Source of the DNA: a virus
Virus record (IMG/VR): IMGVR_UViG_3300025810_000004
Location: 1 to 64,000 of that record
Strand: one strand, 5' to 3'
Length of the DNA: 64,000 bases
The notes beneath the pieces are model-generated. The model saw only the letters and a list, made by a program, of their open reading frames with translations. It was not told where the DNA came from and made no database searches. Below, one piece after another: positions 1 through 64,000 of this stretch. The stretch's first letter is position 1; every line of letters starts with the position of its first letter. The translations under genes were made by a program, and so were the position numbers.

Positions 1-2
1 AA

Positions 3-455
3 ATCTTCATGATATCCCACAGGTTCAGAGTCCAGATGGAATCTGTCCACGCCGCAGAGGATAAGGGATTCGTTCTGGACCGATGTTTCCACGAAGACAA
101 AGTGTTTGCCGAGGTCAACCACGAAATGGGAAACATAAGCGACAGAGACTGGGACACGTACTTGCACCTATACGATAGTTTCTGTCGCATAGCGCCACCA
201 CCAGAAGTGATAGTGTACCTGAAAACAGAACCCAGCGTAGCTTTAGGGAGGATAAAATCCCGTGGCAGAAGCTCCGAGCAAGGTATAACCCAAGAGTACA
301 TGGAGAGACTTGATAGGGCCTACGACAGGTGGACTGCTTTTATGGCTCAAAGAACCAAAGTCTTGGTGTTCCCCTGGGACGACTACAGCACACCTGGGGC
401 ACCAGCAGTAGTGGAAACCTTGAAAGACTACACTCTCAAAAGAGAAGTCTTTTAG
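3..455 (+). CDS. Deoxynucleoside kinase (dNK family), 5'-truncated by the window edge
   Basis: Motifs LDRC..ED..F, lid IVYL...P..AL.RIKSRGR..E and Y...L...Y..W; frame is open to the window start. Confidence 0.8.
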   Translation: MFMISHRFRVQMESVHAAEDKGFVLDRCFHEDKVFAEVNHEMGNISDRDWDTYLHLYDSFCRIAPPPEVIVYLKTEPSVALGRIKSRGRSSEQGITQEYMERLDRAYDRWTAFMAQRTKVLVFPWDDYSTPGAPAVVETLKDYTLKREVF

Positions 456-805
456 GGGAGCGTCTTTATGACTTTGAAAACTTCATAAACAGTCGTTTCC
501 TCTATGAGGGAAACTTTGTTACAAATGGGGCATTCCACATCACTGGGGTAATCGTTCTCTTCAACGCAGAACTCAGGCCACACGTATCCGCAGAGTGTAC
601 ATTTAGGGGCCCCCCACTCTTCAAGGTACCCCCTGTCGCACAGGGCATAAAGAGTGGAGTCCATTGACTTCTGGTCTACATTGTACAATTTGGAAATTTG
701 TACAGAAGTAAAAAAGCCATTTCCAAGGATTCTTCCCAAATCCCTGGGGTATATGGGATTGCCTACCTCAGTCATTTTCCTTGGTTTCCAAGAAATATTC
801 GCCAT
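452..805 (-). CDS. Hypothetical protein with HTH-like N-part and Zn ribbon
   Basis: CTLC and CPIC cysteine pairs; last gene of the leftward operon. Confidence 0.6.
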   Translation of the reverse strand: MANISWKPRKMTEVGNPIYPRDLGRILGNGFFTSVQISKLYNVDQKSMDSTLYALCDRGYLEEWGAPKCTLCGYVWPEFCVEENDYPSDVECPICNKVSLIEETTVYEVFKVIKTLP

Positions 806-1265
806 CTTCGTCTTCTTCGGTGTTATGATCGTGGTCTTCTCCGTCCCAATCAGGGCGGTTGGGGTCTCCCCCCAGGACGCTAATGGTTTCTTCCCAAGAG
901 GGAGCTTCCTGCCCGTTCATAACCATGAGTCGGGTTTGTGGGTCGAGAGGACCTAGCTCTATACCGTACATGTGTGTCACACCTTGGGGGATGGGCGCTT
1001 GGTGAAAGCGATTGTGTACAGCTTCCAAGGCTTGGATTTGCCCTTTGAGGACATCAGCTTCAGATTGTAAAACCCTTTGGGCGTCCTCAAGTGATCTTTC
1101 TATGCTCTTCACTTCGTCTATAACGCCAGCTTCAGCCAAAACTTGGTCTGTCCTGGAACTGGCTTCACGTTTAAGATTTCTGAATTGCTGGGGTATCTCA
1201 GAGAGTCTGACCCTGGCTGACTCTATGGCTTTTTCTATGAATTTTGGTTCTTCCATTAGGACCAC
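768..1265 (-). CDS. Hypothetical coiled-coil protein with acidic tail
   Basis: Overlaps neighbours in the operon; helical composition. Confidence 0.6.
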   Translation of the reverse strand: MVLMEEPKFIEKAIESARVRLSEIPQQFRNLKREASSRTDQVLAEAGVIDEVKSIERSLEDAQRVLQSEADVLKGQIQALEAVHNRFHQAPIPQGVTHMYGIELGPLDPQTRLMVMNGQEAPSWEETISVLGGDPNRPDWDGEDHDHNTEEDEDGEYFLETKEND

Positions 1266-2158
1266 CCCCCTGGTTTGACAAATGAAGTTTTTATACCCGC
1301 GTTGGACCCAGGTTGGGACTCCGCTGCTGTGATCCTACCCTGTTCGTCCACAGTGATAGTGGCATTCTGGTAAGTGGCTGCGGTTACCCCAGTGTCGGTC
1401 ATTTTGACCTCAACCGAGTTCCCAGCTCCGTTGTCCGTTATCTCTATACCTGTCCCTGCATTGAGAGTGCGAGCGTTAGGGAGGCTGGCATCTGCTGAAA
1501 GGGTTACGTACTCTGCGGTGTCTGGTGCACCTGCCCCATCCCCAGCGGTCTTTCCGACATACCGGAAGCCGGTTATATACGGAGTGAAAGTGGCGGGCGT
1601 TATCCCCGTGACCGTGAAGAAGTCAGCCGAGAACAGAAGCAGGCCATTGGCATAATTGAATGTCCACCCTACTGTTTTGTTTGACCCCGTGCCTGTAGTT
1701 CCCTCGGTGGTGGTTACCATGACCCCACCGGCACCAGGATCTCCGTTGTACAGGTAGATGGCGTAGCCGTTGCTTGGAGCCCCGCTGGCCTGCTGCACCA
1801 ACTGTGGGAGAAGCCAGTTCTTGATCTGGTCCGAGGATGCGTCTCCCGGCGTGGTATAGGCGGCGTAGGTCGAGAAATTGGTTCCCGGCACCAGCGTCAT
1901 CTGTACCGCGTCTGCATCAGCAGATAGGTCTTGAATCAAATCAGAATTTGATGCCGCGTTAGACTGGGCCTGACTCCGGTTGGCTGCTGTAAGACCACGG
2001 AGTCTGGACATCTCCGTCCAGACCTGTTCTGCTGACAAGATGAAGGTGAACGGAAAGAAGACCTCATACCAGACCGCATTCGGGTTGGCGTCTACCACCC
2101 CTGCTTGGAGTGCTTTAGCCGCGATGTTGATCCGTTCCAGTTGGCTGAAACCCATCAT
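1256..2158 (-). CDS. Virion fibre-like structural protein
   Basis: C-terminal tail-fibre motif TGVTAATY..ATITVDEQGRITAA; G/T/A-rich. Confidence 0.65.
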   Translation of the reverse strand: MMGFSQLERINIAAKALQAGVVDANPNAVWYEVFFPFTFILSAEQVWTEMSRLRGLTAANRSQAQSNAASNSDLIQDLSADADAVQMTLVPGTNFSTYAAYTTPGDASSDQIKNWLLPQLVQQASGAPSNGYAIYLYNGDPGAGGVMVTTTEGTTGTGSNKTVGWTFNYANGLLLFSADFFTVTGITPATFTPYITGFRYVGKTAGDGAGAPDTAEYVTLSADASLPNARTLNAGTGIEITDNGAGNSVEVKMTDTGVTAATYQNATITVDEQGRITAAESQPGSNAGIKTSFVKPGGWS

Positions 2159-2475
2159 TCACCCCCTGTCTCAGCCATATACTGCCCAATGACAGGCATG
2201 ACCTCTGATTCAGTGAGTCGGTACACGCTTCGGGTGTGCATCCCAGTTTGTACGGAGAGGGAGAAGAAGTTGTCCGAGGGACGAAATTTAGCCTTTACTG
2301 CCATACAGCCGTCATAGACGGTAGACTTCTCCCACATGGCTTTCGCGACGTACTTGAAGTCACGATCCAACAGTGTGATTTCGTCCACTCGACCTTCCGA
2401 GGTGGCGACAGAGATCTTAACCACTTGGGTTTCTGTGTCTCGGATGATGCGGAGGGTTTGGCTGAAAAGGGACAT
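2155..2475 (-). CDS. Hypothetical protein
   Basis: ATGA-type overlap with the downstream gene. Confidence 0.6.
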   Translation of the reverse strand: MSLFSQTLRIIRDTETQVVKISVATSEGRVDEITLLDRDFKYVAKAMWEKSTVYDGCMAVKAKFRPSDNFFSLSVQTGMHTRSVYRLTESEVMPVIGQYMAETGGE

Positions 2476-2483
2476 TTTAGACC

Positions 2484-4535
2484 TCAGATGAACGACACAA
2501 CCATAGAGTCGAGTTTGATGCCGGGGTTTGCGATCTCAATCTCCACGTATACCCCGTTCTCGCAGGAGAACCCCCCGAAGGTGACGTTGATGGTGTTGCC
2601 ACTGGACGTGGACTCTCGGATGTAAGACCCCACCACAGTTGCACCGTCATCGAAGGTTGCGAAGTTGTATAACCCCCCGTGAACCCGTAGAGGGTTCGCG
2701 GTTGGGCCCGCTCCTCCACCTGTGGCCGACGCTCTTCTTCTGATGTAGATGCGAAGGTCTTCAGCAGCGAGGTCGGCAACGGCGTTCCCAAGGAACGTCC
2801 CAGCGAGGTTCAGGGTCATGCTAGACCTGTTGGTTCCTGCTGTGTCCACGAACGTCCGGTAATAAGATACCGTGCCCCCGAGAGCCGTATAATCGGGCCC
2901 CCCAGTAGGGTTGTATACGCTCCAGTCTACTATAGGACCCTGGTTGGGGGTCTGGATGCGGCCTTCGCACACCAGGGCTTCACCCGGCACAAGAGTAGTG
3001 ACGCTGTTCCAGTTCCCCGCCGTGGTGCCGCCGTTGTATCCAGAATCCTGTCTACGATCCTCGTCATTGAAGTACTCAGCGGTGTTCGTGCTGCTGACTC
3101 CATAAGTATCCACGACCATCGGGAAAGCGGGGCTGGCGACTGAATTTCCTGAGGCCCACGTGTCTCGTGCTTGTGCGGTGGCGACGAGACCAACACCCAT
3201 GAGGCGGTAATTGCTCCCGGTCAACCCCCAGTCGTCCTTGGAGTAGGTGACCCCATCCACGGTGTTCACGTTCGTCCATCCCGAGAAATCAACAGACCCG
3301 GATCCGAATGGTGACTGGTTCAGCGTGGGGAGTCTGCTGCCCACGCCTGAAGGGATGATGCTCAGGTTGTTCGATGTCCGAGCCGTGTTCCGCATCAACT
3401 GGTCCACCCCAGTGACCCCAACGGTGAATTGGCTTCCGGTGTTGTAGTAGACCACGCCTGACAGATACCGGGTGGTTACTTGCCCTGCAGTCTCCGTGGT
3501 GCTCGTCGTCCCGCTTATGGACGGGGTGGTGGGATTGGAATCAACGAACACATCACCCTGGGTGTAAGTGTAGGGGCCAGAACCGTCTGTCACTGTGTCT
3601 GGGGTCATGGAGGCTTCGATGTGATAGCGGCCTCCTTGCAGGCCCAGCCCCGTGAGGATGTCGTTCGCGAACACGGTTATGGACATCCGGGCCTTCTGGC
3701 GAGCCGGATAGTTGGGATCGTCAACCCCGAAGTTAGAAATCGTGAAGACGATGAACCCTGATGGAGAGGTGTGGGTCGCATCGCCCGTCAGCACGGGGGT
3801 CGTGTAGGTGTCAATGACCGTGGTCCCGTCCGCGTCGTAGACCGTGGCGCTGGCTGTGGCATCCCCGCCGTAGCCTGTGGTGTCTCCTCCGGTCGATAGG
3901 AGAGCCGCAGCAGCCAGCGTGGTGCTCTGGTTGGTCCCTGCCCACCCGCCCGTCTTGAACGGGACACCTTCTCCCCCAGAGGGGGTTGAGATTCGAGTCG
4001 TAGAACGCGAGATGCCGTCGGACACCGACTGATTGCCAGTGTCTCCGTCGCTGGTGTTCCAATGGGAAGCATAAGTCGGCGGTGGTGGTGGGGGGAGTGG
4101 CGGAACGTAGACGGTTGCCACACCACCCACGTCGAGAACTTCAACTTCAGCTCCAACGAAGTTGACGACGGTGAAGGTGCCCAAGGACACCCCCTCGTCT
4201 TGGATTTCAACCGCGCCACTCCCCGACTCAAAAGGGTCCACCTCCTGCTCTACAACTATATCGTTCCCGGTAACAGGGTCTACCCCTGTCATGACACCGT
4301 AGACTTGGTCTGCGGGAGTCAAAGTTCCAGGGATGGTCACAGTGTGTGCATACCTGCCGGGGTCACCACCCACTGCAGACATGGCTGTTCCAGCCACTGT
4401 TATGGTCTGTTTGGATCCAAGGTTATCGAAGTAGAAAACCTCTATGGACACACTGGTTGGAGTTATTGGGTTATCGTCAGAGTCCAGGAACAGAACCGTA
4501 AAGGTGAAAGGCTGGCCTATTATACCTTTAGCCAT
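2484..4535 (-). CDS. Large G/T/S-rich virion structural protein
   Basis: 683 aa, beta-strand-rich composition, poly-Pro linker separating an N-terminal domain. Confidence 0.6.
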   Translation of the reverse strand: MAKGIIGQPFTFTVLFLDSDDNPITPTSVSIEVFYFDNLGSKQTITVAGTAMSAVGGDPGRYAHTVTIPGTLTPADQVYGVMTGVDPVTGNDIVVEQEVDPFESGSGAVEIQDEGVSLGTFTVVNFVGAEVEVLDVGGVATVYVPPLPPPPPPTYASHWNTSDGDTGNQSVSDGISRSTTRISTPSGGEGVPFKTGGWAGTNQSTTLAAAALLSTGGDTTGYGGDATASATVYDADGTTVIDTYTTPVLTGDATHTSPSGFIVFTISNFGVDDPNYPARQKARMSITVFANDILTGLGLQGGRYHIEASMTPDTVTDGSGPYTYTQGDVFVDSNPTTPSISGTTSTTETAGQVTTRYLSGVVYYNTGSQFTVGVTGVDQLMRNTARTSNNLSIIPSGVGSRLPTLNQSPFGSGSVDFSGWTNVNTVDGVTYSKDDWGLTGSNYRLMGVGLVATAQARDTWASGNSVASPAFPMVVDTYGVSSTNTAEYFNDEDRRQDSGYNGGTTAGNWNSVTTLVPGEALVCEGRIQTPNQGPIVDWSVYNPTGGPDYTALGGTVSYYRTFVDTAGTNRSSMTLNLAGTFLGNAVADLAAEDLRIYIRRRASATGGGAGPTANPLRVHGGLYNFATFDDGATVVGSYIRESTSSGNTINVTFGGFSCENGVYVEIEIANPGIKLDSMVVSFI

Positions 4536-4538
4536 TTC

Positions 4539-4703
4539 TTATCTCTCCTTCACGCGCTGTGATTCCCACTCTTTTTCAGTCACCCATTTTTCCCCGTCCC
4601 AAATCTTCCCGTCTTTCATATCCCCGACTTCAGGGGAAAGCAGAGATTGTGGCTCCAAGGATATGGGCTGGGTGACCCCCAAACTTCTTTTCATAAATGC
4701 CAT
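4539..4703 (-). CDS. Small 54-aa protein (MAFMKRSLG...WDGEKW...), absent from the ORF track
   Basis: Translated by hand; AGGAG RBS upstream; stop lies 3 nt before the next start; preceded by promoter motif A. Confidence 0.65.
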   Translation of the reverse strand: MAFMKRSLGVTQPISLEPQSLLSPEVGDMKDGKIWDGEKWVTEKEWESQRVKER

Positions 4704-4728
4704 AACTTTCTCCTAATTACACCATACT

Positions 4729-4776
4729 CTATAAATTGGTGAACGGGTGGGGGGTTTTGCGTTAGGACTTTAATAG
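4729..4776. promoter_or_regulatory. Divergent pair of motif-A (putative late) promoters
   Basis: Minus strand CGTTCA-N6-TATAG (4729-4745) and plus strand CGTTAG-N6-AATAG (4760-4776). Confidence 0.5.
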
Positions 4777-4883
4777 GGCAAAACAAAATGTAGAAGTCCA
4801 GGTAACTGGAAAGTCTTCCCGCGCTTCGCCCGACTCCGCCCGACTTCGCCGTCTCACTACAAAATCCTCTTAGGAGAATTATC

Positions 4884-7631
4884 ATGGCAGCTCAGACCAA
4901 TAACCTCATGTTGCTCGATCTTACTTCGGGCATCCCCCGTACGATCGATAGCAGCAACGATAGCATCGAAATCGGTGTCCCCCTTGCTGTAAACGCAGAC
5001 ATGTCCGTTGGCGGCGACCTCACTGTCCAGGGCGACATCGTCTCCCGTGGCCAGGTTGATGTGGTCATCCAGGACAGCTTCCTGGACCTCGGCTTCGGCA
5101 ACTCGACGGATGTCGCCTCTGCTGGTGGTTTCACCGTCAGCATGAACCGCAACTCCGGCTTCACCGCTGGTACCGTCACCGCGTTCACCGCGAACTCCGG
5201 TTCTGGCGCTTCTTTCACCTACACCGACGCAACCGGCTCCACGCTGCTTGTGGCTGGTGACGTGGTCGCAATCAAGGATGCTGGCGACGGCGAGAACGAT
5301 GGTATCTACATCGTCGACTCGGTGGACCAGGCTTCCTTCCCGCAGGCTGTCATCGTCAAGGGTGCTGGCTCCGCTGGCGCAATCAGCGGCGACTGCCCCT
5401 GGGCCCAGAACGCATTCAAGACCGCTACCAGCCAGACCGCTTCGGCCTACAAGATCGACCTCGCTGTAGTCGCACTCGCTGACGGTGTGAACTTCGACCA
5501 GGGTAGCGGTAGCCCCTGGCCCAAGGGCACCTTCGTCACGGCCTACGAGGCGAACGCCACCATGGCGGCCTTCGAAGTCAACGGTGCCTACGCAAGCGTT
5601 GGTGAGGTTGACCTCCAGGAAGCATACGCCACCGGCAACGTGATCAACACTTCCGGTGCAAACGGCGTCGTGTCGATCACTGGCGACCAGAGCCTCAACG
5701 TCTCCGCCAACGGTGGTATCATCGCTGGCGGCGCTGGCCTCCAGGTCACTGGCACGCTCCTCAACGTCGACACTTCTGTTGACGTCGACCTGACGGGTGC
5801 CTTCACTGTCGATGGCAACCAGGCTGTCAGCTTCGGTTCGGCTGCTCAGGTTGCTTCTTACAGCGTCGACACCGTGGGTGCCTTCAGCGTTCTCGCTGAC
5901 GCCGCTTCCTCGGTTCGCGTTGATGGTGCCAACCTGACGATGCAGACCGCTACCAGCGGCTCGATCATCGCCAACTCGGCTGGTGACTTCGACGTGATCG
6001 CCGGAATCATGGACGTCAACCTGACTGGCGCTCTTGAGATCGATGCAGCTGCTGCTTCCAACATCACTGTTGACGGTGCTGATCTCGCCATCGCTACCAC
6101 CACCAGTGGTAGCCTGGTTCTCGACGCTGTTGCACTGATGGACATGAACGCTGGCGCGGGAATGGACATCGACGTGACCGGCGCGTTCGATATGCTCTCC
6201 AGCGGTGCGTTCAGCATCGACGGTTCGGGCAACTCGAACGTCTCGGCCACCAGCGGCAACCTGTCCCTGGAGACCATCACTGGCGGTAACGTCGACATCA
6301 ACTCCGCTGGCGACATCACTGCTGACGGTGGTAAGGTCGACATCACTGCTACCGGCGCAATTGAGCTGGACAGTGCTGCGAACTCCTGGTTCAAGGCCAC
6401 TGGTGCTGACCTGACCATGCAGACGGTCACTTCCGGAACCCTGCTGATCGATTCGGCTGGTATCCTGGACGTGAACGCTGCAAGCATGGACATGGACAGT
6501 GCTGGCGCTGTGCAGATCGACGCTGCTGCTGGTTCCCACTTTGAGGTGGCTGGTGCCGACCTCATCATGGGTACCAACACTTCCGGCAAGCTCCAGCTGA
6601 AGGCTGCGGGTCTGCTCGACATCGATGCTGGCGCAAACGCCGACATCGACGTCACCGGAAACGTGGAGCTGGATGCGACGGGCCTGATCAGCCTCGATGG
6701 TGTTGGTAACTCCAACCTCACCACCGACTCTGGCAACCTGACGCTCTCGACCTCGACCAGCGGCAACCTCGTCGCCAACTCGGCTGGAACCCTGGACTTC
6801 GACGCTGCGGCGGCGATCACCATCGACAGCGCCAACAACGGCGTCTCCATCGATGCGGCTCAGGCTTCCAACTTCAGCACGGCTGCTGGCGCTCTGACGC
6901 TGGACGGTGCTGGCGGTGTCAACATCGCCGGTAACGCTGCTGAGATCGACGTCACCACTTCTGGTGCCCTCGACCTCAACTCCGGCGCTGGTACTTGGAA
7001 CGCTTCTACGCTGATTGTGGAAGGCTCGGACAACGTCACTATCGAGTCCTTCGCCAACGATGGAGCCGACAAGGCTCTGACCCTGCGTGCTCAGAACGCT
7101 GGCGGTGGTAAGGGTCTTCTGACGCTCCGTGCGGACAACGAAATCACGATTGGTGATGCTGGAGACACCGACAGCAACATCTTCGCTGAGCGTTTTGTTA
7201 CGCTGAAGCGCTCGGCTGGTATGATCGGCGAAATCGCTGGTGAGTCCTTGGCCCAGGGTGATAGCATTGTGGCAAAGTGGGACGCTGGAAACAGCGAACT
7301 GCGGTGGTACAAGGCCGACGCCAATGCTGCTGACGACAACGACCGTGCCGTCCATGGTATCGCCGTTGCTGCTGCCGCTGCCGCTGGTAACTCCGTCGAT
7401 GTGGCCTCTGTCCTTGGTACCCAGATGGTTACCAAGCTCAGTGGTCTGGCTGGAACCGATTCTGGAAAGCCGATCTACCTCAGCGCCACTGCTGGTGACC
7501 TGACGCTCACCCCGCCCACGGGCAACGGAAACACCGTGTTCCGCGTCGGGTACGTCTTGTCCCACAATGGTGGTCCCTCTGGTGTAGCTATGATGCTCTT
7601 CAGCCCGCAGTTCATCGCGAAGCGCCCCTAA
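4884..7631 (+). CDS. Long repetitive fibre/beta-helix virion protein with C-terminal DUF2190/cement-like domain
   Basis: 915 aa with about six imperfect repeats (GADLTMQTxTSGxLxxxSAG); AGGAG RBS; strongly C/T-ending codons. Confidence 0.7.
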   Translation: MAAQTNNLMLLDLTSGIPRTIDSSNDSIEIGVPLAVNADMSVGGDLTVQGDIVSRGQVDVVIQDSFLDLGFGNSTDVASAGGFTVSMNRNSGFTAGTVTAFTANSGSGASFTYTDATGSTLLVAGDVVAIKDAGDGENDGIYIVDSVDQASFPQAVIVKGAGSAGAISGDCPWAQNAFKTATSQTASAYKIDLAVVALADGVNFDQGSGSPWPKGTFVTAYEANATMAAFEVNGAYASVGEVDLQEAYATGNVINTSGANGVVSITGDQSLNVSANGGIIAGGAGLQVTGTLLNVDTSVDVDLTGAFTVDGNQAVSFGSAAQVASYSVDTVGAFSVLADAASSVRVDGANLTMQTATSGSIIANSAGDFDVIAGIMDVNLTGALEIDAAAASNITVDGADLAIATTTSGSLVLDAVALMDMNAGAGMDIDVTGAFDMLSSGAFSIDGSGNSNVSATSGNLSLETITGGNVDINSAGDITADGGKVDITATGAIELDSAANSWFKATGADLTMQTVTSGTLLIDSAGILDVNAASMDMDSAGAVQIDAAAGSHFEVAGADLIMGTNTSGKLQLKAAGLLDIDAGANADIDVTGNVELDATGLISLDGVGNSNLTTDSGNLTLSTSTSGNLVANSAGTLDFDAAAAITIDSANNGVSIDAAQASNFSTAAGALTLDGAGGVNIAGNAAEIDVTTSGALDLNSGAGTWNASTLIVEGSDNVTIESFANDGADKALTLRAQNAGGGKGLLTLRADNEITIGDAGDTDSNIFAERFVTLKRSAGMIGEIAGESLAQGDSIVAKWDAGNSELRWYKADANAADDNDRAVHGIAVAAAAAAGNSVDVASVLGTQMVTKLSGLAGTDSGKPIYLSATAGDLTLTPPTGNGNTVFRVGYVLSHNGGPSGVAMMLFSPQFIAKRP

Positions 7632-7667
7632 TCTGATGGGCTGGTCTTAGACCAGAACGTTCCCATG

Positions 7668-7702
7668 CTACCCCCCTTGATTCTTGCAATCAAGGGGGGT
7701 AG
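7668..7702 (+). terminator. Hairpin terminator after the fibre gene
   Basis: Perfect 15-bp stem ctaccccccttgatt/aatcaaggggggtag, 5-nt loop, followed by ttcgtattt. Confidence 0.75.
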
Positions 7703-7767
7703 TTCGTATTTGGGGTCGGCGCGTTAACGGGTAAACTCTTTATAGGACGCGGGTTAAGGAGGTTTTC

Positions 7768-8229
7768 ATGAATAAAGAAAAGAGAATTTTCATGGGGATT
7801 GGGGATGCCATTCTCCGCCTTATGCACGTCGAAAGAATGTACGCCGACGGTGTTGACCCCGGTGCAGAATTGGTGGCAGAAAGAAATTTAATAGTCCAAG
7901 CTTTGAACCAGCAGTACACTCTGGACCTGGGTATGGATTGTGACGAGGACGGCATACCGGATGCCGTGGACAAAGACTTCAAAGAGCCTGGAGGGGTAAA
8001 CTTCCTGCAGGTAGCGGCTAAGACGTCTTGCTGTAGAATAAAGTACGACGAAGATCCAAAGGCCCCGTCTGAACAAACCGTTCCGTCTGAAATTGAACCC
8101 AAAATCCCCAAAAAAGTCAGAAAGAATTCCAGTAGGACCTCAAGAGGGTCCAGCAGGGCTCCAAAGAAGGACTCCAGTAAGAGTAAGGGATTCGTATCCA
8201 ACCTTTTCGGCTCCAACAAAGAGGACTGA
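7768..8229 (+). CDS. Hypothetical protein with DxDxDG Ca-binding-like motif and basic tail
   Basis: DCDEDGIPD; AAGGAGG RBS; motif A at 7729-7745. Confidence 0.6.
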   Translation: MNKEKRIFMGIGDAILRLMHVERMYADGVDPGAELVAERNLIVQALNQQYTLDLGMDCDEDGIPDAVDKDFKEPGGVNFLQVAAKTSCCRIKYDEDPKAPSEQTVPSEIEPKIPKKVRKNSSRTSRGSSRAPKKDSSKSKGFVSNLFGSNKED

Positions 8230-8232
8230 CCC

Positions 8233-8562
8233 ATGAACACTATGGTATTTCTGCTGGCAGCATATGGCCTGTGCTTCGCTATCATGAACGACAAGATCAA
8301 ATGGTTCACTGACCCTTTGAAGAATCTCCGGCTGTTTCTTGATGACAACGATGCCACGTTTTTCCAACGGATGTTCGTGTGTGCCTACTGCACTGGGTTC
8401 CACTGTGGTTGGGTAATATGGTGTGTTGGGGCTCTACCCCACTTTCTAATGTCCTCAGAGTACGCAGTATGGGCTATGGTAGCTGACGCAATTCCATTCG
8501 CTTTCGCTTCCTCGGCATTCTGCTACGCGTTGGACACCATCGTACAATGGTTCGAAGAATGA
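8233..8562 (+). CDS. Small membrane protein, DUF1360-like
   Basis: Hydrophobic helices with a CAYCTGFH motif. Confidence 0.5.
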   Translation: MNTMVFLLAAYGLCFAIMNDKIKWFTDPLKNLRLFLDDNDATFFQRMFVCAYCTGFHCGWVIWCVGALPHFLMSSEYAVWAMVADAIPFAFASSAFCYALDTIVQWFEE

Positions 8563-8837
8563 AGTCCAAAAATGTTGAGTGTGGAGTAGACTCAGGAAGT
8601 AATTTGTACGGAGAGTACGCCAACGCTTTCAGAGTCATGGTGGACGGTACAGACGCTATCCTAGACTTCTGTGTTTATTCAGAGCAAGACAACAGTGCCG
8701 TGGTGGTGTCCAGGATAAGGGTTGCCCCAAACTTTCTGGAAGTGGTCCTGGAAAGATTGCAGCAGGCTCTCACGCTTCGTGAGGCCCCCAGCACCAGCAA
8801 AATATACGTCATGCCAGAATTGGAAGGAGATAACTGA
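8559..8837 (+). CDS. DUF3467-like small protein
   Basis: YANAF...LDF...VVSRIRV.P pattern; ATGA overlap with the upstream gene. Confidence 0.5.
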   Translation: MKSKNVECGVDSGSNLYGEYANAFRVMVDGTDAILDFCVYSEQDNSAVVVSRIRVAPNFLEVVLERLQQALTLREAPSTSKIYVMPELEGDN

Positions 8838-9253
8838 TGCCCATAGGACGCCGAAGGCTTATAACTGAGTCTTATGGGGCTCTGATTGTACCAGGAGCCA
8901 CAGCCAATGGTGCTGTAAGGGCTGGGGCGGCGGTTGCTTTGGTGTCCATAACTGGGAATCAGAAGTTGGTTGAATGCAGTTCCTCTTCTTATTTCGAAGA
9001 ATTTCTGGGGTTTGCGAAAATAGCCGTAGCTGACGGGGAACCCGTTCCGGTGGTAACCATCAGGGGGTCTATGATAGAGCCCATAATCGAAGGGGGAGGG
9101 GCTCTCACTCCCAATGACCCCGTTTTTCTATCCCCTACTTTGGGGGAAATAACACAGATTCCGCCAACGACGGGTATGGTTTTAAGACTCGGGGAGTCCA
9201 TATCCCCTGCCCAAATCTTCTTCAACACAGATCAGAGAATACTCATACCTTAG
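8837..9253 (+). CDS. DUF2190/capsid-cement-like protein
   Basis: G.A...ADGE.V.V and PVFLS.T.G.IT..PP...V.R.G resemble the C-terminus of 4884..7631. Confidence 0.5.
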   Translation: MPIGRRRLITESYGALIVPGATANGAVRAGAAVALVSITGNQKLVECSSSSYFEEFLGFAKIAVADGEPVPVVTIRGSMIEPIIEGGGALTPNDPVFLSPTLGEITQIPPTTGMVLRLGESISPAQIFFNTDQRILIP

Positions 9254-9263
9254 AGGGAAACCG

Positions 9264-10031
9264 ATGGGAACGTTCAGAACTTATGTGGTAAAGTCACCTG
9301 TCATCCACCTTGGAAATTCGGGGGTCTCCCTCAAGAAGGGTCAGACCGTAGAGAGCGACGGGCTGGTGGTGAAGGTTGACGACAGAGAGCTGAAAGTCCC
9401 TGCCTTCAACGGTGCGATCAAGGCTGGGTGGCTGGTCCCTGACGACGGGAAGCCCCTTGCCCCTGAACACACCCCTGCCCCTGTCGCAGAGAAGAAGTAC
9501 AAGACCATCAAGGAAGAGGACTCAGAAGTCCGTCCCGTCCACAGAGAGGTGGCGACGGAGATAGGTCAGCAGGACGAAAGGGTCGTGGCGCGAATCAAGA
9601 CGTCCGCAAAGGCCGACAGGGTAGAGGTCGGTGTGAACGACAAGGCAGTGGTGAAGGACATCGAGAAGTCTCCCCTCAAGGTTGAGAGGGTCGCCAAGGC
9701 CACCGGGGACGTGGAAGAGACAAAGGTGGGGGACTCGCTGGAAGAAGTGCTCCCCGCTGCCGAGGTGGCCGGGAAGTTCGAGGACCTCGTGGTGGAACCG
9801 GAAGTCCCGGAACCGAAGAAGAAGGAGACCTTCAAGGATTCCGAAATCCGTCGGTACAAGGCCGAAGTGCTGAAGGTCGTGTACCCAGAGGTGGGATACG
9901 ACTACGCTGCTGCGTGGAGAACGCGGGTGAAGGTCATTTTGGCTTCGTGTAAGGATGACCCCACCATGATGAAGGCTTTCCTGAGCATAGAGCTTCCCAC
10001 CGTGGTGAAGGAAGTCAAGAGACGCCTCTGA
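9264..10031 (+). CDS. Hypothetical protein
   Basis: 255-aa charged ORF in the operon. Confidence 0.65.
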   Translation: MGTFRTYVVKSPVIHLGNSGVSLKKGQTVESDGLVVKVDDRELKVPAFNGAIKAGWLVPDDGKPLAPEHTPAPVAEKKYKTIKEEDSEVRPVHREVATEIGQQDERVVARIKTSAKADRVEVGVNDKAVVKDIEKSPLKVERVAKATGDVEETKVGDSLEEVLPAAEVAGKFEDLVVEPEVPEPKKKETFKDSEIRRYKAEVLKVVYPEVGYDYAAAWRTRVKVILASCKDDPTMMKAFLSIELPTVVKEVKRRL

Positions 10032-10077
10032 GGCGTTAGACTGCCTATAACTCGTGCAATCAAGGAGGAAATGACCT

Positions 10078-10608
10078 ATGAAAATCCTTGTTTGCACAAT
10101 CCTGCTTATATCCGGGCCTGTCTTTGCTCAGGACGGGGGAGAGCCCCCCGCTCAGGCTGAAGAGGCAGCTCAGGTCGAGGAAGCCGCTCCAGCAGAAGCT
10201 CCCGCCGAAGAGGCTGAGGCTCCCGCCGAAGAGGCTCCCCCGGAGGAAGAAGAGGTAAAGGCTGAAGAGGTGTCCGAGGACTCGGAAGCCGTGGCCGACT
10301 CTGCTTCTCTGATTGCTCAGGCTATTCAGGACAAGAATTGGGCGCTTCTCGCAGGCATCCTTCTCAGCCTTCTGGTGGCTTTCGCCAACAGGTTCGGACT
10401 GAAGGACAAGGTGGGTGGTAAGGCTGTCCCGTGGGTCACCTCCGGCGTGGCCGTGGCTGGAGCCATCAGCGCAGCGCTTCTGGTTGGGATCCCCATCCTT
10501 GAAGCTCTGTCGCAGGGTCTTCTGGCTGGTGTCGCCGCTATCGGGGGGTGGGAAATGCTGCTCAAGCATGTTCTGGCTCCCAAGAAGTCGGAAGAGCCAG
10601 CCGCTTAA
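10078..10608 (+). CDS. Membrane protein: signal peptide, acidic A/E/P linker, holin-like multi-TM domain
   Basis: MKILVCTILLISGPVFA/Q; three hydrophobic segments ending GLLAGVAAIGGWE; motif A at 10034-10050. Confidence 0.5.
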   Translation: MKILVCTILLISGPVFAQDGGEPPAQAEEAAQVEEAAPAEAPAEEAEAPAEEAPPEEEEVKAEEVSEDSEAVADSASLIAQAIQDKNWALLAGILLSLLVAFANRFGLKDKVGGKAVPWVTSGVAVAGAISAALLVGIPILEALSQGLLAGVAAIGGWEMLLKHVLAPKKSEEPAA

Positions 10609-10620
10609 TTGAGGTAAGCT

Positions 10621-11250
10621 ATGAATCGTGATCAGTTCAACAGTCTGGGCGACAAACCCAGCATGGGAATGCACCTTCCTCACTCCGCCAAGACGACGGA
10701 AGTGAAAGGAGAGGTGTTTCTAAAGATGGTCGACTCCAGAACTGGGGAAGTGATCCACGAAGAGCACCTGCGCAACGTCATAACCCTCGATGCAAGTATA
10801 TTAGCTGCTTTGCTCCTGAGGGACCCGAGTTCCCGTTCCAACGGAGTCAACATGCTCTCCGTTGGAACGGGAGCCACTGGCGCTCTCCTGAGCCCCAACG
10901 CGCCCGACAACAGGCAGCGAAAGCTGAACGCGGAGATAGCCAGGAAGGGGTTCACCAGCACGACGTTCAGGGACGCGAGTGGGGCAGCGGTTGCCATACC
11001 CACCAACATAGTGGATTACACCTGCACCTTCGACGAAAGCGAGGCAGTGGGTCCACTCAACGAAATGGGGCTGTTGTCCACCATAAGCGACAACCCAGCC
11101 GTCACGAACCCCAACCCAGACACCTTCCCCACCAGGGACGTTACGGTTGACCTGACCCTCTACGACATCCTGTTCAATTATCTCACTTTCTCGGTGATCT
11201 CCAAACCCAACACGGCGAGGCTTTCTATTTGTTGGAGAATAAGTCACTGA
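10621..11250 (+). CDS. Tail/baseplate fibre-attachment-like protein
   Basis: N.IT...VGTG...L..EIARK...F...EA.GPL.EMGL pattern typical of tail-collar/wedge proteins. Confidence 0.55.
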   Translation: MNRDQFNSLGDKPSMGMHLPHSAKTTEVKGEVFLKMVDSRTGEVIHEEHLRNVITLDASILAALLLRDPSSRSNGVNMLSVGTGATGALLSPNAPDNRQRKLNAEIARKGFTSTTFRDASGAAVAIPTNIVDYTCTFDESEAVGPLNEMGLLSTISDNPAVTNPNPDTFPTRDVTVDLTLYDILFNYLTFSVISKPNTARLSICWRISH

Positions 11251-11324
11251 GACTTCCTACACGGTAGCAACCTCCGTTACCCTCCTGGTCCCATAAGCGG
11301 GTCAGGAGGGTAATGTGTATTTGA

Positions 11325-12329
11325 GTGGAGTATGGAATGGACATCAATTCTCTTCAGCAAGCCATGGCCCCCCTTCTGGAAATCGGCAAGTCCGAGACCC
11401 AGTTCGAAGTGGAAGGGTACGTTATCTGCATGAGGCCCCTCCTTCCTGTGGAGGAGGTTTCCGTGCAGAGGTATGCCGCCTCTATACTCGACCAAGTGCA
11501 GCAGGCTGAGGGTCTCACCAACGACGACCAAATGTCCAGGGCTGCAGCTTTGGACTACTTTGATAGGTTCCGGATAGAAGTCATATCCCACGCTGTGGTG
11601 GAGGTGAACGGCCTCAGCCTCAGGGGGATAAAGACCATAGAAACCGGAGAGGTGCTGGACAACGGCACAAAGGTGAAGGTACCGAAGCCCATAGCCATGC
11701 GCCAGATGGTCGAGAATTGGTCCAGAGCCATGCTCACCGTGTGTTTCTCCAAGTACGGGGACATGGTGAAGGAGATAGCTGACCGGGCTGAGAAGATGGT
11801 GGAAAAGTCCAACTCCGACCTCGAAGCAGAGATAGAGAGGATGGAGTCCAGACTCGAAAACCTGAAGCGGGAGAGAGGAACCAGAGCTTCTGGAGACCCA
11901 GCCATAATCTCCAATCAGGTGCAGAACCTCGTACAGGCTGGTGAAATCATGAAGAAGCAGGTCGAGGCAGCTTCTGAGCAGGTCAGGAGGCAGTCTGTAA
12001 TACCCGAATCCTCATCCCCACCAACTTCGGGTTCCCAGCCCGTGGGCTCCTTCTTCGACCCGACGGTTGAGGAGGTTGCGGACGCAGAGGTGCCCGACCT
12101 CGCTGCTGAGGCAGACAGGCTCAGCGAAGCCAGAAGGGCCGCGTTGAGCGGGAAGGACCTTATGTCTCAGGCGAAGAAGGTCGGTCAGATAGAGGGGGTA
12201 GACGCCTACAGGCTCCCCTCGGTGGACATGTCCCCCAGAGGAAAGAAGAGCAACCCCAAAAAGGACTCCAAGGTAGACAAGGCCGACCCCAGAAAAGGAA
12301 CCGAAAACCCGAATTTCAAGCCGAGATAG
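11325..12329 (+). CDS. Putative tail assembly chaperone 1
   Basis: Two genes upstream of the tape measure; helical and charged. Confidence 0.45.
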   Translation: MEYGMDINSLQQAMAPLLEIGKSETQFEVEGYVICMRPLLPVEEVSVQRYAASILDQVQQAEGLTNDDQMSRAAALDYFDRFRIEVISHAVVEVNGLSLRGIKTIETGEVLDNGTKVKVPKPIAMRQMVENWSRAMLTVCFSKYGDMVKEIADRAEKMVEKSNSDLEAEIERMESRLENLKRERGTRASGDPAIISNQVQNLVQAGEIMKKQVEAASEQVRRQSVIPESSSPPTSGSQPVGSFFDPTVEEVADAEVPDLAAEADRLSEARRAALSGKDLMSQAKKVGQIEGVDAYRLPSVDMSPRGKKSNPKKDSKVDKADPRKGTENPNFKPR

Positions 12330-12332
12330 ACT

Positions 12333-13499
12333 ATGGGGTCCGGTGAAGAAATAGACCGGGTTCAAGAGGAGCACAATTTAGCTGAGGCTGAACGAAGACG
12401 CTTTGTATACAAGGATCTCGAATCCGTGTTGTACAGGGGGTTCATAAGCTTCAGCACCCAATGGGAGGGCGTGAGCCTCAGCTTCAGAACTCCCGGAAGG
12501 GTGGCCCAGGACCTGCTCATAGACCGGGTGGAAGAAGGGTCCAAATCTTGGAAGATTTGGCTTGTCTCGACTTATCTGAGAAGCGTTGACGGCTTCTTGA
12601 TAGACGAAGACCGCAACAGCCCTTGGTTGGTATCCAAAATCTGGGCAGACAAGCTGTTGAACGTCGAACTCGACGTCCTGTGTTCTGTGTGCTTTGGACT
12701 CAAGAAGCGCATGGATAGGTGTTACAAGCTCTTGGAGGCTTATTGCCACGAGCCCTATTCCAGATACAACTGGAGAATAGGAACGAGGCCCAAGGGGGAC
12801 ACCTATGTGGGTCAGGTCTGGACCTCAATCAACAAGATAGAAGACGACCTGGACGAGGATATGAGGAATTGGACCCACACGAGAGCTGTGGTGGGTGCTA
12901 TGTCGGGGAAAGCCGCCAAGGCTCTGGCGAGATCCGAAGAAAAGTATGTCAAGTCCAGAAAGTTGAGCGCCCAGAGAACAATAGAGAAGGCCATAAACGA
13001 AGTCTTGTTCGGGGAAGTGACTCCCCCGGAACCGGAGTACATAGAGATAGGCGGGGAGAAGGTTCTCATGCCGACCATATCCCCCCAGAGTCTGGAAAGT
13101 CTCGAAGCAGAAATGGCGAGGGATATGCGGGGGGAGAAGGACCTCCACGACATTCTGGTGGAAGACTACAAGGCCAGAGCAAGAAAGCACATGGAAGACG
13201 CAAAAAGAGCGAGGGAAGAGGCAAGGGAGCGTTCCATCGAGCTTTCGCAAGAAGACAGTGGTACCATCAAAGCCTACACCCCGGAACAGATGGAACAGCT
13301 CGGAATACAAAAGGCGAACAAGCCCACCTCCGTACAGAGCACCTCAGAGGTGGACCACAGGTTCAGGGACTATCTGGACACCGAGGTCAGAATTGGGTGG
13401 ATTGGACTCAAGGGTATACCAGAGGAGGCCAACAAGCCTGTGGAAAAGTCCTCCTCTTTGCAAGACAGGCTCAACAAAAGAAAACCAACCATGGAATAG
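12333..13499 (+). CDS. Putative tail assembly chaperone 2
   Basis: Immediately precedes the tape measure gene. Confidence 0.45.
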   Translation: MGSGEEIDRVQEEHNLAEAERRRFVYKDLESVLYRGFISFSTQWEGVSLSFRTPGRVAQDLLIDRVEEGSKSWKIWLVSTYLRSVDGFLIDEDRNSPWLVSKIWADKLLNVELDVLCSVCFGLKKRMDRCYKLLEAYCHEPYSRYNWRIGTRPKGDTYVGQVWTSINKIEDDLDEDMRNWTHTRAVVGAMSGKAAKALARSEEKYVKSRKLSAQRTIEKAINEVLFGEVTPPEPEYIEIGGEKVLMPTISPQSLESLEAEMARDMRGEKDLHDILVEDYKARARKHMEDAKRAREEARERSIELSQEDSGTIKAYTPEQMEQLGIQKANKPTSVQSTSEVDHRFRDYLDTEVRIGWIGLKGIPEEANKPVEKSSSLQDRLNKRKPTME

Positions 13500-13533
13500 A
13501 AGTCCTATAAGGGTCTAAAATTGGAGGCTATTG

Positions 13534-16500
13534 ATGACGGTTAGAACCAACATAGCGTTTGACTTGTCTATCGGTGCCATAACCGGACAGACGGACCTCA
13601 CCAACGTCATAGCCGGAAGCGTTTCGGCGGGTGTGAACAACGCACTCACGGGTTCTTCCCTCCAAAAGGTGCAGGGGTCCCTGAATTCGGCATTCGCCAA
13701 AGCCTACCTGAAGGGGGCCAACGCTGGGCTGGCGAGACAGACCAGAGCCTTCAAGAAGCAGTATCAACGTGACATGGCAGCTATAGAGAAGCAGGCCAAG
13801 CTGTATCAGTCTTACAAGAAGAAGATGAAGCTTGCTGGGGACGTGGCCACCAAGAAGCGACTGCAGCTGGAAAGAGACGCCGTAGAGAGGGAAATAGCCC
13901 AGAGACAAGCAGAGCTGGACAGGAGTATCCGCAAGCGTGAGAACGCCAACGCAGAATACTTCGCCATGCTCAAGGAGTACGAGGAGCGGGCAGGTAGGTC
14001 GTTCTCTCAGAGGGCGGGGGACGCAGGCGAAAACTTCGCTTCTGCAGTTTCCTCTGGCCTGACCCTCGACGAAATGGACCCGTCCGCCCTCGTCAAAGCC
14101 GTGGGGAGTGGTATACAAAGCGCCCTACCTCATATGGCAGCGTACGGCGGCAAACTGGCTGCTCAGGGCGGCATGATGGGGTCCATCGGTTCCGCCATGG
14201 TCGCGATAGCTGGCAGCGCCGCCGCTATAGCCGGGGCGGTAGCTGCAATTGCAGCCATTGTAGCCGTGTTTGCAGCGGCATATGGTCAGACCAAAGAATT
14301 CAACAAAGCCATCCTCGAAGGGTCCAGCGGACTGGATATGATGGGGGTAGCCAGTGAAGGACTGGCTTCTGAGTTGGGTGATATCCGAAAGGCCGCCACA
14401 AACGTCACCGGGTCTTTCCGGATAGCAGCCAGCGAAGTCATAGACGTCCTCAACGGACTGAACAAAGCTGGTGTGACGTTCAACCAGATGCGTGTTGCTT
14501 TCGGAACCGTCGGTGACGCCCAGGAGGCTTATAGCAACATAGCCGCCACCACTATAACTCAGATGCAGGTGTTCGGTCAGTCGGTGGAAGCGGTGGGTTC
14601 GTCCATAAACTTCATGATCAAGGATATGGGATACGGGATGCAGTCCATCAACGACGCATTCGTAACCATGTACTCTGGTGCCAAACTCAGCGGAATGGCA
14701 GCGTCCGACTTCTACAACGCCATCAACGAGATAACCTCCGGCATGGCGAGGATGAACTTCCGGTTGGAGGACTCCGTTGAGATGCTCCTCGCCATGACAG
14801 AGATCCTCGGTGAGGATATGGCGAAAGAGATGGCAACGGCTACAGGGAAGTTCAAGCAAATGGGCTTCTTAGACAGGATGAAGATCGCCATAACCTCCAG
14901 TGAGGCCGGGAGGGGAGTCCTGTCAAGGCAGGCAGGTACGCAGGGTGAGGAACTCGCAGAGTCTATACAAGACGCCGGGAAGGCGTTCGTCATGGTGAGC
15001 CGTGGTCTGGGATACATGAAGGATGGGAAGTTGGTGCTGGAAGCCGACGCCATGGGGAAGCTCACAGGAACGGCCCTCGGAGCCCTCCAGAACGAGCTTG
15101 GTGGGGCTCTGGGCACCAGAGCCGGGGCGTACGCCGAAACGGCAAGGGGAGCCCGTTCGGAGGCCACGCTTGGGCAGAGGGCTGCGGCCATGGCGAACCT
15201 TGACGCCCAGGGTGAAATGGCCATGAGCATGGCGAGTGCTTTCGCGGTCCTCGGAGACAAGGACATAGGGAGCATGGAAGGTCTGGACCGAGCAGCGTTT
15301 GAAGAGATCACCGGGATATCCGGAAACATGTTCGAGGCTTACCAGGAGATATCCAACAGACTCGGTGCCCAGATAGAGCAGGAGAGAGGGGACGGGAGCA
15401 AAGCCACACTCAAGGATATAGCCTACGCCATAGCTGAAGGGGATATGCTTACGGATGAAGACCGAAAGGCACTCATAGCGGCTCAGGAATCCGGCAGGTC
15501 CGAAATGGAGAAGCTGGCGAGACAGCAGTTGACAGAGACCACAAGCATATCAACCAGTCTGAAGGGAAGGATAACCGCCATCCTGGAATCCATGAACGGG
15601 TTCTTGGAGGCTGTGGCCCTACTCTTGGACGTCGGTGACAACAACGAAGAAACCAGACGAGCACAGAGGAAGGCCACAGCCGCCAGACAGATATCCGAAC
15701 TTGCAATCGAGGGAGAGGGGGTGAACGAGCGGCTGGAAGCCATGCGAAAGTCTGGCGCAGATATGGAGGGCGACGAAGCTAGAGCCCTGAAACAGCGAAA
15801 AGCAGACATACAACTCGCCACAGAGGCTCTCCAGAGGTCCCAGTTGACCTTGGAGGGCAGGACGACCGAGGAGGGAGGACGAGCCCTGGAAAGGCTCTAC
15901 GGGGCGGAGATAACAGGAGAAACACTGCTCCATGGACCGTCGGATCAGGTTATCCAGTACGCTGAACCCCAGTATCTATCACTTTCAGGTGAAGCACTGG
16001 GGCCAGGCCAGACGGCGGGTCAGGTGGAGTGGGGGGTTAGCCCTGAACTTTACACCGACAACAAGACTCTGTCGCTCATAGCGGAAGACCAGGGCCGTTC
16101 CCTCATTCAGCTTGGTGACCAGACCAGTTTGCAGGAAGAAGGTAACGAGAAGCTGAAGGACATAGAAACCGCCATAAAGAGGCTTGAGAGGTCTATGAAG
16201 GGCGAGGCTGGTAGAGAAGCTCTGGCTACCCTGTCCGGCGCTATGGGTATGTCAGAGGAGGCCATCTTCGATCAGATAAAGAAAGGAACCTTCACAGCTC
16301 CCACGGGTGAAGATGTGGACCCAAACGTCCGAATGGCGGCTCAGTATCTGGAGGCCAACAGGAAACGCTTCGGTCTGGAAGACTTCATGTACCACAAGGG
16401 TCAGATCATAGACATAGACCCCAACGACCGATTCGCCATGACAAAGCCGCTGGTCAACGACGGGATGGCAAGCTCAAGAGGGGGCAACACCATGGTGGTG

Positions 16501-16575
16501 AACGTAAACGGCGGAAACCCCGCCGAGCTTATGCGGGTCCTCAGACAGTTCGCTAGAGCCAGGGGTATGGCCTGA
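13534..16575 (+). CDS. Tape measure protein
   Basis: About 1013 aa, A/G/M-rich and helical, hydrophobic AAAIAGAVAAIAAIVAVFAAA segment, C-terminal NTMVVNVNGG; motif A at 13494-13510. Confidence 0.75.
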   Translation: MTVRTNIAFDLSIGAITGQTDLTNVIAGSVSAGVNNALTGSSLQKVQGSLNSAFAKAYLKGANAGLARQTRAFKKQYQRDMAAIEKQAKLYQSYKKKMKLAGDVATKKRLQLERDAVEREIAQRQAELDRSIRKRENANAEYFAMLKEYEERAGRSFSQRAGDAGENFASAVSSGLTLDEMDPSALVKAVGSGIQSALPHMAAYGGKLAAQGGMMGSIGSAMVAIAGSAAAIAGAVAAIAAIVAVFAAAYGQTKEFNKAILEGSSGLDMMGVASEGLASELGDIRKAATNVTGSFRIAASEVIDVLNGLNKAGVTFNQMRVAFGTVGDAQEAYSNIAATTITQMQVFGQSVEAVGSSINFMIKDMGYGMQSINDAFVTMYSGAKLSGMAASDFYNAINEITSGMARMNFRLEDSVEMLLAMTEILGEDMAKEMATATGKFKQMGFLDRMKIAITSSEAGRGVLSRQAGTQGEELAESIQDAGKAFVMVSRGLGYMKDGKLVLEADAMGKLTGTALGALQNELGGALGTRAGAYAETARGARSEATLGQRAAAMANLDAQGEMAMSMASAFAVLGDKDIGSMEGLDRAAFEEITGISGNMFEAYQEISNRLGAQIEQERGDGSKATLKDIAYAIAEGDMLTDEDRKALIAAQESGRSEMEKLARQQLTETTSISTSLKGRITAILESMNGFLEAVALLLDVGDNNEETRRAQRKATAARQISELAIEGEGVNERLEAMRKSGADMEGDEARALKQRKADIQLATEALQRSQLTLEGRTTEEGGRALERLYGAEITGETLLHGPSDQVIQYAEPQYLSLSGEALGPGQTAGQVEWGVSPELYTDNKTLSLIAEDQGRSLIQLGDQTSLQEEGNEKLKDIETAIKRLERSMKGEAGREALATLSGAMGMSEEAIFDQIKKGTFTAPTGEDVDPNVRMAAQYLEANRKRFGLEDFMYHKGQIIDIDPNDRFAMTKPLVNDGMASSRGGNTMVVNVNGGNPAELMRVLRQFARARGMA

Positions 16576-17183
16576 TGCCTGTTTTCAACGGAGCATTCCC
16601 AGCTGGGGTCAACGACGAGTTCAGCGGTCGCGGGGTCCGTCCTGTGGTGTTCGACATAATAGACCCGTCCGGAGATTCCATACTCCCGGATGACCTGAAG
16701 CTCGTTCTGAAGGTCAACCCGGAGAGCATGAATATGAGCTACGCCAAGAACATAACCCGCATACAGACAAAGGGCGGGTTCGTGGAACAACACTGGGGCG
16801 AGGGGAACAGAAACATCAGTTTCTCCATGGCCACCGGGGGGTTCATGAGGCTGTACTCCGGCATGGCAAACAACACCTCACCTGAGCTTACGGGCGGCAC
16901 CCGCAGAGAAACCCTGTCCTACGAGTCGTACCTTGATATTCTGGCTTTGTTTCATAATAATGGTAGTGTGTATAGCACGGATGGACAGGTGGCACTCACC
17001 GGGAAGATCAAAGTGTCTTTCGACGGAGGAGTGTACACGGGTTGGTTCACCAACTTCACGGTGTCGGAGTCCACCGACAAACCCTATCAGTTCACCCTTA
17101 GCGCTGGATTCGAGATAAGCGAGGAGATCCAGGTTTGGAGAACCTCACTGGACTCAGACTCCACAAGTTTCTTGGGGGTATAA
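16575..17183 (+). CDS. Tail tube initiator/baseplate protein
   Basis: Follows the tape measure; VNP..M...Y......TKGG.V.Q.WGE motif. Confidence 0.6.
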   Translation: MPVFNGAFPAGVNDEFSGRGVRPVVFDIIDPSGDSILPDDLKLVLKVNPESMNMSYAKNITRIQTKGGFVEQHWGEGNRNISFSMATGGFMRLYSGMANNTSPELTGGTRRETLSYESYLDILALFHNNGSVYSTDGQVALTGKIKVSFDGGVYTGWFTNFTVSESTDKPYQFTLSAGFEISEEIQVWRTSLDSDSTSFLGV

Positions 17184-17184
17184 G

Positions 17185-18285
17185 ATGGCCGACATAGCAA
17201 GTCTGTACGATGGGCTTTTCTCTTCCCCAGGATACGAGTATTCCTACGAGCAGCAGACGGGAAAGCCTGTAGACGGAACCAGACAGCTTCCGAGACTTCT
17301 GTCTCCGTTCACCATAAGAATCGTGCTCCCGGAAATGCTGGGGGAGTCCACGGGGGTGGACGTAAACCTGATTGGTAGGGCTTCACAGTCTGCAGAAGAA
17401 AACAATTCCATGGCCAACCAGGCGAGAGCGGCGTTCGGGCTTCCGTCTGTGCAAAATGGGGGAAGCCAGCTTGTTCAGATCAGGGCCGCATATAGTGCTG
17501 GTCAGTATCTGACGGGCAACTCTTCATTGACCGAAAGAGCCGTGTTGGTGGACTCCACGACCCTGGCAGATATAAGATACCAGGTCGAAAGGGCGCTTAC
17601 CGTACCTCCTCTGACTCTTCTCGTGAACCCCACCGAGATGGCGGTGACCTATGCCTCGGTGCAGAACTCCTCGGACCTGACGAGAAAGGGTTATGTGTTC
17701 CAGCGTTGGGGTGAAGAGCAGGTGTCCATATCCTTCAGCGGGACGACCGGGGCATTCGTGGCGGGTTCCAACACCGTCCAGAGCTTTTCCCCCCAGACCA
17801 ACAGCCCCAACGGAGTGCAATTCGCCTCGAAGCGAGATTCGGCTGCGTTCCAGAATTTCGTCTCCTTGTACCAGATCTACAGGAACGCGGGGTACATATA
17901 CGACTCTATAGGCGGGAGCGCAGCACAGTTGGCTGTGGGTGCAGTGGCCATAGACTACGACCAGATGACCTATGTGGGTCACATCGAGAGCTTCGGCTAC
18001 GGATACGCGTCCGACAGCCCCCACAAGATCCAGTGGGACATGGAGTTCAAGGTGGGCAAGATGTACGACCATGCAAAGTCCCCGGTTGTGGTTCTGCCAG
18101 AGAGCAGTCCTTCTGCCTCTTTCGGATCCCTCACTCTGGAAGAAGCGGCCAGAGAGATATCGAGAACCCCTCAGCAAAGTTCGATAGGCGCGTCCGAGGG
18201 TCCCTTCAGCGTGAACGTCACCGGAACCCAGCAGTACGCCGAAACTCCTCTCCAGGCTCTTGTACCCACCGGGCTGGTAGGGTGA
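17185..18285 (+). CDS. Baseplate protein, paralog of 16575..17183
   Basis: Shares VNP..M...Y and Q.WGE....ISFS..TG.F motifs. Confidence 0.6.
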   Translation: MADIASLYDGLFSSPGYEYSYEQQTGKPVDGTRQLPRLLSPFTIRIVLPEMLGESTGVDVNLIGRASQSAEENNSMANQARAAFGLPSVQNGGSQLVQIRAAYSAGQYLTGNSSLTERAVLVDSTTLADIRYQVERALTVPPLTLLVNPTEMAVTYASVQNSSDLTRKGYVFQRWGEEQVSISFSGTTGAFVAGSNTVQSFSPQTNSPNGVQFASKRDSAAFQNFVSLYQIYRNAGYIYDSIGGSAAQLAVGAVAIDYDQMTYVGHIESFGYGYASDSPHKIQWDMEFKVGKMYDHAKSPVVVLPESSPSASFGSLTLEEAAREISRTPQQSSIGASEGPFSVNVTGTQQYAETPLQALVPTGLVG

Positions 18286-18288
18286 CGC

Positions 18289-21200
18289 ATGAGCATCAAG
18301 AACAGGCCATACGTCGGTAACTGGCAGATCAACAAGACTCTGGTCCGACATACCCCAGACGCCATAGTCTATATAAACGGGCATCCTGAATTCGTGACCT
18401 GTCCTTCTTGCAACAAGAAGTTCGACTTCAACAAGTATGTGACCTCAGTCACCTGCGACGCGGGGGTGGAACCAAGTGCCGGGGCAAGCGTCAGACTCAG
18501 CGTCCCCAAATCCGTGACTGAGGTTTTCTCCCACGACGGGAATTATGTCCTCAAGCCCGGTCTTGAGGTTACAATCTTCATGAGGGGTTACTTTCCCATG
18601 GAGGGGTATGCCCTCCTGGGGCAAGAAGAAGAGAGCGGGGACAAGACCCCCGTGTACCCCTATTATCAGACCTTCAGAGGAGTGGTCACCAATGTGAGTC
18701 ACGAATTCTCTGGGGGCTTCTACGCCATTTCGCTCAGCTGCGCGAATATGCTGCATTTCTGGGCGAACCAGTATGTCTCGACCAACGGGGCGGTCTTCGG
18801 GCCTCGACCTGATGGTTCGGGGGTGGGACCCAACCTGACGGGGCACACCTTCACCGGAAACAGCCCGTACACCATCATTTACACTCTCATGAGGATAGGG
18901 TTCGGGGCTGCGTACAATGTGGGCTGGAGCATACAGCAACGCACCAACATAGACGCGGTAGCGGAAGGTTCAGACCAGTCGCTGTACGCCCACGCAGCCG
19001 AATGGTGGGAGAAAAGGTGGAGAAACTCCTCTCTGGGACTCAGGATGTACGGGTTCGACGGGAGTCTGTTCAATCAGTTGGAGCAGTCGTATCTGGGAAT
19101 GTTCGGGTCAAGGTCCTCTGACCGGAAGTTCATCCTGTCCTACAACACCCTCCCCGACGGAACCAGCAACAACTTCAATATGACGGCGGGAAAGCAGGCC
19201 ACGGAAAAAGCCTTGGGATACAGGGCGTCCGAGACGACGGCTGCTTTCATGGACGACGACGGTTACAAGCTCGACATTATCAAAATGCAGGCTTTCACCT
19301 TCGACATGGGGAATATAGCCAAAGTCAACTTCTTCGAATCTGAGTACATGTCGAAGCTGGAGATAGCGGAGGCGGTGACGGGGATAACCGGGTTCGAATT
19401 CTACCAAGACGTAGACGGGGACATCGTTTTCAAGCCCCCGTTCTACAATCTGGACACCAGCGACGACCCAGTCTACGTGATAGAGGACAGGGACCTTATC
19501 TCGATTTCCGAAGTAGAGGCTGAACCAGAAGCCACGTACGTGAAGGCAACCGGGGGTCTGTTCGGGAACACGACCGGGGTTCTCTCTGGGGAATTCGGCA
19601 CCAAACAGTCAATGTATATCGACTGGAGACTGGTGGCAAAGTACGGTTGGAAGGAAACCTCCTTCGAGTCCCATTATCTCAACAACGCTTCACAGCTGTA
19701 CGTGAGTTCTATGTCGAGGCTCGACATAGCCAATGCGCAGTCAAGGACCGCCACCATCACCATCCCCATAAGACCCGAAATGAGGCCGGGATACCCGGTT
19801 TACGTCAGGTCCATGGACTGCTATTTCTACGTTCGGAATATCTCCCACTCCTTTTCTCCTGGGTCAGAGTGCACCACCACCCTGACCTGCATAGCCAAGA
19901 GGTCGAAGTTCCTTCCTCCTGGGAAGAAGGAAACCGAGGGGAACCTCCCCAAGCTCAGTGACGTCAAATTCGCCGGGGGCGGCGAATACGCTCCTATGCC
20001 TCTGTACGTGTATCCCAAGAACGTGGAGGGCAACGACAGAGAAGACTCCGGACCACCCCGGATAATGGGATTCCCCAACTGTGTCATGGCTCTGGACCCC
20101 AACGCGGTGAATCTGTCCACGGTGGGTGGTGGGGAGCTGGTATTCTCCCAACCAGACAACGTGTTTGAGTTCGCTCTGTCTCAGGGAGTGCTCCGACAGG
20201 ACATATACGACCCCAACGTGTACAAGCTGGCGATAGGAGAAGGCGTATACCTTGGGATTTCGAAGGACAATTTCTATTCCACCTGGGAAGGGGCATACAC
20301 CTTCCTGCAAGAGTATTCCCGGAATCCCAGCGGTGAGAATTACGAAGCTCTGATAGGGCAAGTGGGGAGTCAGGACCTGTCGAACGTCCTGATACGGGTG
20401 CTGACCAGATTCCAGGGTGCCATAGGCGAGGACGCGACCAAGAATTGGCTCGCCATACAGCGTTCTCTCAAGACCATGTACGGGTTCCCTGCGGTGACCG
20501 GGAAGTACAGGTACTTCTCGTCTTCTGCACCCCAGGCTTCCGACCAGTCCCCATCTGAGATAACCTATAACCCAGGATCCGGATTGAGCTTCGAAACCAT
20601 AGGACCACCCTCAGGCGGGGAAATAACCGTTCTGAGCGAAAATTCCAATGGGGAAGTGGAAGTAAAGAGCGGAACACCAGAAAGGGCATTCAGAGTCTAC
20701 GGGTTTACCGGACAGGACACAGCAGACTACAGGGACTTGACGACCGACCAGATACGATTCGCGTCGTTCCAGGTGATACGGTACTCCGAGACCGTCATAC
20801 TCACCCAGCCGGGTGATAGTCAAGAGGCAGCATTCCTGGTTGACAGGGACGCCTATGAAGACGCGGTGAAGAGGATACTGATCATATACGCAGAAAGCGT
20901 TCCCACAGACGAGACTGCCTCGAAAAGATTTGGTACCGGGGAGAACGGCTATGGAGGGGTGTACGCCTCCATACAGAAGTTCCAGACTGCTGTGGGCGCT
21001 ACCGGCGTGACCGACGAACAAACAGATGCCTCTACCTTGGCCAACGCTCTGGCGAAGGCTTTCAACCGTGGATACTGGAAGAAGGAGACTGTAGAGAGAA
21101 CAGGGGAATCAGACCTCGGAACTTCTGAGGGAGATATATCCACGGAGTCTGGGGACATCGATGACTCCCTCGGGTTTTCGGATCCGGACGACTTCGAAGA

Positions 21201-22257
21201 GATAAACGTCTACGTCGCCCCAACACCGAAGTACGGCGGCAGGAACCCGGATAACGGAACTGTTCTGGAGACGAGGTATTCCAACACCAACGACAAGTCT
21301 GATTCAAGGGCTCTCAACGACATAGCTGGCGACGCAGCGAGGGTTCTCACCAACTTCATGGACGCCTGCCAGACGGAACTCAGAGAAACGTTGGTGAGAG
21401 AAAACCGAGAAAACGACTTCGCAAACTACCTGGAAGCCCGGAACGAAATGCTCTCGATTCTCGACGCATACGAGGAGGAGAGTCCCGGTCTGATAGTCGC
21501 CAACTCTTCCGTGGTGAAAGAGGTGGGAGTACCGACGGCGGTGCTCCCGGTTTCGGACAACAGGGGGTATGAAGTCTACGGGTCTCTGGCCTATGGAAGA
21601 GGACTCACGGTGGACACTCAGTACGACCTCATAGCCCAATCCAATAGGGCGATAGACGCTCAGTCGGCTGATGCCATAGAGGCAGTCGTGAGTGGACTCA
21701 TAGGCTCAGGTGCAGATTTGCCTGGGGTGCTTGGGGTGTTGAGACCCGACCGAAAGGCCAAGCTGGCTGCAAACCTCTCCCTACCTGCTGGTGCAGCTGA
21801 CTCCGAGATAATCGAGGCCATAGAAACACTCTCCAGAGAGTCCCGGTCCGGTTCTGCCTTCATAAGGAACAACCCCATAACCTCCAAGTCCAGAGGTATG
21901 TCCTACTCCGAAGGTGTGGTGGTATCGGAGCTGTCGTTCATGGAGATAGACGGAGAAAACGCCTGCATTTGCAACGGCGTAGACGCCTCCTACTTCTTGC
22001 AGGCTTTCACTGGCGAGTACCAGACCATAAGCGAGGATTCCGTCGGAGAGTTCCTCAAGAACGAGGCTCTGGCGGCGGGGGAATCGTGGAAGGTGACGAG
22101 GGACGCAGTTTCTGGCACCAACACTTCTGCAGGCCAGAACATAATAAGCACGGTAGCGTCCTCGTACAAAGATAGAGTCAGTGACGTAATAGAACTGAGG
22201 CAGGACCTCACCGAAGCCGGTGGTCAGTTCTCCGAGTTAGAATCTGATGGGGAATAA
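18289..22257 (+). CDS. Baseplate hub protein (gp27/GpD-like) with long extension
   Basis: FEFYQDVDGDIVFKPP, KYG and TITIP.RPEMRPG.PVY...FYV..ISHSF hub-type motifs. Confidence 0.65.
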   Translation: MSIKNRPYVGNWQINKTLVRHTPDAIVYINGHPEFVTCPSCNKKFDFNKYVTSVTCDAGVEPSAGASVRLSVPKSVTEVFSHDGNYVLKPGLEVTIFMRGYFPMEGYALLGQEEESGDKTPVYPYYQTFRGVVTNVSHEFSGGFYAISLSCANMLHFWANQYVSTNGAVFGPRPDGSGVGPNLTGHTFTGNSPYTIIYTLMRIGFGAAYNVGWSIQQRTNIDAVAEGSDQSLYAHAAEWWEKRWRNSSLGLRMYGFDGSLFNQLEQSYLGMFGSRSSDRKFILSYNTLPDGTSNNFNMTAGKQATEKALGYRASETTAAFMDDDGYKLDIIKMQAFTFDMGNIAKVNFFESEYMSKLEIAEAVTGITGFEFYQDVDGDIVFKPPFYNLDTSDDPVYVIEDRDLISISEVEAEPEATYVKATGGLFGNTTGVLSGEFGTKQSMYIDWRLVAKYGWKETSFESHYLNNASQLYVSSMSRLDIANAQSRTATITIPIRPEMRPGYPVYVRSMDCYFYVRNISHSFSPGSECTTTLTCIAKRSKFLPPGKKETEGNLPKLSDVKFAGGGEYAPMPLYVYPKNVEGNDREDSGPPRIMGFPNCVMALDPNAVNLSTVGGGELVFSQPDNVFEFALSQGVLRQDIYDPNVYKLAIGEGVYLGISKDNFYSTWEGAYTFLQEYSRNPSGENYEALIGQVGSQDLSNVLIRVLTRFQGAIGEDATKNWLAIQRSLKTMYGFPAVTGKYRYFSSSAPQASDQSPSEITYNPGSGLSFETIGPPSGGEITVLSENSNGEVEVKSGTPERAFRVYGFTGQDTADYRDLTTDQIRFASFQVIRYSETVILTQPGDSQEAAFLVDRDAYEDAVKRILIIYAESVPTDETASKRFGTGENGYGGVYASIQKFQTAVGATGVTDEQTDASTLANALAKAFNRGYWKKETVERTGESDLGTSEGDISTESGDIDDSLGFSDPDDFEEINVYVAPTPKYGGRNPDNGTVLETRYSNTNDKSDSRALNDIAGDAARVLTNFMDACQTELRETLVRENRENDFANYLEARNEMLSILDAYEEESPGLIVANSSVVKEVGVPTAVLPVSDNRGYEVYGSLAYGRGLTVDTQYDLIAQSNRAIDAQSADAIEAVVSGLIGSGADLPGVLGVLRPDRKAKLAANLSLPAGAADSEIIEAIETLSRESRSGSAFIRNNPITSKSRGMSYSEGVVVSELSFMEIDGENACICNGVDASYFLQAFTGEYQTISEDSVGEFLKNEALAAGESWKVTRDAVSGTNTSAGQNIISTVASSYKDRVSDVIELRQDLTEAGGQFSELESDGE

Positions 22258-22259
22258 AG

Positions 22260-24662
22260 ATGGATAGGATCACAGACGCCCAAGTAAGAGCAGAATTCTC
22301 TGAGTCCAGCCTGGAGAAGGGAAACATAAGGAAGGTATCTGATTCCTACCCCCTGATATTGGCCAGAATCCTGAGGGTCGACTCCAAGAGACTGGTGGTG
22401 GATGTACTCCCCAAAGACGAGCAGATGCCAAGGAAGAACGTGGCCCTGTCGTTTCCTGGAGCAGGGGGTAGGCACTTCCTGGGAGCCATGCCGGAGGTTG
22501 GGGACGTGTGTGTGCTGGGGTCTCTCCCGGCAGAATCGGGCATGAACTCTTCCCCCGTCGTTCTGTGCTGGTACGCGCCGGGTGCCAAGGCCGGATACGA
22601 GTGGGTGCCAGTAAGTTCGCATGCTCCCGACGAAATAGGTGTAACCCCAGCCGAAAAGGTCATGTACGAGGGTTTCTTGAACCGGAGAAGGTACAAACTT
22701 CGGCAGATGGAGCCGGGTCACATAATAGCTTCCTCCTCTCAGGGTGCTGACCTGATACTGGACGAAAGTGTGTCCCTCGCCAACAGGAGGGGCAACGAGA
22801 TCATCCTGAGAGACCAAGACCAGGCTATTCTCATGAGGTCGCTCCAGCAGTTCTCGGTTGGAGCCGGGTACAGGGTCTACGGGGGGATGGTGCAGAGAGA
22901 CGCCACCCTGCTCCCGAGCCAACTCATAAAATCGAATGTGGCTTGGTCCAGCAGCAGACAGGTGGATGGGTCGGGGGTACCTCTTCCGAAGTCGGATATG
23001 GAGAGGAACACAGACCCAGGGAACGTCAAACTCTCGTATGTTTTCGACACCGCCGAAGATGGGTCGAACATAAACGGTCTGCAGTTCACCGATTCCACAA
23101 ACCCCATGGACATCCTGCGGAGAGGGCTCTTCATAGGTGACGACGGCACCCTGTACGACGACAGAGTGACCAGAGGTTCCACCTATGGTGGAAAGCGCAT
23201 CTACAGGGTCTCAACCGACCTGAATGACAGCACCACAACTCCAGGTGCGGAAACCTTCAGCGAATACCGGATAGAGGTGAACCACACTTCCGACGGTGTT
23301 CTCCCCGTGTCGGAGCAGTCAGACGGAATAGACATAGACAGGTTGCTCCCGAATACCCCCAACCCGGAGGACCCGGACCCCAACAATCTGTCGGATTCCC
23401 CTATGGTGGAATTCGTGCTGGGGACGGTGGTCGGGAACAACCCGACCGACGAGAGAGACTCTTACGGTGTTCCTCTCGTTGCCAAGGTCGTAAGCAAGGA
23501 TGGTAGAAGACAGACCGAAATAAGACCGTACGGTCCGGGAGATTCCATAGACGACCAGATAGCATTTCTGCTCAGGGTCCGGAACCCCTCTGACCCACAG
23601 GTTTCCTCTTTCATCGGGATAACCAAGGGAGGAGCATACCTCAGCTCTTTCCAGGGCCACGGTTCCAAGGTCGTGCAGGAGGATTTCAGAACGGGAAAAC
23701 AGTCGTTCTATGGGTCGGACCTCGACGGACAGAGCTGGGAGGTAAACGGCGACGGCACCATCGTCATCAACAACAGCGGAAACGCAAGATCCACAGACAA
23801 CATAGGTCTGGACTTCACCTCTTCCACCGGAGCGGTGAGAATCTCCTCCGGAGGGTTCATAACCGAAGGAGCGGCAAGTACGGGTACCGGGGAGAACTCC
23901 AGTCCCGCGAAGCAGAGAATAGGGATGAAGCTGGACAGCTCCACCGGAACACAGATATCAGCTGTGGATAAGGTGGAAATCAAATCCTCTACAGTGGCCA
24001 TAAAAGACGCCAAGAGCATATCGAACACTGCCTCGAACTCTTTCAGCATAAATTCCGGTGACACCGTATCGGTCACCTCCAAGACCTATTCCTCCAGCAT
24101 AAACGGATATGCAGAATACGTGTACGGGGGACCAAAGGACAGCCTCCCCACCAACGGCGCTTCGAGGTTCACCAACTTCGTGGCCTCCCCAGCCACAGGA
24201 GCCACAGGAGGGGTTGTAGACCAGTATGAACTTTTGTTCGGGGCGAGAGACGAACTGTTCAGAACCGGAAGGCACAATACCACTATCAACGTGGGTTCCT
24301 TCAACGTCAACACCATGGGAAATACCCCTATCAGTGTGGGGCCCGGTGCTGGTTTCAACATCAAGACTGGTTTGCCTCTTCTCGACAACTCGGTTTCTGC
24401 GAATCCCTTCTCAGCCAAACTGGCTGCCAACGCCGGAAACGCCACAGTTTCCGCCTCCAAGGGTGCCGTGACCGTAACCGGAACGCTTGGGGTGACTGTA
24501 AGGTCAGCAGCTGGATCTATCAACATAATGTCCCCATTCGTGAGAGTGACAGCCGCTGGGCTTCCGGGAGGAGTCTTGACTGACGGGTGTATAGACTCTT
24601 TGACCGGAAAGCCCTTCTCTGAGTCCGGAACCGTCGGGGCAGCTGGATTCAGGTTGGGTTGA
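22260..24662 (+). CDS. Baseplate spike protein (gp5/VgrG/GpV-like)
   Basis: N-terminal OB-fold-like MPEVGD.C.L; S/T/G-rich beta-repeat C-terminus. Confidence 0.6.
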   Translation: MDRITDAQVRAEFSESSLEKGNIRKVSDSYPLILARILRVDSKRLVVDVLPKDEQMPRKNVALSFPGAGGRHFLGAMPEVGDVCVLGSLPAESGMNSSPVVLCWYAPGAKAGYEWVPVSSHAPDEIGVTPAEKVMYEGFLNRRRYKLRQMEPGHIIASSSQGADLILDESVSLANRRGNEIILRDQDQAILMRSLQQFSVGAGYRVYGGMVQRDATLLPSQLIKSNVAWSSSRQVDGSGVPLPKSDMERNTDPGNVKLSYVFDTAEDGSNINGLQFTDSTNPMDILRRGLFIGDDGTLYDDRVTRGSTYGGKRIYRVSTDLNDSTTTPGAETFSEYRIEVNHTSDGVLPVSEQSDGIDIDRLLPNTPNPEDPDPNNLSDSPMVEFVLGTVVGNNPTDERDSYGVPLVAKVVSKDGRRQTEIRPYGPGDSIDDQIAFLLRVRNPSDPQVSSFIGITKGGAYLSSFQGHGSKVVQEDFRTGKQSFYGSDLDGQSWEVNGDGTIVINNSGNARSTDNIGLDFTSSTGAVRISSGGFITEGAASTGTGENSSPAKQRIGMKLDSSTGTQISAVDKVEIKSSTVAIKDAKSISNTASNSFSINSGDTVSVTSKTYSSSINGYAEYVYGGPKDSLPTNGASRFTNFVASPATGATGGVVDQYELLFGARDELFRTGRHNTTINVGSFNVNTMGNTPISVGPGAGFNIKTGLPLLDNSVSANPFSAKLAANAGNATVSASKGAVTVTGTLGVTVRSAAGSINIMSPFVRVTAAGLPGGVLTDGCIDSLTGKPFSESGTVGAAGFRLG

Positions 24663-25231
24663 TGGCAGTAACCCCCGCAAAAGTTTCAGCGGCTATAATG
24701 GCCGCAGGTCCCAGTCTACAGGGCCCCACCTTCAAGCAACTATGCGTGGGAGTGGGGCTGGGGGTCACGAATTGGTCCGTGGTACCAGCCAACCTCAAAG
24801 TACGGGGGGTAGTGACGGGTGGTCTCGGTGCCGGAACGGTGAAAGGGAAGTTGGTCATACCACCCAACGTGGCACCAGTCGTGGCTTCGGTGGCGGGAGT
24901 TACCCTGGTAGGGCCATCAGCGGCTCAGGTGGCTACAGCAGTTGGGCTGGGGGTGGCAAACGCCTATTCGGCCACGGGCCAGTATATCGGAGTTGCCACT
25001 GCGGTGGGGGTAGACATAAGCAAGGTGGTATTTGCCAATCCTGGGGCTTTGATAGCTGCTCTTACATCCGGGCTGGCTTCTCAGGGTATGGTAGGACCAA
25101 CAGCCTCCCAGCTTTGCAATGGGTTGGGGGCAGGGTTGGCAACTATGTTCCTAACAGGAGCGGGGGTGGGGACCTCTGTGGGTCCATCCGGTTTCCCAGG
25201 CGCAGGCACAAGCGTTTCTTGGGTCATATGA
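24662..25231 (+). CDS. Gly/Ala/Val-rich baseplate or spike-tip protein
   Basis: Overlaps the spike gene; internal duplication (QLC.G.G.G twice). Confidence 0.45.
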   Translation: MAVTPAKVSAAIMAAGPSLQGPTFKQLCVGVGLGVTNWSVVPANLKVRGVVTGGLGAGTVKGKLVIPPNVAPVVASVAGVTLVGPSAAQVATAVGLGVANAYSATGQYIGVATAVGVDISKVVFANPGALIAALTSGLASQGMVGPTASQLCNGLGAGLATMFLTGAGVGTSVGPSGFPGAGTSVSWVI

Positions 25232-25240
25232 GAGTCATAA

Positions 25241-25930
25241 ATGAAAGAAAAGCACATAGGGGTGAGAATTAAGCAGTGCCTCGCTTTGGCTGAACTCAGC
25301 AATTGTTCTCGCAGAAAATTCGGTGCCATGCTGATTGACCCCAGCCGTAACGTCATACTTGCAGACGGATACAACGGTGGCCCCAGAGGAGGGGGGAAGC
25401 TGTGCAGGGGAACTTGGTGCGAAAGGGACGGGATTCAAGACGAAGACGTATCGATAGAAGTGGAAAACATACTTGAGTACCACGCTCCGAGGGTCCCTCC
25501 GTACAGGGCACAAGAGGTGAAAGTTCTCATTAAGGGGCAAAAGGAGTGGTCCAAGAAGGTAGTGAAAGCAGAGGGGAAATCCCAAGCCATCGAAGAGGCT
25601 ACAGCGGAAAAACTGAGGCTTCTGAAGAAGTACACCCCCATAGAGTCTGGAACCAGAACCGAGAGGGGATGCCACCACGCAGAGGCAAACGTCATATGCA
25701 ACGCCGCCGACAGTGGGGTTTCCACCAGAGGTGCGCTGCTCATAGTGACCGGGGAGCCCTGCCTTTCTTGCTCCAAATACATCCACCACTCTGGAATAAC
25801 CAAAGTCATATGTGTCGAAAACGGCTACAAGGGTGGAAAAGACGGCCCTGAGTATTTGGAAAGGCACGGAATAGAAGTAGAATACACCAAGGGGCCTGGA
25901 GACCCAAGAGAATGCAAACAAACCACCTGA
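25241..25930 (+). CDS. dCMP deaminase
   Basis: C.RR..GA, GYNG, HAE.N and PCLSC zinc motifs. Confidence 0.9.
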   Translation: MKEKHIGVRIKQCLALAELSNCSRRKFGAMLIDPSRNVILADGYNGGPRGGGKLCRGTWCERDGIQDEDVSIEVENILEYHAPRVPPYRAQEVKVLIKGQKEWSKKVVKAEGKSQAIEEATAEKLRLLKKYTPIESGTRTERGCHHAEANVICNAADSGVSTRGALLIVTGEPCLSCSKYIHHSGITKVICVENGYKGGKDGPEYLERHGIEVEYTKGPGDPRECKQTT

Positions 25931-26193
25931 ACTACATATTGGTCTCCAGCAACAACGGGTCTGAGGTGTTCCGCGAGAGCGTTCCCGTGTCTTCTACGAC
26001 CGTGGAAGACGTGTTCATTCTGGCAGCTCGGAAAGCCAAATTCCTCGGCGCTTCAACCCTGCAGGCAGAAAACACCCCAAGGGGTCTGGTGATAAGAGAC
26101 ATATCCGGGCTTACCGAGGTGGAGGTTTCCGTCATAGGACTATTTCTGTATAACGGGGACAAGACCGAACCGGTGAATTTGAACGAGGCTTGA
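25912..26193 (+). CDS. Hypothetical protein
   Basis: Fills the gap between co-oriented genes. Confidence 0.5.
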   Translation: MQTNHLNYILVSSNNGSEVFRESVPVSSTTVEDVFILAARKAKFLGASTLQAENTPRGLVIRDISGLTEVEVSVIGLFLYNGDKTEPVNLNEA

Positions 26194-28029
26194 ATGGAAG
26201 AACTGATAAGTTGGCTGAAGGACCTCCTTGCTCCAAAACAAGGAGAATTCCTGTATGCCGACTCTTCTCATGACTGGTCCTCCTACGAGGAGGGAACCTT
26301 CCACGGAATAGTGCTGGTTGGTGACAAAGACGACCATTCAGCTATATCAGAAGCCTACAGGGTGCTGAAGCCAGGGGGTCATCTGGCGCTGATATCTCCT
26401 GAAGAAGAACCGACAGGCCACAGTGGAGCTTGCCACGCAGAAGGGGTGGGATTCGAAGTCAGGGACAGCATTCTGGTGTTGTCCCAGCCCGAAGGGTTTG
26501 TGTACTCCGGGAAGACCACCACCAAGGAAAGAGAAGAAGGCTGCTATCTCGTAGAAGAGAAGAGATTCGCTATAAGCGGGGGAGCCAACAAGGTCATAGA
26601 GCGGGGGGAGGATTACGAAACCACCCAGTCCATAGGCATGAACAGGATCCCCAAGCGGCGGAACGTTCACCCCTGTCTTCACCCGGATGCACTGGTGATG
26701 ACGCCCCACGGCTACCGTCCGATCTCGGAGGTCACCGTGGGGGATAAGGTATACTCGGCAGACGGAAGGTTCCATGCCGTCGAGCATGTTTCTAGGCACC
26801 CATACACCAGTACCGACCTCTTTGAGATCAAGGTCACTGGGACCAACTATTCAACTCTCGCTTCCGACAATCACCCCTTCCTGGTGTACCGTCCCACCCG
26901 CAAGCGGAACTCCATAACAGGTGGTCAGGTTCTGTGGCTCCGCGCCGACCAGATGCAAAAAGGGGACTATACAATGACTCCGGATCTGGAGGAGCCCCCT
27001 CCGAACGAACACCTTGACCCAGAATGGTGGTTCGTGTTCGGTTTGTGGGTAGCCGAGGGTGTTGCCCAACGTGCAGGGCATGGTAGCAACGTATACCCGT
27101 CCTTCACCCTCCACGAAAAGGAAACGGACCTGATTGAGCGTATCAGGTCGGTGTTCTCGTCGGCGAACACAAGTGTGCATCCTAAGAAGGGCACGAAAGC
27201 CGTGCAGGTAATATCCTTCGACAAGGTGGCGGGGTCGCGGTTCGTTGAGTTGGCAGGTCGCGGGGCGGCGACGAAATGCCTCCACCCTTCTATTTGGACC
27301 CTTCCAAAGAACATCCGTGCAGCCATCCTTGATGGCTATATGGCCGGGGATGGTGGCAAAGTGCGCACTTATCTACAGGCCAAAAGTGTATCGCCCGATC
27401 TCGCGTCACAGATACGATTGCTTGCCGCGTCCGTGGGGTACAAGGCCAACCTGTTCACCTACGCCCCTGTAGAGGGACAAAGTATCGGTGATCGCTTGTT
27501 CAAATCTGTTCGGCAGACCTATCAGATCCGGCTCTACTCGGAAAACACGCGGAACGTCGCAGCGGGGTTACGCAAGGCTTCCCGACCTTATGAGATCGTC
27601 CACGACGGAGTGCGTTTCGTCTTGTCATACGTCAAGGCTGTGTCCCGTGTTCCTTATGAGGGGGACGTGGTCAACCTCTCCGTGGAAGGATCACCGACCT
27701 TCCAGACGGCTGTGGGTATGAGCCACAACACTGTGAAGCCCAGGGTTGTAATGCAGCACCTCCTGTCTGATGTGGATAAAGATTCAGGCCCCGTGGTGGA
27801 CCCCTTCATGGGTTCGGGAACCACGGGTCTGGCGTGTCTCAGGACGGGACACGACTTCGTAGGGATAGAGAGAGAGGAAGAGTACGCAAAGATAGCCGAT
27901 TCCCGAATCCGGCACTGGACCAACGCCGAAGAGGCTTGGAACCCTGTGGTGTTGGAGTCAGAAGTCGGTCCGGAGGCAGAGAGCACAGAAGTGCAGGAAG
28001 TCTCCTTCGAGGATTTCTTGGGGATATGA
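26194..28029 (+). CDS. Beta-class DNA methyltransferase, SAM-binding (C-terminal) part, intein-containing; lacks DPPY
   Basis: After intein removal: NVHP-TVKP...VVDPFMGSGTTG...FVGIE; N-part has RVLKPGG but no catalytic motif IV. Confidence 0.8.
   Translation: MEELISWLKDLLAPKQGEFLYADSSHDWSSYEEGTFHGIVLVGDKDDHSAISEAYRVLKPGGHLALISPEEEPTGHSGACHAEGVGFEVRDSILVLSQPEGFVYSGKTTTKEREEGCYLVEEKRFAISGGANKVIERGEDYETTQSIGMNRIPKRRNVHPCLHPDALVMTPHGYRPISEVTVGDKVYSADGRFHAVEHVSRHPYTSTDLFEIKVTGTNYSTLASDNHPFLVYRPTRKRNSITGGQVLWLRADQMQKGDYTMTPDLEEPPPNEHLDPEWWFVFGLWVAEGVAQRAGHGSNVYPSFTLHEKETDLIERIRSVFSSANTSVHPKKGTKAVQVISFDKVAGSRFVELAGRGAATKCLHPSIWTLPKNIRAAILDGYMAGDGGKVRTYLQAKSVSPDLASQIRLLAASVGYKANLFTYAPVEGQSIGDRLFKSVRQTYQIRLYSENTRNVAAGLRKASRPYEIVHDGVRFVLSYVKAVSRVPYEGDVVNLSVEGSPTFQTAVGMSHNTVKPRVVMQHLLSDVDKDSGPVVDPFMGSGTTGLACLRTGHDFVGIEREEEYAKIADSRIRHWTNAEEAWNPVVLESEVGPEAESTEVQEVSFEDFLGI
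26674..27729 (+). mobile_element. Intein with LAGLIDADG homing endonuclease (352 aa)
   Basis: Starts CLHPDALV, block B SDNHPF, LAGLIDADG-like GLWVAEG and LDGYMAGDG, ends SHN followed by Thr. Confidence 0.92.
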
Positions 28030-28030
28030 A

Positions 28031-28549
28031 ATGCAAAGGATAAGCATAAGAAGGGGAGACTCCTCCGAAGTCTTGGAGGGCATGGAACCGGAATCGGTAT
28101 GGGCCGTGGTATGCGACCCTCCGTATGACCTCGTTGCCAACAAGAAGGGTGGTAGCGGAACTTCATCCATAGATTTATCCACACCCTACGGACGATCCAG
28201 AATAGGAGTGGGGAACGGTTCCGGTGGCTTCATGGGGAAGCAGTGGGACTCGACCGGGATAGCGTTTTCAGTTGAATTCTGGCAGAAGGTACACAGGGTG
28301 CTGAAGCCAGGAGGGGTGCTGAAGACGTTCGGGGGTAGCCGCACCTTTCACAAGATGGCAAGGGCCATAGAGGAAGCCGGGTTCTCCGATATAAAGCTGG
28401 AGGCTTGGTTGTACTCCTCCGGGTTCCCTAAGTCTCTCAGTATTCCAAAGAAGATAGAGGACAAAGCTCTGTCCAAGGTGTGGGAGGGGTGGGGCACTGC
28501 CTTGAAGCCCTCTTGGGAACCTGTAATAGTGGCCAAGAAGCCACTGTGA
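28031..28549 (+). CDS. Beta-class DNA methyltransferase, catalytic (N-terminal) part
   Basis: GDS...VVCDPPY, FMGKQWD, RVLKPGG, WLYSSGFPKS, GWGTALKP.WEP; no FxGxG. Confidence 0.85.
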   Translation: MQRISIRRGDSSEVLEGMEPESVWAVVCDPPYDLVANKKGGSGTSSIDLSTPYGRSRIGVGNGSGGFMGKQWDSTGIAFSVEFWQKVHRVLKPGGVLKTFGGSRTFHKMARAIEEAGFSDIKLEAWLYSSGFPKSLSIPKKIEDKALSKVWEGWGTALKPSWEPVIVAKKPL

Positions 28550-29043
28550 GAAGCATAAAGCTGACAGAATCCGAGGACAGGGTTCCGGTGGGCTCAGAAC
28601 CAGAGTCCGTGTCCGTCATGGTCGAATTCGTACCAGAGGACTCCGACAACTGGGGAACACTCGAACCACTCCGGGGAACAACCTGGGAAGACGGGGTGAG
28701 TGAAGTAGACGCTGACTCGTTCAGTCACGCCCTGCACGGCAGACTGTCTCCCCTTCTGAAGAAGCTGGGTAGGAACCCCGTGTATAGTGCCCGTAGGGTT
28801 TCGGAACAAGAGGGGGTGTGCGACTTCAAGGGCAACTGCATAAAGTTCGACAAGAACCTGTGCAGGCCGGGAGGGGAGAAGGGAAACGGGTGGAGGAAGA
28901 AGTACGGCCCGTTCGACTGCTACCAGCCCCCTCTCCAAGGGGCCAGCATAGACGTCACCGAAACCTTTCTAAAAGTGGCTTTGGCATGGAAAGAGGGTAT
29001 TTTTGTCATAGTGGTGAAGGGTGAAGGATTCAACCTGAGGTAA
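28546..29043 (+). CDS. Hypothetical Cys-containing protein
   Basis: GTGA overlap with the upstream gene; four Cys in the C-half. Confidence 0.55.
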   Translation: MRSIKLTESEDRVPVGSEPESVSVMVEFVPEDSDNWGTLEPLRGTTWEDGVSEVDADSFSHALHGRLSPLLKKLGRNPVYSARRVSEQEGVCDFKGNCIKFDKNLCRPGGEKGNGWRKKYGPFDCYQPPLQGASIDVTETFLKVALAWKEGIFVIVVKGEGFNLR

Positions 29044-29045
29044 GT

Positions 29046-29612
29046 ATGAGACAAGTGGCTTGCAATAACTGTGGACTGGTTACGGAATTCCTGACCAGCG
29101 TTTGGAACGCCCAAGGGTCCACCTGTAAGGGCTGCGGTCACGTCATACAGCCACTGCTTGGGAACAAGGTCGCCCCAGCCTCGTGTGGCAACCAGATAGA
29201 GCTATCCCACATAAAGGGAAAGGGGATGGGGGTGCTCGCCACCAAGGACATAAAGGATGGGGAATTGGTCGAGCGGTGCCCTGTTTTCGTCCTGAATAGC
29301 ACGGACGAAACTCGAAATCACATAAAGGGTCTGACCCTATCTCCATACGAGGACGGAAGCAGAGAGATCAATATGTCTTTCATGCTTCTGCCATGGGTTG
29401 TGAATGGGAACAGGTGCATAGCTCTGGGATACGCGATGATATACAACCACGCCCCGGTCGAGAGGTCCAACGTGCTCTATTATCCCCACGTAGACCCGGA
29501 CTCCAGCAGGAGATTCCTGGACTTCTACGCCAAGAGGGACATAAAAGCCGGGGAGGAGCTTACACAGACCTACGCCCCCAACAACAGCCTGTGGTTCACA
29601 GCCAAGGGATAG
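29046..29612 (+). CDS. SET-domain protein-lysine methyltransferase with N-terminal Zn ribbon
   Basis: KGMGVLATKDI..GE, YNH, A.RDI.AGEEL..TY; CNNC and CKGC pairs. Confidence 0.85.
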   Translation: MRQVACNNCGLVTEFLTSVWNAQGSTCKGCGHVIQPLLGNKVAPASCGNQIELSHIKGKGMGVLATKDIKDGELVERCPVFVLNSTDETRNHIKGLTLSPYEDGSREINMSFMLLPWVVNGNRCIALGYAMIYNHAPVERSNVLYYPHVDPDSSRRFLDFYAKRDIKAGEELTQTYAPNNSLWFTAKG

Positions 29613-29615
29613 ACG

Positions 29616-30224
29616 ATGCTTGAGGTTATCACGGGCTGCATGTACAGCGGCAAGAGCGAAGAGTTGATCCGGCGTCTTCGGAGATGTCAGATCGCGGACC
29701 AGTTCACCCTTGTGATGAAGCCCGCGATTGACGACCGCTACTCTGCTGACTCCGTTGCGACCCACGTTGGGGGCTCGCTGAAAGCGGTAGCCGTCAAAGA
29801 CGTGCAGGATGTCAAACGTCTGCTCTGTGCACAGCCCTTCTTTATGACCGGGCAGGTCGTTGGTCTGGACGAGGTTCAGTTCCTTGACGACGAGATCGTG
29901 GACGTGCTGGAGGCCGAAGCAAACCGAGGTCGCCGAGTCATCGTAGCGGGCCTCGATCTCGACTCGGACGGCAATCCGTTCGGCCCGATGGCAAGACTTC
30001 TCGCGGTGGCCGACAAAGTGACCAAGTTGACTGCTGTGTGCGTGGCTCGCCTCTTCATCACCCGTGGCCTCCCGTCCGCGAGAGGTCAGGGTGATGTTTG
30101 CGGTAAGCCCGCCACCCGGTCGTACCGGTTGCCCAATCAAGACACAGGAGAGCAGGTGCAGGTCGGCTCCGACGGTGTGTACGAAGCTCGGTGCCGCGTG
30201 TGCTGGGCAAGGATGCAAGGATGA
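29616..30224 (+). CDS. tdk: Thymidine kinase
   Basis: G.MYSGKSEELIRR, IDDRY, DEVQF, AGLD.D...PFG, Y.ARCR.C. Confidence 0.93.
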   Translation: MLEVITGCMYSGKSEELIRRLRRCQIADQFTLVMKPAIDDRYSADSVATHVGGSLKAVAVKDVQDVKRLLCAQPFFMTGQVVGLDEVQFLDDEIVDVLEAEANRGRRVIVAGLDLDSDGNPFGPMARLLAVADKVTKLTAVCVARLFITRGLPSARGQGDVCGKPATRSYRLPNQDTGEQVQVGSDGVYEARCRVCWARMQG

Positions 30225-30607
30225 AGGTAGTCTATCTGCTTAGGAAGCCTCTTTCTGAAGGAACTATAACCGCAAACGTGTTGAAGCATGGGACTGGTGC
30301 CATCAACATTGAAGTTTGTAGGACCCCAACTTCGGACAGCCTCAACGGGGGAGCCTACGCTGAGAACCCCACTCACCGCGCTGGTGAGGACATGTGGACC
30401 AATGGTCGCAAAGAGGACACCAAATGCTTCCGACGTGGAAAGGAATACGCTGGGGAGTACCAGCAGCCCACAGGTCGTTGGCCGTCCAATGTCATCCTTC
30501 AACACCTCGACGGGTGCGAGGATTCGTCCTGCGATACGGGGTGTCCCGTAGAAGCCATGGGGAGTAACTCTCGGTTCTACAGACACATAGGGGGCTCCAA
30601 TGAGTAG
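30221..30607 (+). CDS. Middle segment of the same beta-class DNA methyltransferase family
   Basis: RKPLSEGTITANVLKHGTGAINI..CR, GRWPSNV and SRFY, which normally lie between the DPPY and FxGxG parts. Confidence 0.7.
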   Translation: MKVVYLLRKPLSEGTITANVLKHGTGAINIEVCRTPTSDSLNGGAYAENPTHRAGEDMWTNGRKEDTKCFRRGKEYAGEYQQPTGRWPSNVILQHLDGCEDSSCDTGCPVEAMGSNSRFYRHIGGSNE

Positions 30608-31421
30608 AAGCCTCCCAGACCTTTGGGACAGTTGTTACGAGGGCGAACACAGGAGAATCAAGTCCCCAGAGCAGTTCAAGAACGAATTCTGCAGCGCCTG
30701 CATGAATGTCGGCTGCAGAAACAGCAGGGGTGCAGGGACCAAGTGGAACCAGCGCATAATCTCACAAGAAGACCGCCTGCTGAACAACCCCCAGTTTGCC
30801 CCGGAAGACGCCGCCATAACGCTTGGACTTCCGGACTTCAAGAACATGATCCAAGAAGCCCTGAGGGTGGAAATATCCACCCAGAGGAATGACTGGGAGC
30901 CAGTATCTGACGCAGACGTAGGACGCGCAGCTGCTGAGATGCTGGGGATAGTGCAGCCCTCGGTGGCGAAACCCAAGGGTTTCGAACCAGAAGTTCCCCC
31001 GGAAGAGCCCCCTGAGCCGGAGGAAACGAGAGAGAAGCTGGGGCAGTGGAAGGTTAAGGGTGACTCTGTGGACGAACGGGGAAACCGCAGAACCTATGTG
31101 GTGACCCAGTACCAAGACGGAGAGTGGTCTTGCACCTGCCCGTCGAGGGAAAACCCCTGCAAGCACTCGCGTGGGATACAGAACAGACTCTCCCCCCAGC
31201 CCAAAGAGCCCGACTCGCCAAGGCCCGATCCCGTGGTTCCGAAGCCCGCCCCCCGAAGCTCTTTCCCCACCTCTATGAACACCCCTGCACCAGACGGTGG
31301 GGTTATGATAGGGGGAGGCCCCCCACCTGCTCCGAAGCCGCCAGTGGACCCCTGGGAGCCCACAGCGCCCAAAGTAAAGAAGATAGAGGTCGGCGGGAGA
31401 GTAAAGTTCAAAGGGAAGTAG
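30600..31421 (+). CDS. SWIM zinc-finger protein
   Basis: Y.V......WSCTCP....PCKH; Cys-rich N-terminus and Pro-rich tail. Confidence 0.75.
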   Translation: MSRSLPDLWDSCYEGEHRRIKSPEQFKNEFCSACMNVGCRNSRGAGTKWNQRIISQEDRLLNNPQFAPEDAAITLGLPDFKNMIQEALRVEISTQRNDWEPVSDADVGRAAAEMLGIVQPSVAKPKGFEPEVPPEEPPEPEETREKLGQWKVKGDSVDERGNRRTYVVTQYQDGEWSCTCPSRENPCKHSRGIQNRLSPQPKEPDSPRPDPVVPKPAPRSSFPTSMNTPAPDGGVMIGGGPPPAPKPPVDPWEPTAPKVKKIEVGGRVKFKGK

Positions 31422-31423
31422 AA

Positions 31424-31588
31424 ATGCAACTCGTCCTGGAACAGGAAGAAATCGTAGAATTGGTGCTGGAGGCTCTGAGGAACAGGGGTCTCAAGTTCTC
31501 CGAGAAGTGCGAAGCTCGAATCAGAAAGAACAACAAGAAGAGCACCATAAGGTTGGTTCTCGTACAGAACCAAAAGGGTGAGTCATGA
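31424..31588 (+). CDS. Small hypothetical protein (54 aa)
   Basis: ATG 2 nt after the previous stop; overlaps the next start. Confidence 0.55.
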   Translation: MQLVLEQEEIVELVLEALRNRGLKFSEKCEARIRKNNKKSTIRLVLVQNQKGES

Positions 31589-32553
31589 GCCAACCCACAA
31601 ACAAGTTCATATTTGAGGCCATGAAAACCGTCAGGTCCATGCCGGGTTCGGAACGAATACTGGAAGACTTGAAAGATGGGAAGATAGGGCCGCTGGAAGC
31701 GACCAGAAAGCTCGTGTCCATGGCGGTGAAGGAGGGCAAAGTGCAGAGTTTGGCCACCTCCTACAACAAAGTCAAGAAGTCCGTAGAATCAGAAGATTCG
31801 CGGGTGTGGATGAACCACGCCAACGGAAAGCGAATACTGAACCCACTGATTCGGGCTTCTCTGACCGAAAGGGCGTTTCTGGACGGTGACGTTCCGGAGT
31901 ACAGAGTCGGACCTATACCTGAGGGTGGGAAGCCCGCAGTACCCGTAGCCACCACTTCGCTGAATTCCGTGGTTATAGGAATGCAGGTGGAAGAAGCCTC
32001 AAACGAGGTGGAGAAGCTGATCCAGATAAGCGAGAAGGCCCACTGGAAGATGCTGGAGGAGAAGTCCAACGAGGAGAGGTCCCTGCTCCCAGCAAAAGAG
32101 GTCGCCTCTCCCACGGGGATAGAAGGGTATGAGGCAGGAAAACTGCCAATTCTGCGGAAGACCAAAGACGTGAAGGTGTCGGAACTTGTGGGGCTGGATG
32201 AAGAGGCCAGGTCAGCCTACACGTTCACTGCCTTGGCAACCACCCAAGGCAGAGTATCGGGCTCCCACGCCCTAAAAAAGAACCTTGAGGAACATCTGAG
32301 GAAAAGAGGCTTCGAGGTATCTGAGTCCACCCTTCCAGAGGTCGCGGTTATAGACTGGAGCACCCAGTGCTTTGGGAAGGAATCGGTGGCACCGAATTGG
32401 GATCCAGTGGCCAACGCGTTCTCGAAAATGTGTGCGGAGTTGGAAAAGGTCTGTAAGAAAGAAGTTCCCACCTCTGTGGAAGTTGTCCCAATAAGCGGGA
32501 TTGCAGACAGAGTATTCGGTTGGAAACTCGTAGTGGGAGCCGAGGAATGTTGA
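31585..32553 (+). CDS. Hypothetical protein
   Basis: 322-aa ORF in the operon. Confidence 0.65.
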   Translation: MSQPTNKFIFEAMKTVRSMPGSERILEDLKDGKIGPLEATRKLVSMAVKEGKVQSLATSYNKVKKSVESEDSRVWMNHANGKRILNPLIRASLTERAFLDGDVPEYRVGPIPEGGKPAVPVATTSLNSVVIGMQVEEASNEVEKLIQISEKAHWKMLEEKSNEERSLLPAKEVASPTGIEGYEAGKLPILRKTKDVKVSELVGLDEEARSAYTFTALATTQGRVSGSHALKKNLEEHLRKRGFEVSESTLPEVAVIDWSTQCFGKESVAPNWDPVANAFSKMCAELEKVCKKEVPTSVEVVPISGIADRVFGWKLVVGAEEC

Positions 32554-32858
32554 CCATGACCTATGAAAATATCCGCAACAAGTTTCAGAATTCAGAAACC
32601 GACGTCGTGATTGTCGCACCCGATGCCAAGGTGCAAGAAGTCGCACTTGGTCTTTCCACCCTGTTCGAACCGGGAAGCTATTCTGCCTCCCGCAGGGAGT
32701 GGACGAACCACCGCAACGCCAAGGTGAAGGTGCGGGGTATCTGCAACCCCGAAGACCTCAGCCCGGATACAGAGGTCATCTTCTTCCCTGTGACCCGGCC
32801 CTACACCGACACGGAGCGGAGGTTCATCAAGTCCTGGAGGATCACTCCCACTCGATAG
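32547..32858 (+). CDS. Hypothetical protein
   Basis: Last gene of the run; its 3' end overlaps the convergent guaA. Confidence 0.5.
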   Translation: MLTMTYENIRNKFQNSETDVVIVAPDAKVQEVALGLSTLFEPGSYSASRREWTNHRNAKVKVRGICNPEDLSPDTEVIFFPVTRPYTDTERRFIKSWRITPTR

Positions 32859-34356
32859 TGCCGGGGGGCTTGGTGCTTATATCGTAGGTCACCCTGTTTA
32901 TGCCCCGCACTTCGTTGATGATGCGGGTAGAAATCCGGGTGAGCACCGACCAAGGTATCTCCGCCACGTCAGCCGTCATGCCATCAGTTGAGTGGACCGC
33001 ACGTATGACGCACGTCTTCTCATACGTCCGCTGGTCCCCCATCACCCCCACGCTCTTCACTGGAAGCAAGACTGCGAGGCTCTGCCACAGACGTTCGTAC
33101 CAACCGGACTGTCTGATTTCGTAGTCCAATATAGCTTCGGCTTCCTGCAGAACGGCGACAGCCTCAGCCGTCACCTCACCGGGGATGCGGATAGACAGTC
33201 CGGGACCTGGGAAGGGATGCCTGTTCACACGCTTGTCGCTCAGGCCCAGTTCCTTGCCCAGCAGTCTGACCTCGTCCTTGAAAAGCTCCCTGAGGGGCTC
33301 TATGAGTTCGAATTCAAGGTCTTCCGGCAAACCCCCCACATTGTGGTGGGACTTGATGGTAGCGGAGGGACCACGGAAGGAAACCGACTCGATAACGTCC
33401 GGATAGAGAGTTCCCTGTGCAAGGAACTTCGCGCCCTGAACAGACCTGGCATAATCGCTGAAGACGTCCACGAACGTCTTCCCCACCGCTTTGCGCTTCT
33501 GCTCGGGGTCGGTGAGACCCGACAAAGCAGAATAGAACTTGTCCTTGGCGTCGACCACAGTGAGGTTGAGTTCAGAGAATTCTCGCTCGACCTCCTCCCT
33601 CTCGCCCTTCCTCAGGAGCCCGTTGTCGACAAACACACAGTGCAACCTGTCGCCTATGACCCCGTGGAGGAGAGAAGCGACAACAGAAGAGTCAACCCCG
33701 CCAGACAGACCGCATATGACCTTGTCTTCAGGGGAAACCTGAGACTCTATCTGGGCATGGGCTATGTCTATGTATGATCCCACGCTCCAGTCTTGTGCTA
33801 TGTCGCACTGGTCGACCCACTCTCTTATCAAGGTCGCACCATCTTGGGAGTGGGACACTTCCGGGTGAAATTGGAACCCGGTGAAACCAAGCTCTTCACT
33901 GCGTATCCCGGCGAACTGGCAGTCCACGGTGCTGTAGACGGTTTCCCAGTCTCCCATAGGGAGAGACATAACCTTGTCCCCGTGGGACATCCAGACTTTG
34001 GACCTGACACGGGGGTTCCCACCGGGTTCGCTGATGTAGGCGGGTCCATACTCTCTGGATTTGGTGGATACTACCTCACCACCCAGGTGGTGGACAACCA
34101 CTTGCATCCCATAACATATACCAAGGACCGGAACCCCCATTTCCAACCATTCGCGGTCAAATGGGGGAGCGCCCTCCTCGTACACGGAGGAGGGCCCACC
34201 GGATAACACCACCCCCCTGACGTTCCAGGGGTCGGTTATGCCGAAGGGGTGGTCGGTGCAGGGTCGGATAGAGCAGAAAACACCCAATTCCCGAATCCTA
34301 CGGGCTATGAGTTGGGTGTACTGACTGCCGAAATCTACTATTACGATCCGCTTCAT
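32842..34356 (-). CDS. guaA: GMP synthase (glutamine-hydrolysing)
   Basis: DFGSQYTQLIARR, GICYGMQ, QFHPEV, LSGGVDSSV, IKSHHNVGG, KPPGTIEWE. Confidence 0.97.
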   Translation of the reverse strand: MKRIVIVDFGSQYTQLIARRIRELGVFCSIRPCTDHPFGITDPWNVRGVVLSGGPSSVYEEGAPPFDREWLEMGVPVLGICYGMQVVVHHLGGEVVSTKSREYGPAYISEPGGNPRVRSKVWMSHGDKVMSLPMGDWETVYSTVDCQFAGIRSEELGFTGFQFHPEVSHSQDGATLIREWVDQCDIAQDWSVGSYIDIAHAQIESQVSPEDKVICGLSGGVDSSVVASLLHGVIGDRLHCVFVDNGLLRKGEREEVEREFSELNLTVVDAKDKFYSALSGLTDPEQKRKAVGKTFVDVFSDYARSVQGAKFLAQGTLYPDVIESVSFRGPSATIKSHHNVGGLPEDLEFELIEPLRELFKDEVRLLGKELGLSDKRVNRHPFPGPGLSIRIPGEVTAEAVAVLQEAEAILDYEIRQSGWYERLWQSLAVLLPVKSVGVMGDQRTYEKTCVIRAVHSTDGMTADVAEIPWSVLTRISTRIINEVRGINRVTYDISTKPPGTIEWE

Positions 34357-34380
34357 GGCGTTGTCCTCCTGGTGTAGAGG

Positions 34381-34389
34381 ACAGTACCC
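34381..34389 (-). promoter_or_regulatory. Motif B (GGGTAnnnT) upstream of guaA
   Basis: GGGTACTGT followed by an AGGAGG RBS; the motif recurs before five other genes. Confidence 0.45.
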
Positions 34390-34409
34390 GCCGAGATACT
34401 TTTAGCTAA

Positions 34410-36344
34410 TTAGCTGTTATTCTTCAGAAGCCTAAGACGCTCTCGGTTGTCAAGCTCCATGAAGTGCTCAAGGGCGGGGTCGTCAGACTCGAACCCCGCA
34501 TCTTCAGCGGCCCTCCAGATGGCACCATCATCCTGGGCCAGGTACTTCAGACCCTTAATTCCGGGCTCGGGGCCGTCCCCGTCGTAGGAGTATCCGACAA
34601 TCTCGCCCGCCAGGATGTCCAGGTCTCTGCGGTCGAACGACAGGAAAATCCTGGAAGCGGACTTTCCTCGTGCGTGCTGAATGTTCTCTGCGCGTACAAC
34701 AGATTCCACCCCGCCGTTGCTCCACCGCACGGTCGGGTGACCCTTGAAGAAACCAGTCTCCGCAACGTCAACCACCTTGCCGTCAATAGGAGCACCAACC
34801 TGCATTCCCGTGTTCCGCAGGAACTTTCCAGTGTGTCGAACGATGTCCCCCACCTTGAAGTCTCCAGCCTTACCCCCAACCTTACCCAGTTGACTCACTA
34901 TGGACTTCTTCATGGCCTTTCTGATCGTATCCTGAATGCGGGTCAGGTCCTTGGTGGTAGGGTTGCCGCTTATTGCTCCCCCGATCATAGTTCCATACTT
35001 AAAGAGTACGGATTCAATGGCTCTGTCTATAGCCCTGTCTTCCCTCATATCGCTGCCGCTGCCGCGCTTCTTCCACCTCCGGGTGGACTGCTCCTCGCGG
35101 AAGTCCTGCAACACCTGAGTTCGGAGGCTCTTGACGCGTTCCTTGATGTCTTCCTCTCTGGTATGCTTGTAGAGAAGGTCTATCTTTGCCTTCTCCTCTT
35201 CGTCCTTCAGCTCTTGCTGGACACTTGCAAACACCTCGTCGAAAGACTGAATCAGAGCCTTCTTGGCCCCCTTCCAAGCCTTGGCCACGCGGGGAGCAGA
35301 GGGGACGTTGCCGCTTTCTCCCACGATGCCGTTCTCTTCCATATACTCGCGCACGTTTTTGACCCTGAGGCCAACGTCAGCACTGGACCCACCCCTGAAG
35401 ATGAAGGGGTCCCTTCCCTCTTCCTTCATCTTCATGGCAACCTCCACAACCTTCAGCTGGAAGGAATTGTTGCGGAGGTTCCAAAGCCAGTTGGGAACGG
35501 TCCGGTTGAACCACCCATCGAACTCAAGGAGATCTTCTGGTTCGAGGGGATCGGCGTCCTCAAAGATCTCGGCTATAACCTCAGGCCCAAGGAACTGAGC
35601 CTTGTAACCCTGGTCTATAGACTTCACCCACTTCCTGGCTATATTCTGGGCGGATTTACCGAGCTGTGAAACCAGCTTCTTGAGACCGGGCCGAGCCGGA
35701 GCGAGCTTCGTTATGATGCTCTCACCAACGGGGTAGAGAGGAGGACGGTCCTTGAACTTCTTCTGGGTGTTGTCCCAGATGTCTCCGGGAAGGGGAAGGC
35801 CACCCATGACCATGACGGCAGCTATGTCGTCAGGGGAAGCACCGCGTATGCCGGGAACGTGGTCGGCGTAGTGGGGCTTCCAGGAGTTGGCAAGCCCAGC
35901 AGACGCGCCGCCGTACAGGGCGTTGTACAATCCGGTTTCGTTCGGCATGAAGAAGGTGCCGATGAAGTCAAGGGCGTTGCCCTTCCGCATCTTGGACCAG
36001 AGTTCGGGGGCAGGATAACCCAACTCAGCCTCAGCGGCAGTTATGGCCTTCTTGTCCACCTTCTTGGGGTCGCCCCCCGCCAGTCGCATGACCACCTGGT
36101 TGAACTCCTTGGTCCTGTTTGCCTCGTCGGAGAGGGAGGCACCACTCAGGAACTGCCGCCTGAAGGACAGGGGGTTTTCGCCGAGTATGGCAGCAAGGTA
36201 ATCGCTTCTCATGAGGCGGTCCATGCTGGCAGCAGTTGCCTTCTTCAGGATAGAGGCCACCAACACTCTGGCGTTCTTCCTCAGGGAGACGTCGAGGAAT
36301 GGGGTGTTTGCGATTCTAACCAAAGGCGACAGGGTTGCGTACAT
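34410..36344 (-). CDS. Multi-domain hypothetical protein, probably virion-associated
   Basis: 644 aa; N-terminal LVRIA...KKA motif; SH3-like block FKVGDIVR...V.W; motif A at 36382-36398. Confidence 0.55.
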   Translation of the reverse strand: MYATLSPLVRIANTPFLDVSLRKNARVLVASILKKATAASMDRLMRSDYLAAILGENPLSFRRQFLSGASLSDEANRTKEFNQVVMRLAGGDPKKVDKKAITAAEAELGYPAPELWSKMRKGNALDFIGTFFMPNETGLYNALYGGASAGLANSWKPHYADHVPGIRGASPDDIAAVMVMGGLPLPGDIWDNTQKKFKDRPPLYPVGESIITKLAPARPGLKKLVSQLGKSAQNIARKWVKSIDQGYKAQFLGPEVIAEIFEDADPLEPEDLLEFDGWFNRTVPNWLWNLRNNSFQLKVVEVAMKMKEEGRDPFIFRGGSSADVGLRVKNVREYMEENGIVGESGNVPSAPRVAKAWKGAKKALIQSFDEVFASVQQELKDEEEKAKIDLLYKHTREEDIKERVKSLRTQVLQDFREEQSTRRWKKRGSGSDMREDRAIDRAIESVLFKYGTMIGGAISGNPTTKDLTRIQDTIRKAMKKSIVSQLGKVGGKAGDFKVGDIVRHTGKFLRNTGMQVGAPIDGKVVDVAETGFFKGHPTVRWSNGGVESVVRAENIQHARGKSASRIFLSFDRRDLDILAGEIVGYSYDGDGPEPGIKGLKYLAQDDGAIWRAAEDAGFESDDPALEHFMELDNRERLRLLKNNS

Positions 36345-36424
36345 GTTGGATCCTCATAGCCGATTCTTATTACGATGAAGTATATAAAAGAATGACCGAA
36401 TTGAGTTTGATGCCCCTCTGGGGG

Positions 36425-36453
36425 TTGACAGGGGTATGGGAACGTGTTAGAGT
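36425..36453 (+). promoter_or_regulatory. Sigma70-type promoter with extended -10
   Basis: TTGACA-N17-TAGAGT with TGn directly before the -10 box. Confidence 0.7.
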
Positions 36454-36518
36454 TATTTCAGCTACCCGACCCAAAAACCTGTCTCCGTAGCTGCAACCCA
36501 AAATCCCCAGATTCCCGC

Positions 36519-37667
36519 ATGGGAACAAGGCTTGAAGTGAAAAAGTACACCCGGCTGATATCTGTCATAGAGTTCGTATTCTCCGCAAACCCCTCGGTCG
36601 AGGCCCAGTCCGCCCTTCTCTTGCGAGAGGCACTGAAGCAGCTTCCCGAATCCCACAACGTGCGCCGTCCGTCCTTCCGCCGTGACGTGGTCATGGCCCA
36701 CGGATACAAGAGCCAGACTGATCTCGCAAAGGACATCTTCGCGTTCTGGCAGGGCGACAACACGAGTCTGGTCGAGAAGATGCCCCAGAAGCATCGGGCC
36801 AGAGTCGAACACCTCCGGTCGAAGATGCGGAAGCCCAAGGTCAGGAGCTTCCGCGACTGGTTCAACTCCCAGAACCAGACGAAGCTCCTCAACAACATGG
36901 CGAGTGCACTGCAGCGCAGGTACCCCATGGAAGAATTCGACGACTGCCTCAGCATGGTGGGTATGTGCGTGAGTCGGTGGCTTGAAGAGGGCAACCTTGA
37001 CGAGAAGATCGAAGAGCGCGGCGACATGTCCGTGACCCTCCTGAACAGCTGGGTGCGTCGCCGCCACCTCAACACCGTCAACGGCAGGGGGAAAGAGCCT
37101 CTGTTCCGGATGCGGGGAGCCCGTACCAAGGAAGAGAAGACCTCCATCTGGCGGGATGGTAACGAATCCGGAATGCACCCGGATTCGGTTCAAGCCTCCG
37201 AGTGGGAAACCGCCATCGCCGGGTGTGAAGACGACGCCATCTTCGAATTCGAAGTCGTGAGCAACAACGACTCCCCAGAGCAGGAAGTCTCCTTCACCTC
37301 CGAGCTTCGCATCCTCAAGAACGCGAACGCGGAAGCGGTCGAAGCGGCTTGGCCGGATGCCTCCGACCGATATCTCTCCGTCCTCAACACCCTGGAAGAC
37401 GGTGGGGATAGGGTGGACATCGCCAGTTCGGAAAGATGCTCGGTGGCTCGTGCGGGCCACCTCGCCTGCAGGGTTCGGGGTGTTCTGCGGAAGACCAGTG
37501 AACTGGCCCCCTCCGTCATCGAAGCGATCCGTCAGGAGCCGTGGATCACCACGGAAGAACTGGCCGAAGACCTCGAACTGGAAGAGAAGCAGGTGCGCCA
37601 CACGGTGGCATACCTTCGGAGCCTCAAGCAGGTCGTGAGTCAGGGAGACAGCCACCGGGTGCGGTGA
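36519..37667 (+). CDS. Sigma-factor-like/HTH transcription protein
   Basis: Region-2-like helix (EFDDCLS...W), region-4-like DIAS..RCS.AR and a C-terminal wHTH (ITTEELAEDL....V......L); start chosen downstream of the promoter. Confidence 0.45.
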   Translation: MGTRLEVKKYTRLISVIEFVFSANPSVEAQSALLLREALKQLPESHNVRRPSFRRDVVMAHGYKSQTDLAKDIFAFWQGDNTSLVEKMPQKHRARVEHLRSKMRKPKVRSFRDWFNSQNQTKLLNNMASALQRRYPMEEFDDCLSMVGMCVSRWLEEGNLDEKIEERGDMSVTLLNSWVRRRHLNTVNGRGKEPLFRMRGARTKEEKTSIWRDGNESGMHPDSVQASEWETAIAGCEDDAIFEFEVVSNNDSPEQEVSFTSELRILKNANAEAVEAAWPDASDRYLSVLNTLEDGGDRVDIASSERCSVARAGHLACRVRGVLRKTSELAPSVIEAIRQEPWITTEELAEDLELEEKQVRHTVAYLRSLKQVVSQGDSHRVR

Positions 37668-37707
37668 GAAGACTATGGGCAGGGTGGTGGAGCAAGGAGA
37701 CTCCCCC

Positions 37708-38091
37708 ATGAGAATCGCAATCCCCGCCATAGCACTGTTCCTCGTAGGATGCCCAGGACCGAAGCCTCCCCCCACACCCACGGTGTGTGAGGCCAGCGCA
37801 GACTGGATAGATTCCCCCTCCCAGCCGGGTGAGGTCCCGGAGACGGAGACCTTCTGCGGTTTCTATCAGTTCAGCTGGCAGTGGTTCCTTGCTCAGGTTT
37901 CGCCCGACCCGGCAAACGGGTTGCCACGGTTCCTCGAAAACCGGGTGTATCAGCCCTCAGGTGGAACGGGCCAGTGCAATTCCCAGCCTTATACCGGGAT
38001 TCTTGGGGTGCAGAGTGCACTTGCGCCACGCACAATCAAGTCGCAGGACTTCGAAGAAGTGCAGGCCGACACGAATGCACTGTACGACCAG
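37708..38091 (+). pseudogene. 5' fragment of a cytochrome-c-type lipoprotein gene
   Basis: AAGGAG RBS, lipobox LVGC, FC.FYQFSWQWFL; family-like sequence breaks after ALYDQ. Confidence 0.65.
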
Positions 38092-38199
38092 AGAGTTGGA
38101 AGCTGTTCGCTGAAACCTGGGTGAACTTGGGCAACATCGGGCGAACCTGCCTCGGTAGATAGCCTATAAGACGCCGTAGAGTAGTAGGAGTACCGGCGC

Positions 38200-38349
38200 A
38201 TGGCCCGACGAGAAGAAATCCGACTCACGGTTGATCCTGATATGCTCGTCTGGCTGAGGGCTGAAGCCAAACGCCGTCGGGTCTCTATGTCCCACATCGT
38301 GCGGGACCTTATCCTTCAGGCCATGCCCGAAGAGGCCAAGACCCAGTGA
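38200..38349 (+). CDS. Ribbon-helix-helix protein (49 aa), absent from the ORF track
   Basis: MARREEIRLTVDPDMLVWLRAEAKRRRVSMSHIVRDLI; AGGAG RBS; GTGA overlap with tnpB. Confidence 0.75.
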   Translation: MARREEIRLTVDPDMLVWLRAEAKRRRVSMSHIVRDLILQAMPEEAKTQ

Positions 38350-39638
38350 GGCTGGCCTACCGAGTGGAGATCAGGCCGACGCCTCGCCAGAGGCAGGCCC
38401 TCCTGCAACATGCAGGCAACGCTCGGTGGGCTTACAACTGGGGCCTCTCCCGCCACAAAGAAACCTACGACCAGTGGGTTGAAATCGGCAAGCCAAAGAA
38501 GTGGAAAGGCTGGCTCAACGCCGTCTCCCTTCACCGGGAGTTGAATCTTCTGAAGAAGGCTGCCCCAGAGGACGGCGGGGTCCCCTGGATGTACGAGGCC
38601 AGTAAAGCCGCTCCACAAGAGAGTCTGAGAGACCTTGACCGTGCGTTCAAGAACTTCCTCTCAGGGAGGGCCAAGTACCCCCGGTTCAAGTCCCGGAGCC
38701 GTGGGGTCGGCGGGTTCCGCCTGACCGGCACCATCAAGGTCGATCACCGGACGGTCCAACTCCCGAGGATCGGAAGGCTCCGGTTTCAGCCCGGCGAACA
38801 GGGCTACCTGCCCTGGGGTAAGCACACCCAGGTCTCCGTCTCTGAGAAGGCTGGCAGGTGGTTCGTCTCGATCGTTGGACCAGAGGTCTCGGAAGCAGAG
38901 CCGAACGGGAAAGATGCTGTAGGTCTGGATCTCGGCGTGACCCGGTTGGCTACGCTGTCGGACGGGACGGTCATCGAGAACCCTCGCGCTTTGAAGTCAG
39001 CCCAGCGGAAGATCAAGCGACTCCAGCAGGAGGTATCCAGAAAGAAGAAAGGCTCAGCGAACCGAGGCAAGGCCAGGGCGAAGCTCGCCCGTGCCCACGT
39101 CCGGGTCGCTAATGTAAGACGTGACACGCTTCACAAGGCCACGACCATGCTTGCCAAGAGCCACGGCAAGGTGATCATCGAGGACTTGAAGGTGCGGAAC
39201 ATGACTCGCTCGGGAGGCTCGCAGAAGCGGGGCCTCAACCGGGCCCTGCTCGATGCCGCCTTCGGGGAGTTCTGTCGCCTGTTGAAGTACAAGGGGAAGC
39301 TGTACGGCTGTGAAGTCGTGGCTGTCCCGCCGCAGTACACCTCGCAGCGATGTTCCGTTTGCGGTCACGTCGAGAAGGACAACCGGGTTTCTCAGTCGAG
39401 GTTCCTGTGTCTGTCCTGCGGCTTTGCGGTCAATGCTGATCTCAACGCCGCGATCAACATCTTGGAGGCCGCCAGTTCTACGGACTCCCTAAACGCCTGT
39501 GGAGAGGGCGTAAGACCTACTTCGACTTGTTCGGAGAGGCAGACCTCGTTGAAGCAGGAACCCGGCACCAACCTTCGGGTTGGGTCAGTCCGGGGGCCGT
39601 CCTCGCAAGAGGCGGCAGCCATGCCTGGGTTTACCTAA
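38346..39638 (+). CDS. tnpB: RNA-guided endonuclease TnpB
   Basis: N-terminal HTH (AGNARWAYNWGL), RuvC GLDLG / IEDL / ADLNAA all intact, Zn finger CSVC-CLSC. Confidence 0.95.
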   Translation: MRLAYRVEIRPTPRQRQALLQHAGNARWAYNWGLSRHKETYDQWVEIGKPKKWKGWLNAVSLHRELNLLKKAAPEDGGVPWMYEASKAAPQESLRDLDRAFKNFLSGRAKYPRFKSRSRGVGGFRLTGTIKVDHRTVQLPRIGRLRFQPGEQGYLPWGKHTQVSVSEKAGRWFVSIVGPEVSEAEPNGKDAVGLDLGVTRLATLSDGTVIENPRALKSAQRKIKRLQQEVSRKKKGSANRGKARAKLARAHVRVANVRRDTLHKATTMLAKSHGKVIIEDLKVRNMTRSGGSQKRGLNRALLDAAFGEFCRLLKYKGKLYGCEVVAVPPQYTSQRCSVCGHVEKDNRVSQSRFLCLSCGFAVNADLNAAINILEAASSTDSLNACGEGVRPTSTCSERQTSLKQEPGTNLRVGSVRGPSSQEAAAMPGFT

Positions 39639-39672
39639 GTTTGGCTGAACGGCGTTTCTCTTGTGCTCCCAA
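39469..39672 (+). ncRNA. Putative TnpB omega/reRNA overlapping the 3' end of tnpB, guide taken from the right flank
   Basis: gcctgtggagag...gtaagacc...tcgttgaagcaggaa blocks and a ccaacc-ttcg-ggttgg hairpin; boundaries inferred. Confidence 0.55.
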
Positions 39673-39790
39673 GACGCCCACACCATTTCAGGGTGGTTGG
39701 GGGTCCAGATAGCCAGGTGAAGTCCCACGAGCCCAAGGTGGAGCTTCTCGCCCCCGTCCTCTTCGTCCACTGCTATGACGAAGAATTCAC
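39653..39790 (-). pseudogene. Inverted internal fragment of the cytochrome-c-type lipoprotein gene
   Basis: Minus strand reads LGLVGLHLAIWTPNHPEMVWASWEHKRNA, the conserved core of this family. Confidence 0.65.
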
Positions 39791-40313
39791 TGGCAGCGGA
39801 CCGCCTTCCGAGGCTTGTTCTTCGTTTTCGTTCAACACCCCGGATTCGCTGCCGTCTGGGGCCGTTCCGGCCAAGGGAGAGCCAAACAACGTGTGTCGAG
39901 AGTATGCGCACGGCAACCAGCCGGGTGAGTCCATCAACGGGAACGACAACGCGGCAAACTTGGCAGCTATAGAGGAACTCAACAACGGGCTGGTGGGAGC
40001 AACGGGTCTCCTGACCATGCTCCCCGGCGAGAACCCTATGTCCGTGTGGGCAAACTACGAGATGGTGGGTGCCATCTGGACAAAGGACGGTGCCGCATCC
40101 GGAACGGCTCCGGTACCAAACACCCAGGGACCACCAAACGCAGACAGCCCACAGCGCGGGTCACTTGAACTGGCAAATATGTCCCTGGAGACGTTCCAGC
40201 AGGGCGACACGAGCGCGATCCCCAACTGCTTCGGGTGTCACGTTTACGACTCCTCGAAGCCGTTGGACGTGTCGCACATTCAGTCCCATCTTCTGGTGGA
40301 TGGGATTGACTGA
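39791..40313 (+). pseudogene. 3' fragment of the cytochrome-c-type lipoprotein gene
   Basis: VWANYEMVGAIW, LAN.SLETF.Q and heme motif CFGCH. Confidence 0.7.
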
Positions 40314-40459
40314 AGCTCAACAGCGTGGTAAAAATACCGCAGGAAGCTATACGCTCTCAGGTTTGTAGGGTGGCGGGTCCCAAGCCCATATGCCAGCAAA
40401 GCCCCTATGAGTGCTGAGATCAGAGAAATCTGAACGGCAAGGAACACCGTCGCTTCCAA

Positions 40460-40490
40460 CCACACAGGGTGCTGGTAACACCCTGTGTGG
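40460..40490. repeat. Perfect 12-bp inverted repeat (hairpin)
   Basis: ccacacagggtg-N7-caccctgtgtgg. Confidence 0.7.
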
Positions 40491-40989
40491 GAAGAAACCC
40501 AATCGAAGAAGGCAGGAACTTATAAGGATTGACCTAAATCTCCAAAAGAGACATGGTCCTTGGGAATAATCGTCACAGATGATCGATTCCCTTCAAACTA
40601 CGGGAATCCCCGACCCTCCAATTCCACACTTGGGAAAAGTAGAATTGGATCTTGAAAAAGAAAAGGGAAGGGGGAAACAGTTTAGTTTGAACCGAGCAAA
40701 AAAAACAAACACAACCACCCAGCTGAGCACGACGAACACTCTCACCTCCACTCCCACGGACACAGACACTCCCATCACTCCCACCCCCACTCCTACGAAC
40801 ACCAACACGTTTACCTTGAACGCCGACACCAAGTAAACAATAAAAGTTCAGAAACCCAAAGACAGTAGAAAAATGGTCGAGAATTTGCTTCTTCCCTTGT
40901 TTGGGAGGGGAAGATTGGACACGTGTATACGCGTTGGGTGTTGAATAAGTCACTCTTTGTGCAGATAGAAACAAAGAGGGTTGCTTTCA

Positions 40990-41436
40990 ATGTCCAGATT
41001 CGACTATAGAGGTGGGGAAGCTCCCATACTGACTGCAGAACAGCTTGTCAGTCAACTCACTGTTCCTGTTTCTCTTCTGATTGCTGGGAAGGCAAACGTC
41101 TTCTTTCCCACCACGAATAGAAGCAAACCCTCTGTGTCTGTTGTCGTCAGATACGGTGGTGTGGAAGTTGTGAAGGTTCACTGGACTCAGTGGGGATCTG
41201 TTGTCGTCCCCGTGGTTGAAGACGATAGGTTGTCACACTGGCGTGGATTGCTTGTTCCGGGTGTTCCGGGTGTTCCGGGTGACTTTGAAACTCAAACTTC
41301 GAAGTTGAGGTCAGGGAAACTGTACAGTTGTGACTGGACCGAGTTGGTGAGACAGAATCCGTCCAGCAGATACAGTCAGTATCTGACACAGATCAGCGGT
41401 ATTATCCTGCAGAAAGCTCAATCTGCGGGATTCTGA
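40990..41436 (+). CDS. Hypothetical protein
   Basis: First gene of the replication run; contains (gttccgggt)x3 encoding VPGVPGVPG. Confidence 0.55.
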   Translation: MSRFDYRGGEAPILTAEQLVSQLTVPVSLLIAGKANVFFPTTNRSKPSVSVVVRYGGVEVVKVHWTQWGSVVVPVVEDDRLSHWRGLLVPGVPGVPGDFETQTSKLRSGKLYSCDWTELVRQNPSSRYSQYLTQISGIILQKAQSAGF

Positions 41437-41609
41437 TGAAGAACAACAAAGCCCTTGTGGGCAAAGAAGTGTGGGTCACCTGCAGGGCTGCTAGACCCTG
41501 TGAGGGTAATTCCGCAACCATACTGTTTGTAAAGAACATGAGTGGTGGTGGCAGGATTGTCAGGTACCAGTGCAAGAAGTGTAAACGGAAGTTCAACGTG
41601 AGAGTGTGA
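41436..41609 (+). CDS. Small Zn-ribbon protein (57 aa), absent from the ORF track
   Basis: MKNNKALVGKEVWVTCRAARPC...YQCKKCKRKF; overlaps both neighbours. Confidence 0.65.
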   Translation: MKNNKALVGKEVWVTCRAARPCEGNSATILFVKNMSGGGRIVRYQCKKCKRKFNVRV

Positions 41610-42289
41610 AGCTCGTGTCCAGTGGTACCCCCTTTCTGTTTTATGGTCCAGGTGCTTTTGAAGCAGCTGTTGATCTGGCCGCTTCTCAGGGTGACCCACT
41701 TGAACCCGTTGGTCGAGAAGGACTGAAGGTACAGGACTCAAGGGATCTGGTTCAGATTGCCCTTGAAGGCGTGATTGGTGACAGACCACCCTCCGTGGTG
41801 GTTGGTCCCATGGATGAAGCCTCACCCGCAGCTGCAGACGCTCTGTTGAAGACGCTTGAAGAGGTGAGCGGGGTCAGGAGCCTGTGCATCGTGTTGTGGT
41901 GCAGGGGTCTGCACTCCGTCATCCCCACCATCATTTCGAGGTGCAACACGGTCTGGTCCCCCGGACAGCACACCGTGGATGACGCCGAGGAGTCCCTGCA
42001 CGTTGACGCCTTGGGATTCTTGGAATTTTACGCCGAGGGAAAGAACGCAGAGGCCATAGGTCTGCTGCTGACCCATTCCAAGGTATGGCCCAGGTTTCTG
42101 GACATCCTGGTGGGGGCCATGGCACAGGAAATCTCCAACCTCAGCGCAGACCCGACCGACGAAGCCAAGGAAAAAGCCTTGAAGGTACTTTCCTTGTGGG
42201 AACGGGCCAGACCCCTACTCTCACCCTCCGCTGCGAGGAGTGGTGTCTCTTTGGCCGTCTCTCAGCTTTTCGGACACACACTTCTATGA
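41606..42289 (+). CDS. holB: DNA polymerase III delta-prime-like clamp loader subunit
   Basis: MD.A...AADALLKTLEE and PTIISRC (SRC motif); degenerate P-loop. Confidence 0.75.
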   Translation: MKLVSSGTPFLFYGPGAFEAAVDLAASQGDPLEPVGREGLKVQDSRDLVQIALEGVIGDRPPSVVVGPMDEASPAAADALLKTLEEVSGVRSLCIVLWCRGLHSVIPTIISRCNTVWSPGQHTVDDAEESLHVDALGFLEFYAEGKNAEAIGLLLTHSKVWPRFLDILVGAMAQEISNLSADPTDEAKEKALKVLSLWERARPLLSPSAARSGVSLAVSQLFGHTLL

Positions 42290-43281
42290 GCACCACCGTA
42301 GACTGGGAAGACCCACCCCCGTTCATAGTCGTGGGTGGGAGCGAGTGGCTTCGGATAAACAGGTTCAAGAACGACCTCGCTGAGTCGGCAAAGTCTGCCG
42401 GGATGTCCGTTGCTGCAGTCGACTCCGCATCCGACGTCGAGTCCTTGGTCTCCCCCAATCCTCTTTTCCAGACGGTCACCGACCAGAGGTATCTTGTCAT
42501 TTTCAGGGGGTGGAGGGCCGAGTCACAGCTCCCTGCAAACTTCAGTTTCCGGGGCAAGCACTGCATCCTGTACGTTTTGGAAGGCCGGATAAACAAGACT
42601 TCTTGCCCTGTACTCCCCCAGGTCGACTCCTCCCTGGTGGTGAAATTCAACAAGTTCTCCGGCTCCTACACCAAGAGCGTGGCCCACGCTGTGGAGTTCT
42701 TGGAGTCTGAGTTCTCCCGCCACGGGGTTCCGGACGTTAACTCCCAGCTTCTCACCTCAATGGCCAAGACCGCTGGCACCGATTTGGGGGTTCTCTCCTT
42801 CGAGGTTCAGAAGGCGGTCATGGCTTCCAACGGAGGGGAGATAACCGTCGGTGTGCTGAGGGACACCATAAAGCCGACCAACCACTTCGACTTCACCCCA
42901 CTCAGGACCTCTCTCTCCCAACTCAACCCCACCCAATTCCTGAAGTTCATGGACCGCGCCTATTCCCGGTCCGTGTCTGACCCCACCATGATCTTCCTCC
43001 GGGGAAGAGGGGGTGTGGGGGACCTCGCTATGGCTTGGCTCCAGACCAGCCTCCTGCTGAAGCAGGACGCCTCCCTCAAATACGTGGCGGAAGTCATAGG
43101 CGCTCCCGAATGGGCCGTGAAGCGGGATCACATACCCTCTGCTCGTAGGTGGGGTACAGTTAGACTGCTTAGGCTTGTTCGTGGGGTCGCCAGAGCAGAC
43201 AGCTCGTTTGTGTCCGGTTGCCCAAACCCGAGAATCGCTCTTGAGTCAGAAGTCGTTTCTGCCATGAAGGACCCTCGGTAG
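42286..43281 (+). CDS. holA: DNA polymerase III delta-like clamp loader subunit
   Basis: G.DL..L..E..K motif; C-terminal collar P.W......L......AD...G...P...LE. Confidence 0.65.
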   Translation: MSTTVDWEDPPPFIVVGGSEWLRINRFKNDLAESAKSAGMSVAAVDSASDVESLVSPNPLFQTVTDQRYLVIFRGWRAESQLPANFSFRGKHCILYVLEGRINKTSCPVLPQVDSSLVVKFNKFSGSYTKSVAHAVEFLESEFSRHGVPDVNSQLLTSMAKTAGTDLGVLSFEVQKAVMASNGGEITVGVLRDTIKPTNHFDFTPLRTSLSQLNPTQFLKFMDRAYSRSVSDPTMIFLRGRGGVGDLAMAWLQTSLLLKQDASLKYVAEVIGAPEWAVKRDHIPSARRWGTVRLLRLVRGVARADSSFVSGCPNPRIALESEVVSAMKDPR

Positions 43282-43334
43282 TTTATTGATGCGGCTGAGT
43301 TAAAAGAGCGGTTTCTTAGAAAAAAACAAATCGA

Positions 43335-45332
43335 ATGAGGGGTGTAGCGGTGGCTGATTCTGCTAATGGTCTTTCTGTCTTTCCCAATGAGTTGTCTCAG
43401 TTCGTAATCACCCGGTCTTACTCCAGGTGGAACCCCGATTTGGGCCGGAGGGAGACTTATCCGGAGACGGTAGAAAGATACTGCAGTTTCATTTCCAAGC
43501 ACCGTGACATACCAGCCGAAATACTGGAAGAGATACGGTCTGGAATCCGGACCATGAACACACTCCCCTCCATGCGAGCGTTGTGGTCTGCGGGTACAGC
43601 GGCAGAGACCGACAACACCATGATCTACAACTGCTCTTTCCTCCCGCTCGACAATCTCAGAGCATTCTCCGAGATGCTCTACATCCTGATGATGGGGACT
43701 GGTGTGGGGTACTCCGTCGAAAGAACGTTCGTGGACAACCTTCCTAAGGTTTATCCCTCCAACGGACACACCCACCACATCACGGTGGAGGACAGCACGG
43801 CAGGATGGGCGGATTCCCTGTTTGAGGGATTGACCTACATGTGGAAGGGAAGCAAGGTCACATTCGACTATTCTCTCGTCCGTCCGGAAGGCTCAAGGTG
43901 CAAGACCAAGGGTGGCAGAGCTTCCGGACCCAAGCCGCTGAAGGACCTCCACGATTTCTGTCAGAACCTTCTGGACAACGCGAGGGGTCGCAAGCTCAGG
44001 TCCATAGAGGTCAGTGACATAGCTTGCATGATCGGGGAAATAGTCAAGGCAGGGGGAGTCCGGGGTGCTGCCCTTATTTGCTTCTCCGACCCTGACGACG
44101 AGGAAATGCGTCACGCCAAGGACTGGAGCCGGGGCGACTTTCCGAGTTACAGATACGTGGCGAACTTCAGCGGATTCTGGTCTGAGCGTCCAGACCGGAA
44201 GACCTTCGACAAGGAGTGGACTGCTCTCAGGAACTCCGGGTCTGGTGAGCGCGGCTTCTACATGTTCCCCCACCACAAGCGTTCTGAGCGCCGGGGTGAC
44301 TGCCGCTCCAACCCGTGTGGGGAAATCCTGCTCCGTTTCAAGAGGGCCGAGTGCCCCTGGACCGGAAGAGGCGGCGGGGGTCAGTTTTGCAACCTCTCTG
44401 CAGCTGTCATGCGTTCTTGGGACACCAAGGAGACTTTCGCCGCCAAGATCCGGGTCGCCACCTGGATCGGTGCCATACAGTCCAGCTTCACCGAGTTCCC
44501 GTATCTTCGCCCTGCCTGGAAGCAGCACTGTGAAGAGGACAGGCTTCTCGGTGTGGATATAACGGGCCACTGTGACAACCCCGCCCTTTCTGGTGACAAC
44601 GAGGCCATGGCCTACTTCAACACGGTCGCCAGGGATACTGCGTACGTCGCTGCGAAGCATCTGGACATAAACGTCCCAGCCATGATCACCTGTGGGAAGC
44701 CCAGCGGTAACTCCTCTCAGGCAGTGGACTGCGCAAGCGGTTTCCATACCCGTTGGAGCAAGTTCTACATCCGCAGAGTTCGCATCAACAACAGGGACCC
44801 CCTTTTCAGTCTTATCAAGGATGCCGGGGTCCCGGTCTTCAAGGACAACTCGTACAAGAACCTCCCCGACGAGGAGTGCCCTAGGTGGGTTGCGGAGTTC
44901 CCGGTCAAATCGCCTGAAGGCTGCATGACCAGAGACGACGAGACTGCCATCGAGCAGCTCAACCGCTACCTCAACATCATGGAGACTTGGCTTTCGGTCA
45001 AGGGACACAACCAGTCTGCCACCGTCTACGTTCGGGACCACGAGTGGGATGGAGTCGGTGACTGGCTTTACGAGAACTTCAACAAGGTCACCGGACTCTC
45101 CTTCCTCCCCTACGACGGCGGGAAGTACGAACTGGGACCCTACGAGACCATAACCGAAGAAGAGTACAACCGCCTCAGCGAGAGCTTCCCCCACATCGAC
45201 TATTCCCTCCTTCCCTCCTACGAGGTTGAGGACATGGGTACGGGTGCACAGGAGCTTGCTTGCATGGGCGGTTCTTGTGAATTGGGTGATTGGCTCGACG
45301 CCAAGAGCGAAGAAGTCTCCGCTTCTTTGTAG
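43335..45332 (+). CDS. nrdJ: Class II (B12-dependent) ribonucleotide reductase
   Basis: YNC, NPCGEI, CNL, KPSG and C-terminal ACMGGSCE; RTPR-type size; no small subunit gene nearby. Confidence 0.9.
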   Translation: MRGVAVADSANGLSVFPNELSQFVITRSYSRWNPDLGRRETYPETVERYCSFISKHRDIPAEILEEIRSGIRTMNTLPSMRALWSAGTAAETDNTMIYNCSFLPLDNLRAFSEMLYILMMGTGVGYSVERTFVDNLPKVYPSNGHTHHITVEDSTAGWADSLFEGLTYMWKGSKVTFDYSLVRPEGSRCKTKGGRASGPKPLKDLHDFCQNLLDNARGRKLRSIEVSDIACMIGEIVKAGGVRGAALICFSDPDDEEMRHAKDWSRGDFPSYRYVANFSGFWSERPDRKTFDKEWTALRNSGSGERGFYMFPHHKRSERRGDCRSNPCGEILLRFKRAECPWTGRGGGGQFCNLSAAVMRSWDTKETFAAKIRVATWIGAIQSSFTEFPYLRPAWKQHCEEDRLLGVDITGHCDNPALSGDNEAMAYFNTVARDTAYVAAKHLDINVPAMITCGKPSGNSSQAVDCASGFHTRWSKFYIRRVRINNRDPLFSLIKDAGVPVFKDNSYKNLPDEECPRWVAEFPVKSPEGCMTRDDETAIEQLNRYLNIMETWLSVKGHNQSATVYVRDHEWDGVGDWLYENFNKVTGLSFLPYDGGKYELGPYETITEEEYNRLSESFPHIDYSLLPSYEVEDMGTGAQELACMGGSCELGDWLDAKSEEVSASL

Positions 45333-45364
45333 GGCGGGTACTATTCCACGCAGGAGGAAATAAA

Positions 45365-45748
45365 GTGCCCACCTATGCCTACCACTGTGTGCAGTGCGCT
45401 CTCGACTTCGAGAAGATATTGCCTATATCTCGATACGACGAGCCACAAAATTGCCCCAACTGCGACGAGGGTCCCTGCAAGAAGATGGTGACCCTCCCCA
45501 ACTTCATACTGAAGGGCAACGGGTGGTCAGGCAAGAACCTGAGGATCAAGCGCCAGATGGCAGAGAAGAACAGGCGTCTTACCATCAAGGAACAGGAACG
45601 GAAGAACGACGGTTCTGGTGGGGTCCGGCTCGCCCCCAACGTCGATGGTGAGCAGGTGGACTCTTGGTCTGAGGCGAGCAAGCTCGCAAATTCGAAGGGC
45701 AAAGACACCAGCGGATACGACAGACTCGCGGCGAAAGAGAAGAAGTAA
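45365..45748 (+). CDS. FmdB-family Zn-ribbon protein
   Basis: PTY.Y.C..C...FE.....CP.C and F.LKG.GW; AGGAGG RBS. Confidence 0.85.
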   Translation: MPTYAYHCVQCALDFEKILPISRYDEPQNCPNCDEGPCKKMVTLPNFILKGNGWSGKNLRIKRQMAEKNRRLTIKEQERKNDGSGGVRLAPNVDGEQVDSWSEASKLANSKGKDTSGYDRLAAKEKK

Positions 45749-45796
45749 CGTCGGTTCGTTGGGGGATTTATCGGGGTTCTAAGGGAGGAGATAACA

Positions 45797-46480
45797 ATGC
45801 CTTCCACACCGAATCTCATAGAAAGGCACAGAGGCATCATAGAGCTTTCTGTTCCTTCCAAGTCCAACGTCTCCTCCTACGTTGTGGGAGCTGCTACGAG
45901 TTTGACCACTGCCTTTGCTGGCACCACCCAGCTTTTCACTGTGTCGAGGGGCGGATACTTCCGTTCCATGACCCTCAAGCGCAACAAGGTCAATCGGACT
46001 GACGAATCCGTGAGGGGCCTCACCAGAGCCTCCTTCAATTTGGATGACTTCGCATCTGCGACTGTTCCGGGTGACGGGGCCATTTCCTTCCTGAGGGTCA
46101 CCGAAGTGGACTCCACCGGGGCTTCTGGTCCAGAGGGGCCCATACTGGTGGTCCCACCCCCCGACTTCTACTCCTCTTCCAGGAAGGTCGTGTACCTCTC
46201 CGGTACCGCGCCAAACGTCGCCTCCACCACGAGCGGAGTTCCTCCTCAGGGGGCCATGGAGATCAAGTTCTCCAAGTTCGGGGACCGACTGGAGATAGTC
46301 AATTCCGGTGGTGCGGCTCTCTTTGTTGGCACTTCACCTGGTATGCCGGAGTTTTCTGTGGGTGCCGGAACCTCTCGCACCCTTGTTGAAGCTGGGGCTT
46401 CGCATCTGTTCCTTCACGGCGACGGGGCCACTCCGACCTTCGAGCTGTACCTTTCGGCCATAGACGGGATATCCCACTAA
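45797..46480 (+). CDS. Probable virion structural protein
   Basis: S/T/G-rich; motif A at 45757-45773. Confidence 0.5.
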   Translation: MPSTPNLIERHRGIIELSVPSKSNVSSYVVGAATSLTTAFAGTTQLFTVSRGGYFRSMTLKRNKVNRTDESVRGLTRASFNLDDFASATVPGDGAISFLRVTEVDSTGASGPEGPILVVPPPDFYSSSRKVVYLSGTAPNVASTTSGVPPQGAMEIKFSKFGDRLEIVNSGGAALFVGTSPGMPEFSVGAGTSRTLVEAGASHLFLHGDGATPTFELYLSAIDGISH

Positions 46481-46540
46481 CTCGTTAGGTCTTTGATTAA
46501 CTTCCTAAAGTAGTGATCCCTTTCACTGGAGAAACTCACC

Positions 46541-47209
46541 ATGGCACACACCGCATACGTTTGCAGAATCCGAACCGACATCCCCGCTGGAGCCCTCCAG
46601 TGGACTGACGTTCGTCCCAACACCTCCCAGCGCAGCCTCGTTTACGATTCTGCTGGTCAGTCTGGTTACCTCGGCAGCCGAGCAACCAACAGCACTCTGG
46701 CTGCTCTCGTCGCAAATGCTACCGTGGCTGAATACACGGGAGTGGCTGCTTACCTGATCGACCACGTCATTGACGAAGTTTCGGGTGTCACCATCACCGT
46801 TACTGTTGCTAACGCTGCAGCCCTGGCCTTCATCGCCCAGATGGATTCTGGCCTCAGCATCGACATCAACGCTGCCATGGTCACCAGTGGTGGTGCTGGC
46901 GCTGGTACCACCCTCACCAACGCTGCTGGTTCCAACGGCTCCCTCAAGGAGCTTCTCAAGATCCTCTCGGGCGCTGAGTACACCCTCCCCTCCGGTTCCA
47001 CCGTTGGCGGCCTCGGTGCTGGTGCCGCCCTCGGGTCGTTCACCAACGACAGCGAGTACCGCCAGATGTACAGCTCCGGCTCCCTGCAGATGTCCTGCGG
47101 TGAGGGTCAGCTCGCCAGTTTCGCCCTGAGCACCTTCGAGTACGACGGAACCGCCAACCCCGCTCTGGTTGTCTACGACTACCAGGGTACGGCTCTCACC
47201 TCCCAGTGA
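46541..47209 (+). CDS. Probable abundant virion structural protein
   Basis: A/G/T/S-rich with strongly C/T-ending codons; motif A at 46483-46499; followed by a hairpin. Confidence 0.55.
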   Translation: MAHTAYVCRIRTDIPAGALQWTDVRPNTSQRSLVYDSAGQSGYLGSRATNSTLAALVANATVAEYTGVAAYLIDHVIDEVSGVTITVTVANAAALAFIAQMDSGLSIDINAAMVTSGGAGAGTTLTNAAGSNGSLKELLKILSGAEYTLPSGSTVGGLGAGAALGSFTNDSEYRQMYSSGSLQMSCGEGQLASFALSTFEYDGTANPALVVYDYQGTALTSQ

Positions 47210-47228
47210 AATAGTCTAAGGGATCATT

Positions 47229-47274
47229 TCGGCCCCCGTCCTTCCTGGGTGACCTGGAAGGGTGCGGGGGCCGA
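47229..47274 (+). terminator. GC-rich hairpin after 46541..47209
   Basis: tcggcccccg...ccttcc / ggaagg...cgggggccga stem; weak U-tract. Confidence 0.55.
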
Positions 47275-47298
47275 TCTGTATCCGGGTATAATGGGCAC

Positions 47299-47535
47299 AT
47301 GCCCTTTAGAACTTCGGATACCTACTTCGCCGCCTATCTTCTATCCGCCAAGGTTCCCATGGTCGGTATAGAGGATTCGGGAAGCGTGTTCACATTTGTA
47401 TTTGAAGAACAAGACTCAAGAGTAGTCAGGGAGCTGAAGACCGCTTACTTCTCGGGATACGCAAAGGTTTCGGCACTGGACTATTCCCAGAACCTGAAGT
47501 TCCTTAAATCCGGGATGAAGAGAAGGGAAAGGTGA
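47299..47535 (+). CDS. DUF5659-like small protein, probably leaderless
   Basis: T.D..FAAYL...F.F.F...Y pattern; TATAAT ends 6 nt before the ATG and no RBS is visible. Confidence 0.55.
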   Translation: MPFRTSDTYFAAYLLSAKVPMVGIEDSGSVFTFVFEEQDSRVVRELKTAYFSGYAKVSALDYSQNLKFLKSGMKRRER

Positions 47536-48002
47536 AGCCGATTCTCGTGATTGTTGGCCTGTTCTGGAAAGACAAAGAGGGTCAACCCATGGTCCAGACC
47601 GAAGAAGGACACGTTGACCTTCTGAAGGAAATCAGCGCGTTCGAAGACTCTGTGGTCGACCTCAGTGTACACCACTATCCTCCAGGCCCCCCAGACCCAA
47701 CCGCAGTTGGCGGTGGCTGTTGCAAATGGGGGGAGGGCTGTCCTTTTGGACACGCAGAGGACCCTGAGTACATGTTCAGCTTCCAGTCCGAAGGAAACCT
47801 CTCGTTGGACGAGGAGGGTGTGAACGTGGGTGATTTGGCTGTACCTTTCCAGTTCATGGAAGGCCACCACGGCAGACTTGTCATTTTGAGAGAGCTTGAA
47901 ATTCCGAGTGGTGTCCCGGAAGACCTTGGGTCTATTGGTGACCTTGAGGCCGAGGCTCAACAACTCGAAGCCCTGCTTTCTGGGCTTAGGGAGATTCTAT
48001 GA
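47532..48002 (+). CDS. Hypothetical protein
   Basis: Overlaps both neighbours; GGCC.W...CP.GH cluster. Confidence 0.6.
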   Translation: MKPILVIVGLFWKDKEGQPMVQTEEGHVDLLKEISAFEDSVVDLSVHHYPPGPPDPTAVGGGCCKWGEGCPFGHAEDPEYMFSFQSEGNLSLDEEGVNVGDLAVPFQFMEGHHGRLVILRELEIPSGVPEDLGSIGDLEAEAQQLEALLSGLREIL

Positions 48003-50233
48003 GTGTCAGTACCTTCAGCGGAAGAGTCCAGACCGTGCACTACAGCAGCGGTGACTTCCACATCGTGAAGGTTCGGTCCGACGACGGGACCATCATCACT
48101 GCCAAGGGCAACTTCCCCCTCCAGACCATCAGTATAGGGACTTGGGTTTCCTTTGAGGGGAAATGGTCCAAGCATGACACCTATGGCAAGCAGGTCTCTG
48201 TCACCAAGAGTCCTGTGGACAGCGGTGAATGGGATGACCCGAAGGTTCTCAGCGTCCTGAGTTCCAACGGGGTCGGTCCCGGAGTCCGCGCAAGTCTTCG
48301 GACCGTAGCCTCCATCAAGAACCAGAGTCTGTACGACCTGTTGAATGGGGGCGACCTGACTGAGAGCGACCTCGACGAGTTCACCCAAGAATTCGTCCTA
48401 TCCCGCTGGAACAGCACCCGCACCCTGTTCGAAGCCGCCCACTTCCTCGCCAACTCTGGGGTCCCCTCCAAGGTCGCTGGTAGCGTCTGGAGGATTCTCG
48501 GAGACGAGCTTGAGAGCAAGATCACCGAAGACCCCTGGGTTCTCGTTCGGGTGCCGGGAATCACCTTCACTCAGGCAGACGAGGTGGCGGTCAGGCTTGG
48601 GGTCCCCTTGACCAACCCAGGCAGGATCAGAGGTGCCGTTCTTTCCTCCGTTTCCTCGATCTACAGGGACGGGCACTCCTTCGCCAGCCCCGGTCAGGTC
48701 GTGTACAAGGTCAACTCCATGGTGCCGGGTGGGAGCTGTTCCAACGCCGACATAGCCAACGCTATCAAGCAGTTGTGCGAACAGAAGAAACTCACTTTGG
48801 AAAGGAAGCTGGGGGAGTCCTCAGCGCTGTACGACCCTTGGGTTGAGGATATGGAGGTCTTCTGTGCCCAAGAGTTTGTGAGCAGGTGTAGCGCCGAGAG
48901 CGGTATAGACCGTGAAGTTGCTGAGGAAGAGGTCAGGAAGTGGTCTGCGGGCCGCAGTATGTCCCTGACTGATACTCAGGTCAAAGCGGCTGTTGACTCT
49001 GTGGTCGAGTCTGTTTCTATTCTCACCGGGCTCCCCGGAACCGGAAAGACAACTACCCTGCAAGCCGTGGTTTCGGTTCTGAAAGACCTCTCTGTCCCCT
49101 ATCTTCTGGTCGCTCCCACTGGTATCGCTGCGAAGCGAATGGCCAATGTGACCGGGTCTGGGGCTTCCACCGTTCACCGGGCCTTCTCTGCCAAGGGTTT
49201 CAGCACCGAGGACAGGGACCACTCCTACGTTGGTATTACCAGCAGTTCCTCTTCCGAGGACACCTCAAGCACCAAGGACCAAGTTTGGGAATTCGGTCCT
49301 GAAAACCCCCACCCCGCAGACGTCATCATCGTTGACGAGAGTTCGATGGTGGACCTCCACATGCTCTACCGCATTCTCATGGGGACCAAGAAGGACTGTC
49401 GAATAGTCATGGTGGGCGACCCCTATCAGCTTCCCTCCGTTGGGGCTGGGGACGTTCTTCGAAGTCTGGTCAAATCCGGGCGATTTTGCCACACTCACCT
49501 GTCTGATATCTTCCGGCAGGAGAACACCTCCGATATTATCGCGGCGGCACACGACATCCACGTCGGCAAGACCCCCAAGATTTCCGGCAGCAAGGATTTC
49601 AAGCTCATACCCTGCAATTCTGAGTCTGAAGCTTGCGACATCATCAAGGCCGTCAGCTCGCGGCTTTTCGAAGCCAAGCGGAATTTTCAGGTTCTGTCCC
49701 CCAGACACATGGGCGACGCCGGGGTCACCAACCTCAACGAGGTTTTGAGGGTCGCCATCAACCCACCCTCCTTTGGCTCCAAAGAGTGTCGGGTCATGGG
49801 GTCTGTTATACGGGAAGGCGACCGGATCATGGTCACCAAGAACGACTACAACAAGGGTGTATACAACGGTGACGTGGGGAAAGTGTCGAGGATCGACAGG
49901 AGGGCAAAGGAGATAGAGCTGAGGATCTTCTCCGGTGGGGGAGTCAGGGATTTGCTTGTCAGATATCCGTACACCAAGGGGCCTATTCCTGTTCGCCTCG
50001 CCTATGCCCAGACGGTCCACAAAAGCCAGGGGCAGGAGTACGACACCATTGTTCTTCCCATCATGGGTTCGTTCGGGAGGCAGCTCCAGAGGAACCTTAT
50101 CTACACCGCTGTGACCCGTGCCAAAAAGAAAGTCATCCTGGTCGGCGAAGAGTCCGCTCTCACCAAAGCCGTTCTGAACGATGTGCAGGACAGCCGAAAC
50201 TCGTTGCTGGCTGAGAGGATAAGGAGGGTCTGA
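47999..50233 (+). CDS. recD2: RecD2-like SF1B helicase
   Basis: GLPGTGKTT, APTGIAAKR, VDESSM, GDPYQLPSVG, AYA.TVHKSQGQE, YTAVTRA; N-terminal OB/HhH region. Confidence 0.92.
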   Translation: MSVSTFSGRVQTVHYSSGDFHIVKVRSDDGTIITAKGNFPLQTISIGTWVSFEGKWSKHDTYGKQVSVTKSPVDSGEWDDPKVLSVLSSNGVGPGVRASLRTVASIKNQSLYDLLNGGDLTESDLDEFTQEFVLSRWNSTRTLFEAAHFLANSGVPSKVAGSVWRILGDELESKITEDPWVLVRVPGITFTQADEVAVRLGVPLTNPGRIRGAVLSSVSSIYRDGHSFASPGQVVYKVNSMVPGGSCSNADIANAIKQLCEQKKLTLERKLGESSALYDPWVEDMEVFCAQEFVSRCSAESGIDREVAEEEVRKWSAGRSMSLTDTQVKAAVDSVVESVSILTGLPGTGKTTTLQAVVSVLKDLSVPYLLVAPTGIAAKRMANVTGSGASTVHRAFSAKGFSTEDRDHSYVGITSSSSSEDTSSTKDQVWEFGPENPHPADVIIVDESSMVDLHMLYRILMGTKKDCRIVMVGDPYQLPSVGAGDVLRSLVKSGRFCHTHLSDIFRQENTSDIIAAAHDIHVGKTPKISGSKDFKLIPCNSESEACDIIKAVSSRLFEAKRNFQVLSPRHMGDAGVTNLNEVLRVAINPPSFGSKECRVMGSVIREGDRIMVTKNDYNKGVYNGDVGKVSRIDRRAKEIELRIFSGGGVRDLLVRYPYTKGPIPVRLAYAQTVHKSQGQEYDTIVLPIMGSFGRQLQRNLIYTAVTRAKKKVILVGEESALTKAVLNDVQDSRNSLLAERIRRV

Positions 50234-50270
50234 TGTGCCTGTATAACTCTCCATCATTGGAGGTTTAGTC

Positions 50271-50672
50271 ATGAACCGAAAGAAGCAGATTCAGGATGCG
50301 GTCAACCGCGTGAAGGGTGGTCTCACCATCACCAAGGTCACCAGCACCCGTGCGGTGAAGACGAAGAAATCGGGTGACTTCTTCGTTGGTATGAGCGCCG
50401 CCTGGAACAGCGTTCAGGACGACGCCGGGGGCATGGGGGCAGACGAGGATCTGACCCTCACCACTCAGGAGCAGTCTTCGGCTGGTATGTCGATCATCGA
50501 CGCCCAGATTGCTCAGCAGATCCTCAACAAGGAAGCCTCCATCGCCGCTTGGCGGAGTGCCCTGACCGAGGGCGCTATCTCGGAGAACGCTTTCCACGCC
50601 AAGGTTCGAGAGATCCGGGCCAACACCATCGCCCACATCGACCGCATTCTGCCGGAAGGTGGAAATGACTGA
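50271..50672 (+). CDS. Hypothetical protein
   Basis: GGAGG RBS. Confidence 0.65.
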   Translation: MNRKKQIQDAVNRVKGGLTITKVTSTRAVKTKKSGDFFVGMSAAWNSVQDDAGGMGADEDLTLTTQEQSSAGMSIIDAQIAQQILNKEASIAAWRSALTEGAISENAFHAKVREIRANTIAHIDRILPEGGND

Positions 50673-51483
50673 TTCCACCCTCCCCACTCTGGAACCCTCC
50701 TTCTTGGACTCTGTGTTCTCCAGATTGGCCACCATGGAGGTGGAACTGGACGGAGACCCTCTCCAGTTCGGCCCCAAGCGTCTGAACGGAAAGATCGCCA
50801 CGGCAAGGGGTATGCTCACCGAGTGCGAGCGGATCTACTTGCACGTGTCCCAGCTTCTGCAGAATTTCAAGACCAGCCACAGGACTCTGGAACTTGAATT
50901 CGACATCGACAAGAAGCACCTGTACGCCAACGACCCGGAGGTCATGGCTGGTCGGAATGTTGCCGACCGTGACGCCATCGCGACCGGGAAGCTGCTGGAG
51001 CAGGCCAGAGAACTCAACAACCTTGCCAAGAGCCTGTCCAACCTCGAAGCTGTGCTTTCGGTTGTGAAGTCCAAACGGGCCGATTTGAAGGACTTGCAGG
51101 GACGGATTCGCGACCAGATCAAGCTGTGCCACGAGGAAATCGGGCTGGGGGCAAAGTGGGGAAGCAAACCCCCTCCCGGCACCGAAGTCCCTGACCTCGA
51201 CAACACCCCGAAGGTTCCCAAGCAGACCATTCGGGATCTGCAGGACCTGTTCTCCGGTTCCAAGGCACCGGAGGTCACGGATTCAGAGGTCATAGCCCCG
51301 GACCCACAGGAATCGGCAGAGGAATCCACTCCCGCCCCCAACGACTCCGAAGAGGAGTTTGCTGGTGACAAATCGGATGAAGTCATGGACTCCTTCCTCG
51401 ATGCCATCAAGGACCACTCCAACGGGACGAAGAGTGCTTCCCCCGATAGCATTGAGAGCATCCTCGAAAGCATGAACCTGTGA
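50665..51483 (+). CDS. Coiled-coil protein with acidic tail, possibly a UvsY-like recombination mediator
   Basis: Helical hairpin with NVADRDA; lies next to the SSB-like and recA genes. Confidence 0.4.
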   Translation: MTDSTLPTLEPSFLDSVFSRLATMEVELDGDPLQFGPKRLNGKIATARGMLTECERIYLHVSQLLQNFKTSHRTLELEFDIDKKHLYANDPEVMAGRNVADRDAIATGKLLEQARELNNLAKSLSNLEAVLSVVKSKRADLKDLQGRIRDQIKLCHEEIGLGAKWGSKPPPGTEVPDLDNTPKVPKQTIRDLQDLFSGSKAPEVTDSEVIAPDPQESAEESTPAPNDSEEEFAGDKSDEVMDSFLDAIKDHSNGTKSASPDSIESILESMNL

Positions 51484-51579
51484 TGGGGGGTATGTCCTCT
51501 CCACACAGGATGTAACAAAATCTCGGCGCAACTGCAGAAACAGCCAAGCGCTTAAACTCAAACCGGAGAATTCCACATC

Positions 51580-52296
51580 ATGCCTGTCACCACTTTCACG
51601 TTCGGTCAGGACGACAACAACATCGGCAAGAAGGTCACTCGCTTCAAGGGTGAAACTGGCCGCACCTACCTCGTCTCCTTCGTGTCCTTCACGGACTACG
51701 GCGAAGACGGACTCCCCGCAGAGGGCGCGAACCCCGCCTTCGCCTCCGCCCACCGTATCTACAAGCAGGGCGTGGGCCACGTCATCGTGGACGACGCCAA
51801 CAAGTCGGCCATGGAGGCCCTCTTGAAGAAGGAGGCCCGCCACTACGTCGGCACCGTTCTGTGTGTCTGGCCCACCGACCGTCAGGGCGAGCTGGACGTC
51901 GAGTCCTTCAAGAAGGGCAAGGGATACAAGATCATGCCTTGGATCCTCTCGGCCACCCGCTACCCCGACCTCGCTCGCTGCCACAAGAAGTTCCCGCTTC
52001 CGAAGCACGACCTGTCCATGACCTGCAGCGACGGGCAGTACCAGTCGTTCACCATGGTCTCCGACCCGAAGTGCTGCCTCCGCATGTACCTCGATTCGAA
52101 GAACGAGGGCTTCCAGAAGATCGGTGCCAACATCGTCGCAGAGGCTCGCAAGGTCTTCGACAAGATCGGTCGTGAGTTCGGTCGGGAGATGACCTTGGAC
52201 GAGGTCCGCGAGGCGCTGGGAGAGGAGGTTTCCTCCCCCACCAACTCCACCTCTGCCGAGCAGATGGAGTCCATGCTGGACGACCTCGAAATCTGA
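51580..52296 (+). CDS. Single-stranded DNA-binding protein (gp32-like)
   Basis: Acidic C-terminal tail ending LDDLEI; HDL...C....YQ.F pattern; C/T-biased codons; replication context. Confidence 0.6.
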   Translation: MPVTTFTFGQDDNNIGKKVTRFKGETGRTYLVSFVSFTDYGEDGLPAEGANPAFASAHRIYKQGVGHVIVDDANKSAMEALLKKEARHYVGTVLCVWPTDRQGELDVESFKKGKGYKIMPWILSATRYPDLARCHKKFPLPKHDLSMTCSDGQYQSFTMVSDPKCCLRMYLDSKNEGFQKIGANIVAEARKVFDKIGREFGREMTLDEVREALGEEVSSPTNSTSAEQMESMLDDLEI

Positions 52297-52304
52297 GGCC
52301 CCAG

Positions 52305-52952
52305 ATGAAAGTATTGGGGCTCGACCCATCCCTGACCAACTACGGATGGGCAGTACTCGATACTACCGCCCCCTCTGGCCACCGGGACAGGTGTGTCAGC
52401 AGGGGGCGTTTCCGTACCAAGTCCAGTATGGAATTCGTGGAGCGATACTGCTTCTTCCGCACCAGTCTTCAAAACCTGCTGGACGAACACAAACCGGACA
52501 GAGTCGGGATTGAGTTCCCCGTATTCGACAGCATGTTCTCTTCTGGAATGTACGGTCTTTTCCTGTACTCCTGTGAGGCTCTGAAATCCAGGGGTATGGA
52601 CACGGTTTTCTGGTCCCCGCCTCAGGTCAAAGCCCACGCCAGGGATTCCATCGACCGACCACCAAAGTGGCCTATGGACAAGGCCGATATGGTGGAGGCA
52701 GCACAGAAGGACTGTGATGCCAGGATGAACCATAACGAAGCGGACGCTTATCTGATAGCCGTCCTCTCCGCGAGGTTTTGGGGGTTCTACGACGGGAACA
52801 TCTTCGAAGGGGATTTGACGAAGACCGAGAATCGGTATTTCAACAGGGTCCACACATACGTGCGGGGCAAAAAAGCTGGCAAGACTGTCAAGCGGGGTGT
52901 TGTTCACCGCGAGAATGACAGGTTCTTTTTGTGGTCCAACACCTCAAAATAG
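52305..52952 (+). CDS. ruvC: RuvC-like Holliday junction resolvase
   Basis: LGLDPSL..YGW, IE, P.QVK, K..M and EADA motifs. Confidence 0.85.
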   Translation: MKVLGLDPSLTNYGWAVLDTTAPSGHRDRCVSRGRFRTKSSMEFVERYCFFRTSLQNLLDEHKPDRVGIEFPVFDSMFSSGMYGLFLYSCEALKSRGMDTVFWSPPQVKAHARDSIDRPPKWPMDKADMVEAAQKDCDARMNHNEADAYLIAVLSARFWGFYDGNIFEGDLTKTENRYFNRVHTYVRGKKAGKTVKRGVVHRENDRFFLWSNTSK

Positions 52953-52961
52953 GAAAACACC

Positions 52962-54146
52962 ATGGCAACACCAAGCAAGAACAAGGGAACCAGATTCCGC
53001 GATATGCAGGACGACCCCATCACCAAGATGAGGGAACACCTCCGGAAGAAGCGGGGCAAGGAATACGAGAACATCCGGGTCGCACTCAACGACGACGTGC
53101 TGAAGCAGAGTCTCCCCCACATCAGCTCCGGTTCGATCACCATCGACTTTCTGATTGGTGGGGAACCCAACATGTTTGGGGTCGCACCCTGTCCGGGGTT
53201 CCCCCGTGGTCGTGTCGCTCAGGTCTGGGGTCACGAGTCCGCAGGAAAGACCACTCTTTGCTTGGAAGCCGTTGCTGAGGTTTGCCGCCAGGGAGGGACG
53301 GCAGTCTACATCGATTGGGAGAACGACATTGTCCCCGATTATGCCGCAGCCCTGGGTGTCCCCATCAACGACGAGTCCAAATTCGAGCTTCTTCAGCCGG
53401 AAACGTTGGAAGACGGAATCAAGTATGCCATGGCATTCGCAGCCGCTGGTGTGGACTTGGTCGTATTTGACTCCGTTGGTTCTGCTGTTCCGAGGCGCAT
53501 CGCTGAGCGTGACGCCATGGAAGTGGCAGAGCAGGGGAAGATCGCGGAACTCCAGTCAATCTGGTCTCAGGAACTCCCCAACCTCAAGAATCTGATTGCC
53601 CAGACCGGAACCGCAATCGTTGGAATCTCCCAGGTCCGAGCTACCATGGCTCAGATGGGTAAGAAGACCAAGCCCCAGGGTGGTAACGCTTGGAAGTTCT
53701 ATTCTTCTGTTCGTCTGGAATTGACTCGCATCAAGAACGAGAAGTCCAAGGAGCACAACTTCCTCACCCACCGCGCCGACGAGCGGGTCATCGGTGGCAT
53801 CATCCGGGCTACTGCCATCAAGAACAAACTCTCCAAGTCGCAGGGTCGACAGGAACTGTTCTACATTCGTTGGGGGGAGGGTATCGACAACATCCGCACC
53901 CTGATTGAAATCGCCAAGGCACACGGAATCATCAAGGCTTCTGGTTCTTGGCTGAATTGGGAAGACGGACCTGACGGGCCCATTAAGGTTCTCGGGGTGG
54001 AAAAGTTCCGCAAGCACTTTGTGGATAACGAGGCCCATCGCGATGCCCTCCACCAGAGGGTAACTCCGCTGCTTGGGGCTGGTAAATCCCTGGAGGGCTT
54101 CGAAGAGGACTCCGAAGAGGAAGAATTCGGCGGGCTGGACATCTGA
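52962..54146 (+). CDS. recA: RecA recombinase
   Basis: GHESAGKTT, YIDWE, VFDSV, SQVR, GGNAWKFYSSVR, KNK. Confidence 0.93.
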   Translation: MATPSKNKGTRFRDMQDDPITKMREHLRKKRGKEYENIRVALNDDVLKQSLPHISSGSITIDFLIGGEPNMFGVAPCPGFPRGRVAQVWGHESAGKTTLCLEAVAEVCRQGGTAVYIDWENDIVPDYAAALGVPINDESKFELLQPETLEDGIKYAMAFAAAGVDLVVFDSVGSAVPRRIAERDAMEVAEQGKIAELQSIWSQELPNLKNLIAQTGTAIVGISQVRATMAQMGKKTKPQGGNAWKFYSSVRLELTRIKNEKSKEHNFLTHRADERVIGGIIRATAIKNKLSKSQGRQELFYIRWGEGIDNIRTLIEIAKAHGIIKASGSWLNWEDGPDGPIKVLGVEKFRKHFVDNEAHRDALHQRVTPLLGAGKSLEGFEEDSEEEEFGGLDI

Positions 54147-54154
54147 GGTGAGTG

Positions 54155-55375
54155 ATGGCCGTTGAAGTCAGAATCAAAAATTTCCAGTCCATTGAAGACG
54201 CGACCTTGGTTGTGGACGGACTAACGGTCATAACTGGAATCAACAATAGTGGCAAGACAGCCGCTATCAGAGCCATCAAGGGGGTTTTCACCAACCCCCC
54301 TGCTGGTGCTCTCGTGCGTCACGGTTGTGCTTACCTCAGCGTAACCCTCGTATTTGATGATGGCACAACCGTGACTTGGGAGAAGGGCTGGGAGAAACCC
54401 AACCAGAAGGGCAAGACCATCAACAGGTATCTGTTGAATGGGAAAGAACTGGCTGGGGTCGGGAGTGGCGTCCCACCGGAGGTGGAAGACCTGGGGGTCA
54501 AAGAGGTCAGGGCGGCTTCCGACAGGATCTGGCCACAGATCGCGGATCAATTCGATGGCTCTTTGTTCTTGGTCAACAGGCCCGGTTCGGCTACCGCAGA
54601 GGCTCTGTCTGACGTGGAGCGAGTGGGTTCGCTGACGGCGGCGCTGAAAGCCTCGGAGAAGGACAAAAGGTCCGTGGACTCCGAGTTGAAGATTCGCAGG
54701 AAGGACGTCCAGGAACAGACCGAAGAGTTGTCGAAGTATGATGGTCTGGGAGAAGTGGGGGAATTGGTAGAGGACCTGTCCCTCATGGACACCACCATAA
54801 AGTCCAAGGAATCCGAGATCTCCAAGCTGGAGGGGCTGAAGTCCTCCTACGACGATTCCAGGACTTCTCACGATTTGTACTCTGATTTTGATACAGAGAT
54901 CGTTCCTGACCCAACCAGGGTTCAGAGACTCGGTAAGGCTGTGAGGAAGGTCACCGGATTGTCTTCCAGACTGGAATCCTCCACCAAGGACCTGGATCGA
55001 TTCGAAGGGTTCGTGTCCGTTTCCCTTCCAGATCCTTCGGGTCTGCAGACCCTATCGGACAGTATAGCCTCCGTACAAGGGTTCGCTTCGAAGCTGGGGG
55101 ACACAGAAGCCCTGCTTTCGAGTCTTGTGGGTTGTGAAGTGGAAATCCCGGATTCTGGGGAGGTCGAACGACTCAGCGAATCTTTGACCATGGTGTCGGG
55201 GTTCGTGGAATCCCTGGGTGCTCTCCAGAGGGAGATCCAGACACTGGGAGAATCCCTCACTCTTTGCCTTTCTGAATTTGAAGACTCGGAATCCGAAGTG
55301 TCCTCCATCTTGGGGGAAATGGGTATGTGCCCTGTTTGCAACACGGTACACTCCAACACAGGAGCTTCAGTATGA
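54155..55375 (+). CDS. Rad50/SbcC-like ATPase, N-terminal half ending in a Zn hook
   Basis: IKNFQSI, Walker A GINNSGKT, Q-loop QF, helical arm, terminal CPVC; no Walker B. Confidence 0.8.
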   Translation: MAVEVRIKNFQSIEDATLVVDGLTVITGINNSGKTAAIRAIKGVFTNPPAGALVRHGCAYLSVTLVFDDGTTVTWEKGWEKPNQKGKTINRYLLNGKELAGVGSGVPPEVEDLGVKEVRAASDRIWPQIADQFDGSLFLVNRPGSATAEALSDVERVGSLTAALKASEKDKRSVDSELKIRRKDVQEQTEELSKYDGLGEVGELVEDLSLMDTTIKSKESEISKLEGLKSSYDDSRTSHDLYSDFDTEIVPDPTRVQRLGKAVRKVTGLSSRLESSTKDLDRFEGFVSVSLPDPSGLQTLSDSIASVQGFASKLGDTEALLSSLVGCEVEIPDSGEVERLSESLTMVSGFVESLGALQREIQTLGESLTLCLSEFEDSESEVSSILGEMGMCPVCNTVHSNTGASV

Positions 55376-55578
55376 AAGTTAGCGTAAAGAAACTCTCGGT
55401 GGAAATACCCATCAAGAACAAGGGCATCGAGATCGAAGTTCGGGAAACAGACGGTTCCCACCTTGGGGATCTGGTCATCACCAAGTCCGGTTTGACCTGG
55501 TGCAAAGGCCGCACCCGCCGAGAAAATGGCAAGTTCGTTTCTTGGGGGAAGTTCATCGACCTCCTGTCGGGTGGGTGA
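55372..55578 (+). CDS. Small hypothetical protein (68 aa)
   Basis: AGGAG RBS; ATGA overlap with the upstream gene. Confidence 0.65.
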   Translation: MKVSVKKLSVEIPIKNKGIEIEVRETDGSHLGDLVITKSGLTWCKGRTRRENGKFVSWGKFIDLLSGG

Positions 55579-55581
55579 CCC

Positions 55582-56559
55582 GTGAGCATCAACCTCGTTT
55601 GGCGCACCGACGTTCACCTGTCCGACCGAGCACCCTCGTCCCGCACGGACGATTGGACCGATGCCGTGTTCGACAAACTCGGGCAAGTTCGTGACCTCGC
55701 CCGTGAGGTCAATGCCGCCGCTATCATCGACGGCGGTGACTTCTTCCACATCAAGTCCCCCGGTCGGAACAGCCATGCGCTCGTCAACCGGACGGCAGAG
55801 CACCACAGCACCTATCCGTGCCCGGTCTACTGCACACCGGGGAACCACGACTCCGTATACGGCGATTATTCTTTCCTGCCGCAGCAGCCTTTGGGCGTCC
55901 TGTACTCGACGGGCGTGTTCAAGCGGCTGTATGACGAACATGAGGCTGTGTTCCGTCGGTCTGGTGGGGTCACCGTCCGCGTGGTCGGTGTCCCGTACCA
56001 CGGCACGTCCTACGATATGGAGCGGTTCACCTCCATCGAGAAGGGCGACGAGGACATTCTGATCTGCGTGGCCCACGTGCTCGCCTCCCACAAGGGCGGC
56101 ACCATGTTTGAGGGCGAGGACATCATCAAATACGCCGACCTCTTGGACACCGCTCCCGATGTGTACCTGTTCGGCCACTGGCACAAGAACCAAGGCGTCG
56201 AGACTCTGGGAGGCAAGCAGTTCGTGAACATCGGCTCACTGACCCGTGGGTCGCTCTCGCAGGACAACCTCGATAGGATTCCTTCTGCGGCTGTGCTCCG
56301 CTGCACCGAGAAGGGGGTCGAGGTCGAGGTTGCACCACTCAACGTCCGTCCCGCAGAGGAAGTGTTTGACGTGGAGGGTCGGGAGCGACAGGTCAGGAGA
56401 CAGATGGAAATGGACTCGTTTGTGGACGCCATACGCGAGTCCCTGCAACCCCCCGAAGACGGCGAAACTCTCGCTGACGTGGTGGCTGGTATGGGCGACG
56501 TCCCCAACGAAGTGAAGGAGCGAGCCCTTTCCTATCTGGAGCACGTGGGTACAGTGTAG
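55582..56559 (+). CDS. Mre11/SbcD-like metallophosphoesterase nuclease
   Basis: TDVH, GGDFF, PGNHD, VAH and GHWH motifs. Confidence 0.9.
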   Translation: MSINLVWRTDVHLSDRAPSSRTDDWTDAVFDKLGQVRDLAREVNAAAIIDGGDFFHIKSPGRNSHALVNRTAEHHSTYPCPVYCTPGNHDSVYGDYSFLPQQPLGVLYSTGVFKRLYDEHEAVFRRSGGVTVRVVGVPYHGTSYDMERFTSIEKGDEDILICVAHVLASHKGGTMFEGEDIIKYADLLDTAPDVYLFGHWHKNQGVETLGGKQFVNIGSLTRGSLSQDNLDRIPSAAVLRCTEKGVEVEVAPLNVRPAEEVFDVEGRERQVRRQMEMDSFVDAIRESLQPPEDGETLADVVAGMGDVPNEVKERALSYLEHVGTV

Positions 56560-56575
56560 ACACTGGAGGTACCCC

Positions 56576-57529
56576 GTGAACGAGTCATCCACCTTATACT
56601 GGTCCCACTTCAAGATGTACGAGGATTGTCCTCAGCTACTCTTGTGGACAAAGGGCTGGGACGGGATAGACTGTGGGGGAGGCGTGGGAAGACCCAAGCC
56701 AAACCCGTCAGAGGATTCCAAAGAGCATGCTGTGATGGGAATAGCCATCCAGTACGCTGTGGAGAGGATGTACAACGGGGAGCTTTACAAGAACCCAAAG
56801 AACCTCCTCGAAACCATGCAGAAAATAGCCAGGGACGAGTTCGAAAGGCAGGAATCCAAGCCTCGCAACAACATCAACTGGCAAAACTCCAGGATAACCC
56901 GCGCTGAAGCTCTTCAAGTGGTGGAAGACGGGGTTCACGGCTATCTGAAGACCATGAAGGCCCATAGGTTTCTGGGTCCCTATGCCAAGGCGGAAGTCAA
57001 CATCTACGGCTGGATCAACAAGTGGACCTCCATCGGGGGGAGGGCCGACACCATAATCCGGCGTGACGACACTGGCATCACGATCATCGACGGCAAGAAC
57101 ACCAAATGGAAGATGAAGTACACCGACCCGGACCAGCTCCGGTGGTACGCCCTCTTGTTCAAGCTGTCGTACAACAAGATGCCAAACCGTCTTGCTTTCG
57201 TCTGGTATAGGTTCCCCCACGGAATGGTGACCCATGCCGAGGACGGGACCGAGGTGGTCGAGACTGGAGTGGAATGGGTCGACTTCGACGAAGAGGACCT
57301 GCAGGGTCTGGCGCAGCGCGTTCTGAAAGTGAAGAAGGCCATGAGGCAGGGGAAATTCGCCCCCAACCCCGTTCCTTCCAGGTGCAGACTGTGCGACTAC
57401 GAATCTGTCTGCCCTGAACGTCAGTCCCAGAGAGCCGCCAACGCCGCCAAGCGCAAGAAGAAGGCCCCGGTTGAGCTGGAAATAGACCCGACCAGAGAAG
57501 AAGGCGGGGTCAAGTTCTTCACCCTTTAG
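56576..57529 (+). CDS. Cas4/AddB-like PD-(D/E)XK exonuclease
   Basis: E...GRAD...IIDGK, QL.WY; one N-terminal Cys plus CRLCDY..VC, as in 4Fe-4S ligand sets. Confidence 0.85.
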   Translation: MNESSTLYWSHFKMYEDCPQLLLWTKGWDGIDCGGGVGRPKPNPSEDSKEHAVMGIAIQYAVERMYNGELYKNPKNLLETMQKIARDEFERQESKPRNNINWQNSRITRAEALQVVEDGVHGYLKTMKAHRFLGPYAKAEVNIYGWINKWTSIGGRADTIIRRDDTGITIIDGKNTKWKMKYTDPDQLRWYALLFKLSYNKMPNRLAFVWYRFPHGMVTHAEDGTEVVETGVEWVDFDEEDLQGLAQRVLKVKKAMRQGKFAPNPVPSRCRLCDYESVCPERQSQRAANAAKRKKKAPVELEIDPTREEGGVKFFTL

Positions 57530-57579
57530 GGGTGCGGAGGGTTATTTTCCGTTGTAATTTGGACAAAACGAGGTTAATT

Positions 57580-57852
57580 ATGGAAGAGACCCTTGACGAT
57601 GACACCAGACTCAAACTCGCCATCGAGAAGAGGGACAAGCTTCAGGCGAAGTCCCAGAAGATCGCTGGAAAGAAGGAAGCAGCAGCTTCGCGTCTGGAGG
57701 CCGTCAGGAAAGAGATCTCCGACAACAATCTCGACCCCGACACCCTCTCTGAAACCCTGCAGAAGTTGAAGTCCGCTCTGAGATCCTCGCTCGAAGAATT
57801 CGAGTCGAAGCTGGAGGACGCCGCCTCTGCCCTTGAAAAGTACGAGGCATAA
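57580..57852 (+). CDS. Small coiled-coil protein
   Basis: GAGG RBS; heptad-like composition. Confidence 0.6.
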   Translation: MEETLDDDTRLKLAIEKRDKLQAKSQKIAGKKEAAASRLEAVRKEISDNNLDPDTLSETLQKLKSALRSSLEEFESKLEDAASALEKYEA

Positions 57853-57854
57853 CC

Positions 57855-59012
57855 ATGGAACTCAAGGTCGCTCCTGATTATCTTCTCTCCGCTCTCCGAA
57901 TCGCCAACCTTTGTGTGGGCAAGGGGGGTATTTCTGCTCACTTCCTGTTCCGGGTCAGGGACGGGTCCGCAGAGATCCTCAGCAAGTCCACCAGGACGTT
58001 CTCCGTGTGCCCCGTGACGTGCACCACGGAGGTCGAGGAAGACGAGGACCCGCGATTCACCGTGGAGGCTTGGCGGCTTATCAAGTGGGTCAACACCATC
58101 AACAGCGGGAACAACGCCATCACCCTTTCCCACAAAGACGGTGAGGTCACCGCCAAGTGCGGCAGGAGCAAGGTCAAGTTCCGCAGCCTCGACCCAAACG
58201 GTTTCAGGGGGTGGGACTCCCTCTACCAGCAGGCAGAAGATTGCTGCGAGGTCGACCCCCCGGTTTTCTCCAGAGCCATCGCCGCAGGTCGGATCATGGT
58301 CTCACAGGAAGACACGCTGAAGCCCGAAAACTGCCAGTTGGTGGCTTGGGGCGAATCCCTGGCTGCTACGGACCAGAAGGGCGTGGTGAACGTCGGTTTG
58401 CCGTACGAGGGTCTGAACCTCCGGGTTCCCTTCAAGGACATTTCCACCATCCAGAAGTTCATCGAGGACAAGGACACGGTGGAAAACCCGATCTACATCA
58501 AGGAAGCCAAGAGGGTCAAGGAGGACGGGGGCTCGGAATTCGACTTCTTCGTCAGGCCCGATGGGACCTACATCGGGGTTGCGCGACTCGCCCTTCTTCC
58601 CGCGAAGGTCCTGACTCCTGGCAAGGACCAGAAGTGCCATGCCTACATCAACCTCCACAGTGAGGAATTCCAGACCGGGTTGGCTGTTCTGACTGCTTCG
58701 GCTCCCAAGGGGCACCACACCGCCCACTTCTCCATCAGCGGGGAATCGGTCACCCTTTCCATGCCTTCTGCGGCTGGGGGCAAGGACTCATATCCCATGA
58801 TCCACACCCAGGCGGAAGAGGGTGGTGAGGACCTTGAATTCTTCATCGACTACCACTACTTCATCGACCTGTTCGGGCTCTTCAATGTGTCTGAGCTGAG
58901 GGTGGGGGTGTACAAGGCCGGGGACAAGGGGTATGTCTCTGTGTACCACGATGACTCCGACGACGATGCCAACTCCTATTCCTTCGCTATCGGGTGCCTC
59001 TTTGAGACTTGA
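57855..59012 (+). CDS. dnaN: DNA polymerase III beta clamp-like protein
   Basis: 385 aa, clamp-like pattern (LAATD..., F.ID..YF.D); replication context. Confidence 0.6.
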   Translation: MELKVAPDYLLSALRIANLCVGKGGISAHFLFRVRDGSAEILSKSTRTFSVCPVTCTTEVEEDEDPRFTVEAWRLIKWVNTINSGNNAITLSHKDGEVTAKCGRSKVKFRSLDPNGFRGWDSLYQQAEDCCEVDPPVFSRAIAAGRIMVSQEDTLKPENCQLVAWGESLAATDQKGVVNVGLPYEGLNLRVPFKDISTIQKFIEDKDTVENPIYIKEAKRVKEDGGSEFDFFVRPDGTYIGVARLALLPAKVLTPGKDQKCHAYINLHSEEFQTGLAVLTASAPKGHHTAHFSISGESVTLSMPSAAGGKDSYPMIHTQAEEGGEDLEFFIDYHYFIDLFGLFNVSELRVGVYKAGDKGYVSVYHDDSDDDANSYSFAIGCLFET

Positions 59013-59631
59013 GGAAATCAAGTCGAGGTATCTGCAGCTGGACACCCTCCGGAGTTCCTGTGCCAGCACCTTGGCTTCCACTGAGGCCAAGGTCATAAAG
59101 CTGGAAGGGGAGTCGGAGATTCTGGCGCGGGTTTCCGACCTGTTCCGGGTGCTGATAGACAAAGAGGTCATAAACAACGTCAGGGCGGTTGAAAGCCTCC
59201 TGACGGAGGGCCTGCAGGCTGTGTTTGACGACCTGGACCTGTCTGTGTCTTCCGAGATCTCTGTCAAACGGGGGAAGGTTTCAGTTGAACTCTCCACCGT
59301 TCAGAAGCTCCCAGATGGCACCGTGACCGAGGGGTCTTGCATCGACTCGTGTGGGGGCTCAATCGCGACTGTAGAATCCGTTCTGCTTCGGATAGTCGTG
59401 GTGAACCGCAGGAACATGCGCCCACTTCTCCTTCTGGACGAGTCGCTTGCTGCTGTGTCTGAACACTATGTGCCTCGTGTGGGTACTTTTCTATCACTGC
59501 TATGCGACCGATTGGGGATGGACATACTTAGTGTGACCCACAACCCCGCGTTGGTTGAGGCGGCAGACACGGCCTACAGGATCAAGAATTCCGGGGGTCG
59601 AGCTACCTTCAGGAAGTTGGGCAACGGATGA
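59002..59631 (+). CDS. Rad50/SbcC-like ATPase, C-terminal half (start uncertain)
   Basis: Signature-like SCGG, Walker B LLLLDES, H-loop VTH, AD..YRI. Confidence 0.8.
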   Translation: MRLEEIKSRYLQLDTLRSSCASTLASTEAKVIKLEGESEILARVSDLFRVLIDKEVINNVRAVESLLTEGLQAVFDDLDLSVSSEISVKRGKVSVELSTVQKLPDGTVTEGSCIDSCGGSIATVESVLLRIVVVNRRNMRPLLLLDESLAAVSEHYVPRVGTFLSLLCDRLGMDILSVTHNPALVEAADTAYRIKNSGGRATFRKLGNG

Positions 59632-60128
59632 AGACAGAAGGCGAAATCAGACGCAAACTTCAGCAGGCGCAGTATCGCCATGTGAAGAAGATTCTGCGTA
59701 CCAAATTTCGCCACCTCGGTGACGGCGAGTGGCCCTCCAACGAAGTGGAGAGCATCAAGTCGGACTACAAGGAGTTCTTTTCTGTCTCCCCCACCCACGT
59801 CATAGCTCAACAGTTCCCAGACGTGGCCGCTCTGATGTGGGTATTGGAGGCACAGCCCGACCAGCCCCTCATGCCCAACGGCTCCCTCGTGGGTCGTATG
59901 GGTGGGGTCATGCTTTGGGCAGACTCCGAAGAGGACGCGGACTTGGCCCGGTCCATGATCGACAAGATCGTGGAAGCCGCCACACGCGAGCCTGACCCCC
60001 CGGAACCCAAGACCACCGAGACCAACTGGGGTCGGGCACATACTGAGAGCGGCACCAGCGTGGTTCCTGTGAGTGAGACGGGTCTGGAGCCCGTGAAGAA
60101 GTCGTGGTGGCATAGGTTGTTCGGATGA
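59628..60128 (+). CDS. Hypothetical protein
   Basis: Overlaps both neighbours; C-terminal amphipathic KKSWWHRLFG. Confidence 0.6.
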   Translation: MKTEGEIRRKLQQAQYRHVKKILRTKFRHLGDGEWPSNEVESIKSDYKEFFSVSPTHVIAQQFPDVAALMWVLEAQPDQPLMPNGSLVGRMGGVMLWADSEEDADLARSMIDKIVEAATREPDPPEPKTTETNWGRAHTESGTSVVPVSETGLEPVKKSWWHRLFG

Positions 60129-60646
60129 ATTCTAACCTCTTGGTGGTCGTTCCCCTCCACCACAAGAAGACCCCTATCATGCTCGACCGGGTTCCTGCTC
60201 CTGCTGGCCCCGATGCAGGGCCATTTCTGGTTTCCTCCAGTCGGTCCCTTATGTGGGTGTCCAGAGCTTTCGAAGGTGGCTTCCTCCGTCTCGCCATCAG
60301 AAACACCGACACCGACACCCTGTATAGAGAGATAGTGGAGTCGGTCGCTCAGGAGGGACTGGAAAAGGGCTGGGGGAACGTTCAGCCCCCCACCAAGGAA
60401 GGTGTGCTGGAGGGCATGAACCACCTCTCCTATTATGGATTTTCCGAGTTCACCCTCCTGTACGGGGAAGACTTTGATATAGGCTTGTGCCCCAACATGA
60501 ACAGGTCCCCGGCCTCGTGGCTCCCAAGCTCCTGGGCGGTCATGGTACCAGACCGAGAATACGTCGGGGTGGTCTACAAGTTCGACGGGGGGAAGGTCGG
60601 GACCTTGGTCCACAACCCCTCACGAGGGATCGTGGTGATAAAGTGA
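60125..60646 (+). CDS. Hypothetical protein
   Basis: ATGA overlap with the upstream gene. Confidence 0.6.
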   Translation: MNSNLLVVVPLHHKKTPIMLDRVPAPAGPDAGPFLVSSSRSLMWVSRAFEGGFLRLAIRNTDTDTLYREIVESVAQEGLEKGWGNVQPPTKEGVLEGMNHLSYYGFSEFTLLYGEDFDIGLCPNMNRSPASWLPSSWAVMVPDREYVGVVYKFDGGKVGTLVHNPSRGIVVIK

Positions 60647-60879
60647 TCCCTCCTGTTGTTCTGTCGGTATTTTCTGATTTTCCCCACGTCCAGACTGTGG
60701 TTTGGGACGGAGAAGTTGAGGTCAACGGGTCCAAAGTGGGGAACCCAGAAATCTTTGAACCATTGTGGGACTTCTTTGTCGAAACTCCGCACGTTCGTTA
60801 TGACCGTGCGGAGGTAAGCGCCGAATCCCCGACTGGTATACTCCCCAACCCCCTAACAACCTTAGGATCAGACTCATGA
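60643..60879 (+). CDS. Small hypothetical protein
   Basis: GTGA and ATGA overlaps on the two sides. Confidence 0.5.
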   Translation: MIPPVVLSVFSDFPHVQTVVWDGEVEVNGSKVGNPEIFEPLWDFFVETPHVRYDRAEVSAESPTGILPNPLTTLGSDS

Positions 60880-61955
60880 GTGGTAGAAAGAGAGAAGTGG
60901 TTGCTGTCATTGGCGCACAATTCGGCAGTGAGGGCAAGGGCAAGGTCGTTGACTGCCTTGTCAAGAACATGGACGGTGGAAACGGGTTCGACGTTGCCGT
61001 TCGGACTGGTGGTCCCAACGCTGGGCACACCTTCTACACCAAGGACGGCAAGGCGTGGGTCATGCAGTCCATCCCGTGTGCTTGGGAAGACCCCACCACC
61101 AAGCTCGTCATCGGTGCGGGTGCTCTGTTCGACCCGGAGCAGATCAACGCAGAGATCGACCGCATCGAGGCCGAATACGGTGAGGGCTACATCACCAACC
61201 GCCTCTACGTTGATCCCAACGCTGCCGTCATCGCTCAGGACCACCGCGACTTCGAGGGCGGCACCAAGGGTGACGCCCACGCCAAGATCGGCTCCACGGG
61301 CAAGGGGGTTGGTATCGCTCGCGCTGTCCATATCGCTCGTGGGCTCGGCTGGCACGGCGAACTCTCCACTGGCACCGTCGCTTCCCGTGGGCTGAAGGGT
61401 CGCTGGATCGAGGCCGACACCGTTGAGATCATCCAGCAGGGCGACCGCATCCTGCTGGAGGGCACCCAGGGTGCTGGTCTCTCGCTTCTCCACGGTCCTT
61501 GGCCGAAGACCACCAGCGCCGACATTGGTGTCGCCTCCATGATGTCCGAGGCCGGTGTCCCCCCCGGTGACCGCCCCGTGGTCGTCTGGTACGCCACCCG
61601 CACTATGCCGATCCGCGTCGCTGGTCCCTCCGGTCCTCTCCCCGGCGAAATGACCTGGGAAGAGGTGTCCAAGTCCGCAGGCCGCGTGGTCATCGAGCGC
61701 ACCACCGTGACCAAGAAGGTCCGCCGCATCGGTCGCTTCGATATGAAGGAGTTCAAGCGCTCTGTGGCCCGCAATGGTGCGGGCAAGGTGCTTTTGACCT
61801 TCTGCGACTACCTCGACGGCGGCAAGCCCGTCAATGAGGACGGATCCCTCGCTCCCGAGACTCAGGCTCTCGTGGACGAGATCAATGGGGTGTCCGGGAT
61901 CACTGTCGCCGGTATCAGCATTGGGCCGAAGGCCAGCGAAACCATCCTCTTTTAG
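60876..61955 (+). CDS. purZ0: PurA-family synthetase with PurZ0 signature (putative GTP-dependent 2-aminodeoxyadenylosuccinate synthetase)
   Basis: QFGSEGKGK (Ser where PurA has Asp), GGPNAGHT, EGTQG, RTMPIRVAG.SG, ERTTVTKKVRR, TFCDY; short 359-aa form. Confidence 0.8.
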   Translation: MSGRKREVVAVIGAQFGSEGKGKVVDCLVKNMDGGNGFDVAVRTGGPNAGHTFYTKDGKAWVMQSIPCAWEDPTTKLVIGAGALFDPEQINAEIDRIEAEYGEGYITNRLYVDPNAAVIAQDHRDFEGGTKGDAHAKIGSTGKGVGIARAVHIARGLGWHGELSTGTVASRGLKGRWIEADTVEIIQQGDRILLEGTQGAGLSLLHGPWPKTTSADIGVASMMSEAGVPPGDRPVVVWYATRTMPIRVAGPSGPLPGEMTWEEVSKSAGRVVIERTTVTKKVRRIGRFDMKEFKRSVARNGAGKVLLTFCDYLDGGKPVNEDGSLAPETQALVDEINGVSGITVAGISIGPKASETILF

Positions 61956-61972
61956 AACGGAGAACAGACGAA

Positions 61973-62701
61973 ATGTCTGATGAAAACACCCGCCAGTTCC
62001 TTGCAGGGGTCAAAGATCGAATTGACGAAGCCTTTGCGGTCATGACCGAGAAGGCAGAACTTCGTGGTACTTCCAATCTTGACGACCAGGGAGTCCACGG
62101 TGTCTTGGGTCGCATGATCCACGACAAGGGTGTTCGCATCAGACGCTGGCTGGAGACTGGTGAAGAGGACTTCGAAGCTGTCCGCGACGACGTTCTCGAC
62201 ACCATCAACTACGCCGCCATCGCGTTGTTCATGGGTGACACCAATCGAGGGGCTGGTCCCGGTCCCTCGATTGGCAATCCCCTCGTCACCCACGGCGAGT
62301 TCGAAAGAGCCCACGAAACCGACGCTGGCTGGGACGTGTACACCAGCGAAGACGTCGTGGTTCCTCCCCACACCCACTCCAACGTTCCCAGCGGCACCCG
62401 CATGGTCCCGCCCCCCGGAACGTGGCTGTTCCTCGTGGGGCGCAGCAGCACGTGGTCGAAGCACAAGCTGATGGTCATTCCCGGTGTCATCGACGCCGGG
62501 TACTCCGGTGAGCTGTTCGCCATGGTCCACAACCCCACCGACCAGCCCGTCACCCTCCCCAAGGGGTCGCGGGTCGTGCAGGCCATCCCCATCCCCATCC
62601 CGGCTCTCAAGGTCGTGGCTGGCTCGATGGAGGACGTTCATGCTGCCGCTGAGCGGTACGGAGACCGTGGCTCCAAGGGGTTTGGTTCCTCAGGAACCTG
62701 A
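61973..62701 (+). CDS. Fusion of a DUF1599/Nmad1-like helical domain and a trimeric dUTPase
   Basis: N-part K...G...G...R..DK..R...D...D.INYA; C-part dUTPase motifs DAGWD, GRSS, GVIDAGY.GE, Q, RG..GFGSSG. Confidence 0.8.
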   Translation: MSDENTRQFLAGVKDRIDEAFAVMTEKAELRGTSNLDDQGVHGVLGRMIHDKGVRIRRWLETGEEDFEAVRDDVLDTINYAAIALFMGDTNRGAGPGPSIGNPLVTHGEFERAHETDAGWDVYTSEDVVVPPHTHSNVPSGTRMVPPPGTWLFLVGRSSTWSKHKLMVIPGVIDAGYSGELFAMVHNPTDQPVTLPKGSRVVQAIPIPIPALKVVAGSMEDVHAAAERYGDRGSKGFGSSGT

Positions 62702-62769
62702 ATGACCTTTTCGTTAGGGTTTTTTATAGTCCCGGTTGGGTGTTCTTTCATCCAACCGGAGAAATAAGT

Positions 62770-63369
62770 ATGAAGAATCTCACTGCTTCCGATCGCAAGG
62801 TCCTCATTCGACTCGCTTCTTCGCTCCCGAAGGGAGACAAGTCGCGCAGGACTATCTTGTCTGGTCTCAGCAAAGTCGCAGCCAAGAAGGTCGTTCTTGA
62901 GGGCCTGGACCCCCGCACCCACAAGGAAATACTGGATGCAATTGGCAAGGTGAAGCGGGTCCTTGGGGACTCTGAGTTCGTTGCCTACAACGACATCTGG
63001 TCCGGCAAGTTCCTTGATGAAGCTTCCCCAACCCGCTATGTGGAGAAGGAACAGGAAGAGTACAACCAGTCAGCCGGGTTCGGCTTGATAGGCTCTATCC
63101 TTCCCCTTCTCAGGGGTTCTGCCAGAAAAGAGGTTGAGGAGGCCCTTAGGTCACAGGGTGTTGCTGTTGTCAGCACCAAGAGTGCTCTGGAATTGGCCAA
63201 GAGCGGGCACGAAGGCGGAGGTGGCTGGAGGTGGGAAGACACCACAGCCACCTGGGGAGACTTGTGGAGACTCGTCAAAGGTAAAGCTGTAGACGCTGTG
63301 GCTGTGTCCAAGTTGGTCGGCAAGCTTGAGGACGAGTATGAGGACGAGGACGAAGACGAGGATTGGTAG
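62770..63369 (+). CDS. Probable virion (internal head) protein
   Basis: N-terminal LTASDR..LIRLASSLPKG...RR.IL.GL.K.A leader; motif A at 62712-62729; acidic tail. Confidence 0.5.
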   Translation: MKNLTASDRKVLIRLASSLPKGDKSRRTILSGLSKVAAKKVVLEGLDPRTHKEILDAIGKVKRVLGDSEFVAYNDIWSGKFLDEASPTRYVEKEQEEYNQSAGFGLIGSILPLLRGSARKEVEEALRSQGVAVVSTKSALELAKSGHEGGGGWRWEDTTATWGDLWRLVKGKAVDAVAVSKLVGKLEDEYEDEDEDEDW

Positions 63370-63399
63370 AAGGGGTACGGTATCTCCAACACCCACTAG

Positions 63400-64000
<601 letters not shown>

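Follow-up and report, generated by a model that had tools for sequence, protein, structure and literature searches.

In the window, a 64,000-nucleotide stretch of DNA from an uncultured giant phage (positions 1 to 64,000 of IMG/VR record IMGVR_UViG_3300025810_000004), one beta-class methyltransferase was found to be distributed over three genes: N, M and the N'-intein-C gene ORF-A (Table 1). All three open reading frames were confirmed as the initial annotation had placed them.

Table 1. Methyltransferase parts and their conserved neighbour in the window (TRD, target-recognition domain)
Feature	Coordinates	Strand	Content
ORF-A, N'-intein-C precursor gene, 611 aa	26194..28029	+	Pfam N6_N4_Mtase, Hint_2, LAGLIDADG_3, Intein_splicing
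N-extein	26194..26673	+	N' (VLVGDKDD replacing CDPPY, RVLKPGGH, TGHSGAC, GFEVRD); F.Y..K....ER strand; terminal HP
LAGLIDADG intein, 352 aa, ORF-A residues 161-512	26674..27729	+	Separates HP from TVKP
C-extein	27730..28029	+	TVKP helix (motif X region), DPFMGSGTTG (motif I), following strands, tail ending EDFLGI
N gene, catalytic half, 172 aa	28031..28549	+	DPPY (motif IV), RVLKPGG, GFPKS, GWGTALKPSWEP; C-terminal end AKKPL
orfX, conserved Cys-rich neighbour	28588..29043	+	Homologues adjoin methyltransferase parts in 18 loci
M gene, TRD-position module, 128 aa	30221..30607	+	Starts MKVVYLLRKPL; RKPL strand, GTGAINI, GRWPSN, SRFY

N scored 28.3 bits with the Pfam N6_N4_Mtase profile (positions 3-106; cut-off 26.7) and also matched PHROG 67 (E 8e-25), and its DPPY conforms to motif IV, (D/S)PP(Y/F), so that its earlier description as a catalytic part bearing DPPY and GWGTALKPSWEP was borne out. 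The end of N at AKKPL is the exact point at which M starts in single-chain relatives, and the free-standing N genes of L005, L088, L106 and L109 (51-58% identical to N) stop at the same point. M likewise proved to be an open frame running from RKPL through GRWPSN to SRFY, as had been reported, with an ATG that overlaps the stop codon of a thymidine-kinase gene as ATGA. Between its conserved ends lie GTGAINI, a variable stretch, GRWPSN and a Cys-rich HLDGC...C..GCPV stretch, and the conserved ends and motifs flank hypervariable stretches, mean column identity being 25% for M, 31% for N and 40% for N'C. An exhaustive search with M returned 5106 matches at E<=1e-3; among the best 150 cluster representatives of these, about 70 were free-standing M beginning at residue 1, and in single-chain relatives the module was placed between N and C. 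Tandem arrays of differing M copies occurred in L087, L106, L102 and L112. M had no Pfam family and no sequence relative in the PDB, and AlphaFold2 folded window M alone poorly (pLDDT 64.7, pTM 0.34), so a DNA-reading role for M draws no structural support from this model.

ORF-A comes to its stop a single base ahead of N. The initial annotation had read it as the resumed C part of the enzyme with F.Y..K....ER, HPTVKP and DPFMGSGTTG; the first and last of these were present, but HPTVKP was not contiguous, being divided by an overlooked intein that accounts for 58% of the gene. The insert carried the splicing residues of an intein, namely Cys1 (CLHP at residue 161), a terminal His-Asn (MSHN) and a +1 Thr (T513), together with two LAGLIDADG-type motifs and a block B reading S-D-N-H (intein residues 64-67), which has Ser in place of the usual Thr. 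It matched the PI-PkoII endonuclease in the PDB (E 6e-7), and its Pfam scores all fell below the curated cut-offs (Hint_2 27.7 against 28.4, LAGLIDADG_3 22.0 against 22.5, Intein_splicing 20.7 against 35.8). This in-frame insert was missing from orthologues at the conserved site: HPTVKP was uninterrupted in the N'C orthologues of L088, L005 and about 25 others, and intein-free ORF-A orthologues of 219-300 aa were found in 39 loci. An insert 58-61% identical to the window intein occupied the same site in L083, and the insert recurred there in L098, L106, L109, L110, L134, P0017 and P0063. Because the intein divides HP from TVKP, its predicted splicing would be needed first, and ORF-A as read from its sequence would yield a 259-aa SAM-binding scaffold subunit once spliced.

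Residues 509-568 of ORF-A matched positions 160-219 of the N6_N4_Mtase profile (65.1 bits), and the C-extein matched PHROG 67 and 3008 ('DNA methyltransferase') and was 52-59% identical to the C halves of L088, L083 and L005. It contains motif I (FxGxG), and the preceding HPTxKP helix is restored only after intein removal. Its C-terminal tail is acidic and aromatic. The degenerate, DPPY-less copy of the N domain that had been noted in ORF-A was real, since N' was 45-55% identical to true N domains over approximately residues 37-100 (52-96), but it was not decaying: window N' aligned with N' of L083, L005 and L088 at 35-45% identity, with H37, P60-G61, T74-G75-H76, E88, R90-D91 and E112-R113 invariant. 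N' had no PHROG and no match among 50,697 GenBank phage records.

The window genes run in the order C, N, M, and the order of motifs IV-VIII, TRD, X and I-III on one polypeptide was absent; N-M-C was regained only once the products were concatenated in silico. When N, M and spliced C were concatenated (440 aa), as the initial annotation had suggested, BLASTP aligned the join to single-chain relatives in one uninterrupted match each, for example join residues 4-402 to 8-366 of the 392-aa L004 ORF at 41% identity (E 9e-87), and likewise 2-403 of P0101 (450 aa). N, M and C were contiguous within a single ORF in 70-odd IMG/VR loci. The breakpoints of the window genes complement one another and overlap slightly (KKPL/RKPL and SRFY/GFVY), and the claim that one methyltransferase is split into three complementary genes was upheld, apart from the contiguity of HPTVKP, by the open frames and this collinearity. 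Judged by homology, the window enzyme is a member of the N6_N4_Mtase family (PF01555), yet a split variant. Membership in the natural split C5-methyltransferases (cytosine-C5 fold with motifs I-X, including PCQ and ENV) was rejected, as the pieces matched only N6_N4_Mtase.

The genes lying between N and M had been called unrelated. The SET gene had no match in any locus, while orfX and thymidine kinase belong to a partly conserved neighbourhood. Both recur, with a downstream SWIM protein, near methyltransferase parts in relatives; orfX, for which no Pfam or PHROG match was found, follows M in L087 and L088 and N in L109. The position of M differs between relatives, as evidenced by the layout N'C, N, M, orfX in L088 and the layout M, N'-intein-C (611 aa), N, orfX, thymidine kinase, SWIM in L109 and L106.

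N' was encoded in 435 IMG/VR stretches. Among 59 analysed loci, N'C was a separate gene in 43, part of an M-N'-C fusion in 15 and part of an N-M-N'-C fusion in one, and the same loci carried 76 N-only and 83 M-only ORFs. Where at least 5 kb was available on both sides, N was found in 40 of 41 loci, M in 39 and both in 38. Up to six N genes and up to seven free M genes stood beside one N'C gene. Fusions included M-N'-C in L005 (494 aa), M-N'-intein-C in L083/P0017 (822 aa) and N-M(-M)-N'-C in L103 and P0014. The initial annotation had named different closest relatives of the fragments as evidence against its reading; instead, N (nearest to L106 and L108) and C (nearest to L110, L117, L098 and L083) both had their nearest relatives in split-type, mostly syntenic loci, and C halves of the N'C type clustered on the tree (5 label changes versus 34.7 with shuffled labels). 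The split was conserved with all frames intact among relatives at 37-66% protein identity, and dN (0.26-0.74) was far below dS, which was saturated (2.0-3.5 where computable), so that dN/dS is only a bound.

A complex of N'C, M and N was modelled on L088, the closest intein-free relative, whose chains are 45-56% identical to those of the window. With N as the partner the ipSAE was 0.87, whereas the best of three controls, in which N'C was swapped for an unrelated protein, still scored 0.44. Of 80 solved complexes 58 attain the mark of the N model, as do 2 of 110 mismatched pairs; the runs had 85% or more of their contacts in common, and partner pLDDT was 76 or higher. In the model, N 27-28 (before DPPY) contacted C 178-180 (before DPFMGSGTT), the strand pairing of a normal beta-class enzyme, N 83-87 packed helix-to-helix on N' 69-77, and M 26-32 and 45-50 contacted N 180-185; by eye comparison of motif strings, the contact residues were all conserved in the window proteins. 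Since the N:C interface resembles that of solved single-chain beta-class enzymes, the model's passing of these controls may partly reflect fold memory. The modelled pairing of the halves is the ordinary beta4-beta1 one, and domain swapping, to which the initial annotation had appealed, is on this model not needed for assembly in trans.

Taken together, collinearity, the conserved kit, the fusions, the split-type nearest relatives and the complex model support the earlier proposal of a hetero-oligomeric enzyme, and we consider it probable that N, M and spliced N'-C are subunits of one amino-methyltransferase assembled in trans, with M as an exchangeable recognition subunit. Dozens of other large phages carry this set of parts, which points to a working modular enzyme and not a broken gene. 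The ORF-A precursor would be translated and the intein spliced out, joining HP to TVKP in the N'-C subunit, whose C half (motif X, motif I FMGSGTT, strands beta1-3) would bind AdoMet. The catalytic half (beta4 with DPPY, to beta7) would be supplied by the separately made N subunit, the beta4 edge of which is predicted to dock on beta1 of C and rebuild the usual seven-stranded fold. M would sit in the target-recognition-domain position, its G.LNI and GRWP.N motifs clamping the GWGTALKP loop of N; recognition of the DNA sequence probably falls to the variable stretches of M. N', tethered to C, may pack helix-to-helix on N like the inactive partner of class-beta dimers.

A different role for N'-C, with or without M, is that of a self-contained pseudo-enzyme in which N' occupies, in cis, the beta1 edge of its own C half and N acts elsewhere or transiently; such a closed, inactive SAM-binding module might serve as a regulator or SAM sensor, or bind DNA in a clamp-bound state. 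N' is indeed conserved and retains strands and helices of a catalytic half, a Foldseek comparison of the N'C model with whole beta-class enzymes extended over approximately 250 columns (E 5e-6), and L083 has M-N'-intein-C with no N within 18 kb. AlphaFold2, however, did not pack the halves of N'C alone canonically (TM 0.25, pTM 0.51), the three-chain model paired beta4 of N, not of N', with beta1 of C, and N was found in nearly all fully flanked loci; moreover, N'-C, having no motif IV, cannot methylate alone. We therefore regard this role as unlikely.

DPPY is the usual motif IV in adenine enzymes, SPP[YF] being more frequent in N4C enzymes, and N6-adenine specificity is accordingly the most likely for the window enzyme. 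That the enzyme is active on something other than normal DNA adenine, namely N4-cytosine, 2-aminoadenine (Z) or RNA, appears improbable given this motif, although class-beta N4C and N6A enzymes are not cleanly separable by sequence (PMC7544214) and a PurA/PurZ-like adenylosuccinate-synthetase homologue lies at 60876-61955 (Pfam PF00709, E 4e-46). If the genome uses 2-aminoadenine the substrate would be uncertain; Z retains the N6 amino group, so a Z substrate would be a variant of the trans-assembled enzyme and not a contradiction of it. Very improbable is the notion that the pieces are decaying, non-functional remnants of a single-chain enzyme broken by rearrangement and mobile-element traffic: gene order varies among relatives and the family is an insertion hot spot, having taken up inteins and endonucleases as well as long inserts within the N genes of L093, L095, L105 and L118 (PMC9957025), yet none of the three frames is broken and all are tightly coupled to their neighbours, the break points are repeated in dozens of loci with catalytic and SAM motifs retained, dN is far under dS, and N' keeps its own invariant residues.

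Within the preferred reading of an enzyme assembled in trans, one N'-C gene adjoins several N and M paralogues in relatives, so that the family probably serves as a platform whose varied N/M pairs would confer different specificities and protect phage DNA from restriction. A fuller version, with one N'-C scaffold that often carries an intein and has a short tail like those that bind the sliding clamp, interchangeable N and M, many motifs methylated during replication and DNA that may contain 2-aminoadenine, we put forward as possible rather than likely. In the 159 kb examined (36% of the estimated genome) there was only one N and one M, so the platform idea is not visible in the window's phage itself. 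Were the three-subunit enzyme real, phages could vary their anti-restriction methylation at low cost, swapping small genes rather than entire enzymes, because the recognition piece and the catalytic half are free and the cofactor scaffold is shared, and protein engineers would have, for targeted methylation, a split adenine methyltransferase that evolved in nature. The intein would add a post-translational requirement for the predicted activity, and the N/M/N'-C reading would account for hundreds of small phage ORFs that lack annotation.

The textbook DNA amino-methyltransferase is a single chain or a homodimer, and our literature search found no paper on the three-gene N, M, N'-C architecture. 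The mycobacteriophage family of Dorothy_75 and PopTart_63, single-chain phage methylases of the N6_N4_Mtase type, is homologous to the window enzyme, with N, M and C aligning collinearly at ~35-41% identity. Inserts at conserved sites, an intein among them, have already been described in that family (Gosselin et al. 2023, PMC9957025); these enzymes are one polypeptide without N', whereas the window has three genes and a dead extra half-domain. An active protomer with a partner of eroded motif IV is found among class-beta dimers that divide the labour, such as METTL3-METTL14, ciliate MTA1-MTA9, EcoP15I Mod2 and CcrM (Woodcock et al. 2020, PMC7544214), and motif IV of N' is similarly eroded (GDKD, GNPE or EPT for DPPY). 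METTL14 and MTA9, however, are complete folds on their own chains, while N' is a half-fold joined covalently to the sole SAM-binding half; membership in the METTL3-METTL14 type was rejected, as N' is limited to beta4-beta6 and lacks its own SAM-binding half. M.AquI, M.EcoHK31I and engineered M.SssI and M.HhaI fragments likewise rebuild a fold from separate pieces, and complementation of M.SssI was helped by short overlaps at the break (PMC3404938, PMC2836561), which the window breaks also show. Breaks of the M.AquI type lie in or beside the variable/TRD region, as in the window, but M.AquI and M.EcoHK31I are cytosine-C5 enzymes of another family in two pieces, whereas the window enzyme is a three-piece amino-methyltransferase that has its TRD-position subunit free and includes a pseudo-domain. 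The multispecific C5 enzymes of Bacillus phages SPR, phi3T and rho11s combine one core with several recognition modules (tandem TRDs in the SPR type), to which the tandem M repeats (N-M-M-C, N-M-M-M-C) and free M arrays of relatives look analogous with no sequence relationship, and the separate specificity subunit HsdS of Type I HsdM/HsdS systems is analogous to the role suggested for M. Unlike these systems, the N/M/N'-C family has the catalytic domain itself split and multiplied.

The three frames in which the initial annotation had recognized parts of one beta-class DNA methyltransferase (MTase), namely N (the catalytic DPPY half), M (the middle module) and C (the SAM-binding half, within ORF-A), are open and tightly packed as described: N starts one base past the ORF-A stop, and the M start codon overlaps the thymidine kinase (TK) stop (ATGA). 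Both N (profile positions 3-106) and ORF-A (160-219) matched the Pfam family N6_N4_Mtase above the curated cut-off, and no Pfam family was found for M. In approximately 70 of the 80 IMG/VR loci retrieved with N, the relative is encoded by one ORF of roughly 390-520 aa, with the N, M and C-part matches directly consecutive. A 440-aa sequence joined in silico from the window's N, M (minus an 11-aa overlap) and spliced C part (minus N', a DPPY-less copy of the catalytic half ahead of C) gave one continuous BLASTP match spanning nearly the whole enzyme length of single-chain homologues; the 392-aa ORF of the related IMG/VR locus L004, for instance, was 41% identical (E 9e-87), and in the 450-aa protein representative P0101 the match covered residues 2-403. 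The breakpoints are complementary, with no part missing or doubled save for short overlaps (KKPL/RKPL and SRFY/GFVY). As judged from sequence, N, M and N'C (N' plus C) are a real, conserved three-gene variant of the beta-class enzyme whose additions are an intein and a pseudo-catalytic domain, N'; we infer that it functions as a methyltransferase.

Coordinates and characteristics of the methyltransferase parts and other genes in the window
Feature	Position (nt)	Characteristics
dCMP deaminase	25241-25930	
ORF-A (N'-intein-C)	26194-28029	611 aa; F.Y..K....ER and DPFMGSGTTG
Intein	26674-27729	ORF-A residues 161-512; 352 aa
N'C C-terminal end	27950-28026	
N	28031-28549	172 aa; DPPY and GWGTALKPSWEP; stops at AKKPL
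orfX	28588-29043	Cys-rich; ~150 aa
SET-domain protein (SET)	29046-29612	Pfam SET, E 2.6e-11; N-terminal Cys-rich stretch
Thymidine kinase (TK)	29616-30224	
M	30221-30607	128 aa; begins MKVVYLLRKPL, ends just after SRFY
SWIM zinc-finger protein (SWIM)	30600-31421	
guaA		Opposite strand
Adenylosuccinate-synthetase homologue	60876-61955	PF00709, E 4e-46

The HPTVKP motif, which had been read as continuous in ORF-A, is interrupted by an intein that was overlooked. The intein starts with CLHP, has S-D-N-H as block B and two LAGLIDADG-type motifs, and ends in MSHN directly ahead of Thr513; because it lies between HP and TVKP, the motif would be present only after protein splicing, in a mature subunit of 259 aa. 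HPTVKP is uninterrupted in orthologues such as those of loci L088 and L005. Pfam matches to Hint_2, LAGLIDADG_3 and Intein_splicing fell slightly under the cut-offs, and the endonuclease part matched PI-PkoII in the PDB (E 6e-7). The intein at the same site in L083 is 58-61% identical to the window's, and same-site inteins also occur in L098, L106, L109, L110, L134, P0017 and the single-chain P0063. Single-chain actinophage members of the family are known to carry inteins and other inserts (PMC9957025). In many free-standing N genes (L093, L095, L105, L110, L117 and L118; 530-590 aa), ~350-400 aa are inserted at a place that falls between residues ~128 and ~148 in the window's uninterrupted N, probably another intein or endonuclease site, here within the catalytic half.

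Across RVLKPGG...GFEVRD, the first ~100 residues of ORF-A are 45-55% identical to genuine N domains, and they lack DPPY, the loop following it and the GWGTALKP hairpin. The initial annotation was thus right to see a DPPY-less homologue of N here, but N' is not degenerate debris, since it is conserved with invariant residues of its own, including T-G-H-x-G-A (35-45% identity among the window, L083, L005 and L088). N' belongs to no PHROG family and matched none of 50,697 GenBank phage records, and a single-sequence pattern search of IMG/VR retrieved nothing; retrieval succeeded only with an alignment of three N' sequences, which yielded 435 N'-encoding stretches, many on contigs of 140-618 kb. 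Simple circular permutation by tandem duplication (the Jeltsch model) does not suffice to explain the origin, because N-M-C cannot be cyclically permuted into the fused order M-N'-C and because L103 and P0014 have both N' and a true N on the same chain.

Among the 59 loci analysed, N'C is a separate gene in 43 (4 intein-bearing), part of an M-N'-C fusion in 15 (1 intein-bearing) and part of an N-M-N'-C fusion in one; the same loci contain 76 N-only and 83 M-only ORFs. Where at least 5 kb is available on both sides (41 loci), N is present in 40, M in 39 and both in 38, and alongside a single N'C gene lie up to six N genes and up to seven free M genes. The orders C-N-M (L088, L108, L109), N-M-C (L137-L141) and M-N-C (L129-L135) all occur. 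The ordinary, N'-less branch is also split in places, with N-M and C as two genes or M-C without N (L015, L050, L080; P0023). In PHROG 3008 ('DNA methyltransferase'), profile positions 3-82 correspond to M and 152-214 to C. On the P0008 contig an MT-A70 gene precedes M-N'-C, after which come a zinc ribbon and a run of three further short N6_N4_Mtase-type genes.

Gene order is common to the window (N'-intein-C, N, orfX, SET, TK, M, SWIM) and its nearest relatives, with M as the moving gene: L109 and L106 have M, N'-intein-C (611 aa, as in the window), N, orfX, TK and SWIM; L088 has N'C, N, M, orfX and SWIM on the reverse strand; and L083 has TK and then a fused M-N'-intein-C. The three genes between N and M had been called unrelated. 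SET is an insertion between orfX and TK and is missing in the syntenic L106, L108 and L109; orfX and TK, with the downstream SWIM, recur beside MTase parts in relatives and therefore form a conserved neighbourhood. The Cys-rich orfX, with no Pfam or PHROG family, adjoins MTase parts in 18 related loci (L087, L088, L106, L108, L109 and others) and may be an additional MTase component or just syntenic.

The fragments do not have different closest relatives. On the N tree, L108 and L106 supply the free-standing N genes nearest to the window's N; only these nearest neighbours were used, as the automatic 'fused / alone' labels in the N tree were partly wrong (e.g., L047). The window's C half falls among N'C-type C halves, whose clustering is strong (5 label changes versus 34.7 with shuffled labels). 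For selection, the informative observation is that frames and motifs are intact over dozens of lineages; dN was 0.26-0.74 and dS either non-computable or 2.0-3.5, and with synonymous sites saturated in most pairs no ratio can be quoted.

M had 5106 hits in an exhaustive protein search; among the best 150 cluster representatives, ~70 were free-standing M proteins of 100-230 aa matching from residue 1, and others had two or three M copies within one chain. In L087 and L084, three M genes that differ from one another lie in tandem and overlap at ATGA; L106 has six M genes. The ends of M are conserved, as are motifs that flank its hypervariable segments; mean column identity was 25% in M, compared with 31% in N and 40% in N'C. 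The hypervariable segments and tandem arrays together point to M as a putative recognition module.

The complex was modelled on the L088 chains, because the window's C subunit cannot be supplied in its unspliced form. The L088 N'C alone (AlphaFold2) had locally confident halves (pLDDT 72) and matched M.BceJIV, CcrM, TTHA0409 and M1.HpyAVI in Foldseek (E about 1e-5, ~250 columns) with a TM of only 0.25, a weak hint that the halves are packed unlike those of a normal enzyme. The three-chain complex (N'C and M with N as the partner, one alignment per chain) had an ipSAE of 0.87, and the best of three controls reached 0.44. Of 80 solved complexes, 58 attained that mark, as did 2 of 110 mismatched pairs. 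At least 85% of contacts were common to the runs, with a partner pLDDT of at least 76. The lowest-error contacts joined N 27-28 (the strand ahead of DPPY) to C 178-180 (the strand ahead of DPFMGSGTT), the N-terminal strand of N to C 199-202, N 83-87 to N' 69-77, and the M motifs G.LNI and GRWP.N to GWGTALKP of N. In the model, the first of these contacts forms the canonical beta4-beta1 junction, at which AdoMet and motif IV come together. These contacts copy solved single-chain folds, so the passing score may reflect memory of the fold, and the model indicates likeness rather than binding. The contacting motifs are kept in the window's own proteins. The window's M modelled alone (AlphaFold2, 78 homologues) was mostly coil and too uncertain for a fold search (pLDDT 64.7, pTM 0.34), and M gave only chance-level matches to PDB sequences.

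On the proposed mechanism, the intein would be excised from ORF-A by splicing, N would bind the C half, restoring the catalytic fold, and M would wrap the GWGTALKP loop of N with its variable stretches facing DNA. N' would support N, as the inactive protomer does in other class-beta dimers (PMC7544214). The enzyme would most likely methylate adenine N6, since its motif IV is DPPY.

The record of which the window is the opening 64 kb measures 158,946 nt and is 36% complete (CheckV), so it covers only part of a very large phage genome; the MTase region sits inside a block of nucleotide-metabolism and replication genes, and nucleotides 26000-31000 had no DNA similarity match to GenBank phages. 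The dCMP deaminase has ~65 additional residues (about 64-127), and homologues in 21 related loci match only 1-63 and 128-221. Given the adenylosuccinate-synthetase homologue listed in the table, the MTase would encounter Z in place of A if the genome carries 2-aminoadenine. At their C-terminal end (alignment A2; L088-L149), N'C proteins have an acidic linker and then a short aromatic tail with an almost invariant terminal Phe (SIFDLF, SLF, DLFG, DFFGL; EDFLGI in the window), which we take to resemble the sliding-clamp-binding tails of T4/RB69 proteins and the bacterial QL[SD]LF motif. If the tail binds a clamp, methylation would be coupled to replication; no sliding clamp (PF00712, PF09116) was found in the 159-kb record, which represents only 36% of the genome.

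Literature searches for split, fragmented or multi-subunit phage amino-methyltransferases yielded nothing on a three-gene N/M/N'C architecture, and the methylases mentioned in a jumbo-phage survey are ordinary and permuted only (PMC7824862); the variant is apparently unpublished. Fragment complementation is known, and M.AquI and M.EcoHK31I are natural two-piece enzymes, but of the C5 type (PMC3404938, PMC2836561).

Follow-up and report, generated by a model that had tools for sequence, protein, structure and literature searches.

The locus considered here raises the question of whether a very large phage builds 2-aminoadenine (Z) into its DNA. Proven Z-genome phages are small, and most of them copy their DNA with a family-A polymerase that is specialised for Z. 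The present phage is uncultured and is represented by a 159-kb contig (IMG/VR record IMGVR_UViG_3300025810_000004) with an estimated completeness of 36%, corresponding to a genome of ~440 kb. Its portal relatives are from phages of 309-497 kb, and these figures bear out the label of jumbo phage given to it in an earlier, sequence-only reading. The first 64,000 nucleotides of the contig (the window) contain the following genes.

60876 to 61955, plus strand: purZ0-like gene for a candidate succino-amino-deoxyadenylate synthase (359 residues; matches to PF00709, phrog_1211, 7vf6 and NCBIfam PurZ; residues aligned).
61973 to 62701, plus strand: fusion gene for a helical N-terminal domain and a DutZ-type trimeric dUTPase (242 residues; PF00692 in the C-terminal domain).
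63412 to 64464, plus strand (the window stops at 64000): guaB, an IMP dehydrogenase core without the CBS insert (PF00478; TIGR01302).
32842 to 34356, minus strand: guaA, a glutamine-hydrolysing GMP synthase (504 residues; GATase and GMP_synt_C; NF000848).
43335 to 45332, plus strand: class II (B12-dependent) ribonucleotide reductase, nearest to the RTPR type (665 residues; RNR_Alpha and RNR-II insertion domains).
9 to 455, plus strand: deoxynucleoside kinase, 5'-truncated at the contig end (PF01712).

Our argument rests on residue motifs and gene context rather than on phylogeny. These support the reading of the first gene as encoding a PurZ0-type enzyme with GTP-type motifs, carried by a very large tailed phage in the context of a dZTP pathway. 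Small phages swap adenine for 2-aminoadenine with pairs of a PurZ0-type synthetase and a DutZ-type dUTPase; the pair seen here looks to be in working order and is a candidate Z-genome module.

The purZ0-like ORF opens with an ATG that has a Shine-Dalgarno-like AGGA motif 9 nt upstream, and its product belongs to the adenylosuccinate-synthetase fold (PF00709, E = 4.3e-46) and matches the PurZ family phrog_1211 in PHROGs (E = 8e-67), far better than chance would give. Among PDB entries, 7vf6, the PurZ0 from the Gordonia phage Archimedes, comes closest (E = 2e-46), with weaker matches to archaeal PurA (1.5e-38), phiVC8 PurZ (2e-30) and S-2L PurZ (1e-24); the protein aligns over its full length with both 7vf6 and 5k7x. 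The top NCBIfam model is NF038379 PurZ (E = 5e-63), whose score of 213 bits does not reach the curated cut-off of 300 bits and is nearly equalled by the archaeal PurA model (205 bits).

All four motifs named in the sequence-only reading are present in the protein, namely QFGSEGKGK with Ser18 and Glu19, PIRV (residues 245-248), ERTTVTKKVRR (residues 274-284) and TFCD (residues 308-311, with Asp311), and its comparisons of PurA, PurZ and PurZ0 hold when real reference sequences are aligned. Salmonella PurA displays GDEGKG, TRVG and TKLD. The ATP-type PurZ proteins of phiVC8, Acinetobacter Bhz9 and Alteromonas ZP6 have GSTGKG with NFCN or NFAN, and the PurZ0 proteins of Archimedes, Ghobes and Sergei have GSEAKG with xxAD or xxLD. 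The site of the catalytic Asp13 is Asp in the PurA outgroups and Ser in all six PurZ and PurZ0 references; the query lacks this Asp (GDEGKG in PurA) and carries Ser18 instead, and 259 of 264 relatives likewise have Ser in its place. Glu19 and Asp311 correspond to the guanine-nucleotide states found in PurZ0 and PurA, in place of the Thr and Asn of the ATP-type references, and GTP is most likely the phosphate donor of the predicted enzyme. The TTVTKKVRR segment is identical to that of phiVC8 PurZ, where PurA proteins have GATTGRRRR or GTVTGRRRR. Compared with P. horikoshii PurA, two residues are inserted after the conserved RV; compared with 7vf6, there is no insertion. Replacement of Asp13, an altered R303 region and the post-RV insertion have been tied to dGMP and deoxy selectivity, and the latter two to keeping out the 2'-OH of ribose (PMC8342488).

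Several of these observations would also fit an ordinary adenylosuccinate synthetase, which would act on IMP and aspartate with GTP as an auxiliary gene balancing AMP against phage-made GMP, next to a plain dUTPase. The nearly equal score of the archaeal-type PurA model and the retained GTP-type Glu and Asp of PurA are of this kind, as are the purine-nucleotide genes nearby (IMPDH follows three genes further on, and the window also contains guaA) and the use of a Ser-type protein as the only PurA homologue in two Nanoarchaeota genomes. We nevertheless regard this explanation as very improbable. The Ser for Asp13 is shared with nearly all of the relatives, the R303 region and the post-RV loop are in PurZ rather than PurA states, the neighbouring dUTPase domain lies closer to DutZ than to canonical phage dUTPases, and the gene order around the relatives is that of the published PurZ0 module, as described below.

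The Asp-to-Ser change had been put forward as the feature that distinguishes PurZ and PurZ0. It does so across the six references, but Ser18 cannot serve as a diagnostic mark by itself, since Ser or Gly occupies the same site in at least 561 cellular homologues, whose operons seem to have no connection with Z-genomes. Their partners are dCTP-deaminase-like and deoxynucleoside-kinase genes, an RNase-H/kinase protein, CapP-like peptidases, DUF7002 and fused kinases resembling the kinase domain of the PADLOC 'dCTPase', all of which are typical of defence islands. The phage protein could conceivably share a role with these cousins, attacking the nucleotide pool or serving in counter-defence by draining dGMP or producing a non-DNA signalling or toxic nucleotide, with the genome left unmodified; in one tree, moreover, kinase-fused cellular forms fall into the same broad group as the phage clades. 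Such a role appears improbable to us, given that none of those partners occurs at the query locus, which has a phage-type dUTPase instead, and that the careful tree places the cellular operon-type proteins apart, in a basal position. PADLOC gives no match for the query, and a defence-system label was rejected on this ground.

The sequence-only reading had proposed phylogeny with reference proteins as a check. The query belongs to a metagenome-only clade of 280 IMG/VR contigs, which are nearer to it than any characterised PurZ0. In the careful tree this clade has a support of 97/93 and joins the actinophage PurZ0 clade at 92/83; the same sister grouping receives 0.94 in FastTree and 54 in a quick PMSF tree. 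The query groups with PurZ0 but is not a member of the actinophage clade itself (Archimedes, Ghobes and Wayne-like phages; support 100%), and an AU test does not reject joining its clade to ATP-type PurZ (p = 0.93). A tree constrained in this manner outscored the quick free search. Because the quick tree is sub-optimal and the AU test non-rejecting, we do not use phylogeny as proof of PurZ0 membership, and a sister relationship of the query clade to PurZ0 is favoured but not secure. The query is 35-38% identical to GenBank phage PurZ-like proteins, and the largest phage record among the GenBank PurZ-like matches listed is 89 kb.

The neighbouring gene, previously described as a pyrophosphatase fusion, is indeed a fusion, and its C-terminal domain is a dUTPase of the DutZ type. 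This domain (62303-62698) matches PF00692 across residues 111-241, retains intact GVIDAGYSGE and RGSKGFGSSG motifs, and is the sole dUTPase within the 159 kb. Its 45 best GenBank phage matches (41-49% identity) all fall in the actinophage groups that yield PurZ-like matches, Wayne gp53 and Archimedes gp55 among them, and a local HMM matches Ghobes gp55, Archimedes gp55, Sergei gp49, Hiyaa gp69 and Rasovi gp61. By these comparisons the domain is nearest to DutZ and not to canonical phage dUTPases. Wayne gp53 (DutZ) has measured dATP, dGTP and dUTP diphosphatase activity; in PurZ0 systems this dUTPase-like protein performs the dATP-to-dAMP and dGTP-to-dGMP steps (PMC12884076), and dutZ is present in 98 of 98 published PurZ0 genomes. 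Both genes of the module are under strong purifying selection, with dN/dS of 0.045 for purZ0 and 0.031 for the fusion gene against their L094 orthologues (dS ~0.4 between the two independent contigs).

The N-terminal domain of the fusion (61973-62296, ~108 residues) is helical and gives no match to Pfam, to DUF1599 at E <= 10, or in the ESM atlas and a word-based homologue search. Homologues were found only beside PurZ-like and dUTPase genes. Single-sequence folding is poor, and a 10-row alignment gives a three-helix model of moderate quality (pLDDT 67), for which Foldseek returns nothing significant and only weak matches of the MazG/HisE/DCTPP1 type. Several labels were tried and rejected: DUF1599/Nmad1, for which the Pfam model does not match at E <= 10 and no fold match is significant; and MazZ, DUF5664 or NDT, as HMM likeness is absent to phiVC8 and ZP6 MazZ, to the Acinetobacter DUF5664-DUF550 protein and to the accessory proteins of Ghobes and Sergei.

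The surroundings of the nearest relatives were surveyed in 78 IMG/VR loci. A family-A polymerase occupies position -1 or -2 in 39 of them, a dUTPase follows the PurZ-like gene in 39, usually at +1, and NDT-like or Ghobes/Sergei-type accessory genes occur at +2. The two nearest GTDB matches also carry a dUTPase at +1. This PolA-PurZ-dUTPase-NDT order corresponds to the published PurZ0 module. The sequence-only reading had cautioned that DatZ is not visible and that substitution might be partial or absent. DatZ is indeed missing, since PF01966, PF03819 and PF18909 (HD-type DatZ, MazG-type MazZ and DUF550/DUF5664) have no match in the 159 kb, but this is not the weakness it was taken to be. Its absence is expected, because the adjoining partner is of the DutZ type, which takes over that step, and probes for DatZ and MazZ match in 0 of the 78 related loci. 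A DpoZ-type family-A polymerase (PF00476), DmtZ/NDT (PF05014), PurB and guanylate kinase are not found in the 159 kb either; as the contig covers only ~36% of the genome, these absences carry little weight. DmtZ is also absent from 13 of 98 published PurZ0 genomes.

The other purine genes listed in the sequence-only reading prove to be real. The 350-residue guaB product scores 417 bits with TIGR01302 (IMP_dehydrog) against 226 bits for GMP reductase, an assignment that would have favoured a G-to-A route and was rejected. The gene points the same way as purZ0, which it follows at a distance of three genes, and L094 shows this order too. GuaA matches NF000848 with 700 bits, above the cut-off. 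The NrdJ-type reductase contains both expected domains, and its match to TIGR02505 RTPR (E = 1e-65, 222 bits) does not reach the cut-off of 340. The deoxynucleoside kinase is genuine though truncated (E = 5.8e-27, profile positions 60-181).

With moderate confidence, we favour a mechanism in which the PurZ0-type enzyme, its DutZ partner and a phage GMP supply feed Z into the phage DNA. The enzyme would join dGMP and aspartate, probably with GTP, to give N6-succino-2-amino-2'-deoxyadenylate (dSMP). By turning dATP into dAMP the DutZ-type domain would eliminate the competitor, and by turning dGTP into dGMP it would feed PurZ0. From dSMP, dZTP would be formed by PurB, guanylate kinase and NDP kinase of the host, and Z would be placed opposite T by the phage replisome. 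Phage IMPDH, GMP synthase and the triphosphate-type class II reductase may boost the flow from IMP through GMP and GTP to dGTP, the cost of each Z being one dGMP and one GTP. The analysis shows the protein family, the diagnostic residues, the partner's affinity to DutZ, the synteny conserved in related viral contigs and the purifying selection. We infer the substrate and donor specificities, a link of the module with guaB, guaA and the reductase and, most of all, Z in virion DNA.

How far adenine would be replaced is a separate matter. The module may be active with substitution that is only partial or conditional, or dZTP may chiefly disturb the host nucleotide pool, in a phage that acquired the genes recently and has no Z-selective polymerase. 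The DpoZ-type polymerase absent from the 159 kb adjoins purZ in half of the related small-phage loci (39/78), and a Z-cluster moved into E. coli gives partial substitution (PMC8342488). Two huge-phage relatives were examined, and neither LR745208.1 (485 kb) nor Tunturi_5 (309 kb) has a PurA-family gene, which makes the module an add-on in a lineage otherwise using ordinary DNA. Furthermore, the phage encodes a split N6_N4-family DNA methyltransferase (26194-30607), which would argue for residual adenine if it is adenine-specific. Against this, removal of dATP is all that S-2L needs to reach full substitution, its polymerase being non-selective (PMC8342488), and DutZ would supply such removal. 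The unremarkable GC3 and local GC of both module genes and the strong purifying selection argue against a very recent or idle acquisition, and the polymerase could reside in the two thirds of the genome outside the contig. On balance, we consider partial or conditional use rather unlikely.

Restriction sites were also examined, as Z-DNA predicts that A-containing 6-bp palindromes should be less avoided than those composed of G and C only. In this contig, G/C-only palindromes number 35 against 682 expected, and A/T-containing ones reach 0.6-0.8 of expectation. The ratios are 0.16 for G/C-only against 0.73-0.85 in the proven Z-phage Sergei, and 0.18 against 0.75-1.0 in phiVC8. The PurZ-less Tunturi_5 displays the same contrast (0.14 against 0.9-1.3), and palindrome avoidance was therefore rejected as a marker of Z-DNA. 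Several A-containing palindromes are still wholly avoided in the phage, with zero copies each of AGGCCT, ATGCAT and CTCGAG against 28-48 expected, which would favour partial substitution.

The most far-reaching version of the favoured mechanism is that the ~440-kb phage is fully Z-substituted and is copied by a clamp-loader replisome without DpoZ, relying on its own chain of IMPDH, GMP synthase, RTPR, DutZ and PurZ0, with the N-terminal domain of the fusion as a new enzymatic or regulatory component of Z metabolism. We put this forward tentatively, as possible but open to considerable doubt. The phage would be the largest candidate Z-genome to date and, if fully substituted, about five times the size of any known one. 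Genome-wide replacement of A by Z would then be workable in very large genomes and alongside complex phage machinery for transcription and replication, and Z would be copied by a cellular-style clamp and clamp-loader replisome. PurZ0-DutZ would prove to be a pair of genes that can move as a module into an otherwise canonical lineage, and GMP synthesis by the phage would appear to belong to the price of Z-DNA. Many restriction enzymes are ineffective on Z-DNA, which can also distort library preparation and nanopore basecalling; huge phages of this kind may be under-sampled as a result. The Listeria jumbo phage LPJP1 was considered as a prior jumbo Z-phage and rejected, as it is a presumed dU-phage for which the Z paper is cited only.

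Compared with known systems, P. horikoshii PurA (5K7X/2D7U), the second-best solved relative (E = 1.5e-38), resembles the query in length (~340-360 residues) and GTP-type motifs, and differs in its catalytic Asp (GDEGKG), its GTVTGRRRR segment, the lack of an insertion after TRVG and its substrate, IMP. The cellular Ser/Gly-type proteins share the Ser-Glu P-loop and the guanine-loop Asp at 34-40% identity. Unlike the query, they are chromosomal, often bear a fused N-terminal P-loop kinase, have DCD-like, dNK, RNase-H/kinase, DUF7002 and CapP-like partners, and are basal in trees.

The ATP-type PurZ systems with DatZ and MazZ (phiVC8 6FM1; S-2L 7ODX; PMC8342488) have in common with the query the Ser at Asp13, the phiVC8-identical TTVTKKVRR, the expected conversion of dGMP and Asp to dSMP, and a downstream logic of removing dATP and supplying dGMP. 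They differ in having GSTGKG/NFxN for GSEGKG/TFCD (identity to phiVC8 PurZ is ~32%), and in an HD-type DatZ and a MazG-type MazZ, neither of which is found in the 159 kb. The actinophage PurZ0 system differs in genome size (40-83 kb against ~440 kb). In the query, a small helical domain, in place of an NDT-like DmtZ, is joined to the DutZ domain, NDT and the family-A polymerase are not found in the 159 kb (~36% of the genome), and guaB, guaA and an RTPR-like reductase accompany the module. Like the query, this system has Ser at the Asp13 site with an adjacent Glu, Asp in the guanine-recognition loop, the TTVTxKxRR motif and the PIRVAG loop, and it dispenses with DatZ and MazZ in the presence of a DutZ-type dUTPase directly downstream.

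The window spans the opening 64 kb of one linear IMG/VR viral contig of 158,946 bp (CheckV completeness 36%). It contains the purZ0-like gene, with an AGGA motif 9 nt 5' of its ATG and a second gene of interest directly downstream.

60876-61955, + strand: purZ0-like ORF, 359 aa, PurA family
61973-62701, + strand: fusion gene, 17 bp 3' of purZ0; residues 111-241 match a trimeric dUTPase domain

Re-reading the translation recovers every motif quoted in the sequence-only reading, namely QFGSEGKGK (Ser18, Glu19), PIRV (245-248), ERTTVTKKVRR (274-284) and TFCD (308-311). The protein matches PF00709 in Pfam (E = 4e-46) and the PurZ family phrog_1211 in PHROGs (E = 8e-67). NCBIfam ranks PurZ NF038379 first (213 bits) and the archaeal-type PurA model a close second (205 bits); both scores fall below the curated cut-offs, which we count against the PurZ0 reading. 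Among solved structures, the best match is a PurZ0.

Solved structures matched by the query
7vf6: PurZ0 of Gordonia phage Archimedes (PMC12884076), E = 2e-46
5k7x / 2d7u: Pyrococcus PurA, E = 1.5e-38
6fm1: phiVC8 PurZ, E = 2e-30
7odx: S-2L PurZ, E = 1e-24
Various structures: bacterial PurA, E = 2e-25 and weaker

Diagnostic residues, from alignment of the query with actual reference genes of PurA, ATP-type PurZ and PurZ0 (P-loop; NTP-base loop; R303 region)
PurA: GDEGKG; TKLD; GATTGRRRR
ATP-type PurZ: GSTGKG; NFCN / NFAN; TTVTK(K/L/R)xRR
PurZ0: GSEAKG; xxAD / xxLD; TTVT(N/Q)K(I/V)RR
Query: GSEGKG; TFCD; TTVTKKVRR

Selectivity for guanine and for the deoxy sugar has been linked to the Ser, to displacement of the R303-equivalent and to an insertion that follows the conserved RV loop (PMC8342488). 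The query carries all three, the insertion appearing as a two-residue gap against P. horikoshii PurA and aligning without gaps to 7vf6. GTP is the donor of PurZ0 according to the original PurZ0 study, as paraphrased in bioRxiv 10.1101/2025.10.22.683976 and cited in PMC12884076. The query is very probably a dGMP-using enzyme of the PurZ0 type.

Ser18 alone does not denote a Z-genome, because a pattern scan for the Ser-type P-loop across one genome per prokaryotic species returned at least 600 matches, with at least 561 confirmed relatives, some on complete chromosomes. These cellular genes form conserved operons with partners other than those of the query: a dCTP-deaminase-like gene, a deoxynucleoside kinase and an RNase-H/kinase protein. 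In another arrangement the PurA-like domain is fused to an N-terminal P-loop kinase resembling that of the PADLOC 'dCTPase' protein, and these fused forms adjoin CapP-like peptidases (M78) or DUF7002. Metagenomic proteins of 500-570 aa (P0265, P0279, P0299, P0305 and others), in which a Ser-type PurA-like domain follows a P-loop kinase-like domain of ~160-220 aa (GxxxSGKST), correspond to these kinase fusions. The cellular Ser/Gly-type proteins are apparently a large, undescribed family, with examples among the GTDB loci L016-L093 at L022:3958-8715, L090:5410-7646 and L025:3791-7056, and their operons look like defence-island flavoured deoxynucleotide chemistry. Two Nanoarchaeota MAGs (G002 and G003, behind L026 and L064; loci L097 and L098) have a Ser-type gene (GSEGKG) as their sole PurA-family member. 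A normal Asp-type PurA coexists with a Gly-type paralogue in an Archaeoglobaceae MAG and with a Ser-type one in another, unclassified archaeal MAG.

A FastTree phylogeny covered 351 sequences, with PurA of archaea and bacteria as its root. The proteins from cellular operons and the kinase fusions are basal in it, followed by ATP-type PurZ, and the query falls within a metagenome-only clade of 164 sequences (0.97), with actinophage PurZ0 as the sister clade (0.94). A quick IQ-TREE run (PMSF, 110 sequences) retains the clades with a poorly resolved backbone, and joins the query clade to actinophage PurZ0 with a support of only 54. The rival grouping of the query clade with ATP-type PurZ, when forced, was not rejected by the AU test (p = 0.93). 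The constrained tree scored 62.7 log-likelihood units above the quick tree, so the quick search was sub-optimal. A careful search (LG+G4; UFBoot/SH-aLRT) supports the query clade at 97/93 and its union with actinophage PurZ0 at 92/83, with ATP-type PurZ as a weakly attached next sister (22/36) and the cellular proteins basal. The query is thus a member of a distinct, well-supported clade of uncultured phages, outside both named clades (PurZ0 and PurZ). A sister relationship of this clade to PurZ0 is favoured; the AU outcome on that relationship is counted against the PurZ0 reading.

The dUTPase domain of the downstream fusion is the only dUTPase within the 159-kb contig. Its best 45 matches among 50,697 GenBank phage records (41-49% identity) all come from actinophage groups (Microbacterium, Arthrobacter, Gordonia, Streptomyces, Micrococcus, Curtobacterium) with members that also give PurZ-like matches, and Wayne gp53 and Archimedes gp55 are among these 45, which rank above hundreds of canonical dUTPases from Staphylococcus, Campylobacter and Lactococcus phages. 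DutZ enzymes convert dATP, dGTP and dUTP to monophosphates, occur in 98 of 98 PurZ0 genomes studied, and replace DatZ and MazZ in PurZ0 phages (PMC12884076). The missing DatZ, which had been held as a weakness, therefore ceases to be one, as the adjoining dUTPase is nearest to the actinophage DutZ group.

Neither Pfam, its DUF1599 model, the atlas nor a word-based search gives a match to the N-terminal ~108 residues of the fusion. A local profile finds homologues only beside PurZ-like and dUTPase genes.

Occurrences of the N-domain
Window 61973-62296: ~100-aa helical domain fused to DutZ
L111:10564-10962: standalone
L150:7050-7475: standalone; PurZ, dUTPase and N-domain are three consecutive genes
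L015:7559-8203: inside a 214-aa ORF at +2
L132:9078-9956: fused to an NDT-like domain

Residues K27, N35, G40, G43, R47, D51, K52, R55, D72, D76, N79 and Y80 are invariant. The domain is modeled as a three-helix bundle (pLDDT 67), for which Foldseek returns only non-significant matches, mostly to all-alpha NTP pyrophosphatases of the MazG/HisE/DCTPP1 type.

Gene context carries the main argument for the proposed assignment. The closest relatives of the query (36-45% identity) were compared at 78 IMG/VR loci. In 39 of these a family-A polymerase of ~590 aa occupies -1 or -2, and in 39 a ~144-aa dUTPase lies 3' of the PurZ-like gene, mostly at +1. Position +2 holds NDT-like or Ghobes/Sergei-type accessory genes, and DatZ and MazZ probes gave no matches at any of the 78. 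A dUTPase at +1 likewise accompanies the two nearest GTDB matches, both on short contigs of Bacteroidota MAGs. A 35-kb contig from another sample (L094) keeps the order clamp, PurZ, fusion, IMPDH, baseplate, and comparison with it, at a dS of ~0.35-0.46, yields dN/dS values of 0.045 (purZ0), 0.031 (fusion) and 0.065 (guaB). We note that Ser-type PurZ-like genes (35-36% identical) also occur on IMGVR_UViG_3300021592_000001 (188 kb) and IMGVR_UViG_3300019458_000027 (105 kb), where a dUTPase is absent across the whole contig and a family-A polymerase is present but distant; these phages may have a different helper set.

The purine supply genes named in the sequence-only reading are borne out. The phage guaA matches GMP synthase at the full equivalog level (700 bits), the ribonucleotide reductase is class II and closest to the triphosphate-reducing RTPR type, and a dNK is present, truncated at the contig start. 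The 350-aa 'guaB' is an IMP dehydrogenase without a CBS insert (417 bits); GMP reductase, at 226 bits, was rejected, which rules out a GMP to IMP to AMP route. An RTPR-like reductase would make dGTP, the DutZ substrate, directly, and the predicted chain would run IMP, XMP, GMP, GTP, dGTP, dGMP, dSMP, with the last steps to dZTP left to PurB, guanylate kinase and NDP kinase of the host. Within the 159-kb contig, from which roughly two thirds of the genome is missing, the search for purB, gmk and MazG found none, nor PolA, PolB, Pol III alpha, NDT or DUF5664.

The lack of a Z-selective polymerase in these 159 kb is counted against the Z reading. Two further observations cut the other way from it, the first being a methyltransferase.

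26194-28029, + strand: fragment of an N6_N4-family DNA methyltransferase, split by an intein that carries a LAGLIDADG domain

A simple regex found no DPPY or SPPY motif in the neighbouring ORFs. The second is the total avoidance of some A-containing palindromes. The whole contig (1-158946) shows extreme avoidance of 6-bp palindromes, with 35 G/C-only hexamers against 682 expected, no copies of CCCGGG, CCGCGG, GGCGCC, AGGCCT, ATGCAT, CTCGAG, GCTAGC or TCTAGA, and 17 of CTAG (0.09 of expectation). The contrast in avoidance between G/C-only and A-containing palindromes resembles that of proven Z-phages and also that of the PurZ-less Tunturi_5, and is therefore uninformative on Z-DNA. On balance, a functional route to dZTP that replaces a substantial share of A by Z is somewhat more likely than not; complete replacement is less likely than not.

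Two further genes were also observed.

38346-39638, + strand: TnpB / IS605 OrfB-type gene with HTH_OrfB_IS605, OrfB_IS605 and Cas12f1-like TNB domains
71511-72704 of the contig (L001:7514-8704), - strand: gene resembling GIY-YIG homing endonucleases and containing two GIY-YIG stretches, amid baseplate genes

The contig encodes Baseplate-J and a portal whose nearest GenBank relatives belong to LR745208.1, an uncultured 485-kb phage (66.6% identity), to the 309-kb Tunturiibacter phage Tunturi_5 and to the 497-kb Bacillus phage G. The genome is put at ~440 kb by two contigs, one of 159 kb (36% complete) and one of 35 kb (8%), in agreement with the jumbo phage first proposed. LR745208.1 and Tunturi_5 have no PurA-family gene, so the module is a lineage addition and not ancestral; LR745208.1 also has no dUTPase.

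The literature searched describes neither PurZ nor diaminopurine in a jumbo phage, and the phage records among the GenBank PurZ-like matches listed are all of 89 kb or less. The pathway itself is already known, from PurZ0 in 2023 and DutZ/DmtZ in 2026. What is new relative to those systems is the PurZ0-like clade to which the query belongs, the fusion of a small helical domain to a DutZ-type dUTPase, the carriage of a purZ0-like gene by a huge-phage genome without a nearby DpoZ, and the linkage of that gene to phage-encoded GMP synthesis.
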